The notes under the pieces were generated by a model. The model had not been told where the DNA came from. It did no database searches and saw only the letters and a program-made list of their open reading frames with translations. 64,000 bases of DNA from Eledone cirrhosa (Eukaryota). Numbering within the stretch: position 1 is the stretch's first letter; every line of letters starts with the position of its first letter. Below are positions 1-64,000 of the stretch, piece by piece. The translations under genes and the position numbers were made by a program. The DNA lies in the NCBI GenBank assembly GCA_964016885.1, contig OZ024743.1, positions 223,138,001 through 223,202,000 of the forward strand. The letters run 5' to 3'.

Positions 1-2551
1 AAGGTACAGTTGACTATATCCATGCTGGGACACGGCTTTCTAAGGTAGAGTTGACTGTATCCATGCTGGGACACTGCTTTCTAAGGTACAGTTGACTGTA
101 TCCATGCTGGGACACTGCCTTCAAAGGTACAGTTGATTGTATCCATGCTGGGATACTGCTTTCTAAGGTACAGTTGATTGTATCCATGCTGGGACACTAC
201 CTTCAAAGGTACAGTTGACTGTATCCAAGCTGGGACACTGCCTTCAAAGGTACAGTTGACTGTATCTATGCTGGGATACTGCCTTCAAAGGTACAGTTGA
301 CTGTATCTATGCTGGGATACTGCCTTCAAAGGTAGAGTTGACTGTATCCAAGCTGGGACACTGCTTTCTAAGGTACAGTTGACTGTATCCATGCTGGGAC
401 ACTTCTTTCTAAGGTACAGTAGACTGTATCCATGCTGGGACACTGCCTTCAAAGGTACTGTTGACTGTATCCATGCTAGTACATTGCCTTCAAAGGTACA
501 GTTGACTGTATCTATGCTGGGACACTGCTTTCTAAGGTACAGTTGACTGTATCCATGCTTGGACACTGCATTCTAAGGTACAGTTGACTATATCCATGCT
601 AGGACATTGCCTTCAAAGGTACTGTTGACTGTATCCATGCTAGGACATTGCTTTCAAAGGTAGAGTTGTCTATATTGATGATAGGACACTGCTTTCTAAG
701 GTACAATTGACTGTATCTATGCTGGGACATTACTTTGTAATGTACAGTTGACTGTATCCATGCTGGGACATTGCCTTCAAAGATACAGTTGACTGTATCC
801 ATGCTGGGACACTGCCTTCAAAGGTACAGTTGACTGTATCCATGCTGGGACACTGTTTTCAAAGGTACAGTTGGCTGTATCCATGCTGGGACACTGCTTT
901 CTAAGGTACAGTTGACTGTATCCATGCTGGGACACTGCCTTTCGAAGGTACAGTTGACTGTATCCAAGCTGGGACAGTGCCTTCAAAGGTACAGTTGACT
1001 GTATCCAAGCTGGGACACTGCTTTCTAAGGTACAGTGTACTGTATCCATGCTGGGACACTGCCTTCAAATGTACAGTTGACTGTATCGAAGCTGGGACAC
1101 TGCTTTCTAAGGTACAGTTGACTGTATCCATGCTGGGACACTGCCTTCAAAGGTAATTGGCTGTATTGGTGCTAGGACACTGACCTCAAAGGTACAGTTG
1201 ACTGTATCCATGCTGGGACACTGCTTTCTAAGGTACAGTTGACTGTATCCAAGCTGGGACACTGCATTCAAAGGTACAGTTGACTGTATCCATGCTAGTA
1301 CACTGCCTTCAAAGGTACAGTTGACTGTATCTATGCTGGGACACTGCTTTCTAAGGTACAGTTGACTGTATCCAAGCTGGGACACTGCCTTCAAAGGTAC
1401 AGTTGACTGTATCCATGCTAGGACAATGCTTTCTAAGGTACAGTTGACTGTATCCATGCTGGGACACTGCCTTCAAAGGTACAGTTGGCTGTATCCAAGC
1501 TGAAACACTGCTTTCTAAGGTAGAGTTGACTGTATCCATGCTGGGACACTGCCTTCAAAGGTACAGTTGACTGTATCCAAGCTGCAACACTGCCTTCAAA
1601 GGTACAGTTGACTGTTTCCAAGCTGGGACACTGCCTTCAAAGGTAATTGACTGTATTGATGCTAGGACACTGCCTTCAAAGGTATAGTTGAATGTATCCA
1701 AGTTGGGACACTGCTTTCTAAGGTACAGTTGACTGTATCCATGCTGGGACACTGCTTTCTAAGGTGGAGTTCACTGTATCCATGCTGGGACACTGCTTTC
1801 TAAGGTACAGTTGACTATATCCATGCTGGGACACTGCCTTCAAAGGTACAGTTGACTGTATCCAAGCTGGGACACTGCTTTCTAAGGTACAGTTGACTGT
1901 ATTGATGCTGGGACACTGCTTTCTAAGGTACAGTTGACTATATCCATGCTGGGACACTGCCTTCAAAGGTACAGTTGACTGTATCTATGCTAGGACATTG
2001 GTTTCTAAGTTACAGTTGACTGTATTGATGCTAGGACACTGCCTTCAAAGGTACAGTTGACTGTATCCAAGCTGAGACACTGCTTTCTAAGGTGCAGTTG
2101 ACTGTATCCATGCTGGGACACTGCTTTCTAAGGTACAGTTGACTGTATCCATGCTGGGACACTGCTTTCTAAGGTACAGTTGACTGTATTGATGCTGGGA
2201 CACTGCTTTCTAAGGTACAGTTGACTGTATGGAAGCTGGGACACTGCTTTTTAAGGTACAGTTGACTGTATCCATGCTGGGACACTGCTTTCTAAGGTAC
2301 AGTTGACCATATCCATGCTGGGACACTGCTTTCTAAGATAGAGTTGACTGTATGCACGCTGGGACACTGCTTTCTACGGTACAGTTGACTGTATCCATGC
2401 TGGGACACTGCTTTCTAAGGTACAGTTGACTATATCCATGCTGGGACACTGTTTTCTAAGGTACAGTTGACTATATCCATGCTGGGACACTGCTTTCTAA
2501 GGTACAGTTGACTATATCCATGCTGGGACACTGCTTTCTAAGGTACAGTTG
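1..2551. repeat. 41-bp tandem satellite (runs off the left window edge)
   Basis: Unit aaggtacagttgactgtatccatgctgggacactgc(tttct|cttca) repeated about 60 times, with two mixed variants and an internal hairpin tacagt-tg-actgta. The minus-strand ORFs here are repeat artefacts. Confidence 0.97.
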
Positions 2552-3588
2552 AATTTACAAAGAATATCTGAACAAGATTTGAACTCAGAATGCCAAGAGA
2601 TATAAATACCACAGCATACCGTTTCAATAATCTACTGAATCTTCCTTCCTCCCTCTCTCTCTATATATATATTTAACATACATATATGTGTGTGTGTGCA
2701 TGCACATGTGTATATTTGTATGAATGTGTTTGTGTAGGGGTGCACATGTGTATAAATGCATATGTGTGCATGTGTGTGTATATATGTATGAGTGCACGTG
2801 TGTGTGTGTATATGATAAAATGAAATATCCCCAAACATTTATTTTCTTTTAGCATTAAAAAAAAAGTGTTTCTCAGAAAAATTTATATAATATTTGCCTC
2901 ATATCAGTAATTAACTAGACTCTTGATTAATCAGTTAAACCAGCTGGTAATTAATCATCCTCTGTTATTTAAATTGCTGACAACAACAGAACAGCATGTT
3001 GAAACTATATTGCATGATACATAAGAGATAAGAAGCCTAAATACAGGAATGACTGATATCCATATCTATATTTTTAGGAGTTAACAAATGAACCTCTATA
3101 TGGTTTTTCAGCCCACCAGAAATAGCAGCTTAGTCTCCCTCAGACCACACCATGCCATCTTAAAAAAGCAAGGATGCATTGGACAATGTTTTTTTTTTCA
3201 TTGCTTAATCAGAGTTTTCAAGACTGAAGCAAGTTAATCCTAATCTAGAGACTTGGTCCAAATGCTTGGAACAGAATAGATTCAGCTAAAAGCATCTAAA
3301 GGTAATGTGGTTGAGTTGAACTAGGTGATAGATTAAGTCTACTACCCAAAATCATGCAGTTATTTTCTATCATAAACACTGAAACAAGGTGAAGTTATTT
3401 TGTTATGATGGGCATTCATGAAATAACCTATTCTGTCTAAGTGGCTGATAAATTATCTTTTTTGGACAAGACAGCTAAAATAACAGAAATATACTGCCAG
3501 GAGTTTAGTGCCTAAAGGTAGATGGATGTACATTGAATATGTTAATACTTAACTATTGTTTATCATGTGGATGGAGTCCTTGAGTGAA

Positions 3589-3793
3589 CCCTTTAATGTT
3601 CAAACCGGTCAAAACTGGCCAGAATTCTCTCACCTCTTTCTGTTGAAACTGGCTGTAACTGGCTCAAACTGATGTTCAGGTATTGTTCTCAAAATAAATA
3701 CTTTCAAAATCTCATAGATTCGATATTATGTGAGGTAAAGCCTTTACCATGAAAATATAATAGTATATATAGAGTAATGTGAATGCTAAAGGG
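3589..3793. mobile_element. piggyBac-type MITE (left TTAA degenerate)
   Basis: ccctttaatg...gctaaaggg followed by ttaa; same family as 4241-4439. Confidence 0.65.
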
Positions 3794-3963
3794 TTAATCT
3801 CAATATTTTATATTTCTATGCAGATTTTCTGGCCTACCCAATAACAGATCATTAACCTTTTTGTTACTCCATTTCTAATGAAATACACTGTATTTGAATG
3901 AATTAATGAAGAATTTAGAGGGATTTACTAACATCATTAATTAGTTCATTATTAAGATAGTAA

Positions 3964-4157
3964 GGGTGGTGGATTGGCAGTATCGGTAGAGGGTCGGACG
4001 CCATGCTTTGACGCATTGAGTTACGGCCCTTGTCATTCTGAGTTCAAATCCCGCCGAGGTTAACTTTGCCTTTCATCCTTACGGGGTCGATAAAATAAAG
4101 TACCGGTAATACACTGGGTAATTGCTGGCCTTGTGCCAAAAGTAGAAACAATTATTA
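3964..4157 (+). mobile_element. tRNA-derived SINE
   Basis: A-box-like tggcagtatcgg, B-box-like gagttcaaatccc, core gcctttcatccttacggggtcgataaaataaagtacc and an (att)n tail; more than 25 related copies in the window. Confidence 0.85.
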
Positions 4158-4240
4158 AGATAGTATTTCTAACATAATTTAACAAAAGGTTCTTATATAA
4201 AACAATGTTGGAAGTTTTGATATAAATAGAAACTCTTTAA

Positions 4241-4439
4241 CCCTTTAGTATTTAAACCGACCATCTCCGGCCAAGATTCTCACACCTCTTTCTGTTCAAA
4301 CCAGCCATAACCAGCCACTCATACTAATGTTAAAATATTGTTCTCAATATCAAAATCTCGTAGATTCGATATTATGTGAGATAAAGCCTTTACCATGAAA
4401 ATACAATAATAGATATAGAGTAATGTAAATGCAAAAGGG
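4241..4439. mobile_element. piggyBac-type MITE
   Basis: TTAA at 4237-4240 and 4440-4443; termini ccctttagtattta / taaatgcaaaaggg. Confidence 0.8.
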
Positions 4440-5241
4440 TTAAAACACACGATTTGATAAAAAAAATGATGTGGTTTTCTGCAGGTTGATACAAAATATT
4501 GCTTTTTAAAAGTTTTATTAACCCTTTTTGATACCAAGCCACCTGAAACTTCTCCTGGTGCTATGATACAAAATTATTTTTTTCAAAGTGTTCATATTCA
4601 TCTAAAAATACCCCCATTGCAATGCTATGATAAATAACGAGAAAGTTAGTAATATTACTAAATCCCTCCAAATACTTGATTATTTTCCAAATTATTTGAA
4701 AATCCTAGATAGTGTTCTTTATTAGAAATATGGTAATGAAAGGGTTAAACAATGCTTGAGGTTACTTTGTTATAACCTTCAGCACACTTTTGTATATCAT
4801 AATACTGACAGATAACTAGGTAGTGATATAGACAGACAGACCAATATCATACATACATATATACATACATCACACATACATGGTACATACACACATACCC
4901 TCATGCACACATACACACACACATACACTCATGCATGCATACATAATACATACATACATCCATGCATCCACACATACATACTTAGAGAGACAGATAGACC
5001 AACAGATAGACAGTCAGATAGATAGATAGGTTTCTTTATTTGCACAGGGGCGCACAAAAATGGGACATTACAAGACGTGACGGCGGGGGGTTTACATAAA
5101 ATATCTAAACAATGATAAATAACAAGTAGAATGAAAAACAGCCATCCAGACAAAAAGATATAGAGATAGATAAATAGAGAAATGAATAGATAGATAATTA
5201 GACCAGCAGAAAGAAAAGTAGATTAATGATGGGTGGCTGGT

Positions 5242-5568
<327 letters not shown>

Positions 5569-5777
5569 TAGATTTCCAGCACATATATTCAGGATGTGTG
5601 AGGAATATACATCTGCACTATGTTATTCATATTCTGCATTACATTCTAACACAGTATGAAGTCATTTAAACAGATGCCATATATTTAAGTTTTGATACGT
5701 GTGAACCCCACAGATTAAGATATGTATCTCTGAGTGTGAGTGGCAGAGAAAGAAGGAAAGAATATATATATATATAT

Positions 5778-6185
5778 TACATGTTATAAAGTGGTTGCTG
5801 ATAGGAAGGGCATCCAGCCATAGAAAGCTTACCAAACAAAGAGTCAGGAGGACCCTTCAGTTGTGTCAAGGACATGACAACCTCCCTAGTGTTGGTGATC
5901 TCCATGATAAATGCACCCAGTACATGCTGTAAACTGGTTGGTGATAGAAAGGGTATCCAGTCATAGAAATCTTGCCAACAGAGAGGACTCTCAGTTGTGT
6001 CAAAGACATGACAACCTCTCCTGTGCACTCGGTGGAATGTGAGACCCTACATATGTAATACAGATCTCTGGCCTGCCTGGGAGATCAGTGGCTCCACTTT
6101 TGTACTGATTTGCTCTATGTAGACCTGTCCAACTCTTCCTAGCAGGGAAGGTGGATGTTAAAACAAAAATGATGGTGATGATGAT
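5778..6185 (+). mobile_element. short retroposon with RTE-like 3' end and (TGA)n tail, in (TA)n
   Basis: Ends ctagcagggaaggtggatgttaaa...tgatgatga, like the RTE 3' end at 14099-14155. Internal duplication of gataggaagggcatccagc. Relatives near 8855, 43830, 56500 and 61795. Confidence 0.65.
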
Positions 6186-7026
6186 ATATATATATAGAAA
6201 GAGAGAAACAGACATACAGACAAGGGTTACTTATTATGATACAAGCCACTGATCTCTGCTGGTTGTTGAATATCCTCAAAGGTGAAAGGAATATAGAACA
6301 AATGTAGAGATGTATTATCCCAAATAAAATGATCTGTTTATGTATGAAACCAGATAGTAGCCAACATAATGTGTACAGGATGGAGTATGTGTGTATAAAG
6401 ACATGAGTGACAATGTGAACATGTGAGTGAAAAGGCAATTAAGTGATTGCCAAAAGTAGAGGTTTTTACCTACAATGTGTATTGAGTGTGCTTTAATGTT
6501 GATTGTTTCACAAAAAATGTTATATCATCATCATTAGCATACAATTTAACTATACAAGTACTGCACTCTCTAGATGGCTCACAATGTGTTTACAAGGAGA
6601 AATTACAACTCACTACATCACACACCACAAAATAAAGGTAGATAGAAAAATACTAAGAGACAATTAAATAGGTGATTCATTATAGGAGCAATACAATGTT
6701 AAGATAAACACATCATAAAACAAAGTAAACATGTGACTAATAGCATACATTTAAAGGCCAAACTTCAAATTTCAAATTATAGAAATAAAACAAACATTTC
6801 ATAAAGTACATTTACCTACAATAGAAGAGGCAGTGAAAAATCAAACATTCTGCATCCTGATGATGAAACTGAAAGTCTAGAAACATGGATTTGATTACAG
6901 ATTTAACAAAAGAATTGCTGACTGTGAGTCATGTCCCCTCTAGCCGAAGAGCAAGGGTAAAGCCATCGGATCTTTTCCCACTGATCCTGAACAATCCAGC
7001 TGACTCAAGAATTGATTCTGACTGTA

Positions 7027-7177
7027 CAGCCATTAGGCAAAATTACAATATCAATCGGCACTAGTGTGACATCATCAACGTTTGCTTGCATCACATCAAC
7101 TTCTTTACATAATTGTGTTAACATCTAATGATGTCACACAAGTGCCGATTGCTGTTGTAATGTTTGCATAACAGCTG
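7027..7177. mobile_element. palindromic MITE
   Basis: TA-flanked cagc...gctg; arms caatcggcactagtgtgacatcat / atgatgtcacacaagtgccgattg are reverse complements with one mismatch. Confidence 0.7.
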
Positions 7178-7401
7178 TACTCTGGTGTCACTGAAATACG
7201 CATTGTGCAATAAATAAGATTATGTAACATCCATCTTAACATTAATTCATACATAGAAATTCCATCGCGTTTGATCACCATTGTAATACTGGATATATAT
7301 GAATGACATGGTATGCTCTTACCTGCTTACACCTGTTAATCAATGATACATTGCAAGGCAACTCTTACAAATAAACAACTCAGTAATTAATTAGCAATTT
7401 A

Positions 7402-8670
7402 TGAGGTAGACTCAAGAGGTTTTGAGACTTTTATCAGAGAGACATTTATTTTACTCAGATCCACACAAAATTCTTGTCTCCCTCAAAGTAGGATCCTCCA
7501 GCTTCAATACACTTGTTGTAGTGCTCCAGCCACTTCTGGAAGGCCCCCCTTGTAGTCCTCCAAAGTGAAGGTGTCCAGGGTGCCTCCATCATCTCCTCCA
7601 TATTTTCAAAGTGGATACCCCTGAGCTTCTCCTTCAACTTCGGGAACATCCAGAAGTCATATGAGGCTAAGTCTGGATTGTAAGGAGGATGAGGGACAGT
7701 CTTGATCCCCATATTGGCCAAGTAGTTGGTAACCAGAATGGATTTATGGTACGGGACATTGTCCTGGTACATGTGCCACTACTAACCAGACTTGAAGAGT
7801 TCTGGTATCTAGTGCGAAATCTCTTTTTGAACTGCCTCAAAACCTCTACATAGCACTCTTTGTTGACTGTCTGGCCATGGGGGACCCAGTGATTGTAGAT
7901 GATGCCATCAAAGAATGGGATCATCATGAGCTTCCCAGTGGACCTGCTTTGCATGGCCTTCTTGGATCTTGGGGAGTCAGAATGTTTCCACTGGGCACTC
8001 AGTCTTTAGGTCTCTTGATCATAACAGTAGACCCAGCTCTTGTCACAGGTTACCAGAGAAGCGATCTACTTGACCATTTCCCTGCTATCATCAACACGTC
8101 CCTGCCTTTGATCTTCATTGAGCACCCTGGAAACAAACTTTGCGCATATTCAGATCATCATGAATGACTGTGCACATGTTTAACAATCGTCAGAAGAGAT
8201 GCACGACTCCTCATCCAGAAATTTGCAAATTTTGTCAACCAGCTTTGGCGTCCTGATGTCTGTCACCCTGCCACAGCTCTCATCGTATTTCAGCTGCTCC
8301 TTTCTCTCGTGGACCCTCTTGTGCCAGTGGAAAACTGTCACCTGGCTCATGAAAGTTATTCCGTAAGCAGTTTAGACCATTTCATAGGTTTCTGTAGCGT
8401 TGTTGTTGAGCTTGACACAAAACATTATCGCATGTCGAGCCTCCAAGTTGTCCTCATGTCCCGACTGCATTGTGGAACCAGTCAACTGTGACACGACATG
8501 TATGATAGGTAGTGTTTAAAGTGCTGTAGTGGCCTGGACCTTCAACCTGGAAAAAAAAGATTTGGCATGTTAGCTTATTATAACTATATCAAGGATGTAT
8601 TAGAGTGACAGTTACATAGGACAATTAAAGGGGCCTGAAAAAAGTCTCAAAACTTCTTGAATGTACCTCG
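7402..8670 (-). mobile_element. mariner (DD34D) transposon, full-length but decayed
   Basis: About 36-bp TIRs (tgaggtagactcaagaggttttgagactttt / aaaagtctcaaaacttcttgaatgtacctcg), TA on both sides, about 1.27 kb. Frameshifted transposase with QDNVPYH...PYNPDLASYDFWMF (34 residues between D2 and D3). Confidence 0.92.
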
Positions 8671-9362
8671 TATACATTTTGCTGTCGAAATAGCATGAGC
8701 TCAGCCGTCAGGCTCTGACTTTCTAATATATTTACACTATACTATCCCAAGCATTATCCAGTTCTCTGCTGAAAAATGGTTTCACTAGTTTAAAATTGGT
8801 AATCCTTATCTCTCCCTCTCTCCCTCTCTCTCTATATATATCTATATATATATATCATCATCATCATCATCACCGTTTTACGTCTATTCTTCCACGCTAG
8901 CATGGGTTAGACAGGTTGTCCTGTTGTGGGCAGTGTCCAGTCAGCTGACCTTGTCTTGCTCATACGGGAACTGATTTTGGCTTGATTTCTACAGCTAGAT
9001 GCCCTTCCTAAAACACCAACCTCATTTACAGTGAGTGTTGGGTGCTTTTTTTCCGTGACGCCTACACGCCCACTTTACAGTGGAATGATAGGGACCCCAA
9101 TCTTATCATCTCATTTCTACAGCTGAGTAAACTGGAGCCCATGCTCTAACCACTAAGCCATGCACTATATATATAAGTAGAAGGGATATTTAATTTGTTG
9201 GAAATCCGACAAATATAAATATAAATGTTTATAACTGATTTAGAGCACTCAACAAGTTCCTGGAGTAAATATTCAATGATATTAAATAAATGGAACCAGA
9301 GAATAACCAACTGATAAGGTATGATTTTCCTGGGTATGTCTCTATTTATAAAACAAACTTTG

Positions 9363-9423
9363 TATTTTATCTGAAGAAAGCACCAAAGTGTTTTGGTACC
9401 CTTGAAATATATATAATAAAATG
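9363..9423 (+). ncRNA. type I hammerhead ribozyme (family B)
   Basis: Stem I uauuuuau/auaaaaug; CUGAAGA at 9371; stem II with accaaa-gugu-uuuggu; GAAA; palindromic stem III AUAUAUAU; AUA site, predicted cut after 9415. Confidence 0.7.
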
Positions 9424-9467
9424 AATATGGTTTTATAAATATAGTTTCCATTTATTTAATATCAATG

Positions 9468-9512
<45 letters not shown>

Positions 9513-9553
9513 TGATATTAAATAAATGGAAACTATATTTATAAAACCATATT

Positions 9554-9614
9554 TATTTTATTATATATATTTCAAGGGTACCAACATTTTGGTACGCTAT
9601 CATCAGATAAAATA
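9554..9614 (-). ncRNA. type I hammerhead ribozyme (family B)
   Basis: Minus strand reads uauuuuau CUGAUGA u agcguaccaa aaug uugguacccu u GAA AUAUAUAU A auaaaaua; perfect 8-bp stem I. Confidence 0.8.
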
Positions 9615-9884
9615 CAAAATGTTTTATAAATATTTGACATAACCAAGGATAATATACCTTACCACCAAATTGAATATCCCTTCTGCTTATATATAAATAT
9701 ATATGTATATATATATACAGGGTGCAGACAATATTTGTTCGCAAGATTACTGTCTAGGAAAAAATAATGTCAAATATTTATAAAACATTTTGATGATAGC
9801 GTACCAAAATGTTGGTACCCTTGAAATATATATAATAAAATAAATATGGTTTTATAAATATAGTTTCCATTTATTTAATATCAA

Positions 9885-9947
<63 letters not shown>

Positions 9948-10074
9948 TGATATTAAATAAATGGAAACTATATTTATAAAACCATATTTATTCTATTATA
10001 TATATTTCAATATTTCAATAATATACCTTACCACCAAATTGAATATCCCTTCTGCTTATATATAAATATATATA

Positions 10075-10943
10075 TAGGGTGCGGACGATATTTGTTCGCA
10101 AGATTACTGTCTAGGGAAAAATAACACAGTAGTTTTATTTTTTAAGATATATTTATCAAACTTGGGTCAGTTTGTCTTCATGACTTGTTCTTTCGATCTC
10201 ACTCGATAAACCCGCCATTGGCTTTGATGACGGCCTCGGAACCGGCTACAGGCCTTCGTCACTGTCCCCCGACTTAGGCCCCTAAAAGCACTTGTGATCC
10301 TGGCCTTCAGATCGTCTTTCGTATTGCAGCTAGATCTGCTGGTGTCTCGTTCCACTGCGCCCCACACAAAGAAGTCAACGGGGTTGCAGTCTGGCGAGCT
10401 GGCAGGCCAGATGTCAGGTGAAGTGTGGTTGACGAAGTTCTCTGACAGCCAGGCTTGGGTCTTTTGGCTGGTATGGCAGGGCGCTGAGTTTTGCTGCCAC
10501 ATGTACAGCCTACCTGCAGCTACCTGGTCGATCCAGGGCTTTACTATCTCGCTCAGAACACAGATGTAGCCATCGGTGTTCAGCTTGAGGCCCTCAGGGA
10601 AGAAGTGAGGTAGCATGACGTCACCTTGACTGCTGACGACACCTAAGACCAATGTTGTCGCTAGAAACTTTGTCTGCACGTCTTTGGATGAGACACCATT
10701 CTCCTGCTGACGCTAAGAAAGTCTGAAATTTCCTTATTTGTCCTCCCGGCGCGGATTCCAAGAAGAACTCCGTGTCTCTTCCACAAATTTGGAGGTTCCA
10801 AATTATTCATAATCAATTATTCTGAAAATAAATAATGGAAATATAGTCACTGTTTTTATGAAGACAAGAGTGACAAAGGAAGTAAAAAAAATTTGCATAA
10901 AATTAGCAGTTGAAAATTGCGAACAAATATCGTCCTCACCCTG
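10075..10943 (-). mobile_element. maT/DD37D Tc1-mariner element, internally deleted
   Basis: TIRs (t/c)agggtgcggacgatatttgttcgcaa / ttgcgaacaaatatcgtcctcaccctg in TA context. ORF 10167-10679 has WQQNSAPCH...WPASSPDCNPVDF (37-residue spacing; D2 mutated to N). Confidence 0.85.
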
Positions 10944-10962
10944 TATATATATATATATATAT

Positions 10963-13900
10963 TGTGTTAGGAAGGGTATCCAACCAGTGTATCAATGCCA
11001 AAACGCTTATCAGCACAGCAACAAATAAGAACAACAACAAAATATGAAGACGTCGCATCTCAGAGTTGCAACACTTAATGTTGGCACTCTCAGAGGTAGA
11101 TCTGCTGAAATAGCGGAGATGCTGGAGAGAAGGCAGGTGGATGTGTGCTGTGTGCAAGAGGTGAGATGGAGAGGTGCCTCTGCGAGACTAGTCGTAGGCA
11201 AGCGTCTTGGCTATAAGCTATTCTGGGTAGGTAAGGATGATGGGCTAGGGGGAGTAGGCATTTTCCTGGCTGAGAAATGGATCAATAAGACAATAGAGGT
11301 AGTTCGAGTTAGTAATCGAATAATTAAGCTTAGATTAGTTGTAGGTAGGGGACTACTGACAATCATCTCGGCCTATGCTCCCCAAGCAGGCCTAGGCAAA
11401 GATGAGAAAGACTGCTTTTATGAGCAACTTTTGCAAACAACCGCAATGACAGAGGACGGAGACATTGTTATGCTAGCAGGAGATTTCAATGGTCATGTTG
11501 GACAGCTCCAGGATGGTTACACTGGGGTACATGGTGGGCACGGTTACGGTTCAAGAAATCAAGAAGGAGTGAGACTTCTTGAATTTTGTGATGCGGGTAC
11601 ATTGACTATTTGCAACACAAACTTCCAGAAACTTGCCAATCACCTAATAACCTACATATCTGGTGAGCACATAAGCCAGATTGACTTCCTACTAGTTAGG
11701 CAGCGGGACAGGCAGATAGTGTCTAATACCAAGGCATACCCTGGGGAAGAATGTACCCCACAGCATAGGTTAGTTGTTAGTGATATCAGAGTAAGCAAGA
11801 GATGGAATGAGACATATAGGAAGGTGTGGAGAAGAAAGGTCTGGAAGCTAAAAGACCTTTCACTAAAATACAAATTTAGGAAAGCCCTTCAAGATGTATA
11901 TGACGAAAAAGAAGACGATTTAGAGACGTATGACATAGATAATAACTGGAATTTCTTACGTGACAACTTGTTGCAGGCTACTGATGAAACCTGTGGCTGG
12001 AGCAGAGCTCCAACCAGACAGAGAATGACCTGGTGGTGGAACAGCACAGTAGATAAGGCTATTAGAGACAAAAGACTAGCATGGAAGGCTTGGAAAAAGG
12101 GTGGGAGTAGGGAAGAATATACAGCCACTAAGAGAGAAGCTAGACGTCAGGTGTACTTAGCACGCAGGGAGGCAGAGAGTAGGAGGTTTGCCAATGTTCT
12201 GCGACAGGAAGATCAGAGGCGTGCGGTGTTCCACATTGCAAGGCAGTGTGTCAATGCAAATCAGGATGTTGTTGGAGATAAATGTGTCCGGGATGATGCC
12301 GGTGTACTTAGTGTCACGAATGATCAGAAAAAGGAGGCCTGGAAATGTCATTATGAGAGACTGATGAATGTGGAGAACGAATGGGAGAGAGAAATTACCC
12401 TTGGTAGATCCAACAGAGGGACCAGCTATTGAGATTGACGAATATAGGGTCCAAGAGGCGATTAGGGAAATGAAAAATGGTAAGGCTGCCGGACCATCGG
12501 GAATAGTTGCTGAGATGCTGAAGGCATCAGGGGACGTAGGCACTAAACTGGTTGCACGCATCATCAATCGGGCTATATATGGTGGTGTCATACCCAAAGA
12601 CTGGTGCAGCAGTATTCTCATAAATTGCTACAAAGGTAAAGGGGATGCTTTGGAGAGGAGCAATTATAGGGGTATAAAACTGATAGATCAGGTTATGAAA
12701 GTGGCAGAAAGGATTTTAGCACAACTAATTAGAGAAAGGGTCAAACTAGATGAGATGCAGTTTGGTTTTGTGTCTGGGAAGAGTACAACAGATGCCCTCT
12801 TCTTGGTGAGACAATTGCAAGAGAGGTTCTTAGAGAAGAATAAGCCACTATACTTAGCCTTTGTTGACCTAGAGAAGGCCTTTGATAGGGTACCCCGATC
12901 TGTCATCTGGTGGTCCCTAAGGAAGCTAGGTGTTGAGGAATGGCTTGTGAGGACAGTGCAAACTTTGTACAGAGATACTCTCAGTAAAGTCAGGGTAGGA
13001 ATGGAGTTTAGTGAGGAATTCCAGATACAAGTAGGAGTACATCAGGGTTCGGTCCTCAGCCCGCTCTTGTTCATTATAGTCCTCCAAGCCATAACAGAGG
13101 AGTTTAAGACTGGCTGTCCATGGGAACTTCTCTATGCTGACGATCTGGTTCTTATAGCAGAATCAGTAGAGGAGCTAGGGAATAAATTCTGGCTATGGAA
13201 ACAGCAGTTGGAAGCAAGAGAACTGAGAGTGAATCTAGCTAAGACAAAAGTGTTGATGAGTAGAAAAGAGGACAAAACCCTGATTTCGTCAGGGAAATGG
13301 CCATGTTCGATATGCAGAAAAGGAACTGGCATAAATTCTATAAAATGCACACAATGCAGATCCTGGGTACACAAGAGATGTAGCGGGATAGCAGGCAAAC
13401 TAACAGGTAGGGAGAAATATGTATGCAGTAGATGTACAGGGAAATTAGACAGTAGAAGTCGCACTGATAGACAGATTTTTCAAATACAAGAGGGCGCTAT
13501 AGAAGTGGTGGATAGCTTCCGGTACCTAGGAGATCAGATTAGCATGGGAGGAGGGTGTTCCGAGGCCATGGTATCTAGAATAAGGACGGGTTGGAAGAAG
13601 TTTAGGGAGCTGCTTCCTCTGTTGACGAAGAAGGGTTTCTCCCTGCGTACGAAAGGCCGGTTGTATGATGCCTGTGTGAGGAGCGCGATGCTGCATGGTA
13701 GTGAGACATGGGCAGCAACTGCAGAGGATATACGACGGCTGGAGAGAAATGAGGCAAGCATGCTCCGTTGGATGTGCAGTGTAAATGTGCGTGAACGACC
13801 CAGCATAAATGTGTTGAGAGAGAAACTGTGTCTGAGAGGGATAGAATGTAGTGTACGGGAGAGGAGACTGAAGTGGTATGGACATGTGATGCGCATGGAG

Positions 13901-14124
13901 GATGACCGATGGGTGAAGAAGTGCCAGGAATTGCCAGTTGAAGGAAGACGTGGTAGAGGTAGACCACGAAAAACATGGGCGGAGGTGGTGAGAACAGACC
14001 TCAGATCATTGAAGCTCACGGTGGCGATGACGAGGGACCGTGACGAGGGACCGTGACGAGTGGAGAGATGCTGTGCTGAATAAGACCCATCCCACCCTTG
14101 CAAGCAGGGAAAAGCGGACGTAAA

Positions 14125-14156
<32 letters not shown>
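10963..14156 (+). mobile_element. near full-length RTE-clade LINE (APE endonuclease, RT, PHD-like finger)
   Basis: APE motifs (ATLNVGTL, CVQEVRW, GDFNGH, QIDFLL); RT motifs (QFGF, FVDLEKAFD, GVHQGSVLSP, LYADD); C-terminal RGRGRPRKTW; (TGA)n tail; flanked by (TA)n. Frameshift near 12390 and a 13-bp duplication at 14028-14053. Confidence 0.95.
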
Positions 14157-14395
14157 ATATATATATATATATATTAATTTGTGTTTGAGACACGTTGGCT
14201 GAGAGCTTTTGACGGCAACGAAAAGATTTGTTTTCTATTCTCCCGCCACCACGCACAGTTTGTATATCGGTGGCTGATCGAGAGACAGAGTTGTATCAGA
14301 TTCCAGTTGCTAATCACTTTACTGTGTCGGCTGTCACAAACAGTCATAGCCGGTATGGGCTGGAGTTTGGATCTGTCGATTGATTGGTTATTGGT

Positions 14396-14520
14396 TAGTC
14401 GATACCTGCTGATGAAGCCACATATGCCGATTATGCATTGTTGCATAATATATGCAGACAGAGGGTGCAGTGCACCCTACTGCTGCATTAAGTGTGGCTG
14501 AAACTCGAGTCCGGGAACTA
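14396..14520 (+). ncRNA. type I hammerhead ribozyme with extended, branched stem II (family C)
   Basis: Stem I ccug/cggg plus distal uagu/acua; CUGAUGA 14409-14415; stem II agccaca/uguggcu enclosing two hairpins; GAAA at 14500; stem III ACUCGAGU; GUC site, cut after 14511. Confidence 0.85.
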
Positions 14521-14708
14521 TTATAGGCACCCGTTTTACGTGTGTTGTGTTGAGGCAAATAACTATGTGTATACTCTGGCAATGTATCCTACATTACACA
14601 TTTAGTACACTGCGATACAACTGGTCCTGGCATTGATGAATATGCTGGGTCCGTCAACTCCTTATTATATATAAGAAATATATATATATATAAATGAAAG
14701 GTATATAT

Positions 14709-14971
14709 CAGTAGCGTAGCTAGAGGGGCGTGAGGTGGGGGGTGGGGGTTTCGCCTCGGGCGACACTTTTATGGGGGTGGCACTTTCGGGTGTGCTGCAG
14801 ACTATAAACGTTCTTTTAATGCAACAGCATATTATAATTGTACACAGACTAGTTAATATATATAACTAAGAGTGAGTTACTGAGCAATATGTATTTTTTG
14901 TCGGGGCCCGGGGGGGGGGGGGACTAACTGAAGGGATGCCTCGGGTGGCACACACTCTAGTTACGTCACTG
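14709..14971. mobile_element. hAT-like MITE
   Basis: 17-bp imperfect TIRs cagtagcgtagctagag / ctctagttacgtcactg; flanks gtatatat / atatatat. Confidence 0.7.
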
Positions 14972-15104
14972 ATATATATATATATATATACATACACATT
15001 CATTTTATTAAGGTTAAATGAGCTTTGCCTGTTTATCACATAAAATGAATATTAAAAATCTACTTCGGTATTGAGTACTCTTTTCTCTTACGGATATATA
15101 TATA

Positions 15105-15181
15105 CAGGGTGTCCCAAAAATGTATGCATACATTGATTAGAATGTTGTTGAAGTATGTATACATTTTTCTGGGACACCCTG
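15105..15181. mobile_element. tiny Tc1-type MITE
   Basis: ta|cagggtgtccca...tgggacaccctg|ta palindrome. Confidence 0.75.
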
Positions 15182-15187
15182 TATGTT

Positions 15188-15218
<31 letters not shown>

Positions 15219-15399
15219 TTGTGTGTGTGTGCGTGTGTATACATATGCAGCGAGAGAGAAAGAGAAAGAGTAGGCTAGAGTCCCGAGAGTAAGAATGAAA
15301 GTGAAAAGAAAAAAAACAACAGTATTAGAAGTGTAGAAAAAAAAGAATGAGTGTGTGTAAATAGAAAGAGTGTATGTAAACATAAGGAGTGGGAGGCAC

Positions 15400-15460
<61 letters not shown>

Positions 15461-16095
15461 TCAGAAAAAGAAAGAGAAATAGATATCTGTCATAGAGAAT
15501 TGAAAGAGGGAGGAGATAAGTCTTCACTAGATTGTTTGCGTGATTACAAATTGTGAGTCGTGACTGTCTTGCCAACAACAGTTGAGGTAAACAGTACATG
15601 AGAGATTCCCCGCCTCAGTAATAGATAACGTAGCACATCCCCAATAACAACATAGGAAGCTTGGGTTCCCTGCCTCAATAATAACAACATAAGAAGCCTG
15701 GTTCCCTGCCTCGTTATAACTAACTGCTAGCAGACTACTACTGCGATGTCACTAACTAGATTTCTACGAAGCTGAATTAATTCTTCTACATTTATTCAAG
15801 AGGGACTGCAGCAGAGAGCAGCACCATCAATATTTTAGCGACGGAGTAATGAACTCGATTATGATTTTATTCAATCATTTAATGGATTACTAAAAGAAAA
15901 GAAAATATTATAAGCTGGGTTTTTGATTTAACTACCAAATCATTCTGGTAGGTTATTATTTGCTGTTTTTCCTCTTTATTTCTGTAACTAAAATATTGCT
16001 TCACTCATTATTTAGCGTGTTCTCATCGCTCTTCATGTCTATCGTCTACACACATATATATACACACACACACTGTCTTTACCTGTTTCAGCACC

Positions 16096-16136
<41 letters not shown>

Positions 16137-16237
16137 CAAGGTGTCCCCAAAAATGTATACACACTTTGATTACCTGTACAAGCAATATATCTATTAGAAT
16201 GCTGTTGAGGTGTGTATGCAATTTTTGGGACACCTTG
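16137..16237. mobile_element. tiny Tc1-type MITE, same family as 15105
   Basis: ta|caaggtgtccc...gggacaccttg|ta. Confidence 0.75.
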
Positions 16238-16386
16238 TATATATATTATATCGCCCAACAGTCATTTTAACCATCGAAAAAAAAACATCCAAAACTGTCC
16301 ATCATTTTACATTCATCAGTTATTTCTCCCTGTCAAAATTTCTGTCGCACTGTTTGCGACTTGGTCATTGACACAGTTCCAATGCA

Positions 16387-16433
<47 letters not shown>

Positions 16434-16478
16434 GTGTGTGTGCGTATATATATATATATATATGTAATGTGTTTATGG

Positions 16479-16517
<39 letters not shown>

Positions 16518-17258
16518 CACACGCATTACATATTTGCGTGTGTATGTAACATTGCGCACATTTTACGTAATGTCTTCACATTTCTACCATAACCTTAGCC
16601 ATTTTAAACTAATTTAATTATTGTCACCTATAATACACCCTCTTCCACACTCTCATATACAACCCTCCTGTATATATCTCAATGGAAACAAAATCTTTCA
16701 CACAAACGCGTTTTGGGGGACCTTCCTATCATACACGGTTTAAGTTTGGCCATAAGGTTTATTATATGTATTATAATATCTACACTACTTTCCTTAAAGT
16801 ACGGAGTACTCAGATGAATAATAATAGTTTTACTAATTTCAACTAGTAACATTTTATATATAATTTAATATTGTAGTTTTTAAGGTAAAAAAAAGATGTA
16901 CGAGGCACACGTACTCACATCTGTCTCTTACACAGTTGCTGGTGAGGTATATAATTAACTGTGTTTCTTGTTGTTGTTTAAAGAGAAGGGAGCAGACGAA
17001 GCTAGGTTAGAACTGGTGGAAGGGAAGAAGAAAGCGTCTTTCCTCCCACGCAGCTTGCTCTACCTGGAATAGATACACACAGGTTCTTGGAGATATTTAT
17101 TTATATAATAATAATATACATGCCAGCACGCACGCACACACCTTTCTGATTACATATACATGTTGAGCATCTCTATCTATCGTGCGCGCGTGTGCGTGGT
17201 TGAAAACGAACGAACAAAACACTGGAAGCAATTGTACACATATGTGTATGTATGTATA

Positions 17259-17363
<105 letters not shown>

Positions 17364-17777
17364 GTGTGTGTGTGTGTATGTGTGTGTATATATATATATA
17401 TATATACACATCTGTGTGTGTATAACCTCCATTTTTCCATTTCACAACATTATTTCTAATCCCTCCGAGGTTGACTTTGCCTTTCATCCTTACGGGGTCG
17501 ATAAAATAAAGTACCAGTAATGCACTGGGTATTTGCTGGCCTTGTGCCTAAAGTAGAGACAATTATTTCTCCAAAAGTGTTTTGCCATTCACAATTGGTC
17601 TAGTCTTTCTAACAATGCCCTGTTGAGGTGACCCACAATATCCTGTGTGTAAATGGTGTTCATATTACCAATTCGTTTTCCCTCTTACAAGACATTTATG
17701 GTTTAAAACTGTATATATATTGACATGAGATTTTCATCAAAAACCTTCCATCCATAACCATCTTTTTCTTTTTTAGA

Positions 17778-18185
17778 CATATCATATATAGGATTGCATT
17801 ATCCAATATGTCTTTGCCTTGGCAATGTGGTAGATTTGGCTCCTATTTCTAGCAGATGGAGTGACTGACTAGTTGCTCCCCTCTCCCTCTGCTCACAATC
17901 GAGATAACCAAGCGCTGTTTATCCTTCTCAATCCAGAGTCCAAACCCTTCTGGGATAACTAGTCTATATAACTATAAGGTATATCATATATACGATTGCA
18001 TTATCCAATATGTCTTTGCTTAACAATGAGGTAGATCGAGCGACTACGACCAGTTACCCCTCTCCCTCTGCTCACAATCGAGATAACCAAGCACTATTTA
18101 TCCCTCTCAATCCAGAGTTCAAACTCTTCTGGGATAGCTCGTCTTCTCCCTACTGATATGCTTATCTAACTATCATAAGGTATAT
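17778..18185. repeat. local tandem duplication, about 200-bp unit x2
   Basis: gattgcattatccaatatgtctttgc and ctctccctctgctcacaatcgagataaccaagc each occur twice. Confidence 0.85.
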
Positions 18186-19249
18186 CTTGTAGTTGAAGAC
18201 TAAATGACCAAGTTCTTATTTGAGTTCAAATCCCACCGAGGTTAGCTTTGCTTTTCGTCTTTACGGGGTCGATAAAATAAAGCACCAGTAATGCACTGGG
18301 GTCGATTTAATCAAGCCTCCCAAAATTGCTGGCCTTGTGCCTAAAGTAGAAACAATTATGAGAAGATGGTAGTGTCTGAAACGATATCACAGGATGAAAT
18401 TGTTCTGCCAGCCTACATTTTGAGTTCAAATCCTGCCTGCATCTATAGAATATGTACCAGAGGATGACTATTTTCCCTCCACAAATTTACGGCCTTGTAC
18501 CAGTGTAAGAAACGACAGTACAACAGGACTGATAAGACTGAAGCTTAGGGATCCTGTAAGGACTAGGAACTCTATAATTTTTTTTCGGTGTAGTATGATA
18601 AAAGAATGTATATTGAAAGCCTATGAACCCGGCAATGTGTTAATACGACCCTACAGTACAGCATCCGGCTAGATCCTTTAAGAAATTTATTTGTGGCTTT
18701 CGGTTTTTTCAGTTTAAATCATGCCTGTGTCCTCTGTCTGTTGAATGTATGCATGAGGCATTCTTTAAACTCCTCAAATACGTATATATTGATGTCTCTG
18801 CAATATAAAACATGGCACAGACACATCTTAGCGTATTAGTATTTTGTGTGTGCACCCAGTATAATTCTAAATTCGTTTTGGTGCAGAACTCGTGATGATA
18901 TGGCCGAGTGTTCAAGGCTTTAGACTTACTCTCCGCCAAATGTTTAGCTCAGTACTTCCCAACCTTTTCAGTACAAACGATCCCTTTTATTCAAATCACT
19001 TTTCCCACGGACTCCCCGCTACAATTACTCTCTTCCCAGATTGTTATAGAGTGAAATTAACAATTGAAAGAAAAGAAAGAAAAAAAAGATAAATGTTTAT
19101 AGTTAAAGAAGAATGCATAATAACGTGTGTATATTATCTTATTAACAAGGTGCTTGGAATTTTGAAGTTCGTCGAATGGCCTCAGATTCAGAATTAATAG
19201 TTTAGATGGATCAACAGGATAACAAACTGATTAGCAGACATGGTTTTAC

Positions 19250-19684
19250 AAAAACTTACTACCACCTCCTCAAAATAATTGTAATTTCTTACGCAGACAT
19301 GTAGGAGGATGGTGATGAAGGTGGAGGTGTCTTAGCCTGTATTTTGACATTACTGTTTCATGCAGGTGCCTCAGTTCACCTGGCTGTCGGTGCTGAAGCT
19401 ACGAATGATATCACATAGAATGGCGTCTTACACTGAACGCTATAATATAAACCCCATCGAAGCACCACTTCTCAAATATTTCTAAACCCTGAACATTTTC
19501 AGAGCCCTAAGATCGCTGTCATTTAAGTCTACGATTTAGGTTTCGCTTCCTGTTGTCGTAAATTGAAGCTCTTAATCTTCTAGAGGCAGTCATAGGCAAC
19601 ACGCAATCCTTTCTTATTTTACAAATGTGTTGCCTTGTAATAATGTAAGAAATAATTATTGCTAGGAGGCGGTAGTAAGTTTTT
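19250..19684. mobile_element. foldback/MITE-like element with about 40-bp inverted ends
   Basis: aaaaacttactaccacctcct...atttcttac versus gtaagaaat...aggaggcggtagtaagttttt. Confidence 0.6.
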
Positions 19685-20199
19685 AACATACCAAGTTTGG
19701 TTGACAATATTCGATCGATTTATTCGGCTTGCACAATCGAAATAATTCACCAGCCAAAACAGCATCAATACCAATCACCACTCCGAGTGAATCCATCATC
19801 TCTCTCTACCCACACATCCCTGGGTTAGATTGTAGACTATTTATGTAGTTGATATAAGGGAAGTTGAATCTAATGCAGTTTTTTTTTCTAAGAAACATAG
19901 GTAACATTCCTCTTCTTGCAGTACGAGGTTTCCTCAATTCAACCCCATTTTCAATTGTTGTTTAATTATTTTCATAAAAGATGAGCAAGCTTTTCAAACC
20001 ACAATTTTTGTGTAGTCTGAAGTAGCAATTTTTTGTATACTTATATTCATGATCACCATTATAGTTGGGTATATTAGCGTTTCATTTGATATATAAATAT
20101 ATATAGGGGTATAACGTGAAGTTACTCTAGGTTTACCCAGGTGAGCACTCGATGTTTAGGTTAACGTCAGTGGCGAGGTGTAGAGCTAAACAGAGTGTA

Positions 20200-26343
<6,144 letters not shown>

Positions 26344-26543
26344 NNNNNNNNNNNNNNNNNNNNNNNNNNNNNNNNNNNNNNNNNNNNNNNNNNNNNNNNN
26401 NNNNNNNNNNNNNNNNNNNNNNNNNNNNNNNNNNNNNNNNNNNNNNNNNNNNNNNNNNNNNNNNNNNNNNNNNNNNNNNNNNNNNNNNNNNNNNNNNNNN
26501 NNNNNNNNNNNNNNNNNNNNNNNNNNNNNNNNNNNNNNNNNNN
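26344..26543. other. assembly gap
   Basis: 200 N. Confidence 1.
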
Positions 26544-26619
26544 ATAAAAGCACTCGACAAATATTTGGAGTATATTTACAATATTAAATAAATGGAAACT
26601 ATATTTATAAAACCATATT

Positions 26620-26685
26620 TATTTCATTATATATATTTCGGGGATATCATATTAACAATATGCTATGCCTTCCTCAGACAAAATA
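26620..26685 (-). ncRNA. type I hammerhead ribozyme (family B variant)
   Basis: Reverse complement of the motif at 28781-28846. Confidence 0.7.
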
Positions 26686-28780
26686 CAATATAAACAGTTT
26701 TATAGATAAATAGATTCGACATACCGTTATAACACCGACTTCCATTTGAAGAGGTTTACGCTGGCAGTGAAAACATTTTACACAGAGAGAAAGAAAGAGA
26801 GAAAAAAAAGAAAGAAAGACAGAAAACGAAGAAAAGGAAGAAAAAGAAGAAATGCATGGAACAAAATAGAGAGATGGAAAGATAGATAAAGCGAAGAACT
26901 TCATGTAAAGAAACAGAAAGAGATATATATATAGAGAGAGAGGAAATAGAGATAGATACATATATATATAGAAAATTAGGTAGTGGGAGGTCATTTTGAG
27001 TAAATGTATCAATGATACATTTATTTATTTATTTATTTATTTAGCTCAAGTATTAATGTAAGGGAGATATATAGAGAGAAAAAAAAAAATATAGAGAGAG
27101 GAAAAAATAGCGAGAGAAAAAAATTTAAAAATAGCCAGATATATTCGAGGCGTAAAAACACTATGTTTTAATGTATTAGTATTTATAAAACTTAGACTAT
27201 ATTGTAAATATCAGTATTCCTGAATGAGACAAGTACCCAAAGTGTGTGAAAATTAATTATCTTATGTTTAGTTTTAAAAAATTCATATGTTTATGTGACA
27301 GCTACAAACATCAATGCGAATCCACATGATTCACCCTGCAAACTCTAAGTTCACGGAAAACATTCTCAATGTGGTATAAAAATTTGAGCATACATATATG
27401 TGTATTAATTATTATTCCTGTCTTTACTCTACAAGATTATCTATCAAGCAGAAATAGAGAGCAGATTTCAATATACTAATAAAAATATATATCAGAAACA
27501 AAACTAAAAAAATAAAAAAGATAACAATAATAATAATAATAAGTAAAAATAAGTAATAATAAAATAGAAAACTAAAAAATATTACGGAAGAATATTACAT
27601 AATAAAAATATTACATATTAAAAATATTACGTATTAAAAGATATTACGTATTAAAAATTTACATATTAAAGATATTAAAAATAAAAATAAAAAATAAAAA
27701 ATATTATAAAATACTACAATAATAAAAAATAAAAAATAAAAATAAAAATAAACCACAAAGATCAACCCTTCAAAATTAATTGACAATATATTGCCAAGTT
27801 CATTACAAGACAAAGCCAAAAATTATCTATCAAATCACATCTAGCAAAGATCATTTCAAAAAGTCTATGGTGTCCAAATTGGTCTACATATGTTCTTATA
27901 TTTAATATAGAAGTTTATCTAGTGTAAGGTTTATTCAAAAAATTTGGAGCATCAGCTTTTAGGGTAGCTTAATTTTTCATGAGGAATGTTTAAATAAAAA
28001 TAAAATAAAAATAAACAATAAAAAAGAATAAAAAGAAGGAATCAAAAATTTAGGAATCAAAAATTTATCGGCTAGTTTCCCATATAAATATAAATCAAAC
28101 TAAATATACTACATTTTAAATTTAAATTTATATTTAAACGTTGAGTTTAATCTATGTTTGCAACAACTGAATAAATTTGTCCGTAGGTTAAGGGAATTTT
28201 TAGATTTTAGTATAAAGAATATCTCCTCTGCGCAGAGGTCACATGTCTCAGAGGATGAATTAAAAGGAATCCCTCTTGAGACTATATTCCAAACCGTCGA
28301 ATATCTAACGTTATCTAGCTTAAGTTGCCAGAGTACGCCTGATAGTGCCGTTGAAGATTTTTTTTCCTCTCTCTATATTTTTTTTTTTTTTCTCTCTATA
28401 TATCTCCCTTACATTAATACTTGAGCTAAATAAATAAATAAATAAATGTATCATTGATACATTTACTCAAAATGACCTCCCACTACCTAATTTTCTATAT
28501 ATATATGTATCTATCTCTATTTCCTCTCTATATATATATATATCTCTTTCTGTTTCTTTACATGAAGTTCTTCGCTTTATCTATCTTTCCATCTCTCTAT
28601 TTTGTTCCATGCATTTCTTCTTTTTCTTCCTTTTCTTCGTTTTCTGTCTTTCTTTCTTTTTTTTCTCTTTTTCTTTCTCTCTGTGTAAAATTTTTTCACT
28701 GCCAGCGTAAACCTCTTCAAATGGAAGTCGGTGTTATAACGGTATGTCGAATCTATTTATCTATAAAACTGTTTATATTA

Positions 28781-28846
28781 TATTTTGTCTGAGGAAGGCA
28801 TAGCATATTGTTAATATGATATCCCCGAAATATATATAATGAAATA
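28781..28846 (+). ncRNA. type I hammerhead ribozyme (family B variant)
   Basis: uauuuugu CUGAGGA aggcauagcauauu guu aauaugauaucccc GAA AUAUAUAU A augaaaua; 8-bp stem I with 2 GU pairs; cut predicted after 28838. Confidence 0.7.
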
Positions 28847-28889
28847 AATATGGTTTTATAAATATAGTTTCCATTTATTTAATATTGTA

Positions 28890-30462
<1,573 letters not shown>

Positions 30463-30576
30463 TTGAAAAAAATGAAAACGAAATTTCATTTCTCACTCTT
30501 AGTATGGCACTTACTTAAATGTAAGTATGTATGTATACGTACATACATATATGTATACAGACGTACAGCAGCATGC

Positions 30577-30643
<67 letters not shown>

Positions 30644-30818
30644 TATATACAGACATGCATACATGTACACATACATATATGCACGCATAAGTTTAGCCGG
30701 CGTTTATTATAACGCCGGCCGCTTTGTTCGTTTGTTTGTCAACAAAGCGAACAGCCTGAATTTATGCCATATGGTGTTAAGGCAACCACGTCACCTTTTT
30801 GTTCAACACTGACACAGG

Positions 30819-30863
30819 AACGATGTACTAGTTTCAAGCTTGTTAGCTATCATCAGCACCGTT
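30819..30863 (-). ncRNA. type I hammerhead (family A), unit 1
   Basis: aacggug CUGAUGA u agcu aaca agcu u GAA ACUAGU A caucguu; 7-bp stem I; cut between 30826 and 30825. Confidence 0.8.
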
Positions 30864-31114
30864 TACCCATCTGCCAGATAGTTGAACGTTCGAAAGTATA
30901 TACTTTCCTTATGAAAATTAACGGCTGAGCAGCCTAATTTGCATATTGAGTGAGTTAAATCGGTCAGGCATACCGAAAACGATAAGTTGAAAAAAATGAA
31001 AACGAAATTTCATTTCTCACTCTTAGTATGGCACTTACTTAAATGTAAGTATGTATGTATACGTACATACATATATGTATACAGACGTACAGCAGCATGC
31101 ATATATATATATAC

Positions 31115-31171
<57 letters not shown>

Positions 31172-31346
31172 TATATACAGACATGCATACAGGTACACAT
31201 ACATATATGCACGCATCAGTTTAGCCGGCGTTTATTATAACGCCGGCCGCTTTGTTCGTTTGTTTGTCAACAAAGCGAACAGCCTGAATTTATGCCATAC
31301 GGTGTTAAGGCAACCACGTCACCTTTTTGTTCAACACTGACACAGG

Positions 31347-31391
31347 AACGATGTACTAGTTTCAAGCTTGTTAGCTATCATCAGCACCGTT
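31347..31391 (-). ncRNA. type I hammerhead (family A), unit 2
   Basis: Identical to unit 1. Confidence 0.8.
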
Positions 31392-31642
31392 TACCCATCT
31401 GCCAGATAGTTGAACGTTCGAAAGTATATACTTTCCTTATGAAAATTAACGGCTGAGCAGCCTAATTTGCATATTGAGTGAGTTAAATCGGTCAGGCATA
31501 CCGAAAACGATAAGTTGAAAAAAATGAAAACGAAATTTCATTTCTCACTCTTAGTATGGCACTTACTTAAATGTAAGTATGTATGTATACGTACATACAT
31601 ATATGTATACAGACGTACAGCAGCATGCATATATATATATAC

Positions 31643-31695
<53 letters not shown>

Positions 31696-31870
31696 TATAT
31701 ACAGACATGCATACAGGTACACATACATATATGCACGTATCAGTTTAGCCGGCGTTTATTATAACGCCGGCCGCTTTGTTCGTTTGTTTGTCAACAAAGC
31801 GAACAGCCTGAATTTATGCCATACGGTGTTAAGGCAACCACGTCACCTTTTTGTTCAACACTGACACAGG

Positions 31871-31915
31871 AACGATGTACTAGTTTCAAGCTTGTTAGCT
31901 ATCATCAGCACCGTT
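31871..31915 (-). ncRNA. type I hammerhead (family A), unit 3
   Basis: Identical to unit 1. Confidence 0.8.
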
Positions 31916-32166
31916 TACCCATCTGCCAGATAGTTGAACGTTCGAAAGTATATACTTTCCTTATGAAAATTAACGGCTGAGCAGCCTAATTTGCATATTG
32001 AGTGAGTTAAATCGGTCAGGCATACCGAAAACGATAAGTTGAAAAAAATGAAAACGAAATTTCATTTCTCACTCTTAGTATGGCACTTACTTAAATGTAA
32101 GTATGTATGTATACGTACATACATATATGTATACAGACGTACAGCAGCATGCATATATATATATAC

Positions 32167-32223
<57 letters not shown>

Positions 32224-32398
32224 TATATACAGACATGCATACAGGTACACATACATATATGCACGCATCAGTTTAGCCGGCGTTTATTATAACGCCGGCC
32301 GCTTTGTTCGTTTGTTTGTCAACAAAGCGAACAGCCTGAATTTATGCCATACGGTGTTAAGGCAACCACGTCACCTTTTTGTTCAACACTGACACAGG

Positions 32399-32443
32399 AA
32401 CGATGTACTAGTTTCAAGCTTGTTAGCTATCATCAGCACCTTT
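32399..32443 (-). ncRNA. type I hammerhead (family A), unit 4
   Basis: As unit 1, with one stem I mismatch (g>t at 32441). Confidence 0.7.
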
Positions 32444-32694
32444 TACCCATCTGCCAGATAGTTGAACGTTCGAAAGTATATACTTTCCTTATGAAAATTA
32501 ACGGCTGAGAAGCCTAATTTGCATATTGAGTGAGTTAAATCGGTCAGGCATACCGAAAACGATAAGTTGAAAAAAATGAAAACGAAATTTCATTTCTCAC
32601 TCTTAGTATGGCACTTACTTAAATGTAAGTATGTATGTATACGTACATACATATATGTATACAGACGTACAGCAGCATGCATATATATATATAC

Positions 32695-32747
<53 letters not shown>

Positions 32748-32922
32748 TATATACAGACATGCATACAGGTACACATACATATATGCACGCATCAGTTTAG
32801 CCGGCGTTTATTATAACGCCGGCCGCTTTGTTCGTTTGTTTGTCAACAAAGCGAACAGCCTGAATTTATGCCATACGGTGTTAAGGCAACCACGTCACCT
32901 TTTTGTTCAACACTGACACAGG

Positions 32923-32967
32923 AACGATGTACTAGTTTCAAGCTTGTTAGCTATCATCAGCACCGTT
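32923..32967 (-). ncRNA. type I hammerhead (family A), unit 5
   Basis: Identical to unit 1. Confidence 0.8.
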
Positions 32968-33302
32968 TACCCATCTGCCGTTTACCCATATATATATATT
33001 TATATATATATATATTTATATATATTTATTTATATACATATATATATTTATATATATTTATATATTTATATATTTATATATTTATATATATATATTTATA
33101 TATATATATTTATATATATATATATTTATATATATATATATTTATATATATATATATATATTCTTATATATATTTATATATATATAGTTATATATATATA
33201 TATATATTTATATATATAGTAATAATAATAAATTTCAAGACTAAAATCCAAAGAGGGCTCGATAAGGATAAATATATATCAAATATATAAGAACCGTAGA
33301 GC

Positions 33303-34193
33303 AAATATTTATTAAAATAACAGATTTAAGTTTAAGCAAAGAATCGCTGCTTTCACCCTTACCGGGATCTTCTGAAACTAACAAAGTCAATCTGTAAACG
33401 CAGAAGTGGATATTTCAAAAAACGCTGCAACTGGAGGAAGACAGGAAGACGATACTTTGGTTCGTGGAAACGTTCGCTGGCAAAGAACGAGAAAAAACAA
33501 ATAAGATACGTCATTAATAGGAGCGGTGAAAAACAATTACGCGCAAAGACAGAACAACGTTTATGGTATAAAAGTCGTCGTAGACTAATGTTCTCTTAGG
33601 TGGTTCATAGAGATGTTCTCCGGCAATAAACGAAAAAAACGAAGATAATACGTCATATGTGGAGCGTGGAGAACAATAGCACGCAAAGACAAAACCACGT
33701 AAATGGTATAGCAGAAGTCGTAGACTGAAATTCTAACTAGAAGACCGAATGAATCTCCGCTACAGAGTTAAGAACAAAGTAAATAAATACAATACAGAAG
33801 TAATAGATACATACCCACTAAGAAATACGTACATACACGAGCATACGCAAAACACTTACCATAGGTATACAAAACCACGCACATATAAATATGTGTGTGT
33901 GTATGCGTGTGTACAAATTAATAAATAATTAAATAAACGAAAATAAATACGTATATAACAAGTGCACACACATACCTCCATGTAAATACACGAATATTCG
34001 GAGACGTAAGTCAACCAAAACATGAAATACACGAACCAAAGTATCGTCTTCCTGTCTTCCTCCAGTTGCAACGTTTTTTGAAATATCCACTTCTGCGTTT
34101 ACAGATTGACTTTGTTAGTTTCAGAAGATCCCGTTAAGGATAAAAGCAGCGATTCTTTCCTTAAACTTTAATCTGTTATTTTAATAAATATTT
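33303..34193. mobile_element. element with about 165-bp inverted ends and internal diverged direct repeats, in (TA)n
   Basis: 33303-33466 is the reverse complement of 34030-34193; internal repeat of about 145 bp (about 33465-33600 versus 33612-33740); a further end fragment near 37670-37725. Confidence 0.7.
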
Positions 34194-34251
34194 ATATATA
34201 TATATATATTTTTTATATATATTTATATATTTATATATTAATATATTTATT

Positions 34252-34282
<31 letters not shown>

Positions 34283-34395
34283 ATTTATATATATATATAT
34301 TTATATATATATATATTTATATATATTTATATATATATATTTATATATATATATATATTTATATATATTTATATATATTTATATATTTATATATT

Positions 34396-34426
<31 letters not shown>

Positions 34427-34437
34427 TTATATATATA

Positions 34438-34487
<50 letters not shown>

Positions 34488-34541
34488 TATATATATATAT
34501 TTATATATATTTATATATATTTATATATATATATTTATATT

Positions 34542-34571
<30 letters not shown>

Positions 34572-34572
<1 letters not shown>

Positions 34573-37121
34573 CATCATCATCATCATCATCAGGTTTAGC
34601 GTCCGTGTTCCACGCTTGCATGGGTTTGGACGGGGGTTTTCCCACTTGAGGCAAGAGTGGTTGTCTTGCTCGCATAGGACTGTCTGGCGGGTTTTCTACA
34701 GTTGGATGCCCTTCCTAACACCAACCACATTTACAGTGTGGGGCTGGGAGGTTTTTACCGTGTTGCCTACACGGCCACATTACAGCGTGGACTGTCTGGC
34801 TGGTTTTCTACAGCTGGATGCCCTTCCTAACACCAACCACATTTACAGTGTGGGGCTGGGAGGTTTTTACCGTGTTGCCTACACGGCCACATTTACAGCG
34901 TGGACTGTGTGTTTTTTTTGTCGTGACACCTACACGATCTCATTTGTTTCGGCCTGGATGTTGTGGGACCAACATAACTGTACATTGAAAGGGGCGGTGT
35001 GGATGGGGTGGAGGTGGTGGGACGGGGGGGTGTTTTGATAGAGATGCCTACTGACTGTAGTAGGTTTTTACTTTGTATTTAGGTAAGGCGGGTCTTCTCT
35101 ATTACTGAGTACCGCCAAAGGTCTCGGTCCAGTGACATTGTCTTGGAGAGGTGTAAGCGTGTGAGGTCGGAATTTATCAGCTCGTCCCATGTTTTTCTGG
35201 GTCTGCCTACTCCGTGGCTACCGTCTATCTTTATTGCCCTGCACTTTGTTATACAGCTGTCGTCTTTCATGCGCATCACGTGACCGTACCAACGTAGCCT
35301 TCTCTCGAGTAAACAACATCTGATCCCTCTTATTTCTAATTTTTTCCTTAGTTCGTTTATGCTTTGCCGTTCACGTATATTACTATTGCACATCCAGCGG
35401 AGCATGCAAGCTTCGTTCCTCTCTAGTCTGTGTATATCCTCTGCACACAATGCCCAGGTCTCACTGCCATGCAGCATTGCTGTTCGTATGCAGGCATCGT
35501 ATAACCTGCCTTTCATTTTTAGGGAGAACCCTCTAGCGGCTATAGTGGTATAAGCTCTCTGAACTTTTTCCATCCAGTTCTGACTCTAGCTACTGTACTT
35601 TCAGAGCACCCTCCCCCACTGCTGATTTTGTCACCCAGGTAACAGAAGCTGTCCACTATTTCTATAGAACCCTCTGCGCAATTGAAAGAGTTAGTATTTT
35701 GTGGGCACTTGCTGCTACTTATTGCACCAGAGCACCGGCCACATGTAAAATCTATGTTCTTAGTTAGCTTACCTGTGATCCCACTACATCTTTTATGCAC
35801 CCATACTTTGCATTTGGGACATAAAATGGAGTTTCTACCTACGCCTTTCCTACACACTGAGCATGGCCATTTCCCAGATGGGACTGCCGCCATATTTTCT
35901 TTCCTACAAACTAGAACTTTTGTCTTAGCCAGGTTAATTTTAAGGCCTTTTGATTCTAGGCCGTGCTTCCATGTTTGGAATTTCTTCTCTAGTTCGGTCA
36001 TTGATTCAGCTATGAGCGTTAGATCATCTGCGTATAGGAGTTCCCATGGGCAGCCGGTCTTGAACTCCTCTGTTATAGCCTGAAGGGCAATAATAAATAG
36101 TAGGGGGCTAAGAACAGAGCCCTGATGGACACCAACTTTTACGCTAAACTCTTCACTATATTCGTTGTTAATTCTAACCTTACTGACTGTTTCTTTATAC
36201 ATGGCTTGTATAGCTCTCACAAGCCATTCGTCAACACCTAGTTTTCTAAGAGACCACCAGATAATGGAACGGGGGACTCTGTCGAAGGCTTTCTCCAAGT
36301 CGACGAAAGCTAAGTATAGGGGTTTACTTTTAGCTAGGTACTTCTCCTGTAGTTGTCGTACAATGAAAAGAGCGTCTGTGGTACTTTTGCTTGACACAAA
36401 TCCGAACTGCATTTCATCTAGATCAATTCTCTCTCTGATTAGTTGCGCTATTACTTTTTCCGTGACCTTCATGACCTGGTCAATTAATTTAATGCCTCTA
36501 TAGTTACTCCTATCTAGGGCATCTCCTTTTCCCTTATAGCAGTTAACGATGATGCTGCTACGCCAGTCCTTCGGAACAACCCCATTCTGTACGACTTGGT
36601 TAACTATCCGGGTGACCATGGTGTGTCCCACCGAACCAGATGCCTTCAGCATCTCAGCAACTATTTCCGAAGGACCAGCCGCCTTGCCCGTCTTCATATC
36701 TTTGATTGCCTTGCTTATTGTACTACCCTGGACTAACACTGCTGGTCCCTCTATTGGGTCGATGTGGGGGAGACTGTCTTTCTCCCATTTGTTCTCCTCA
36801 TTTAGCAGCCTTTCATAGTGACACTTCCAAGCTACCTTCTTATCAGCGTCGGTGATGGCAAGTATGCCATCATCGTTAAGCACACACTTCTCCCCGACAA
36901 TATCACGGTTTTCCTTGACACATTGCCTGGCAATCCTGAACACCTCACGTTTTTGGTCCTCACGTTGTAGAACATGCTTGAACTTTCTTTCCTCTGCTTC
37001 CCTTCTTGCAAAGTACACTTGTCTCTTAGCTTCCCTCCTGGCTACCTGATAGTCTTCTCTACTTCCTCCATCCCGCCATGCTTTCCAAGCCTGCTTTTTG
37101 GCCTTAATTGACTCCTCCACC
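34572..37121 (-). mobile_element. 5'-truncated RTE LINE, second subfamily
   Basis: ORF 35540-37120 has RT (FVDLEKAFD, LYADD) and the same Cys/His finger; frameshift into 35079-35573; long 3' UTR with an about 113-bp duplication and a (TGA)n tail; in (TA)n. Confidence 0.93.
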
Positions 37122-37216
37122 TTACTATATATATATATTTATATATATATATATATATAAATATATATGTATATATATATATAAATATATATATATATAA
37201 ATATATATATATATAA

Positions 37217-37340
37217 ATATATATAAATATATATATGGTCTGTTGGAGATGCAGGATATGGCAGCGATAATGAGGGACAGAGACCGCTGGAGAGAACTCG
37301 TCCATGGATCTCGGGAATTTTACCCGCCTTAGATGTAGAG
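37217..37340 (+). mobile_element. 3'-terminal fragment of another RTE-like LINE
   Basis: Translates [22 protein letters not shown], resembling the RTE C-terminal DRxxWR motif; sits between TA tracts. Confidence 0.55.
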
Positions 37341-37402
37341 ATATATATATATATTTATATTTATATATATATTTATATATATATATATATATTTATAAAT
37401 AT

Positions 37403-37433
<31 letters not shown>

Positions 37434-37451
37434 AATATATATATTTATATT

Positions 37452-37565
<114 letters not shown>

Positions 37566-37910
37566 TATATATATTTATATAAATATATATATATATAAAT
37601 ATATATATATATTTATATATATATATTTATATATATATATATATATATAAATATTTATATATATATATCAGGGTAAAAGCAGCGATTCTTTCCTTAAACT
37701 TTAATCTGTTATTTTAATAAATATTTATATATATATATATTTTTTATATATATTTATATATTTATATATTAATATATTTATATTTATATATATATATATA
37801 TGATCGCAGATATAAAAGACAGCGAGAAGCGAAAACCAACCAAACAGTGAGTGTGTTCTGTTATTAATTCTGGCAATATTACGCAAATATGACCCTCCCC
37901 AAGTATAACA

Positions 37911-37989
<79 letters not shown>

Positions 37990-38035
37990 TTTATATATAT
38001 CTATATATATAGATTTATATATATATATATAGATT

Positions 38036-38124
<89 letters not shown>

Positions 38125-38132
38125 ATGCGTGT

Positions 38133-41100
38133 GTGGATTGGCAGTATCGGTAGTGTCAGACGCCAAGAGTTACGGCCCTTTATGGTCTGAGTTAAAATCC
38201 CCTCGAGGTTAACTTTGCCTTTCATCCTTACAGGGTCAATAAAATAAAGTACCAGTCACACACTGGGGTCGATATAATCGACTCCCCCCCCCCCGAAAAA
38301 AATTGCTGGCCTTGTGCCTATATAAGAAACAATTATTATAGGGCGGTGTATTGGCAGAATCGGTAGAGCGTCGGACAATATGCTTTGCGACATTGAGTTA
38401 CGTCCCTTCACACTCTGAGTTCAAATCAGTGGTGTCAATTTAATTGACTTTGCTGGCCTTGTGCCTAAATGAGAAACCATTATTATTATTTCTTAGGGTG
38501 GTAAATTGGTAGAACTATTAGTGTGTTGGATTGTTTTCTTGTATATTATACTGGCTGTTTATGATATGAATAAAATCCCGTTGGCCAACTTTTCCTTTCA
38601 TCTTCCTAAGGTTGATATAAAAAGAAGTACCAGTCAAATATTGGGATAGTATAATCAACTAATTCCTTTCGCCAAATTTCTGGCCTTGTGCCTAAATCAG
38701 AAAGTGGCAATGGGTGGTGGATTGGCAATATCGGTAGATGGTCGGACGCCAAGCTTTGCAGCATAGAGTTACGGCCCTTTACGGTCTGAGTTCTAATCCC
38801 ACTGAGGTTAACTTTGCCTTTCATACTTAAAGGGCCAATAAAATAAAGTACCAGTAATGTACTGGATTAATTGCTGGCCTTGTGCCAAAAAGTAGAAACA
38901 ATTATTATTAAACCTTGTGGGTTTATGTGGAACACCTGCTGTCATGTGTAGGACTGATTCAGCTATCAGCTGAGTCCATTGTGAAGATTGCTCTGCTACC
39001 TTCCTTTAGCCAGGAAGGGCAGGCAGTTTTTGTCTGCCTGGTGGCTATGGCGAAAGAGGTCATGTGGTGGACATCTAAAAGGGCTGAAGACAAGCACTTT
39101 CTTCTTCAACGAAGCTCTGATTAACGTTTTCAGGTTTCACTTGAAGAGGAAAATCAAGGTGGAGAGGGTAGAGTTGCCTTCCAAGCAGTTTGTTGAAGGA
39201 TGAATGAGAGAGGCGAGCATGGCCCGAATGAATGGGCCTGCTCTGAGTATGCACCTGGAGATTAGAGGTGGAAGACTGGGAAAGAGCACTTGCCCTGGTG
39301 GTCAGGGTGATCATGGCTTTTTGTGGGCTTTCTCCATGTGTGACCCTCAGAAGTCCCCCCACCCCCCCACCCCTATTGGGGAATTTATTTTGTTTGAATT
39401 TGTTTCACATGCTTTCCTTGTTTTTGTTATGACTTTTTACACACCAAAACCTGTGCTGTCCTGTACCCTTCTTAATGTTTTCTTTATGTGAGCCCTGCAT
39501 GGCTAATAAAGAAATCATTATTATTATCATGTCCTCCCTCAGGGTTGATCTTAATTCTTGGTTTAGTCAAGATAGTGGACAGCATTCAGTGGTCTTAGGT
39601 ATCATGACGCTGTTTCTTTCTTTTCTGTTTGCATCTAATTATTATCATCATTTTTACCTTTCATCCTTATGAGGTTGATAAAATAATGCACCAGTAATGC
39701 ACTGGGGTAATTGCCAGCCTTGTACCAAAAGTAGAAACATTATTAATATTAGTAAAGTACCAGTAATGCACTGGGGTATTTGCCAGCCTTGTACCAAAAG
39801 TAGAAACATTATTAATATTAGTAAAGTACCAGTACCAAAAGTAGAAACAATTATTAATATTATTATTATTAGGGTGGCAGATTGGGTGTATCAGTAGAGT
39901 GTCAGACTACAAGCTTAGCAACACAGAGTTACGTCCCTTTACGTTATGAGTTCAAATCCCACCGAGGTTGACTTTGCCTTTCATTCTTATGGGGTCAATA
40001 AAATAAAGTACCAGTCATGCACTGAGGGCGATTTAATCGACTTTCCTCTCCCCCAAAATTGATGGCCTTGTGCCTATTGCATTACTAATAAAGTACCAGT
40101 AATGCACTGGGTAATTGCTGGCCTTGTGCCAAAAAGTAGAAACAATTATTATTCAGCGAAAATAATAGGGCGGTGGATTGGCAGTATCGGTAGAGGGTCG
40201 GACGCCATGCTTTGACGCATAGAGTTACGGCTCTTGCCATTCTGATTTCAAATCCCGCCGAGGTTGACTTTGCCTTTCATCCTTACAGGGTCGATAAAAT
40301 AAAGTACCAGTAACGTACTGGATAATTACTGGCCTTGTGCCAAAAGGTAGAAACAATTATTATTCAGCAGAAATTATAGAATGTCTGACAAAATGTTTTG
40401 CGGTAATGAGTTACGTCCCTTTACTTTCTGAGTTTAAAATCTTGCCAAGGTTAATTTTGCCTTTCATCCTTCTGAGGTTGATAAAATAAAGTACCAGTAA
40501 CACACTTGGGGGGGGGGGGGAGCAATTTAATCGACTTTCCCCTTCCTTCCCCTTCCCCCCATACCATAAAAAAAAATTTTTGGCTTTGTGCCTAAATTTG
40601 AAACTCTTATTGTTTTGAGTTATGTTAATCAGAGGGATAGGAGGGATATAGCAGAAAAAATAGAGGAGTATTTTATTAAATATCTTGCATTGTTTAATTA
40701 CATGTTTTTATCTTCTGAGTTCAAATCCCACCAGGGTCGGTCAGCTTTATATCCTTCAGGAGGGATCAATTCTATAAATAAATACCAGTCAACTAAATAG
40801 TACTGAATCCACCCCACACTAAGCTCTTGGCCAATAATATGGGGAAGAGATTGATTATATCAACCCCAGTATTTAACTGGTACAATATTTTATCAATCCA
40901 AGAAGGTTTGAAAGACAAAGTTGATGTCAGAGGGATTTGAGGTCAAAAATATGAAAAGGCCATAAAATAAATATGGCAAAATATTTTGTCCAAATTCTAC
41001 CAATTCTTCATATCTCACCTAGGTCAAATTTGCCTTTCCTCCTTCCTGAGTTGATAAAATGAAAAGTACCAGCGAAGTACTGAGGTTAATATAATTGACC

Positions 41101-42310
41101 CCACCCCCCACTACACACACACACAATTGCTGACCTTGTGCCATTTCTAGAAAAAGTTATTATTTTTTATTTATTTCTTCTTATTATTATTTATTTATTT
41201 CGGACGTAACTATGCTTTCCAGCATAGTTACGTCCCTTTACGATCTGAGTTCAAATCCCGCCGAGGTTGACTTTGCCTTTCATCCTTACGGGGTCGATAA
41301 AATAAAGTACCAGTAATGTACTGGGTAAGCGCTGGCCTTGTGCCTAAAGTAGAAACAATTATTATTTATTTATTTATTATTGTTATTGTTGCTATTATTA
41401 TTAGTGTTATTATTAAAGGGTGGTAGCATAGAGTTACGGCCCTTTATGATCTAAATTCAAATCCTGCCGAGGTTAATTTTGCTTTTCATCTTTACAAGGT
41501 CGATAAAATAAACTACCAGTCACGCACTGGGGGCGATTTAATTGACTTTCTCCTCCCCCCAAAAGTGTTAGCCTTGTGCCTAAACACCAAGGGCGGTGGA
41601 TTGGCAGTATTGGTAGAGTGTCAGACACCATGCTTTGCAGTATAGAGTTACAGCTCTTTACATTCTGAGTTCAAATCTCGCCAAGGTTAACTTTGCCTTT
41701 CATCTTTACGGGGTTGATAAAATAAAGTACCAGTAATGCACTGGGGTTGATTTAATTGACTTTCCCCTTCTCCAAAATTGCTGGCCTTGTGTCTAAATCA
41801 GAAACCATTATTATTATTATTTATTATTACAATATTTCAAGGGCGGTGAATTGGCAGTATCAGTAGAGGGTTGGACGCCATGCTTTCTAGTACAGTTACG
41901 TCCCTTTACAGTCTGAGTTCAAATCCCGCCGAGGTTAACTTTGCCTTTCATCCTTATGGGGTCGATAAAATAAAGTACCAGTAATGTACTGGGTAATTGC
42001 TGGCCTTGTGCCTAAAAGTAGAAACAATTATTACAATTATTTCTGTTGTTGTTGCTAAGGCAGCGGATTAACAGAAACAGTGGAATATTTGACTAAATAC
42101 CTTTCAGTATTTAGTGTTGTTTCTTAAAGTTCTGAGTTCAAATCCTGCCACAATTGACTTTTCTTTCTTCATCCCTCATAAGGATAGGTTGGGTTGGGTT
42201 GGTGAAATATAATACCAGTCATACACTGAATGTCAATGTACCTGACAATAATACATACACCTCTTCTACAGAAATTTCTGGCCTTGTGCCCTATTAAAGA
42301 AACCATTACT
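38133..42310 (+). mobile_element. dense cluster of about 15 tRNA-derived SINE copies and fragments
   Basis: Repeated heads ggcggtggattggcagtatcggtag, B-boxes, the core gcctttcatcc..ggggtcgataaaataaagtacc and (att)n tails; nearly all on the + strand. Confidence 0.88.
38915..39520 (+). mobile_element. 3' remnant of an L1/Tx1-like LINE
   Basis: Broken ORF ...CLVAMAKEVMWWT..FRFHLKRKIKVER, followed by a UTR with aataaa; clade assignment is by resemblance only. Confidence 0.45.
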
Positions 42311-42703
42311 ATTGTTGTTGGTGTTGCTGTTATTATTGTTATTATAATTACCATTATTGATTTCTGTGATTATTTTGTTTTTGATTTTTTTCTCCATTAT
42401 TATTATTTATTAAATAATACTAACAATAATAATAATTATTATTATTGTTATTATTATTTTTATATATTTTTTGTTGTTGTTAAACATTCTTGTTTGTCAT
42501 CACACACATCTATTTAACTACTTTATAAAGTTGCGATAAAATGTTTTGTTGCAACTTCCTAATTATTACCATCATTATTAATTTTCTTTTTCTTTCTTTT
42601 TTTTTTCAATAAATACCTTATTCAGTCTTACTCAGCCTTAAACTATTTTACTGAGCTTTTAAAACTGGTTATTTTGCTTCCTTCACATCTAAATATTCCT
42701 TAA

Positions 42704-42911
42704 CCCTTTAGCATTTACATTACTCTATATTTACTACTATATTTTCATGGTAAAGTCTTAACCTCACATAATATCGAATCTATGAGATTTTGATATTATT
42801 TATGTTGAGAACAATACCTTAACATCAGTATGAGTGACCAGTTACAGCTGGTTTGAACAGAAAAAGGTGAGAGAATTCTGGCCGGATATAGATGGTTTAA
42901 ATGCTAATGGG
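42704..42911. mobile_element. piggyBac-type MITE
   Basis: TTAA on both sides, ccct...ggg ends; inverted relative to the 4241 copy. Confidence 0.8.
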
Positions 42912-44152
42912 TTAACATACATTCACCACTGGCTGTTTTGTTACCTTCACATCTAAATATCCCTTAACATACATTCACTACTGGCTGTTTTGTTACCTTC
43001 ACATCTAAATATTCCTTTATACACATTCTCCACTTATTCATGATTCTGTTTTGATGCTTTTTTTCCTATTTTATCTTTTGTGACTTGTATGATGATGATG
43101 GATTTTACCATCAGTTTCAACAATGATCAACCAAACATTCAATTTGTGAATCTAATATATACGTGGTTGAGTATTCCACAGACACATGAGCCCTTAATGT
43201 AATTTATAGGCAGAATCGGTGTGACAAAATGTGTAACAACGCTGGCCCTTTGAATTACTCATACAATCGAACTGATGGGTTTCCCCACATTTCTATCTAC
43301 CCAATTTCACTCCCAAGGCTTCAGTTGAACTGAGACTTAAGTTAGAATACTTAAGATGTCATCCAAGGAAGACAGACAACAGCCACACACTTTTTCAGGG
43401 CCTCTTAGACAGGTGGAAGGTATAGAGAAAGTTATGCTGAGACTAGAAACCTGCCCAGAAGTTTTTCTTGCAACAGAGCTGACACTATACTAAAGACACC
43501 TAAGAATTAGATGATGGATTAAGTATACCACCCAAGAGCAAGAACAATTCTTCTAACAGGATTTCAGACATTTTCTTTATACTAAATTTCACTCACAAGG
43601 CTTTATTTGCTATGAGACTATGGTAGAAGATATCTGTCAAAGGTTTGCAAAGTGGAATTCATTCCAAACCCACCTAGTTACAAAGTGAACTTCTTAACCA
43701 CTCAGCCACACATGCAACACCATATATTGAGAGGTGAAGGATTTTTTTTTCCAGGATATTTGAAGTTTAATTCAAATGAACAGTTTTGGTAGGACATCAA
43801 ATTCCAGCATGGAAAGTGGATGTGAAATGATGAGGACTCTTCAGTTGTGTGAAAGACATGACAACCTCCCTAGTGTTGATGATATAATAAACACATCCAG
43901 TACACTCAGTAAAGGGGTTGGTGATAGGAAACCTGCCAAGCAAAGGTTCAGCAGGAGTAAACTTCACCTGTGTCAAAGAAATGACAATGTACTTTGTACT
44001 AATGCCATGATAAAATGTATTTGATAGAGTACAACAATGTAAGTGAGATATAGGCCTACGACCCATCTGAGAGTTCAGTAGCTCCTCTTGAGTATTGACT
44101 CAGTCTGTGAAGACTTGTCCAACCCTTACTAGCAGGGAAGATGGATGTTAGA

Positions 44153-44186
<34 letters not shown>

Positions 44187-44221
44187 GGTGGTGGCAGCGA
44201 TAAGTTTGAATTTGTTATTTT

Positions 44222-44610
44222 AAAATTATTAACCATCTTGCCAAGAACAACCCTGACCACCTTTTTGAATTCCATGTGTCTAACACCTGTGGGCATGCCT
44301 ACAAAGTCAGAAAGCAACACAGCTACCATGACTTTCGGAAACATTTGTTTGCGCTCAGCGTTGCTGAAGCATGGAACAAACTACCTGCATCAGTTGTTAG
44401 CTGCCGGGACACTGCATCCTTTGAAACCTCCATGTTTCTTGAAATTCGCCAACACTACACCTGATATCCACCCCCTCCATACACATGTTTATCATGACTC
44501 ATACACTGTTCACTTTCCTGACATTTGTACATTATTCTATGTACTATACATGCACCTTTGATGAGTTGTAGTGCACCTGAGCACTGTACACAATACTTTC
44601 ATTATTATTA
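44222..44610 (+). mobile_element. 3' end of a CR1-type LINE
   Basis: Translates NTCGHAYKVRKQHSYHDFRKHLFALSVAEAWNKLP (TRGH..K..FFS.RV..WN.LP-type C-terminus); 3' UTR and (att)n tail. Confidence 0.8.
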
Positions 44611-47079
44611 TTTATTTTTTTTTTATTTTTTATTTCTGTTGCCAAACTTGAGGTTCCATACTAACTATATCAAACCACTTCATCTTTCTTATCTAAGTGC
44701 AGCCTGGCCAATTAAGATCAATATATTTTATTACAAGGCCTAATAATAGTTTTTAAATAGAAATAAAGAGTTTTGACCACTTGAGAATGGAATTTTTTTT
44801 AATGAAGGAGTAAAAGATAAATATAAATTATTATGAAGTCCCTTGGGTTTTAGGGGGCCAGTTTAAGAGTTTTGGTATCATGGATTTATGCAGAGGAAAG
44901 ATGAATCTTCTAGATAGGATATCAGTCTATTACAGGTAAGACTATCAAATGATTTAGTACCTATTCTCAACAGTTAATGGGTCCAAGGTAATACAGAATA
45001 AAGTGTCCTGTCTAAGAACTCAATACAATACAGGTAGCAAATCTGACACCACAACTTATGAACAGATAATACTTCACTCACCATCATCTGGGGAAATGCC
45101 TTCTCCTTTCTGTCTGCTGGGGCCATGGGGCAGCCAGCATGTGGGCCCCCATTTGCTCATAATAGTGAGAGATAGTGAGAGCGGGAGAGATGAAGGCAGT
45201 GACGGTGTCTGTGTTTGCATTTGTGTGTGTGTGTAATCCCATAATCACTCGAGTTGATGCAACTATGAAAATCTCATCTTTCTGTCGTGTATCTAGAATA
45301 AATCAGGCTATCATATGTCATTCTTCTTCAAGCTATGACCAGGGTAAGATTTCAGCTCAGCACAAAATCCTAATGAAACGCTCATTAATTATAAAACTGT
45401 ACCCACTATTTCCCTAAAACACAGTGTATCACTGATAGTTGGATATAAACCAACAACAATTTGATTGGTAGGTTGGCACACAGCCAGATATGAATTTATA
45501 TGTGGGTTGAACCATTCAACAAGTAGTTCTGTAGTTGTACAAGTAAAAAATGTTTTTTAACTCTGAATATTCTGTAATGATTTGGCAGAAAATATAAAAA
45601 AAACAACAATTTGTTAATTGAAATGTTTATAGCATTTTTACTATTACTCAAACCATAGTGAATTTTTTCAGTATTAAAGTAAAGATTTTAATTTGTAATG
45701 TGAAGTAGTCACAGTGCATTTTTGTGTTTTTTAAAGAATGTTTGGTTAATGCTGTTTCATGCGGTACAGGATGTGAAACAACTGGAGAAAAATCAGCCTT
45801 TTTAATCCTTTTTAATAGAAAATAGCTTGCAATTGACTTTAGTTTGATTTAAAATGATTATATTTATCAAAAAACCTTCCATCATGTTAGAACCTTTCTT
45901 AAGCTATGTTCCGAACTAAAGGTTAATAACGAGAAAGTTTGTTATATTTATTAGTTCTGAAACAAAGCTGCTTATTTCAAATTGTTTATATTTATCTTAA
46001 AACCTTCCATCATAATTTTATGTGATTTTACGGAAGAACCTTTTTTTAAGTGATGTTCTAAACACCAGCATAATAATGAGAAAGTTATATCACTAAATTC
46101 CACCAACATCTTGATTATTTTCAACATGATTTGAAAATCATAATCAGTGACTTTTATTAGAAATAAGGTAATGGAAGGGTTAACCTTTTAGCATTTACAT
46201 TACTCTACTATTGTATTTTTGCGGTAAAGGCTTTATCTCACATGATATCAAATCTACGAGATTTTGACGATGTTATTATTTATTTTGAGAACAATACTTT
46301 AAGCGGCCGGTTATGGCCAGTTTGGACAGAAACAGGTGAGAGAAAGGGTTAAACACTAAATCAAACTAAGCTGGAAGTCCTTTACAAAATGATTATCAAG
46401 AAAGCAGAATTTTATACTAAGCATGGTCTGCATGCTCTCAGTTTTTCTCAACTGCAGTAGTGCATTCCAGATTTTTGCCAAAGGTATCTTTCTATCTGCT
46501 ACACTTTAATACAGAGGGTTCTGTAAGTAGTCCTCTAAAGACAAATTCCTGGCATTTATCTCTCTATTCAACCTATCCATACACATTTCCTTTCTAAAGT
46601 ATTTTTATCAATCTTTCCTCAACCATTGTTTCTAAGAATCCATCACATACAGTTAATTCTTCTCCTTCTCTTTCTTCTTTTTATTCTCCTCCTCCCCTCC
46701 TTCTTTTTCTTCTTCTTATTGTCACTTTGGACCCTGAATTCAATGAGCCAAAACAGAATACCATAAAGAATGTCACCCAACATTCTGACAATTCTGTCTA
46801 TCCACCCTGGTCTGGTTCTTTATTTTATCAACCTTGAAAAGATGAAAGGCAAAATGATCCTCTGCAGGATTTGAACTCAGAATACAGAGAGCTGCAACAA
46901 TTATCCAACTCTCTAATGACTCTGCCATGCCACAATAATCTGTACTTATATCTCTTGCTATTGTACATATCTTCAATATTGGACATAGTAGATGTTGGGG
47001 TTCTTTTGGAGGATTTGTGCAGACAGGACTTCTCTGATATTTGTCTTTAGTAACCCCTTTATATAAATGATCCCTCTCA

Positions 47080-47400
47080 GTTAATCAATTTAAATCAAAA
47101 CCATTATATATCTGTAACATGTGGAGTACCTCAGGACTCAATACTGGGTTCTCTTCTATTCAACATATATATATATCAACTCACAATGTAGCTCTTCAAC
47201 CTAGGTTTCATTCCATGCACATTGTTATGTATAGCTATATATAGCTATATGTATCAGTCAGGGCTCCCAAATCCTTCATATAGCTATGTTTTACTTTTCT
47301 CTCCAATATAAGCTTGTGAGACAAACTACAACAAACAATACCGACAAACAAATCAATGAATAATTTCTACCTCAAACTAAATACTACAAAATCAGACATT
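47080..47400 (+). pseudogene. degenerate CR1/L2-type RT fragment
   Basis: CGVPQDSILGSLLFNIY near 47120 and YLKLNTTKSD near 47368. Confidence 0.6.
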
Positions 47401-47736
47401 TTTGTTTCTCTCTTTACAAACAACAAATTTCATATTGAAAACATGTTTTGATGGTGTAAATATATCTTTCTCTTGTAAGACAAATGATGTTATATGAGGA
47501 ACTTTTTTTTATTGTTTAGTGTGGGATGGAAGAGAATTGCCTATGAGTCTTTTCAAGGCCTCCAAGATGGTTTGGATGGAGGGAGGAAGGTATCCTTAAA
47601 CTGGAAACCTGTAATAGGGTCTACTAAAGGCAATCAGGTGTCAGGAGGTGATGTTAAACTGGGTAACATATCAACACCACTACCTGGCCCTTAGGAGTGT
47701 CTTTAGTGGAGCCTACTCTGTTGATATATATATACA

Positions 47737-47788
<52 letters not shown>

Positions 47789-47954
47789 GAATTTCAACCA
47801 GTGCAACATCACTCATCAACAGCACCACACTCCGTTTAATTTCTTTTGAAAATGAGGTCCTAACCTCTAAAAATCATAAAATATAAGGTAAAGGTACAAA
47901 CTGTTTTGTTTTGTTTTTTCCTATTTTACTCTGTACTCTAGTTTTCACTGTATT

Positions 47955-48327
47955 ATCATCATCTCATCTATTGCTCTTGCTGCATGGGACTGGGGTCATT
48001 TTGGTCAGCAGTCCCAGAGGCATCTCATCTACTGCGCTTGCTTCATGGGACTGGGGTTATCCTGGTCAATGGTCCCAGAGGCATCTCATTTATTGCTCTT
48101 GCTTCATGGGACTGGGGTCATTTTGGTCAGCAGTCCCAGAGGCATCTCATCTACTGCGCTTGCTTCATGGGACTGGGGTTATCCTGGTCAATGGTCCCAG
48201 AGGCATCTCATTTATTGCTCTTGCTTCATGGGACTGGGGTCATTTTGGTCAGCAGTCTCAGAGGCATCTCATCTATTGTGCTTGCTTCATGGGACTGGGG
48301 TTATCCTGGTCAATGGTCCCAGAGGCA
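47955..48327. repeat. 61-bp minisatellite (alternating A/B variants) at the 3' end of a LINE
   Basis: ggactgggg recurs every 61 bp, about 6 units, with strict variant alternation. Confidence 0.9.
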
Positions 48328-49452
48328 CCATCATTCATAGAGCCAACCAGGTCCATCAGTGCACTCCCTCACTGGCGGTTCTGTGCCAGCCCCTTTGCAT
48401 CCCCCAAGGAGACGGCAAACTTCTGGAGATCTTCCTTAATTATGTCTTAATTACATCCAGCAATCAGGTGTGAGGCCTTTTCCAGCCCACTGTGCTGTGT
48501 TGAATGAGAGTAAAGCTCTGGTAGAATGATCTGGTGGAAGACAGAGGATATGTCTGTACCATTGGATGTGGCAGATGGCTATGAGGTGGGAAGCTGTGGG
48601 CTGATGTGTGCATGAACACAGCTCTTCATTGGAGATGTGATGGTACCATCTGATGTTCTCTGTGGTCCTTAGGGCTCTGCTATCGAAGCTGTTGAGGCTC
48701 TTATTCCGGGTCTTAATGAGGGGTCATGTTTCTGCTCAATAGAGAAGAATGGAGAGGACCAACATGTTGTAGGTACAGAGCTTCGTCTTCTGGGAGATAG
48801 AGCAGTAGGGCCAAAGAGGCTTCCATAGGGAGTGCATGACTCCAGCGGCCAGACCACATCTGCAGTTGATCTCCAGGGTCAGGTCTCCGTTGTTGGTGAC
48901 TGTGGAGGCCAGGTAGATGAAGGAGCCGATAAATTCCATGATGTCTCATTACCAAAAGATCTCCGGAGATCCACAAAGATTGCTGCCTCTACGTCACTTT
49001 GTCGATCTCAAGTCAGCTTTTGATGTGGTCGACTATGCATCTCTCTGGAAAATCCTCAAGCTCAACAACACACCTCCCAAGATCACCACCCTGTTCCAAC
49101 AGCTCTATAGCAGTGCTGAGAGTTGCATGTGGGTGAACGGGAAGGACTCCGACTGGTTCCCATCAACAGTGGGGTCCAACAAAGTTGCATGGCCACCCCT
49201 GACCTCTTCAGCTGTATCATTGACTATCTAATGACAAGGGTCTGTGAGTGAATTTCTGTCATTACTTTTGCGAACTACCACCTTTTTGACCTGGAATACG
49301 CAGGCAATACCACCGTGTTTAGCAACTCAATTGGCCAGCTCAGGGACGCACTGACCATATACCAGGAGGAATCAGTAAAGCTTGGTCTTCAGGTGAGTTG
49401 GGTGAAGACCAAGTTGATGTATGTCAGCGATGGCCCTGTTCCTCCCACTGCA
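48328..49452 (-). mobile_element. decayed RTE-like LINE with an inverted 5' segment
   Basis: Minus strand 48330-48955: FIYLAS...EINCRCGLA...TKLCTYNMLVLSILLY. Plus strand 48995-49450: FVDLKSAFD...DLEYAG..KLGLQVSWVKTK. Confidence 0.8.
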
Positions 49453-49999
49453 TAGTATCAGCTTCCCTCAAACAATCATAACCATCAATCAACAGATTTT
49501 TCATGTCTACTCTACTCTACATAACAACAACAACAAAAAAAACATATTGAGAACTCCTTTACATTTTATTAGACTAAAACTTTCATTAATGTTATCATCA
49601 TTTCAAAAATTTGACAATTGTAAACTTTTTTCTTTTCATATTCTATTGAAAAAAAATATTGGAAAATTAAAAAACTTCAATGTGGTAGAGCTCTTACTAT
49701 TGCTACATGTTTATATGTAAGTGTGTATAAATTCATATATATATATACACATAATGTATTTATGTATATGTGTGTGTGTGTGTTTAGATATGTGTATTCA
49801 TATATATGCATTCCATGTTTACAAGTGGATTCAAGTATGTGTGTGTGTGTGTGTTTACATGTGTGCATAAATCCATATATATGTATAATGTGTTTGTGCC
49901 TACATGTGAGTGTATGTACAGATATGTGTGTGAATTCATATATATACATGAGATGTTTCCATGTGTGTGTGTGTATCTGTGTATTTCAATGTCTATGAA

Positions 50000-50037
<38 letters not shown>

Positions 50038-50434
50038 TGTAAGTCTTTCTCTCTTCACATTTGTCAGCCTATATTAGTTACCAATGAACAAATATGCTAT
50101 AAAAATTTCTTATTTTACTTATGTATTAACTCCCTTAGTTGCTTCTTACTTCAATCTACTCTGAGGATCTGCAGAATAGTTATTTTCCAATGAAAAAAAA
50201 AAAAAGAAAAAAAAAGAAAACCAAACAAACAAAAAACCATGTAAGTTTATTTCTTGTGTATTCTTTACAAGAACGAACTTTTACAGAAATAATAAAAACT
50301 GTTTAAAACAGAAGAAAAGTTGTGTTTTTTAATAATATATCTAAATACTTTGTCGAGAGGTTGCTGAATGAGGAGAATGTGCGGAAAAGTAAGAATTTAT
50401 TCCAAGTAAACCCAACCGAGGCACCTGCTATTAA

Positions 50435-50640
50435 CCCTTTAGCATTTAAACTGGCCAGAATACTTTCACCTCTTTCTGTTTAAACAAGCCATAACTGGCT
50501 TCTCATACCAACTTTACGATATTGTTCTCAAAATAAATATCAAGATCTCAAGGATTCAATATTATGAGATAATTATGTGAGGAAAAGCCTTTATCATGAA
50601 AATACAATAGTAAATATAGAGTAATGTAAATGCTAAAGTG
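50435..50640. mobile_element. piggyBac-type MITE among RTE fragments
   Basis: TTAA at 50431-50434 and 50641-50644; RTE pieces ERLLNEEN (+, near 50355) and RKLGIDEWLVR (-, near 50750) lie on either side. Confidence 0.75.
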
Positions 50641-51519
50641 TTAAAGTTAGCAGTATGGTAGATATCTACATGCTAAATTTATGGCAGTGCTCATTGGTAA
50701 CCCTCACCCTGCTAATTGCACCCCTGTATATGGCTTGTACAACCCTCACAAGCCACTCATCTATCCCTAGCTTCCTAAACACCAACCTGATTACAGAACC
50801 TTGGATTCTGTAAAAAAAACAAACATTTTTAAGTTGACAAATATTAAGCATAGGGTTGTAGTGAGAGTCGCCTCCCTTGTTATGACGTCAAGTCAAAGCA
50901 TTGCCTGCTAAGGCACAGTTGGACTGCAGCCTCCGAACTGATAACATCTTCCTAGGGACCCCCATCATAAGGCCTAGGGATGGACATGCATTCCGATCCT
51001 TGCTTACTGCTGTTTGCTAACATATAACTCCAGGTATGAACTAACATTTATGCACACACCACTCCATCAATAAAACATGTTACGTTGATAAGCTTTGTTG
51101 TTTTTACTCTGACACCAATGCATACACTACCAATAACTTCTAGTGAATTCAATGGAGTCATAACATATTAAAAATAGAAGATATTCCCATCGGACATTGA
51201 CTAGCTACACTTCTCTAACTGACCACTTATCTTCTAAAGGGTCTTATTTTCAGCTAAATACTTCTCCTGTAGTCACCTCACTAGGAATATGACATCAGTA
51301 GTTCTCCCTGGCATGAAGCTAAATGGCATCTCATCTGGTCTCCTCTACTTGACCCCTGATGACAAGCGCCAACCTCATCGCTAACACCTTGGCCAAAATT
51401 TTGAGTTATGGCCTAAAATTATCAATATAATCCCTTTTGTTCTGGTCCTTTCTCAGCAGTGTTGTTAGATTTTATGACTATGATTCATATGGCTTGTTTC
51501 TTTTAGTTGCATTTGGGAT

Positions 51520-51848
51520 ATTGTTGTCGTTGTTGGTGTTCGTGATGTTGATGGTGGTGGTGGTGTTTGTGATGTTGATGGTGGTGGTGTTTGTGATGTT
51601 GATGGTGGTGGTGGTGATGGTGTTTGTGATGTTGATGGTAGTGGTATTTGTTATGCTGGTGGTGATAATGTTGATGGCGGTCGTGGTGATGTTTGTTATG
51701 TTAATGGTGGTGGTGGTAGTGTTTGTGATGTTGATGGTAGTGATGATATTTATGATGTTGGTGGTAGTGGTGATGTTGATGGTAGTCATAGTGGTGTTTG
51801 TGATGTTAATGGTGCTGGTGGTAGTGTTTGTGATGTTGATGGTAGTAG
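51520..51848. repeat. (GGT/GAT)-rich compound repeat
   Basis: Repeats of gtgtttgtgatgttgatggtg. Confidence 0.9.
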
Positions 51849-52124
51849 GCTTTTTTTATTTGGCCCACTCCACCTGGCGAGATTTAGCTCCAATTTATGG
51901 TAAGTCACTGTACATTATATTAAAGGGATTACCTTTTCTGTGTACAATGTCTGGTGCCCTATTTACAGTTTATAACAAAACCCTAAACAAGGAACGTTAG
52001 GCAAACAAGTGTAAAATCAACAAAACATGAAGTAAAGGTATGTGTGATGACTTCTCAAGAAACCAATAACAATAATAACAACAATAATAATAATATTGAT
52101 TTCTTTATTAGGTATAAGGGTTTG

Positions 52125-52175
<51 letters not shown>

Positions 52176-52369
52176 AGTATTGTACACACAGGGGTGAGAA
52201 TACATGAGTTTTGGACAAAACAGTAATACAAATACGAGGGTAAGGCAAAGATGTTATACTAAAGCCAAATTAAAATTTGATAAACATGAAATAAGTATAA
52301 AATTATTATAAAACAAATAATAATAATAATAATAATAAGAAGAAGAACCTGATGTAGACTAAACTCTCA

Positions 52370-53170
52370 GCCATCAGTGGCTGTGGAGTTCTGGGGTAAA
52401 AGCAGAGAGTCAGGTCTTCATTTTGGCTGTACAAGACCAGTGTCTTTCAACAAGCAACTTACAAGCCAAAGTGATCAGAAATGGAACTGACCAAAAGTGT
52501 TGATTCTGTGATGGGCATGTTGAGTCCATTGACCACCTGGTTTCAGGCTGCAAAGTATTAGCTCTCCAGGAATATAAAATGAGACATGATAGGGTGGGAC
52601 AATATTTACACTGGGTAATATGCAGGTTTTATGGTATAAAAACTTAGAGAAAATGATATAACCATCACCCAGATGCAGTAACAGGAGGCGAAAATGTGAT
52701 AATTCTATGGGAATTGCCTGTGAACACTGACAGAAAAATCAAGACCAACAGGCTTGATATAATTGTGAAGAACCATAAAGAGAAAACATGTTTCTTAATT
52801 GACATGGGCATTCCATCAGATCTCAAAAGAGTTTGAAACACTCAGTAAGTATAAAGATTTGTCAATTGAAACTGAGAAAATGTGGCACCTTAATGCCTGT
52901 ATAATACCAGTGATAGTCAATGCACTTGGAATTATAAAAAAGGGAATTGAAAAATATTTGGACCAGATACTTGGGAAGCCATCTCTGCAAGAAATACAGA
53001 GTATAGTACATGTCCTGAGAAGGGCATTATTAATTGAAATACATTGCAAAAACATTTACTCTTGTTTATGCCTTTAAGACATCATTTATATGAGAATTAA
53101 TTGTACCAAATTTTGCCTCAGGTGCGAGGTTGATGTTTGGCAAGACATGGGAAAGAAGCAGAATTCAAAG
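52370..53170 (+). mobile_element. R4/Dong-type RLE non-LTR retrotransposon remnant
   Basis: ILAVQDQCL; CCHC-like C*FC..ESIDHLVSGC; RHDRVG; ILWE..TD..NRLDIIV..FLIDM; KYKDL; multiple stops; flanked by (AAT)n. Confidence 0.85.
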
Positions 53171-53204
53171 GAATTTTCAAACCACGACAATGACCACAAC
53201 AATA

Positions 53205-55022
53205 ATAATAATTTTTGTTTCTACTTTTTGCACAAGGCCAGCAATTTGAATGTAAGAAGAATATTGATTAAATCAACCCTAGTGTATTACTGGTTGTTTA
53301 TTTTATCGACCATGTAAGGATGAAAGGCAAAGCTAACCTTGGCAGGATTTGAACTCAAAACATAAAGGGTCATAACTATATATTGCAAAGCATATTGTCT
53401 AATGCTTTACTGACACTGCCAATCAACCTCTCTTAATAATAAAAATAATAATATTGTTTCTACTTTAGGCACAATGCCAGCAATTATCCCAATACTTACA
53501 GGTGCTTTATTTATTGACCCCGTAAGGATGAAAGGCAAAGCTAACCACAGAGGTATTTGAACTTAGAACGTAAAGGGCCATAACTCTATGCTGTAAAGCA
53601 TGGTCTCTGACGCTCTACCGATACTGCCAAACCAAATGATAATAATGGTAATAATAATAATAGTAATAATTGTTTCTACTTTAGGCACAAGGCCAGCAAT
53701 TACCCAGTACATTACTGGTACTTAATTTTATCGACCCCGTAAGGATGAAAGGTAAAGTTAACCTCGGCGGGATTTGAACTCAGAATGTAAAGGGACGTAA
53801 CTATGCTAGAAAGCATGGCGTCCGACCCTATACCGATACTGCAAATTCACCGCCTTGATAATAATAGTAATAATAAAGAGTTTCCAAGGATGGTTAAAGA
53901 AGATTAGTCCAGCCCCGCTTTTTGGAACACTTCAAAAGGCATGCCTGCTGGGAACAGCAAGAACCCTCCGATACATCTTGAATATCTGAGGCTGCAGGTA
54001 GCAGCTTGATATTCATTTCAACAAACTTTCCAGTTAAATAACATCAATGACTGAGACTCAAAGAACAGTAATAATAAAAATAATAATCTGAGGGTGGATG
54101 TGATGCAAAAAAGTTGTATAATTGGATTGGCAAAAATGATTCAGAAAATCCCCAACTCACACAATATATACTCTACAAGATTAATACCCAATAAAATAAC
54201 ACAACTTACATTATACACACACACCATACACAACAGAACAAACACTAAAATAACACAAGAAACAAGCTAAACCTCCATAACTAAACAATACTTATGTACT
54301 ACACTAATACATAGAGCCTAAACTTTTTCAGTATCCACAAAAAAAATAAGAACAAACCATACTGCACACATCTTAGGAACACAGATATATACCAGGTGGT
54401 GTAGACGGAACTCACATGAAACAATTGAAATAACAATAATTCTTTCTAATATTGGTACAAGGCCAGTATTTTGGAGGAAGGGGAAGTTGATTATAATATG
54501 CCCAGTACTTGACTGGTATTTTATTTTATTGACCCCAGAAGGATGGAACGCAAAGTTGACCTCAGCATGATTTGAAACCAGAATGCAGAAAGCCATAATG
54601 AAATACTGCAATGCATTTCATCTGACATGATAACAATTCTGCCAATCTGCAGCCCTACTCTTAATAATAATAATAATAATAATTGTTTCTACTTTTGGCA
54701 CAAGGCCAGCAATTACCCAGTACATTACTGGTACTTTATTTTATCGACCCCGTAAGGATGAAAGGCAAAGTTAACCTCGGCGGGATTTGAGTTCAGATCA
54801 TAAAGAGCCGTAACTCTATGCTGCAAAGTATGGCGTCCAACCCTCTACCAATACTGCCAAACCACCGCCCTTAACAATAATAATGGTTTCTTATATAGGC
54901 ACAAGGCCATCAATTTTGGGGGAGGGAAAAGTCGATGAAATTGACCCCAGGGCGTGACTGGTACTTTATTTTATCGACCCCGTAAGGATCAAAGGCAAAG
55001 TTAATCTCGGCAGGATTTGAAA
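53205..55022 (-). mobile_element. cluster of 6-7 minus-strand SINE copies plus a Dong-like 3' end (53880-54065, +)
   Basis: Reverse complements of the SINE consensus in (AAT)n; QKACLLGTARTLRYILNI* near 53933-53990. Confidence 0.85.
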
Positions 55023-56300
55023 ATAATAATAATCTACAAATTTTTTAGTTGAGTGACAAGCAATAAGAAGATCAATGAGTAAATCACAGCTGTAAAAAGG
55101 AAAGCAAAAAGACATACCTTCTTGCACAATTCATGAAAAACATTCAAAATTTTAAATGTAAATAGTGCAACAATCTAAAAAAAAAAATCCCAATAACTTT
55201 GATCTTCAGTCAATTATAAGGAAATAAGAGATTTAAAAAATTGTGGTGTAAACTGCAAGTACAGACATGTTTTAACTTATCACCCTGCAATGATTTAGCT
55301 AAAAGTATCTAAAAATTGGTTTATTAATTCAATTCTTTATTAGTAGACAGATTATAGCAAAAAATTGCAGTATTAAAGTAAAGACTTCAATTTTTAATTT
55401 GATTTTGGTCTTATTTTCTAAATATTGTTAATTAGCTCTTTAATATCCTGTAACGATTCAGCAGAAAATATCTAAAACTGTTTTTTTAATTCAAATATTT
55501 ATAGTATCTTTATTAGTGGAATAGATTGTAGTGAAAGTTTGCAGTATTAAACTTCAATACTGAAGAGTTTGTTGAACTGATCTCGGGGCGTAACTAGCTA
55601 TTTATCTTATTGACCTGGAATGATTTTAATTTCGAAAATAAAGGACATAAAATGATTGCATGGTCATTGTCTTCCTAATGTGGTTATATGTAGTGCAGGA
55701 TATTAAAAGTTAATATGTAAAAAAGCTTTCCTTCAATTTGGCAAAATAATTTCTTTTTCTCTCAGCAAAATTCATACCATTTTAACCCTTTTGTTACTAT
55801 ATTTTTAATGAAAGACATTACTAAATATTTACAAATCATTTAGAAGACAATCAGAAATTTGGAGGGATTTTGTAATATAACTGATTTTCTCCTTATTTAG
55901 CTTGTGCTTTCAATGTATCTTAACAAAAGTTCTTACACAAATTATGATGGAAGGTTTTTAGATAAATAAAAAATACTTTAAAACAAATAGTTTTGTATCA
56001 TAGGACCAGTAAATATAACTAACTTTCTCATAATTATGGGAAGTTTTTAGATGGATATAAACATTTTAAAGTAAATAGTTTTGTATTGTAGAACAGAGGG
56101 ACAGTTTCAAAGGGTATCATATAAAAAAGGTTAAAGTGTTTTGTTTGGTGAAAAAAAGAATAACAAAGCATCATATTTTGAACCATATTATTTCTCGATT
56201 TTCTCACTGGTCTCCAGCAGGTAACACTATTAATATCCCTTTTTCATCCTGTAGCATCAATGTCTGTAGCCTCATTGTCATCGCAATATAGTTTTCTTTT

Positions 56301-56335
56301 CTACCGCCATATACGGCAGCTGTTATCTTTACTAC
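56301..56335 (-). CDS. DAW1: DAW1 last coding exon: (G)SKDNSCRIWR*
   Basis: AG acceptor at 56336-56337, phase 1, TAG stop; matches the DAW1 C-terminus GSKDNTCRIWR as I recall it. Confidence 0.93.
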
Positions 56336-57182
56336 CTGTAGAGTAAAATAGATAAAACAAGAAATCATTAGCATCCTTCAAACAGCTAATATTAATACTA
56401 GTATATAACGTGTTGTGTTATGGAGAGAATAAATAATATTTGGTTTCTTCACCAGATTGTAACAAAGCTATGTTTCTGGATTATATATATATATATATAT
56501 CATCATCATCACCATTTAATGTCCATTTTCCATGCTAGCATGGGTTAGCTGAGTTGTCCTATTGTGAGACAAGCCAGGTCAGATGACCATGTCTTGCTTA
56601 TACAGAACTGATGATGGCTTGGTTTCAATGGGTAGATGCCCTTCCTAATGCCAACCACATATACAGTATGTATTGGGTACTTTTTGTTATGACACCTACA
56701 TGGAGAATTTACAGTGTGGACTAAGCACTTTTTGTTGTGACACCAAAGCGATAACATTAAAGTGTGGATTGGTTGCTTGTCACCAAAATAACTACTTTTT
56801 TTGTGTCACCATCATGACCCCTTTACAGGTTGGACTGGGCATTTATTGCTGTGTCGCTAAACATGTATTTTCCATGCTTGCATGGGCTAGGGCTAGATGT
56901 TTTGTCACATTTTGAGACTAAACCAGACAGATAACCACATCTTGGTGGTGATCCTGATCCGATAACCATAGTGGAATGAAGTGAATACTAGGTTGGATAA
57001 CATTCATACTTCTGATTGGTCCATTTTGGGAGACAGTTACTTCTGATAAAACACTCTGGAATGCATTTTCTGATGACTCTGTTCCCATGACTCTCCCAGG
57101 AATATGATGGAGGAGGAAATAAGAGGTATTCATGCATTAGTAGTAAAAGCAAACACAAAATTTTATGAAAAACCTGAATTAC

Positions 57183-57345
57183 CTGTTATAATAGTATTGC
57201 CCTCATAATTAAAGGCACAGCTGAAAATTTCGTCTGTGTGTCCTTCAAGGACTTGTTTGCATGCCCCTGTCTCAGGATCCCATATCCGGGCAGTCTTGTC
57301 TGAAGATGCTGTCAAAATGGCCGTACCTTGGGGGTTGAATGTTAT
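57183..57345 (-). CDS. DAW1: DAW1 exon: [23 protein letters not shown]...[20 protein letters not shown]
   Basis: 163 nt, AG/GT borders, phase 0 to 1, WD40 repeats. Confidence 0.95.
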
Positions 57346-57788
57346 CTGAAAATAATAATGTTAAAAAATAATCAACAAAACAACAAAATCATGAAAGTCA
57401 ACATGTTTATTCTTATATTCTTTTACAGGTTTCAGTCATTAGACTGTGGCCATACTGGGGCAGCAACTTGATTTAGAAGATCATATCAATCCTAGTACAT
57501 ATTTTTTCAAGTCTGGTACTTGAGATAAATGCAGACATATATAGATATGTATATATATATATATATATATATATGGAATAACAAGTTATTGTTTTAGGTA
57601 TTCCAGTTAGAGGTTGTGAGTACTCTGTTCTATGGATAGTTTTAACGTACGGCATTGTTTGACTCAACAAGAGGTTTCCTTAGTTAGGTGGCGAGTTTGC
57701 GAGAATTCCCATGCAGGTCATTCTTGGAGTAATAGTAGTGAAAAAGTGAAGAATAATATGGTCAGCTGTACAAAAAGGGTTTTATTTA

Positions 57789-57903
57789 CAGTATTAACAA
57801 TTGTTTCATTGATCAGGTGAGTGTAAAGGCCGCTGATCACTCAAAATTGCGTCACTTGACCTTAAATACAGTGTGTGCCTCTGATCAAATCATCGGAATA
57901 CTG
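57789..57903 (-). ncRNA. type I hammerhead-like motif, long stem II, U4C core variant (family D), in DAW1 sense orientation
   Basis: caguauu CCGAUGA u uugaucag...cugaucaa u GAA ACAAUUGU U aauacug: perfect 7-bp stem I, 8-bp stem II, palindromic stem III. Confidence 0.72.
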
Positions 57904-58204
57904 GAGGGTGTAACACATGACATTGGTATTTATAGATATATCGGAGAATCAAGTGAATGAAAACAATAACATCAATAATAAAAGATAGTAAACAATAATA
58001 AAAGTATAAAGAAGTGAAAATGAAAATGATAAAGATGTACATACACACATACACAAACACACACACATATCTATACTTTATATGTATGTATGTAAGATCA
58101 TTCCCCCTCTCTATAATTTAACTGCTTTACTCTCTCTGTCGCTCTTCATTCTCTATATGACAACACTGTTTTAGTTTCCGTATCTCCCTTCAATATATAC
58201 ACAT

Positions 58205-58235
<31 letters not shown>

Positions 58236-59274
58236 GAGAAAGATTAGGAAAACTACATGCACACATCTACAGAGAGAGACAGAAAAACAGAATGAGAGAT
58301 AGGTCGTTAGACAGAGAGAGATACAATTAAAGTGTTAGTTATTCAGAGAGAGAGATAGAGAGAGTCGGAAGGACAATGTGACACGGGAGGGTGTGTGGTC
58401 TCTTTGCAGTGGAGTGGTGGGGCAGGTATACCTAGCTGGGCGCCAGCCGGACAGGCCAGCTAGTATATATATATATATATAAATATATACGATTCCTATT
58501 ATTCCTAATTGAAACCATTCCATAAGGACATGGATGTCACATCTTGCTTTTATTATGAAGAGGAATTAGGTAGAATCTTTAACCCATTCAAATTCTGCAA
58601 AAGTCAACTTCGACTTTCATCCCTCCAGGGTCAATAAAAAAAAAACATCAATCAAGTATAGAAATCAATTTAATCAATTCCCCACTCCCCCAAAATTACT
58701 GGCTAAATTATTGCCTAAATAAATATTGAGCAGTCAATCTTATGACTGCTAGTATCCTCGATTCCCAAACTGCTGTTTTCTTCTACAAAATTGGGAGGAA
58801 TGCATCTTGCCCAAGGAAGGAGCCCCATGAGTTTTACCATTTTTTCCATGAGGCACAGCTAAGATATACCACCAAAACAGGGATATAAAGTTGGCCACTC
58901 CCTCCTCTCTTCCATTACTTTCATTATTTAATTATTATCCGTAAGGAGGTTGACTTTGCCTTTCATCCTTACGGGGTCGATAAAATAAAGTACCAGTAAT
59001 GCACTGGATAATTGCTGGCCTTGTGCCTAAAGTAGAAACAATTATTTAATTATTATTTTTTTTACTACATACATTATATAACTTAATTGAAATTTGTTGA
59101 ATAAAAATGTTTATCTATGGAAAGTTTCCTATATTAGAAATCCTTATGGAAGTGAGGACTTGTGTTCTATACTAGAAAGTGAGGACTTGTGTGTTCGATA
59201 TTAGAAATCCTTGAGAAAGTTAAGACTTGTGTGCTAATCAAAAGAAAGAAGTATTTCTAATTAAAATGATTTAC

Positions 59275-59447
59275 TTTAGAAATCTCTCCTTCATGTCCCT
59301 CCAGCTTTGAGCATAAAGTGTGAGTGGCGGTGTTGTAAACACGAGCAGTTCCATCAGCAGAGGCTGTCATTAAATATTGACCTGTTAAATCAAAGCCAAC
59401 ATCCAGTACTTCATCTTTGTGACCACGGAACGTACCAATACATCTTC
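59275..59447 (-). CDS. DAW1: DAW1 exon: [19 protein letters not shown]...[10 protein letters not shown]
   Basis: 173 nt, AG/GT borders, phase 1 to 0. Confidence 0.95.
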
Positions 59448-59732
59448 CTAGAGAAACAAATAAAACAAGGAAAAATATTGAATATATATATATATATTTA
59501 TAATAGATGTATAAGATTAGTTTTTACATGCTGACTTGTGTGTGTGTCTGTGTGTGTGCTTCTATATTTTCAGGGAAGCATGTGATGAGGGTGCAATACA
59601 TCCCTCTGTGTACTTACAAATATTTATATAGTATGTGTACTTACATACATGTATTTCAGACATTTCCGTAATATCTCTTATATTGTATTATATATGGAAT
59701 TTAGCTACTGGTCAAACAAACAATATTATTAC

Positions 59733-59854
59733 CTGAAGATATGTCCCATAAATTGCATGTCTTGTCCATAGATCCGGAGACAACCAAAGAAGAGTCCCAG
59801 TTAAATTGGCAGCTGCTAACTTCAGCTTTGTGTCCAATCAACTTGTGGATACGT
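59733..59854 (-). CDS. DAW1: DAW1 exon: [40 protein letters not shown]
   Basis: 122 nt, AG/GT borders, phase 2 to 1. Confidence 0.95.
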
Positions 59855-60076
59855 CTAGTGAAAACAGCAATATCGATAGTTAGACATAGGTATAAATAGG
59901 GAAACAGACAAAAAGATAAGGTGACTAACAGAGAGATAGACAATTAACCCTTCTGTGATCGTATTTCTAATGAAATACATATTATTTCAATTAATTAATG
60001 AAGAATTTTGAGGGATGTGCTAAAATTACTATTTCATTACTAAGATAGTAATTTAACATATGGTTCTTATATAAAA

Positions 60077-61404
60077 TTATTTTAGAAGATTTCTATTTAC
60101 ATAAAAGCAGAGCTGATGTTGGTTGGTATCAAGAGTTAAATGGAAAGGTAAATCAGCAGACAGATATGTACACTCTATCAGTGCATGTCGTAAGAGCTGA
60201 AAATGAACATTACCTGAAAATGGATCCAATGCATGTAGCATGGCTCAATGATTAAGAAGTTCGCTTCACAAACATTAGGTCATGGGTTTAATCCCACTGT
60301 GTGGCATCTTGCACAAGTGTCATTTATCATAGCTTCAGATCAACCCATGCCTTGTGAGTGAACCTGAGTAGATAGAAACTGTTTGGAAGTTAGGATGGAA
60401 TGTATCTCTTATAATCCATAGGGTCAGCCTTGTTTCACACTGTGACATGCTGAATTATCATCACACACACACCCCACGCCACCGCCTAGGAAGATGGTGG
60501 CGTGGGGGGGGGGGGGGGGGTGATGATGATGATAATTCAGCATGTCACAGTGTGAAACAAGGCTGACCCTATGGATTATAAGAGATACATTCCATCCTAA
60601 CTTCCAAACAGTTTCTATCTACTCAGGTTCACTCACAAGGCATGGGTTGATCTGAAGCTATGATAAATGACACTTGTGCAAGATGCCACACAGTGGGATT
60701 AAACCCATGACCTAATGTTTGTGAAGCAAACTTCTTAATCATTCAGCCATGCTACATGTGTAGTGACCTACATTCCGCGGGCTCACATACATTCTCTGTG
60801 CATGATTTGGCTCAGCTCAGCCAATCAGCGCCAGTAGAAGAGAATGTATCCCTACGCGCCCTGAGCGAGAAATTCCCTGCGAGGATTTGAAGAATCATCC
60901 TCTCGCATCCTGAACTTCGAAGGAACAACACGTACAACATGTAACGGTGAGATTTTGGCCTGCCGGCCTGCCTCGGGCCTGGCACAATGGCACATTCCTT
61001 TTGTAACCTTTTTTAGGTTGAACTACAATCATATCATTTAACAAAACATTACTTTGTGCCACAACAAATAAACATACTTTTCATCTCACAAACATTCTTC
61101 TTGTTGACGTTATCAAGTTACTCGTTTGTCGATGTGACCAACACTTCTTTCTACCAAACTGATTACTCGTGGCGTTATAACAATTACATTATTTCCTCTA
61201 ACAACTTTATTACTACATTAAAACACCCTTATCATCTGCTAAACATTCATTGGATCCATTTTCAGGTAATGTTCATTTTCAGCTCTTACGACATGCACTG
61301 ATAGAGTGTACATATCTGTCTGCTGATTTACCTTCCCATTTAACTCTCTTGATACCAACCAACATCAGCTCTGCTTTTATGTAAATAGAAATCTTTAAAA
61401 TAAT
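60077..61404. repeat. long intronic palindrome (inverted duplication) containing a tRNA-derived SINE
   Basis: 60232-60460 pairs with 60530-60758 and 60077-60230 pairs with 61248-61404; central hairpin ccccacgccacc/ggtggcgtgggg. Confidence 0.9.
60759..61217 (+). mobile_element. putative solo LTR inserted in the palindrome's right arm
   Basis: Ends TGTAGT...ACTACA; internal ccaat and aataaa; CpG-rich; no clean TSD seen. Confidence 0.55.
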
Positions 61405-61414
61405 CAGTTGTAAT

Positions 61415-61691
61415 AAAATGAAAACGAAATTTCATTTCTCACTCTTCATAAGGAAAGTATATACTTTCGAACGTTCAACTATCTGGCAGATGGGTATACG
61501 GTGCTGATGATAGCTAACAAGCTTGAAACTAGTACATCGTTCCTGTGTCAGTGTTGAACAAAAAGGTGACGTGGTTGCCTTAACACCGTATGGCATAAAT
61601 TCAGGCTGTTCAGTTTGTTTACAAACGAACAAAGCGGGCGCTATAATAAGCGTCCGCTAAACTGATACGTACATATATGTATGTGTACCTG

Positions 61692-61731
<40 letters not shown>

Positions 61732-61790
61732 TGCTACTGTACGTCTGTATACATATATGTATGTACGTATACATACATACTTACATTTAA
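61415..61790 (+). mobile_element. solo, rearranged copy of the family-A hammerhead unit
   Basis: 61447-61789 is the reverse complement of the array unit; 61415-61446 is the unit's other end in the opposite orientation. Confidence 0.85.
61497..61541 (+). ncRNA. type I hammerhead (family A), solo copy, antisense to DAW1
   Basis: acggug CUGAUGA uagcuaacaagcuu GAA ACUAGU A caucgu. Confidence 0.78.
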
Positions 61791-62127
61791 AATAATCATT
61801 ATCATCATCATTTTATATCTGCTTTCCACATTGGCATGTACTGGATCGACTGTCAAGGTCTGAGACCAATCTGGTCAGAGAGACATGTACTGCTCATATC
61901 TTCCATATTTAGCATAGGGGTTTCTATGGTTGAATGCCCTTCTTAATGCCAACCCACCTTACAGTGTGTACTGGATTTGTTAATCTCTGATAATTACATT
62001 TAGGGCATACATGTATCTGTGGAATGCCCAGCCACTTACACTTTAATTTCATGAGCAAGCTGTACTATTGATTAAACAACAGGAACACTCATCTGGCAAC
62101 TGACTTGGTAGACACCCACAAAATTAT

Positions 62128-62505
62128 TGGCCAACAACAACCCTGAGCACCTTTTTGAATTCCTAACACCCATGGGCATACCTACAAAGTCAGAAAACAG
62201 CACAGCTCCCATGACTTTCGGAAACATTTTTTCACACTCAGAGTTGCTGAAGCATGGAACAAACTACTTACATCGATTGTTAGCTGTCGGGACACTGCAT
62301 TCTTCAAAACTTCCATGCTTCCCGAAATTCGCCAACACTACATCTAATATTCCCCCTTTATACACATGCACACTTGTATCTGTGTATATATACTCATACA
62401 CTGTTCATTTTCCTGATATTTGTACATTATTCTATGTACTATACATGCACCTTTGATGAGTTGTAGTGCATCAGAGCACTGTATACAATAATTTTTATTA
62501 TTATT
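62128..62505 (+). mobile_element. 3' end of a CR1-type LINE
   Basis: Homologous to 44222-44610. Confidence 0.8.
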
Positions 62506-62561
62506 ATAATTATTAATGCCAACAAAGATCTATTCCAATATCCCAGAGAGTAATAACTTAC

Positions 62562-62668
62562 CTGCCACTGTTAACATCCCACAAGGTGACTGTACGGTCA
62601 AATGATCCAGTGATAAGTTGTGTACCTGTACAGTTGAATGCAATAGAAATAATCTCTTCGCTGTGGCC
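62562..62668 (-). CDS. DAW1: DAW1 exon: [35 protein letters not shown](R)
   Basis: 107 nt, AG/GT borders, phase 0 to 2. Confidence 0.95.
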
Positions 62669-62732
62669 CTGAAACAGTTAAAATTGATTTTGGTTTTTTT
62701 TTTTTTTTCACTAAATGAAATCAATCCCCAAA

Positions 62733-63030
62733 TCATCATCATCACTACTACCACCACCACTATTACTACTACTACTACCACCACTACTACTAACACCACC
62801 ATTACTACTAACACCACCACTAGTACTACCACCAACACTACTACTACCACTGCCACTACTACTACCACCACCACCATTACTACTAACACCACTACTACTA
62901 ACACTACCACCACCACCACCACTACTACTACCACCACCACCACCACCACTACTTCTACAAACACCACCACTACTACTAACACCTAACACTACCATCACTA
63001 CTAACACCACACTACTACTACCCCTACCAT
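62733..63030. repeat. (ACC/ACT)n trinucleotide repeat, intronic
   Basis: Seen directly. Confidence 0.9.
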
Positions 63031-63122
63031 CACATCTTTGCCATCATCCCCTTTCACCATCCTCTTCACCACCACTATCTTTACTGGTGCCACCACCAAT
63101 ACTAAAATACCAATCAACTTAC

Positions 63123-63230
63123 TGATAGAGTAAACAGCTCTTTCCCGGTCTGCACGTCCCACAGCTTTGCATCAGTATCCATACTACCAGTTGCAACAAT
63201 GGTACTTTGGGGGTTAAAACTCAGACAAAC
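63123..63230 (-). CDS. DAW1: DAW1 exon: [36 protein letters not shown] (gene continues beyond the window)
   Basis: 108 nt, AG/GT borders, phase 0 to 0; matches the DAW1/WDR69 motif [17 protein letters not shown]. Confidence 0.95.
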
Positions 63231-63324
63231 CTGGGAAAAGGTAATAAAAATAACAAGGAAGAGAAAAAAACAACTAGTGACTGATTTACTATTAGTCTAT
63301 TTTTTAGAGCAAATTTTACCACCA

Positions 63325-63406
63325 GGTACTGTAGCCAAGTGGTCTAAGACGCTGGTTTTAGGCACCATTCTCTTTGGAGGCATGGGTTTGAATCCCATTG
63401 CTACCA
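63325..63406 (+). pseudogene. decayed tRNA-Leu(UAG) copy, possibly a SINE head
   Basis: 82 nt colinear with metazoan tRNA-Leu(TAG), with long variable arm and TAG anticodon; many changes are CpG-type, including T-loop TTCG>TTTG. Confidence 0.8.
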
Positions 63407-64000
63407 AGCAATATTTTTTCTTCAAAACTTCTATGGTTCCCAAAATTCACAAACACTAGACATGATATTCACCCTCCATACACACACACATACACACATG
63501 TATCTGTGTGTAATCATGACTCATACACTGTTTACTTTCCTGACATTTGTCATTATTCTATGTACTATACATGCACTTTTGCACTGTACACAACAATTTT
63601 CATTATCGTTATTTTATAACATGTAAATGAAGATCTTTCTTAAAACAAAGTGTATACACCTGGATTTATGGAAATGTGTTGAACCTTTGTATGATAAATT
63701 CCAATGACAAGTATTCCAGTTGATTTAATCAACAGAACAGCCAGCTCGTGAAATTAACGTGTGAGTGGCTGAGCATTCCATAGACATGTTTACCCTTAAC
63801 GTAATTCTCAGGAAGATTCAGTGTGACACAATGTATGACAAAGCTATACTATGAACATCTACAGTTTCTGTCAAGTCTTGTGTTGACCCAAAGTTGGTTA
63901 CAAAGCAAGCTTATTCACCCTTTCAGGATCATATTTATTTCTTATGAAATCCACTGTTTGGTTAAATTGATAAAGGATTTTGTGAGATTTACTGAAATTC

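Follow-up and report, generated by a model that had tools for sequence, protein, structure and literature searches.

Introduction

The hammerhead ribozymes of Penelope-like elements (PLEs) are known as small motifs. The descriptor given in the parts of Cervera and de la Pena (2014, PMC4209133) on which we draw has a helix II of 3-7 bp and a loop 2 of 3-10 nt, and in the corresponding parts of Craig et al. (2021, PMC8557442) the hammerheads of the Hydra clade are called canonical, and spacers of 7-17 nt were permitted in the core scan. For a PLE of the anole, the portion of PMC11167929 available to us reports that initiation is internal, that the targets are AT-rich, that the hammerhead needs protein, and that uncut RNA is the main template.

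In the genome of Eledone cirrhosa analyzed here, however, thousands of PLE hammerheads, belonging to many families and also to autonomous elements, have large folded domains. Our analysis concerns one such copy in a stretch of 64,000 nt (assembly GCA_964016885.1, contig OZ024743.1, positions 223,138,001-223,202,000 of the forward strand), which we refer to as the window. We consider it probable that the repeat to which this copy belongs, about 845 bp long, is a non-autonomous PLE with a hammerhead whose helix II is capped by a likely selected 70-nt domain and which is predicted to cut only when copies pair.

Results

An earlier reading of the window, made from the sequence only, had described a solo monomer of ~490 bp. 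Copy comparison shows that the element is a 5'-truncated copy (14172-14662, + strand; unit positions 354-845) of a non-coding Penelope-type repeat unit of ~845 bp. The copies of this family have a common 3' end, and many extend further 5' than the window copy; of the two ends of the supposed monomer, the 3' end alone coincides with a boundary of the family, and the 5' end is a truncation inside the unit. The window copy is 90-92% identical to the best 39 scored copies other than itself (the best 40 of 3,275 candidates in its own 3.0-Gb genome), and 77-92% identical to the 48 matches longer than 200 nt in the sampled loci. The TA flanks that had been noted are indeed present on both sides. The 5' (TA)n tract (14156-14174) is a target site common to the element and the tail of an RTE-type LINE, and the 3' TATTATA/(TA)n tract (14663-14692) is likewise a target site; of 90 copies, 66 have TA at the 5' junction and 70 have it at the 3' junction.

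The LINE itself (10961-14156, + strand), which the sequence-only reading had correctly placed just upstream on the same strand, has an EN frame (11029-12432), an RT frame (12368-14056) and an (ATG)n tail. EN and RT do not share a reading frame, a 13-bp duplication is present at 14028-14053, and a PHD finger (Pfam E 8e-6; 13304-13435, + strand) is located directly behind the RT domain, within the frame 12368-14056. As the hammerhead follows the RTE tail at a distance of about 350 nt and has the same orientation, it might be a terminator ribozyme serving, or captured by, the LINE, and the earlier reading had suggested that it could cut RTE read-through RNA. We regard this as very improbable, and at the level of the family the suggestion finds no support: the RTE tail abuts none of the 90 sampled copies, three of which have a diverged RTE-like fragment on the same strand at 600-1,050 bp upstream. 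Moreover, TA tracts are used by both elements, and helix III is not expected to form in a lone copy. The LINE and the hammerhead repeat are best explained as separate insertions into one TA tract. Elsewhere, the window contains a 41-bp satellite (1-2552; 62 copies, 88% matches) and a tRNA-Leu(TAG)-like gene (63325-63406, + strand) with a genome-encoded CCA at its end, which is possibly a retroposed tRNA.

A 22-mer at the 3' end of the unit has 479 exact matches in the genome (control 0). This 22-mer was present exactly in 17 of 43 independently chosen 3' ends, which leads to an estimate of ~1,200 copies for the family. Ends were surveyed in 90 of the 479 matches, taken from the top of the listing and including two near-identical duplicates and five upstream halves of tandems. 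The 5' ends of these 90 copies are spread from unit position 1 to 819 (median length 206 nt), and the 3' end of the family is fixed 150 nt beyond the predicted cut site. Forty-nine copies extend more than 10 nt beyond the cut site, seven end within 10 nt of it and 34 are shorter. There is no direct genomic trace of cleavage, because the 5' ends of the 90 copies do not pile up at the cut site: stop rates per 20 nt are 0.11-0.14 immediately downstream (3') and 0.02-0.07 immediately upstream (5'), a swing that is also seen elsewhere and constitutes no signal.

The 5' part of the unit was studied in 30 loci picked by means of a 5' 20-mer (42 matches genome-wide). Twenty-six of them reach position 810 or beyond, one reaches 736 and three break off early. 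In 23 of the 30 loci a unit 3' end is located directly upstream, and in four there are two complete hammerheads one unit apart; L228 and L244 are examples of such a spacing. In the loci seen, tandems comprise at most about 1.5 units and never two full units. No long open reading frame was found in the three units translated, nor any coding remnants when the unit was compared with 70 PLE-type loci, and comparison with three contig sets from one sample gave no usable ends and no splice joints. The start of the unit (positions ~30-130, seen in L027:1170-1275; L numbers denote sampled loci) has an ATG followed by an exact GTAAGT donor site, with a T-rich tract and an AG acceptor behind it, possibly a retained PLE-type intron; the donor is present in two of three sister copies (see below), and no spliced form of this candidate intron was seen. 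A separate observation concerns a tRNA-like SINE of ~190 bp with ragged 5' ends, of which there are independent insertions in the ATT-rich end of the unit. Among 150 loci it gave 14 matches in 13 distinct loci (L023, L036, L046, L050, L058, L064, L065, L067, L090, L113, L127, L130 and L149), four times between tandem units. The SINE could provide a Pol III promoter, and its motif occurs a dozen times in the window (3975, 38139-41900).

The repeat thus defined has a fixed 3' end, 5' truncation, partial tandem (pLTR) and inverted arrangements, a hammerhead near the 3' end and a microsatellite target. We take it to be, in all likelihood, a non-autonomous PLE since this anatomy matches that described in the parts of PMC8557442 and PMC4209133 that we used. 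The earlier proposal of a pLTR or retrozyme monomer therefore stands as to kind (fixed 3' end, ragged 5' ends, partial tandems, TA targets and no long open reading frame) and falls as to the unit size and full arrays of retrozymes, which consist of tandem arrays of 150-450-bp units with at least two complete ones. An autonomous RT-GIY-YIG element with the 3' sequence of the unit was not found in the 90 and 30 family loci, 70 loci with other hammerheads and four young-PLE loci, and thus the link to PLEs rests on architecture. A young PLE of 1,218 codons was considered as the driver; it is TA-targeted and hence possible, but it has a short-spacer core and no sequence link to the unit. This element (L361:1958-5614, - strand; L331-L360) has an asparagine-rich insert, a minimal hammerhead core, three preferred 3' ends and 39,331 candidates in the genome, many copies being identical over 270 residues.

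The hammerhead (14405-14515, + strand) is of type I, with CUGAUGA (14409-14415), GAAA (14500-14503) and GUC (14509-14511) as the CUGANGA/GAAA/NUH boxes around three helices that are open at stem I (14405-14408/14512-14515). The cut is predicted after 14511, and 57 of 86 copies have an undamaged core. The 84-nt spacer between the first two boxes forms the helix II domain (14416-14499, + strand), composed of a 7-8-bp stem, a 6-nt linker and two hairpins: the strands 14416-14423 and 14492-14499 enclose hairpin 1 (14430-14449) and hairpin 2 (14452-14488). Folding of 14390-14535 gave z = -4.46, with none of 200 shuffles as good, and folding of the spacer alone gave z = -6.6. The predicted pair probabilities are at least 0.998 for helix II (0.999) and both hairpins, and the canonical GUC hammerhead with a helix II enclosing two hairpins, as read from the sequence, is thereby borne out. 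Helices I and II are able to form and are kept in evolution; stem I is weak in the monomer (pair probability 0.12-0.21).

Two further details of the earlier reading did not survive the comparison of copies. The A-U pair read at the foot of helix II turned out to be private to the window copy; among 86 copies, five have the usual G-C at this foot (10.1-11.1), 66 have A.C and six have A-U. Likewise, the family retains the 4 bp of stem I only, and not the extension with its internal loop. On the other hand, that reading overlooked an 8-nt palindrome (14503-14510, + strand) that would form a dimer-type helix III between two copies, with a predicted duplex of -10.7 kcal/mol. In the monomer, the pair probability of an intramolecular helix III is 0.0, and the complete hammerhead fold is 5.9 kcal/mol above the minimum. 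Palindromic helix III is present in 58 of the 65 family copies that matched the pattern. The hammerhead is predicted to cut only when two copies pair. A search of Rfam gave no hammerhead match at E 10 for the window motif, nor for any motif across 14 loci; we give no weight to this result because the short-spacer motifs in those loci also go undetected.

The linker of loop II may take part in a candidate loop I-loop II pseudoknot (14398-14428, + strand), in which 14398-14401, on the strand 5' of stem I, would form 4 bp with 14425-14428. The pairing is perfect in the family majority, is weakened in the window copy by two private changes, and is kept in a sister family (84.6% of cells); such a short pseudoknot may supply a contact between loops I and II. 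An equivalent pairing, in different sequence, is seen in five more families (p = 0.0014 over the six families where it was first noticed). A general pseudoknot rule failed in 26 held-out clusters (p = 0.31, or 0.19 with one per group; a control window gave p = 0.045). The window copy itself is likely a dead, inert fragment, because it is decayed, has these two private changes and has no partner copy nearby.

Long helix II domains are not peculiar to the ~845-bp family but occur in many families of this genome. The pattern CUGANGA-spacer-GAAAC-NNNN-GUC gave 1,297 matches with spacers of 8-38 nt (control 314), 3,844 with 39-69 nt (control 278) and 7,856 with 70-100 nt (control 192), that is, 11,700 with spacers of 39-100 nt (control 470); spacers of 101-131 nt are near background (519 versus 373). 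These are counts of copies, with some double counts, from which it does not follow that most hammerheads are of the long form: a few families dominate, and minimal cores without a 4-nt loop III, among them that of a very abundant young PLE, were left out. Among 243 motif matches in the sampled loci, long spacers of ~47-100 nt occur in at least 10 groups that by eye are unrelated and differ in plan. In 23 long-spacer representatives, 12 fold at z -2 or lower and 16 have a palindromic helix III (chance expectation 1 in 16). Hence the loop II insertion that had been called unusually large is so relative to published PLE descriptors, and it is conserved, but it is common in this genome. In addition, L328 is a tandem array whose units, repeating every 0.9-1.5 kb or so, match the core pattern with a 101- or 116-nt spacer and have no evident stems.

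Long-spacer hammerheads are also found on elements with coding capacity. At L203:1026-4822, two cores with 92-nt spacers are located within 245-bp direct repeats flanking an unbroken frame of 777 codons with RWK, DKT and YRDD motifs. The encoded protein (P0001) had no match in Pfam or PDB; its Atlas neighbours at 0.96-0.99 include members with GIY-YIG, RVT_1 or HTH_animal. We label it a PLE protein based on these neighbours and on the motifs, which the consulted parts of PMC8557442 give as the signature of the Hydra clade. L202 and L181 have the same layout, with long-spacer cores as direct terminal repeats around RT-GIY-YIG reading frames, which in these loci are broken. L201, L215 and L216 are further Hydra-type PLEs with long-spacer hammerheads in terminal repeats.

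The loose ends of the contig sets led to a sister family, 73% identical over the unit, which has 27 exact matches, tandem and inverted 5' copies, and a GUA triplet. The two families were compared by column majorities of 18 and 14 copies, and the sister sample was chosen by a motif that spans the 3' core and stem I and leaves the spacer outside. Identical columns amounted to 463/627 upstream, 113/123 (92%) in the ribozyme module, 76/84 (90%) in the spacer and 9/22 (41%) in the 22 nt after stem I. Downstream of these lies a conserved 3' region (14538-14662, + strand; 106/125 columns, 85%), which closes at the fixed family end and is the putative start region of reverse transcription. Compared with upstream, Fisher's test gave p = 4e-6 for the ribozyme module and p = 6e-4 for the spacer, values that are optimistic since gap columns are non-independent. 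The core region has 18 of 19 columns the same, the sole core change being GUC to GUA, an allowed triplet (NUH), and neither the 13 core positions nor stem I nor the palindrome differ between the two families.

These results bear on the possibility that the core and insert are conserved as a structure for protein binding or packaging by the PLE RT complex, with cleavage being slow, dispensable or absent. In its favour, the cut site is read through in 49 of the 56 copies long enough to reach it, A.C occupies 10.1-11.1 in 66 of 86, and, according to the available portion of PMC11167929, cleavage by the anole hammerhead requires protein and mutation of the core does not abolish insertion in vitro. 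We nevertheless think it unlikely: an unchanged core (13/13 positions), stem I and palindrome between families that are 73% alike, a triplet change that stays within NUH, and a palindromic helix III in far more long-spacer representatives than the chance of 1 in 16 (16/23) all argue against it.

Evidence for conservation of the helix II fold comes from three comparisons. First, within the family covariation is thin, and modest. In 86 distinct copies the helix II pair 14420-14495 is A-U in 52, G-C in 13 and G.U in 12. Pairing is kept in four of the six variants present in at least 10 copies (one pair decays to U.U in 16 copies), in eight of 17 variants present in at least five copies, and in 27 of 107 rare variants. 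Second, in a structure-keeping test of 14 copies, 94.6% of cells pair. The check for covariation among genomic copies, which the sequence-only reading had proposed, had a divided outcome in this test: nine cells are changed on both sides, a number that none of 500 shuffles attained, but the doubly changed pairs number four, which was equalled by 90 of the 500 shuffles, and of these four, two come from single sequences and one is in a register picked post hoc from the sister family. Third, another TA-targeted family, of unrelated sequence (2,859 candidates), likewise has the plan of a stem, a linker and two hairpins, with three doubly changed pairs among five copies; no PLE reading frame was attached to it in 30 loci.

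The 70-nt two-hairpin insert is likely kept by selection, because the sister family is 73% identical overall compared with 92% in the ribozyme module and 90% in the insert, with changes that keep the structure. One may argue, on the other hand, that the insert is neutral baggage: loop II would tolerate any folded insertion, and the conservation would stem from gene conversion or from a recent exchange of the 3' part between the families. The comparison spans two families only, the 3' region 14538-14662 is likewise conserved (85%), a few genomic copies lack parts of the insert, and the long spacers of other families vary in length (about 47-100 nt) and plan. However, identity drops to 41% in the 22 nt that separate the ribozyme from the 3' region, and the conservation is thus not that of a single exchanged block. 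Furthermore, the copies with deletions in the insert are single and unamplified, and a second family has the two-hairpin plan with different sequences. We judge this explanation to have a small chance of being right, somewhat smaller than that of the protein-binding structure.

Discussion

Based on the above, a non-autonomous PLE of this kind may work as follows. A PLE RT/GIY-YIG protein acting in trans would nick AT-rich DNA, and reverse transcription would begin at an internal point of the RNA, the fixed end that lies 150 nt beyond the cut site. The hammerhead would be copied through on an uncut tandem or a re-ligated circular template, one or the other being needed because copies cross the cut site once or twice. 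These steps are modelled on what the consulted part of PMC11167929 reports for the anole. In a tandem transcript, two hammerheads would come together by way of the 8-nt palindrome; with helix III formed in this manner, cleavage would occur after GUC and unit-length RNA would be freed, along the lines of the parts of PMC4209133 cited above. The insert would fold apart from the core and lock helix II; most likely it has a role as a structural module or as a docking module for the PLE protein. It is tempting to go further and speculate that in the PLEs of this lineage loop II is a slot for domains of 40-100 nt that bind the RT protein and gate cleavage, which would make these hammerheads natural protein-gated ribozymes, but we consider this doubtful. 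If true, a hammerhead with a long helix II may be present in PLEs reported to have none or to have a 'half core'.

The domain of the ~845-bp family is better conserved than the remainder of the unit, and PLE hammerheads with long domains provide natural deletion and swap tests of the role of the hammerhead and of protein assistance. In the literature searched, which was available to us in part, we found no report of PLE hammerheads with structured helix II domains of 40-100 nt; a prior mention is possible. Some general hammerhead screens permitted loops of up to 100 nt. The motif of the ~845-bp unit is predicted to work like a dimeric PLE hammerhead and yet is outside both published search patterns that we checked (a loop 2 of 3-10 nt; spacers of 7-17 nt). 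Short-loop descriptors undercount PLE ribozymes.

How the family relates to described systems can be stated as far as the sources are available to us. With the PLE pseudo-LTR hammerheads of Cervera and de la Pena (PMC4209133) it shares the type I topology, a short stem I, a palindromic helix III that implies dimer cleavage, a long helix II with an unpaired foot base, and dispersed single motifs derived from truncated elements. It thus conforms to the short palindromic helix III of their minimal descriptor but not to its loop 2, in place of which it has the 84-nt spacer with a three-helix junction; moreover, G10.1-C11.1 is mostly A.C. Like the metazoan non-LTR retrozymes (PMC7229834; bioRxiv 10.64898/2026.07.22.740005, both in part), it is non-coding, with a hammerhead in a head-to-tail unit, a G+C content below 50% and a proposed PLE origin. 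Unlike them, it has a unit of ~845 bp instead of 150-450 bp, consists mostly of 5'-truncated single copies and is known here from genomic DNA, retrozymes being expressed as linear and circular monomer RNA. The anole Poseidon PLE PAc, in the accessible part of PMC11167929, resembles it in that a fixed end downstream of the cut site and AT-rich targets fit internal RT initiation, and in that the read-through of the cut site fits the use of uncut RNA; PAc, however, is autonomous and has a small hammerhead, whereas the ~845-bp unit is probably non-autonomous. A 4-bp pseudoknot joining loop II to a strand next to stem I is predicted in this and five other families, as in the helical-contact hammerheads between stems I and II in what we have of Perreault et al. 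(2011, PMC3088659), but it is not general in held-out families and would sit inside a multibranch loop. Finally, the Hydra-clade PLEs and the non-autonomous Chlamys/MRC1 elements (Craig et al. 2021, PMC8557442, in the parts used) likewise have (TA)n targeting, partial tandems and inverted 5' copies, and other long-spacer families in this genome flank reading frames with the Hydra RWK and DKT motifs. The difference is that the Hydra-type hammerheads of this genome have spacers of 47-92 nt.
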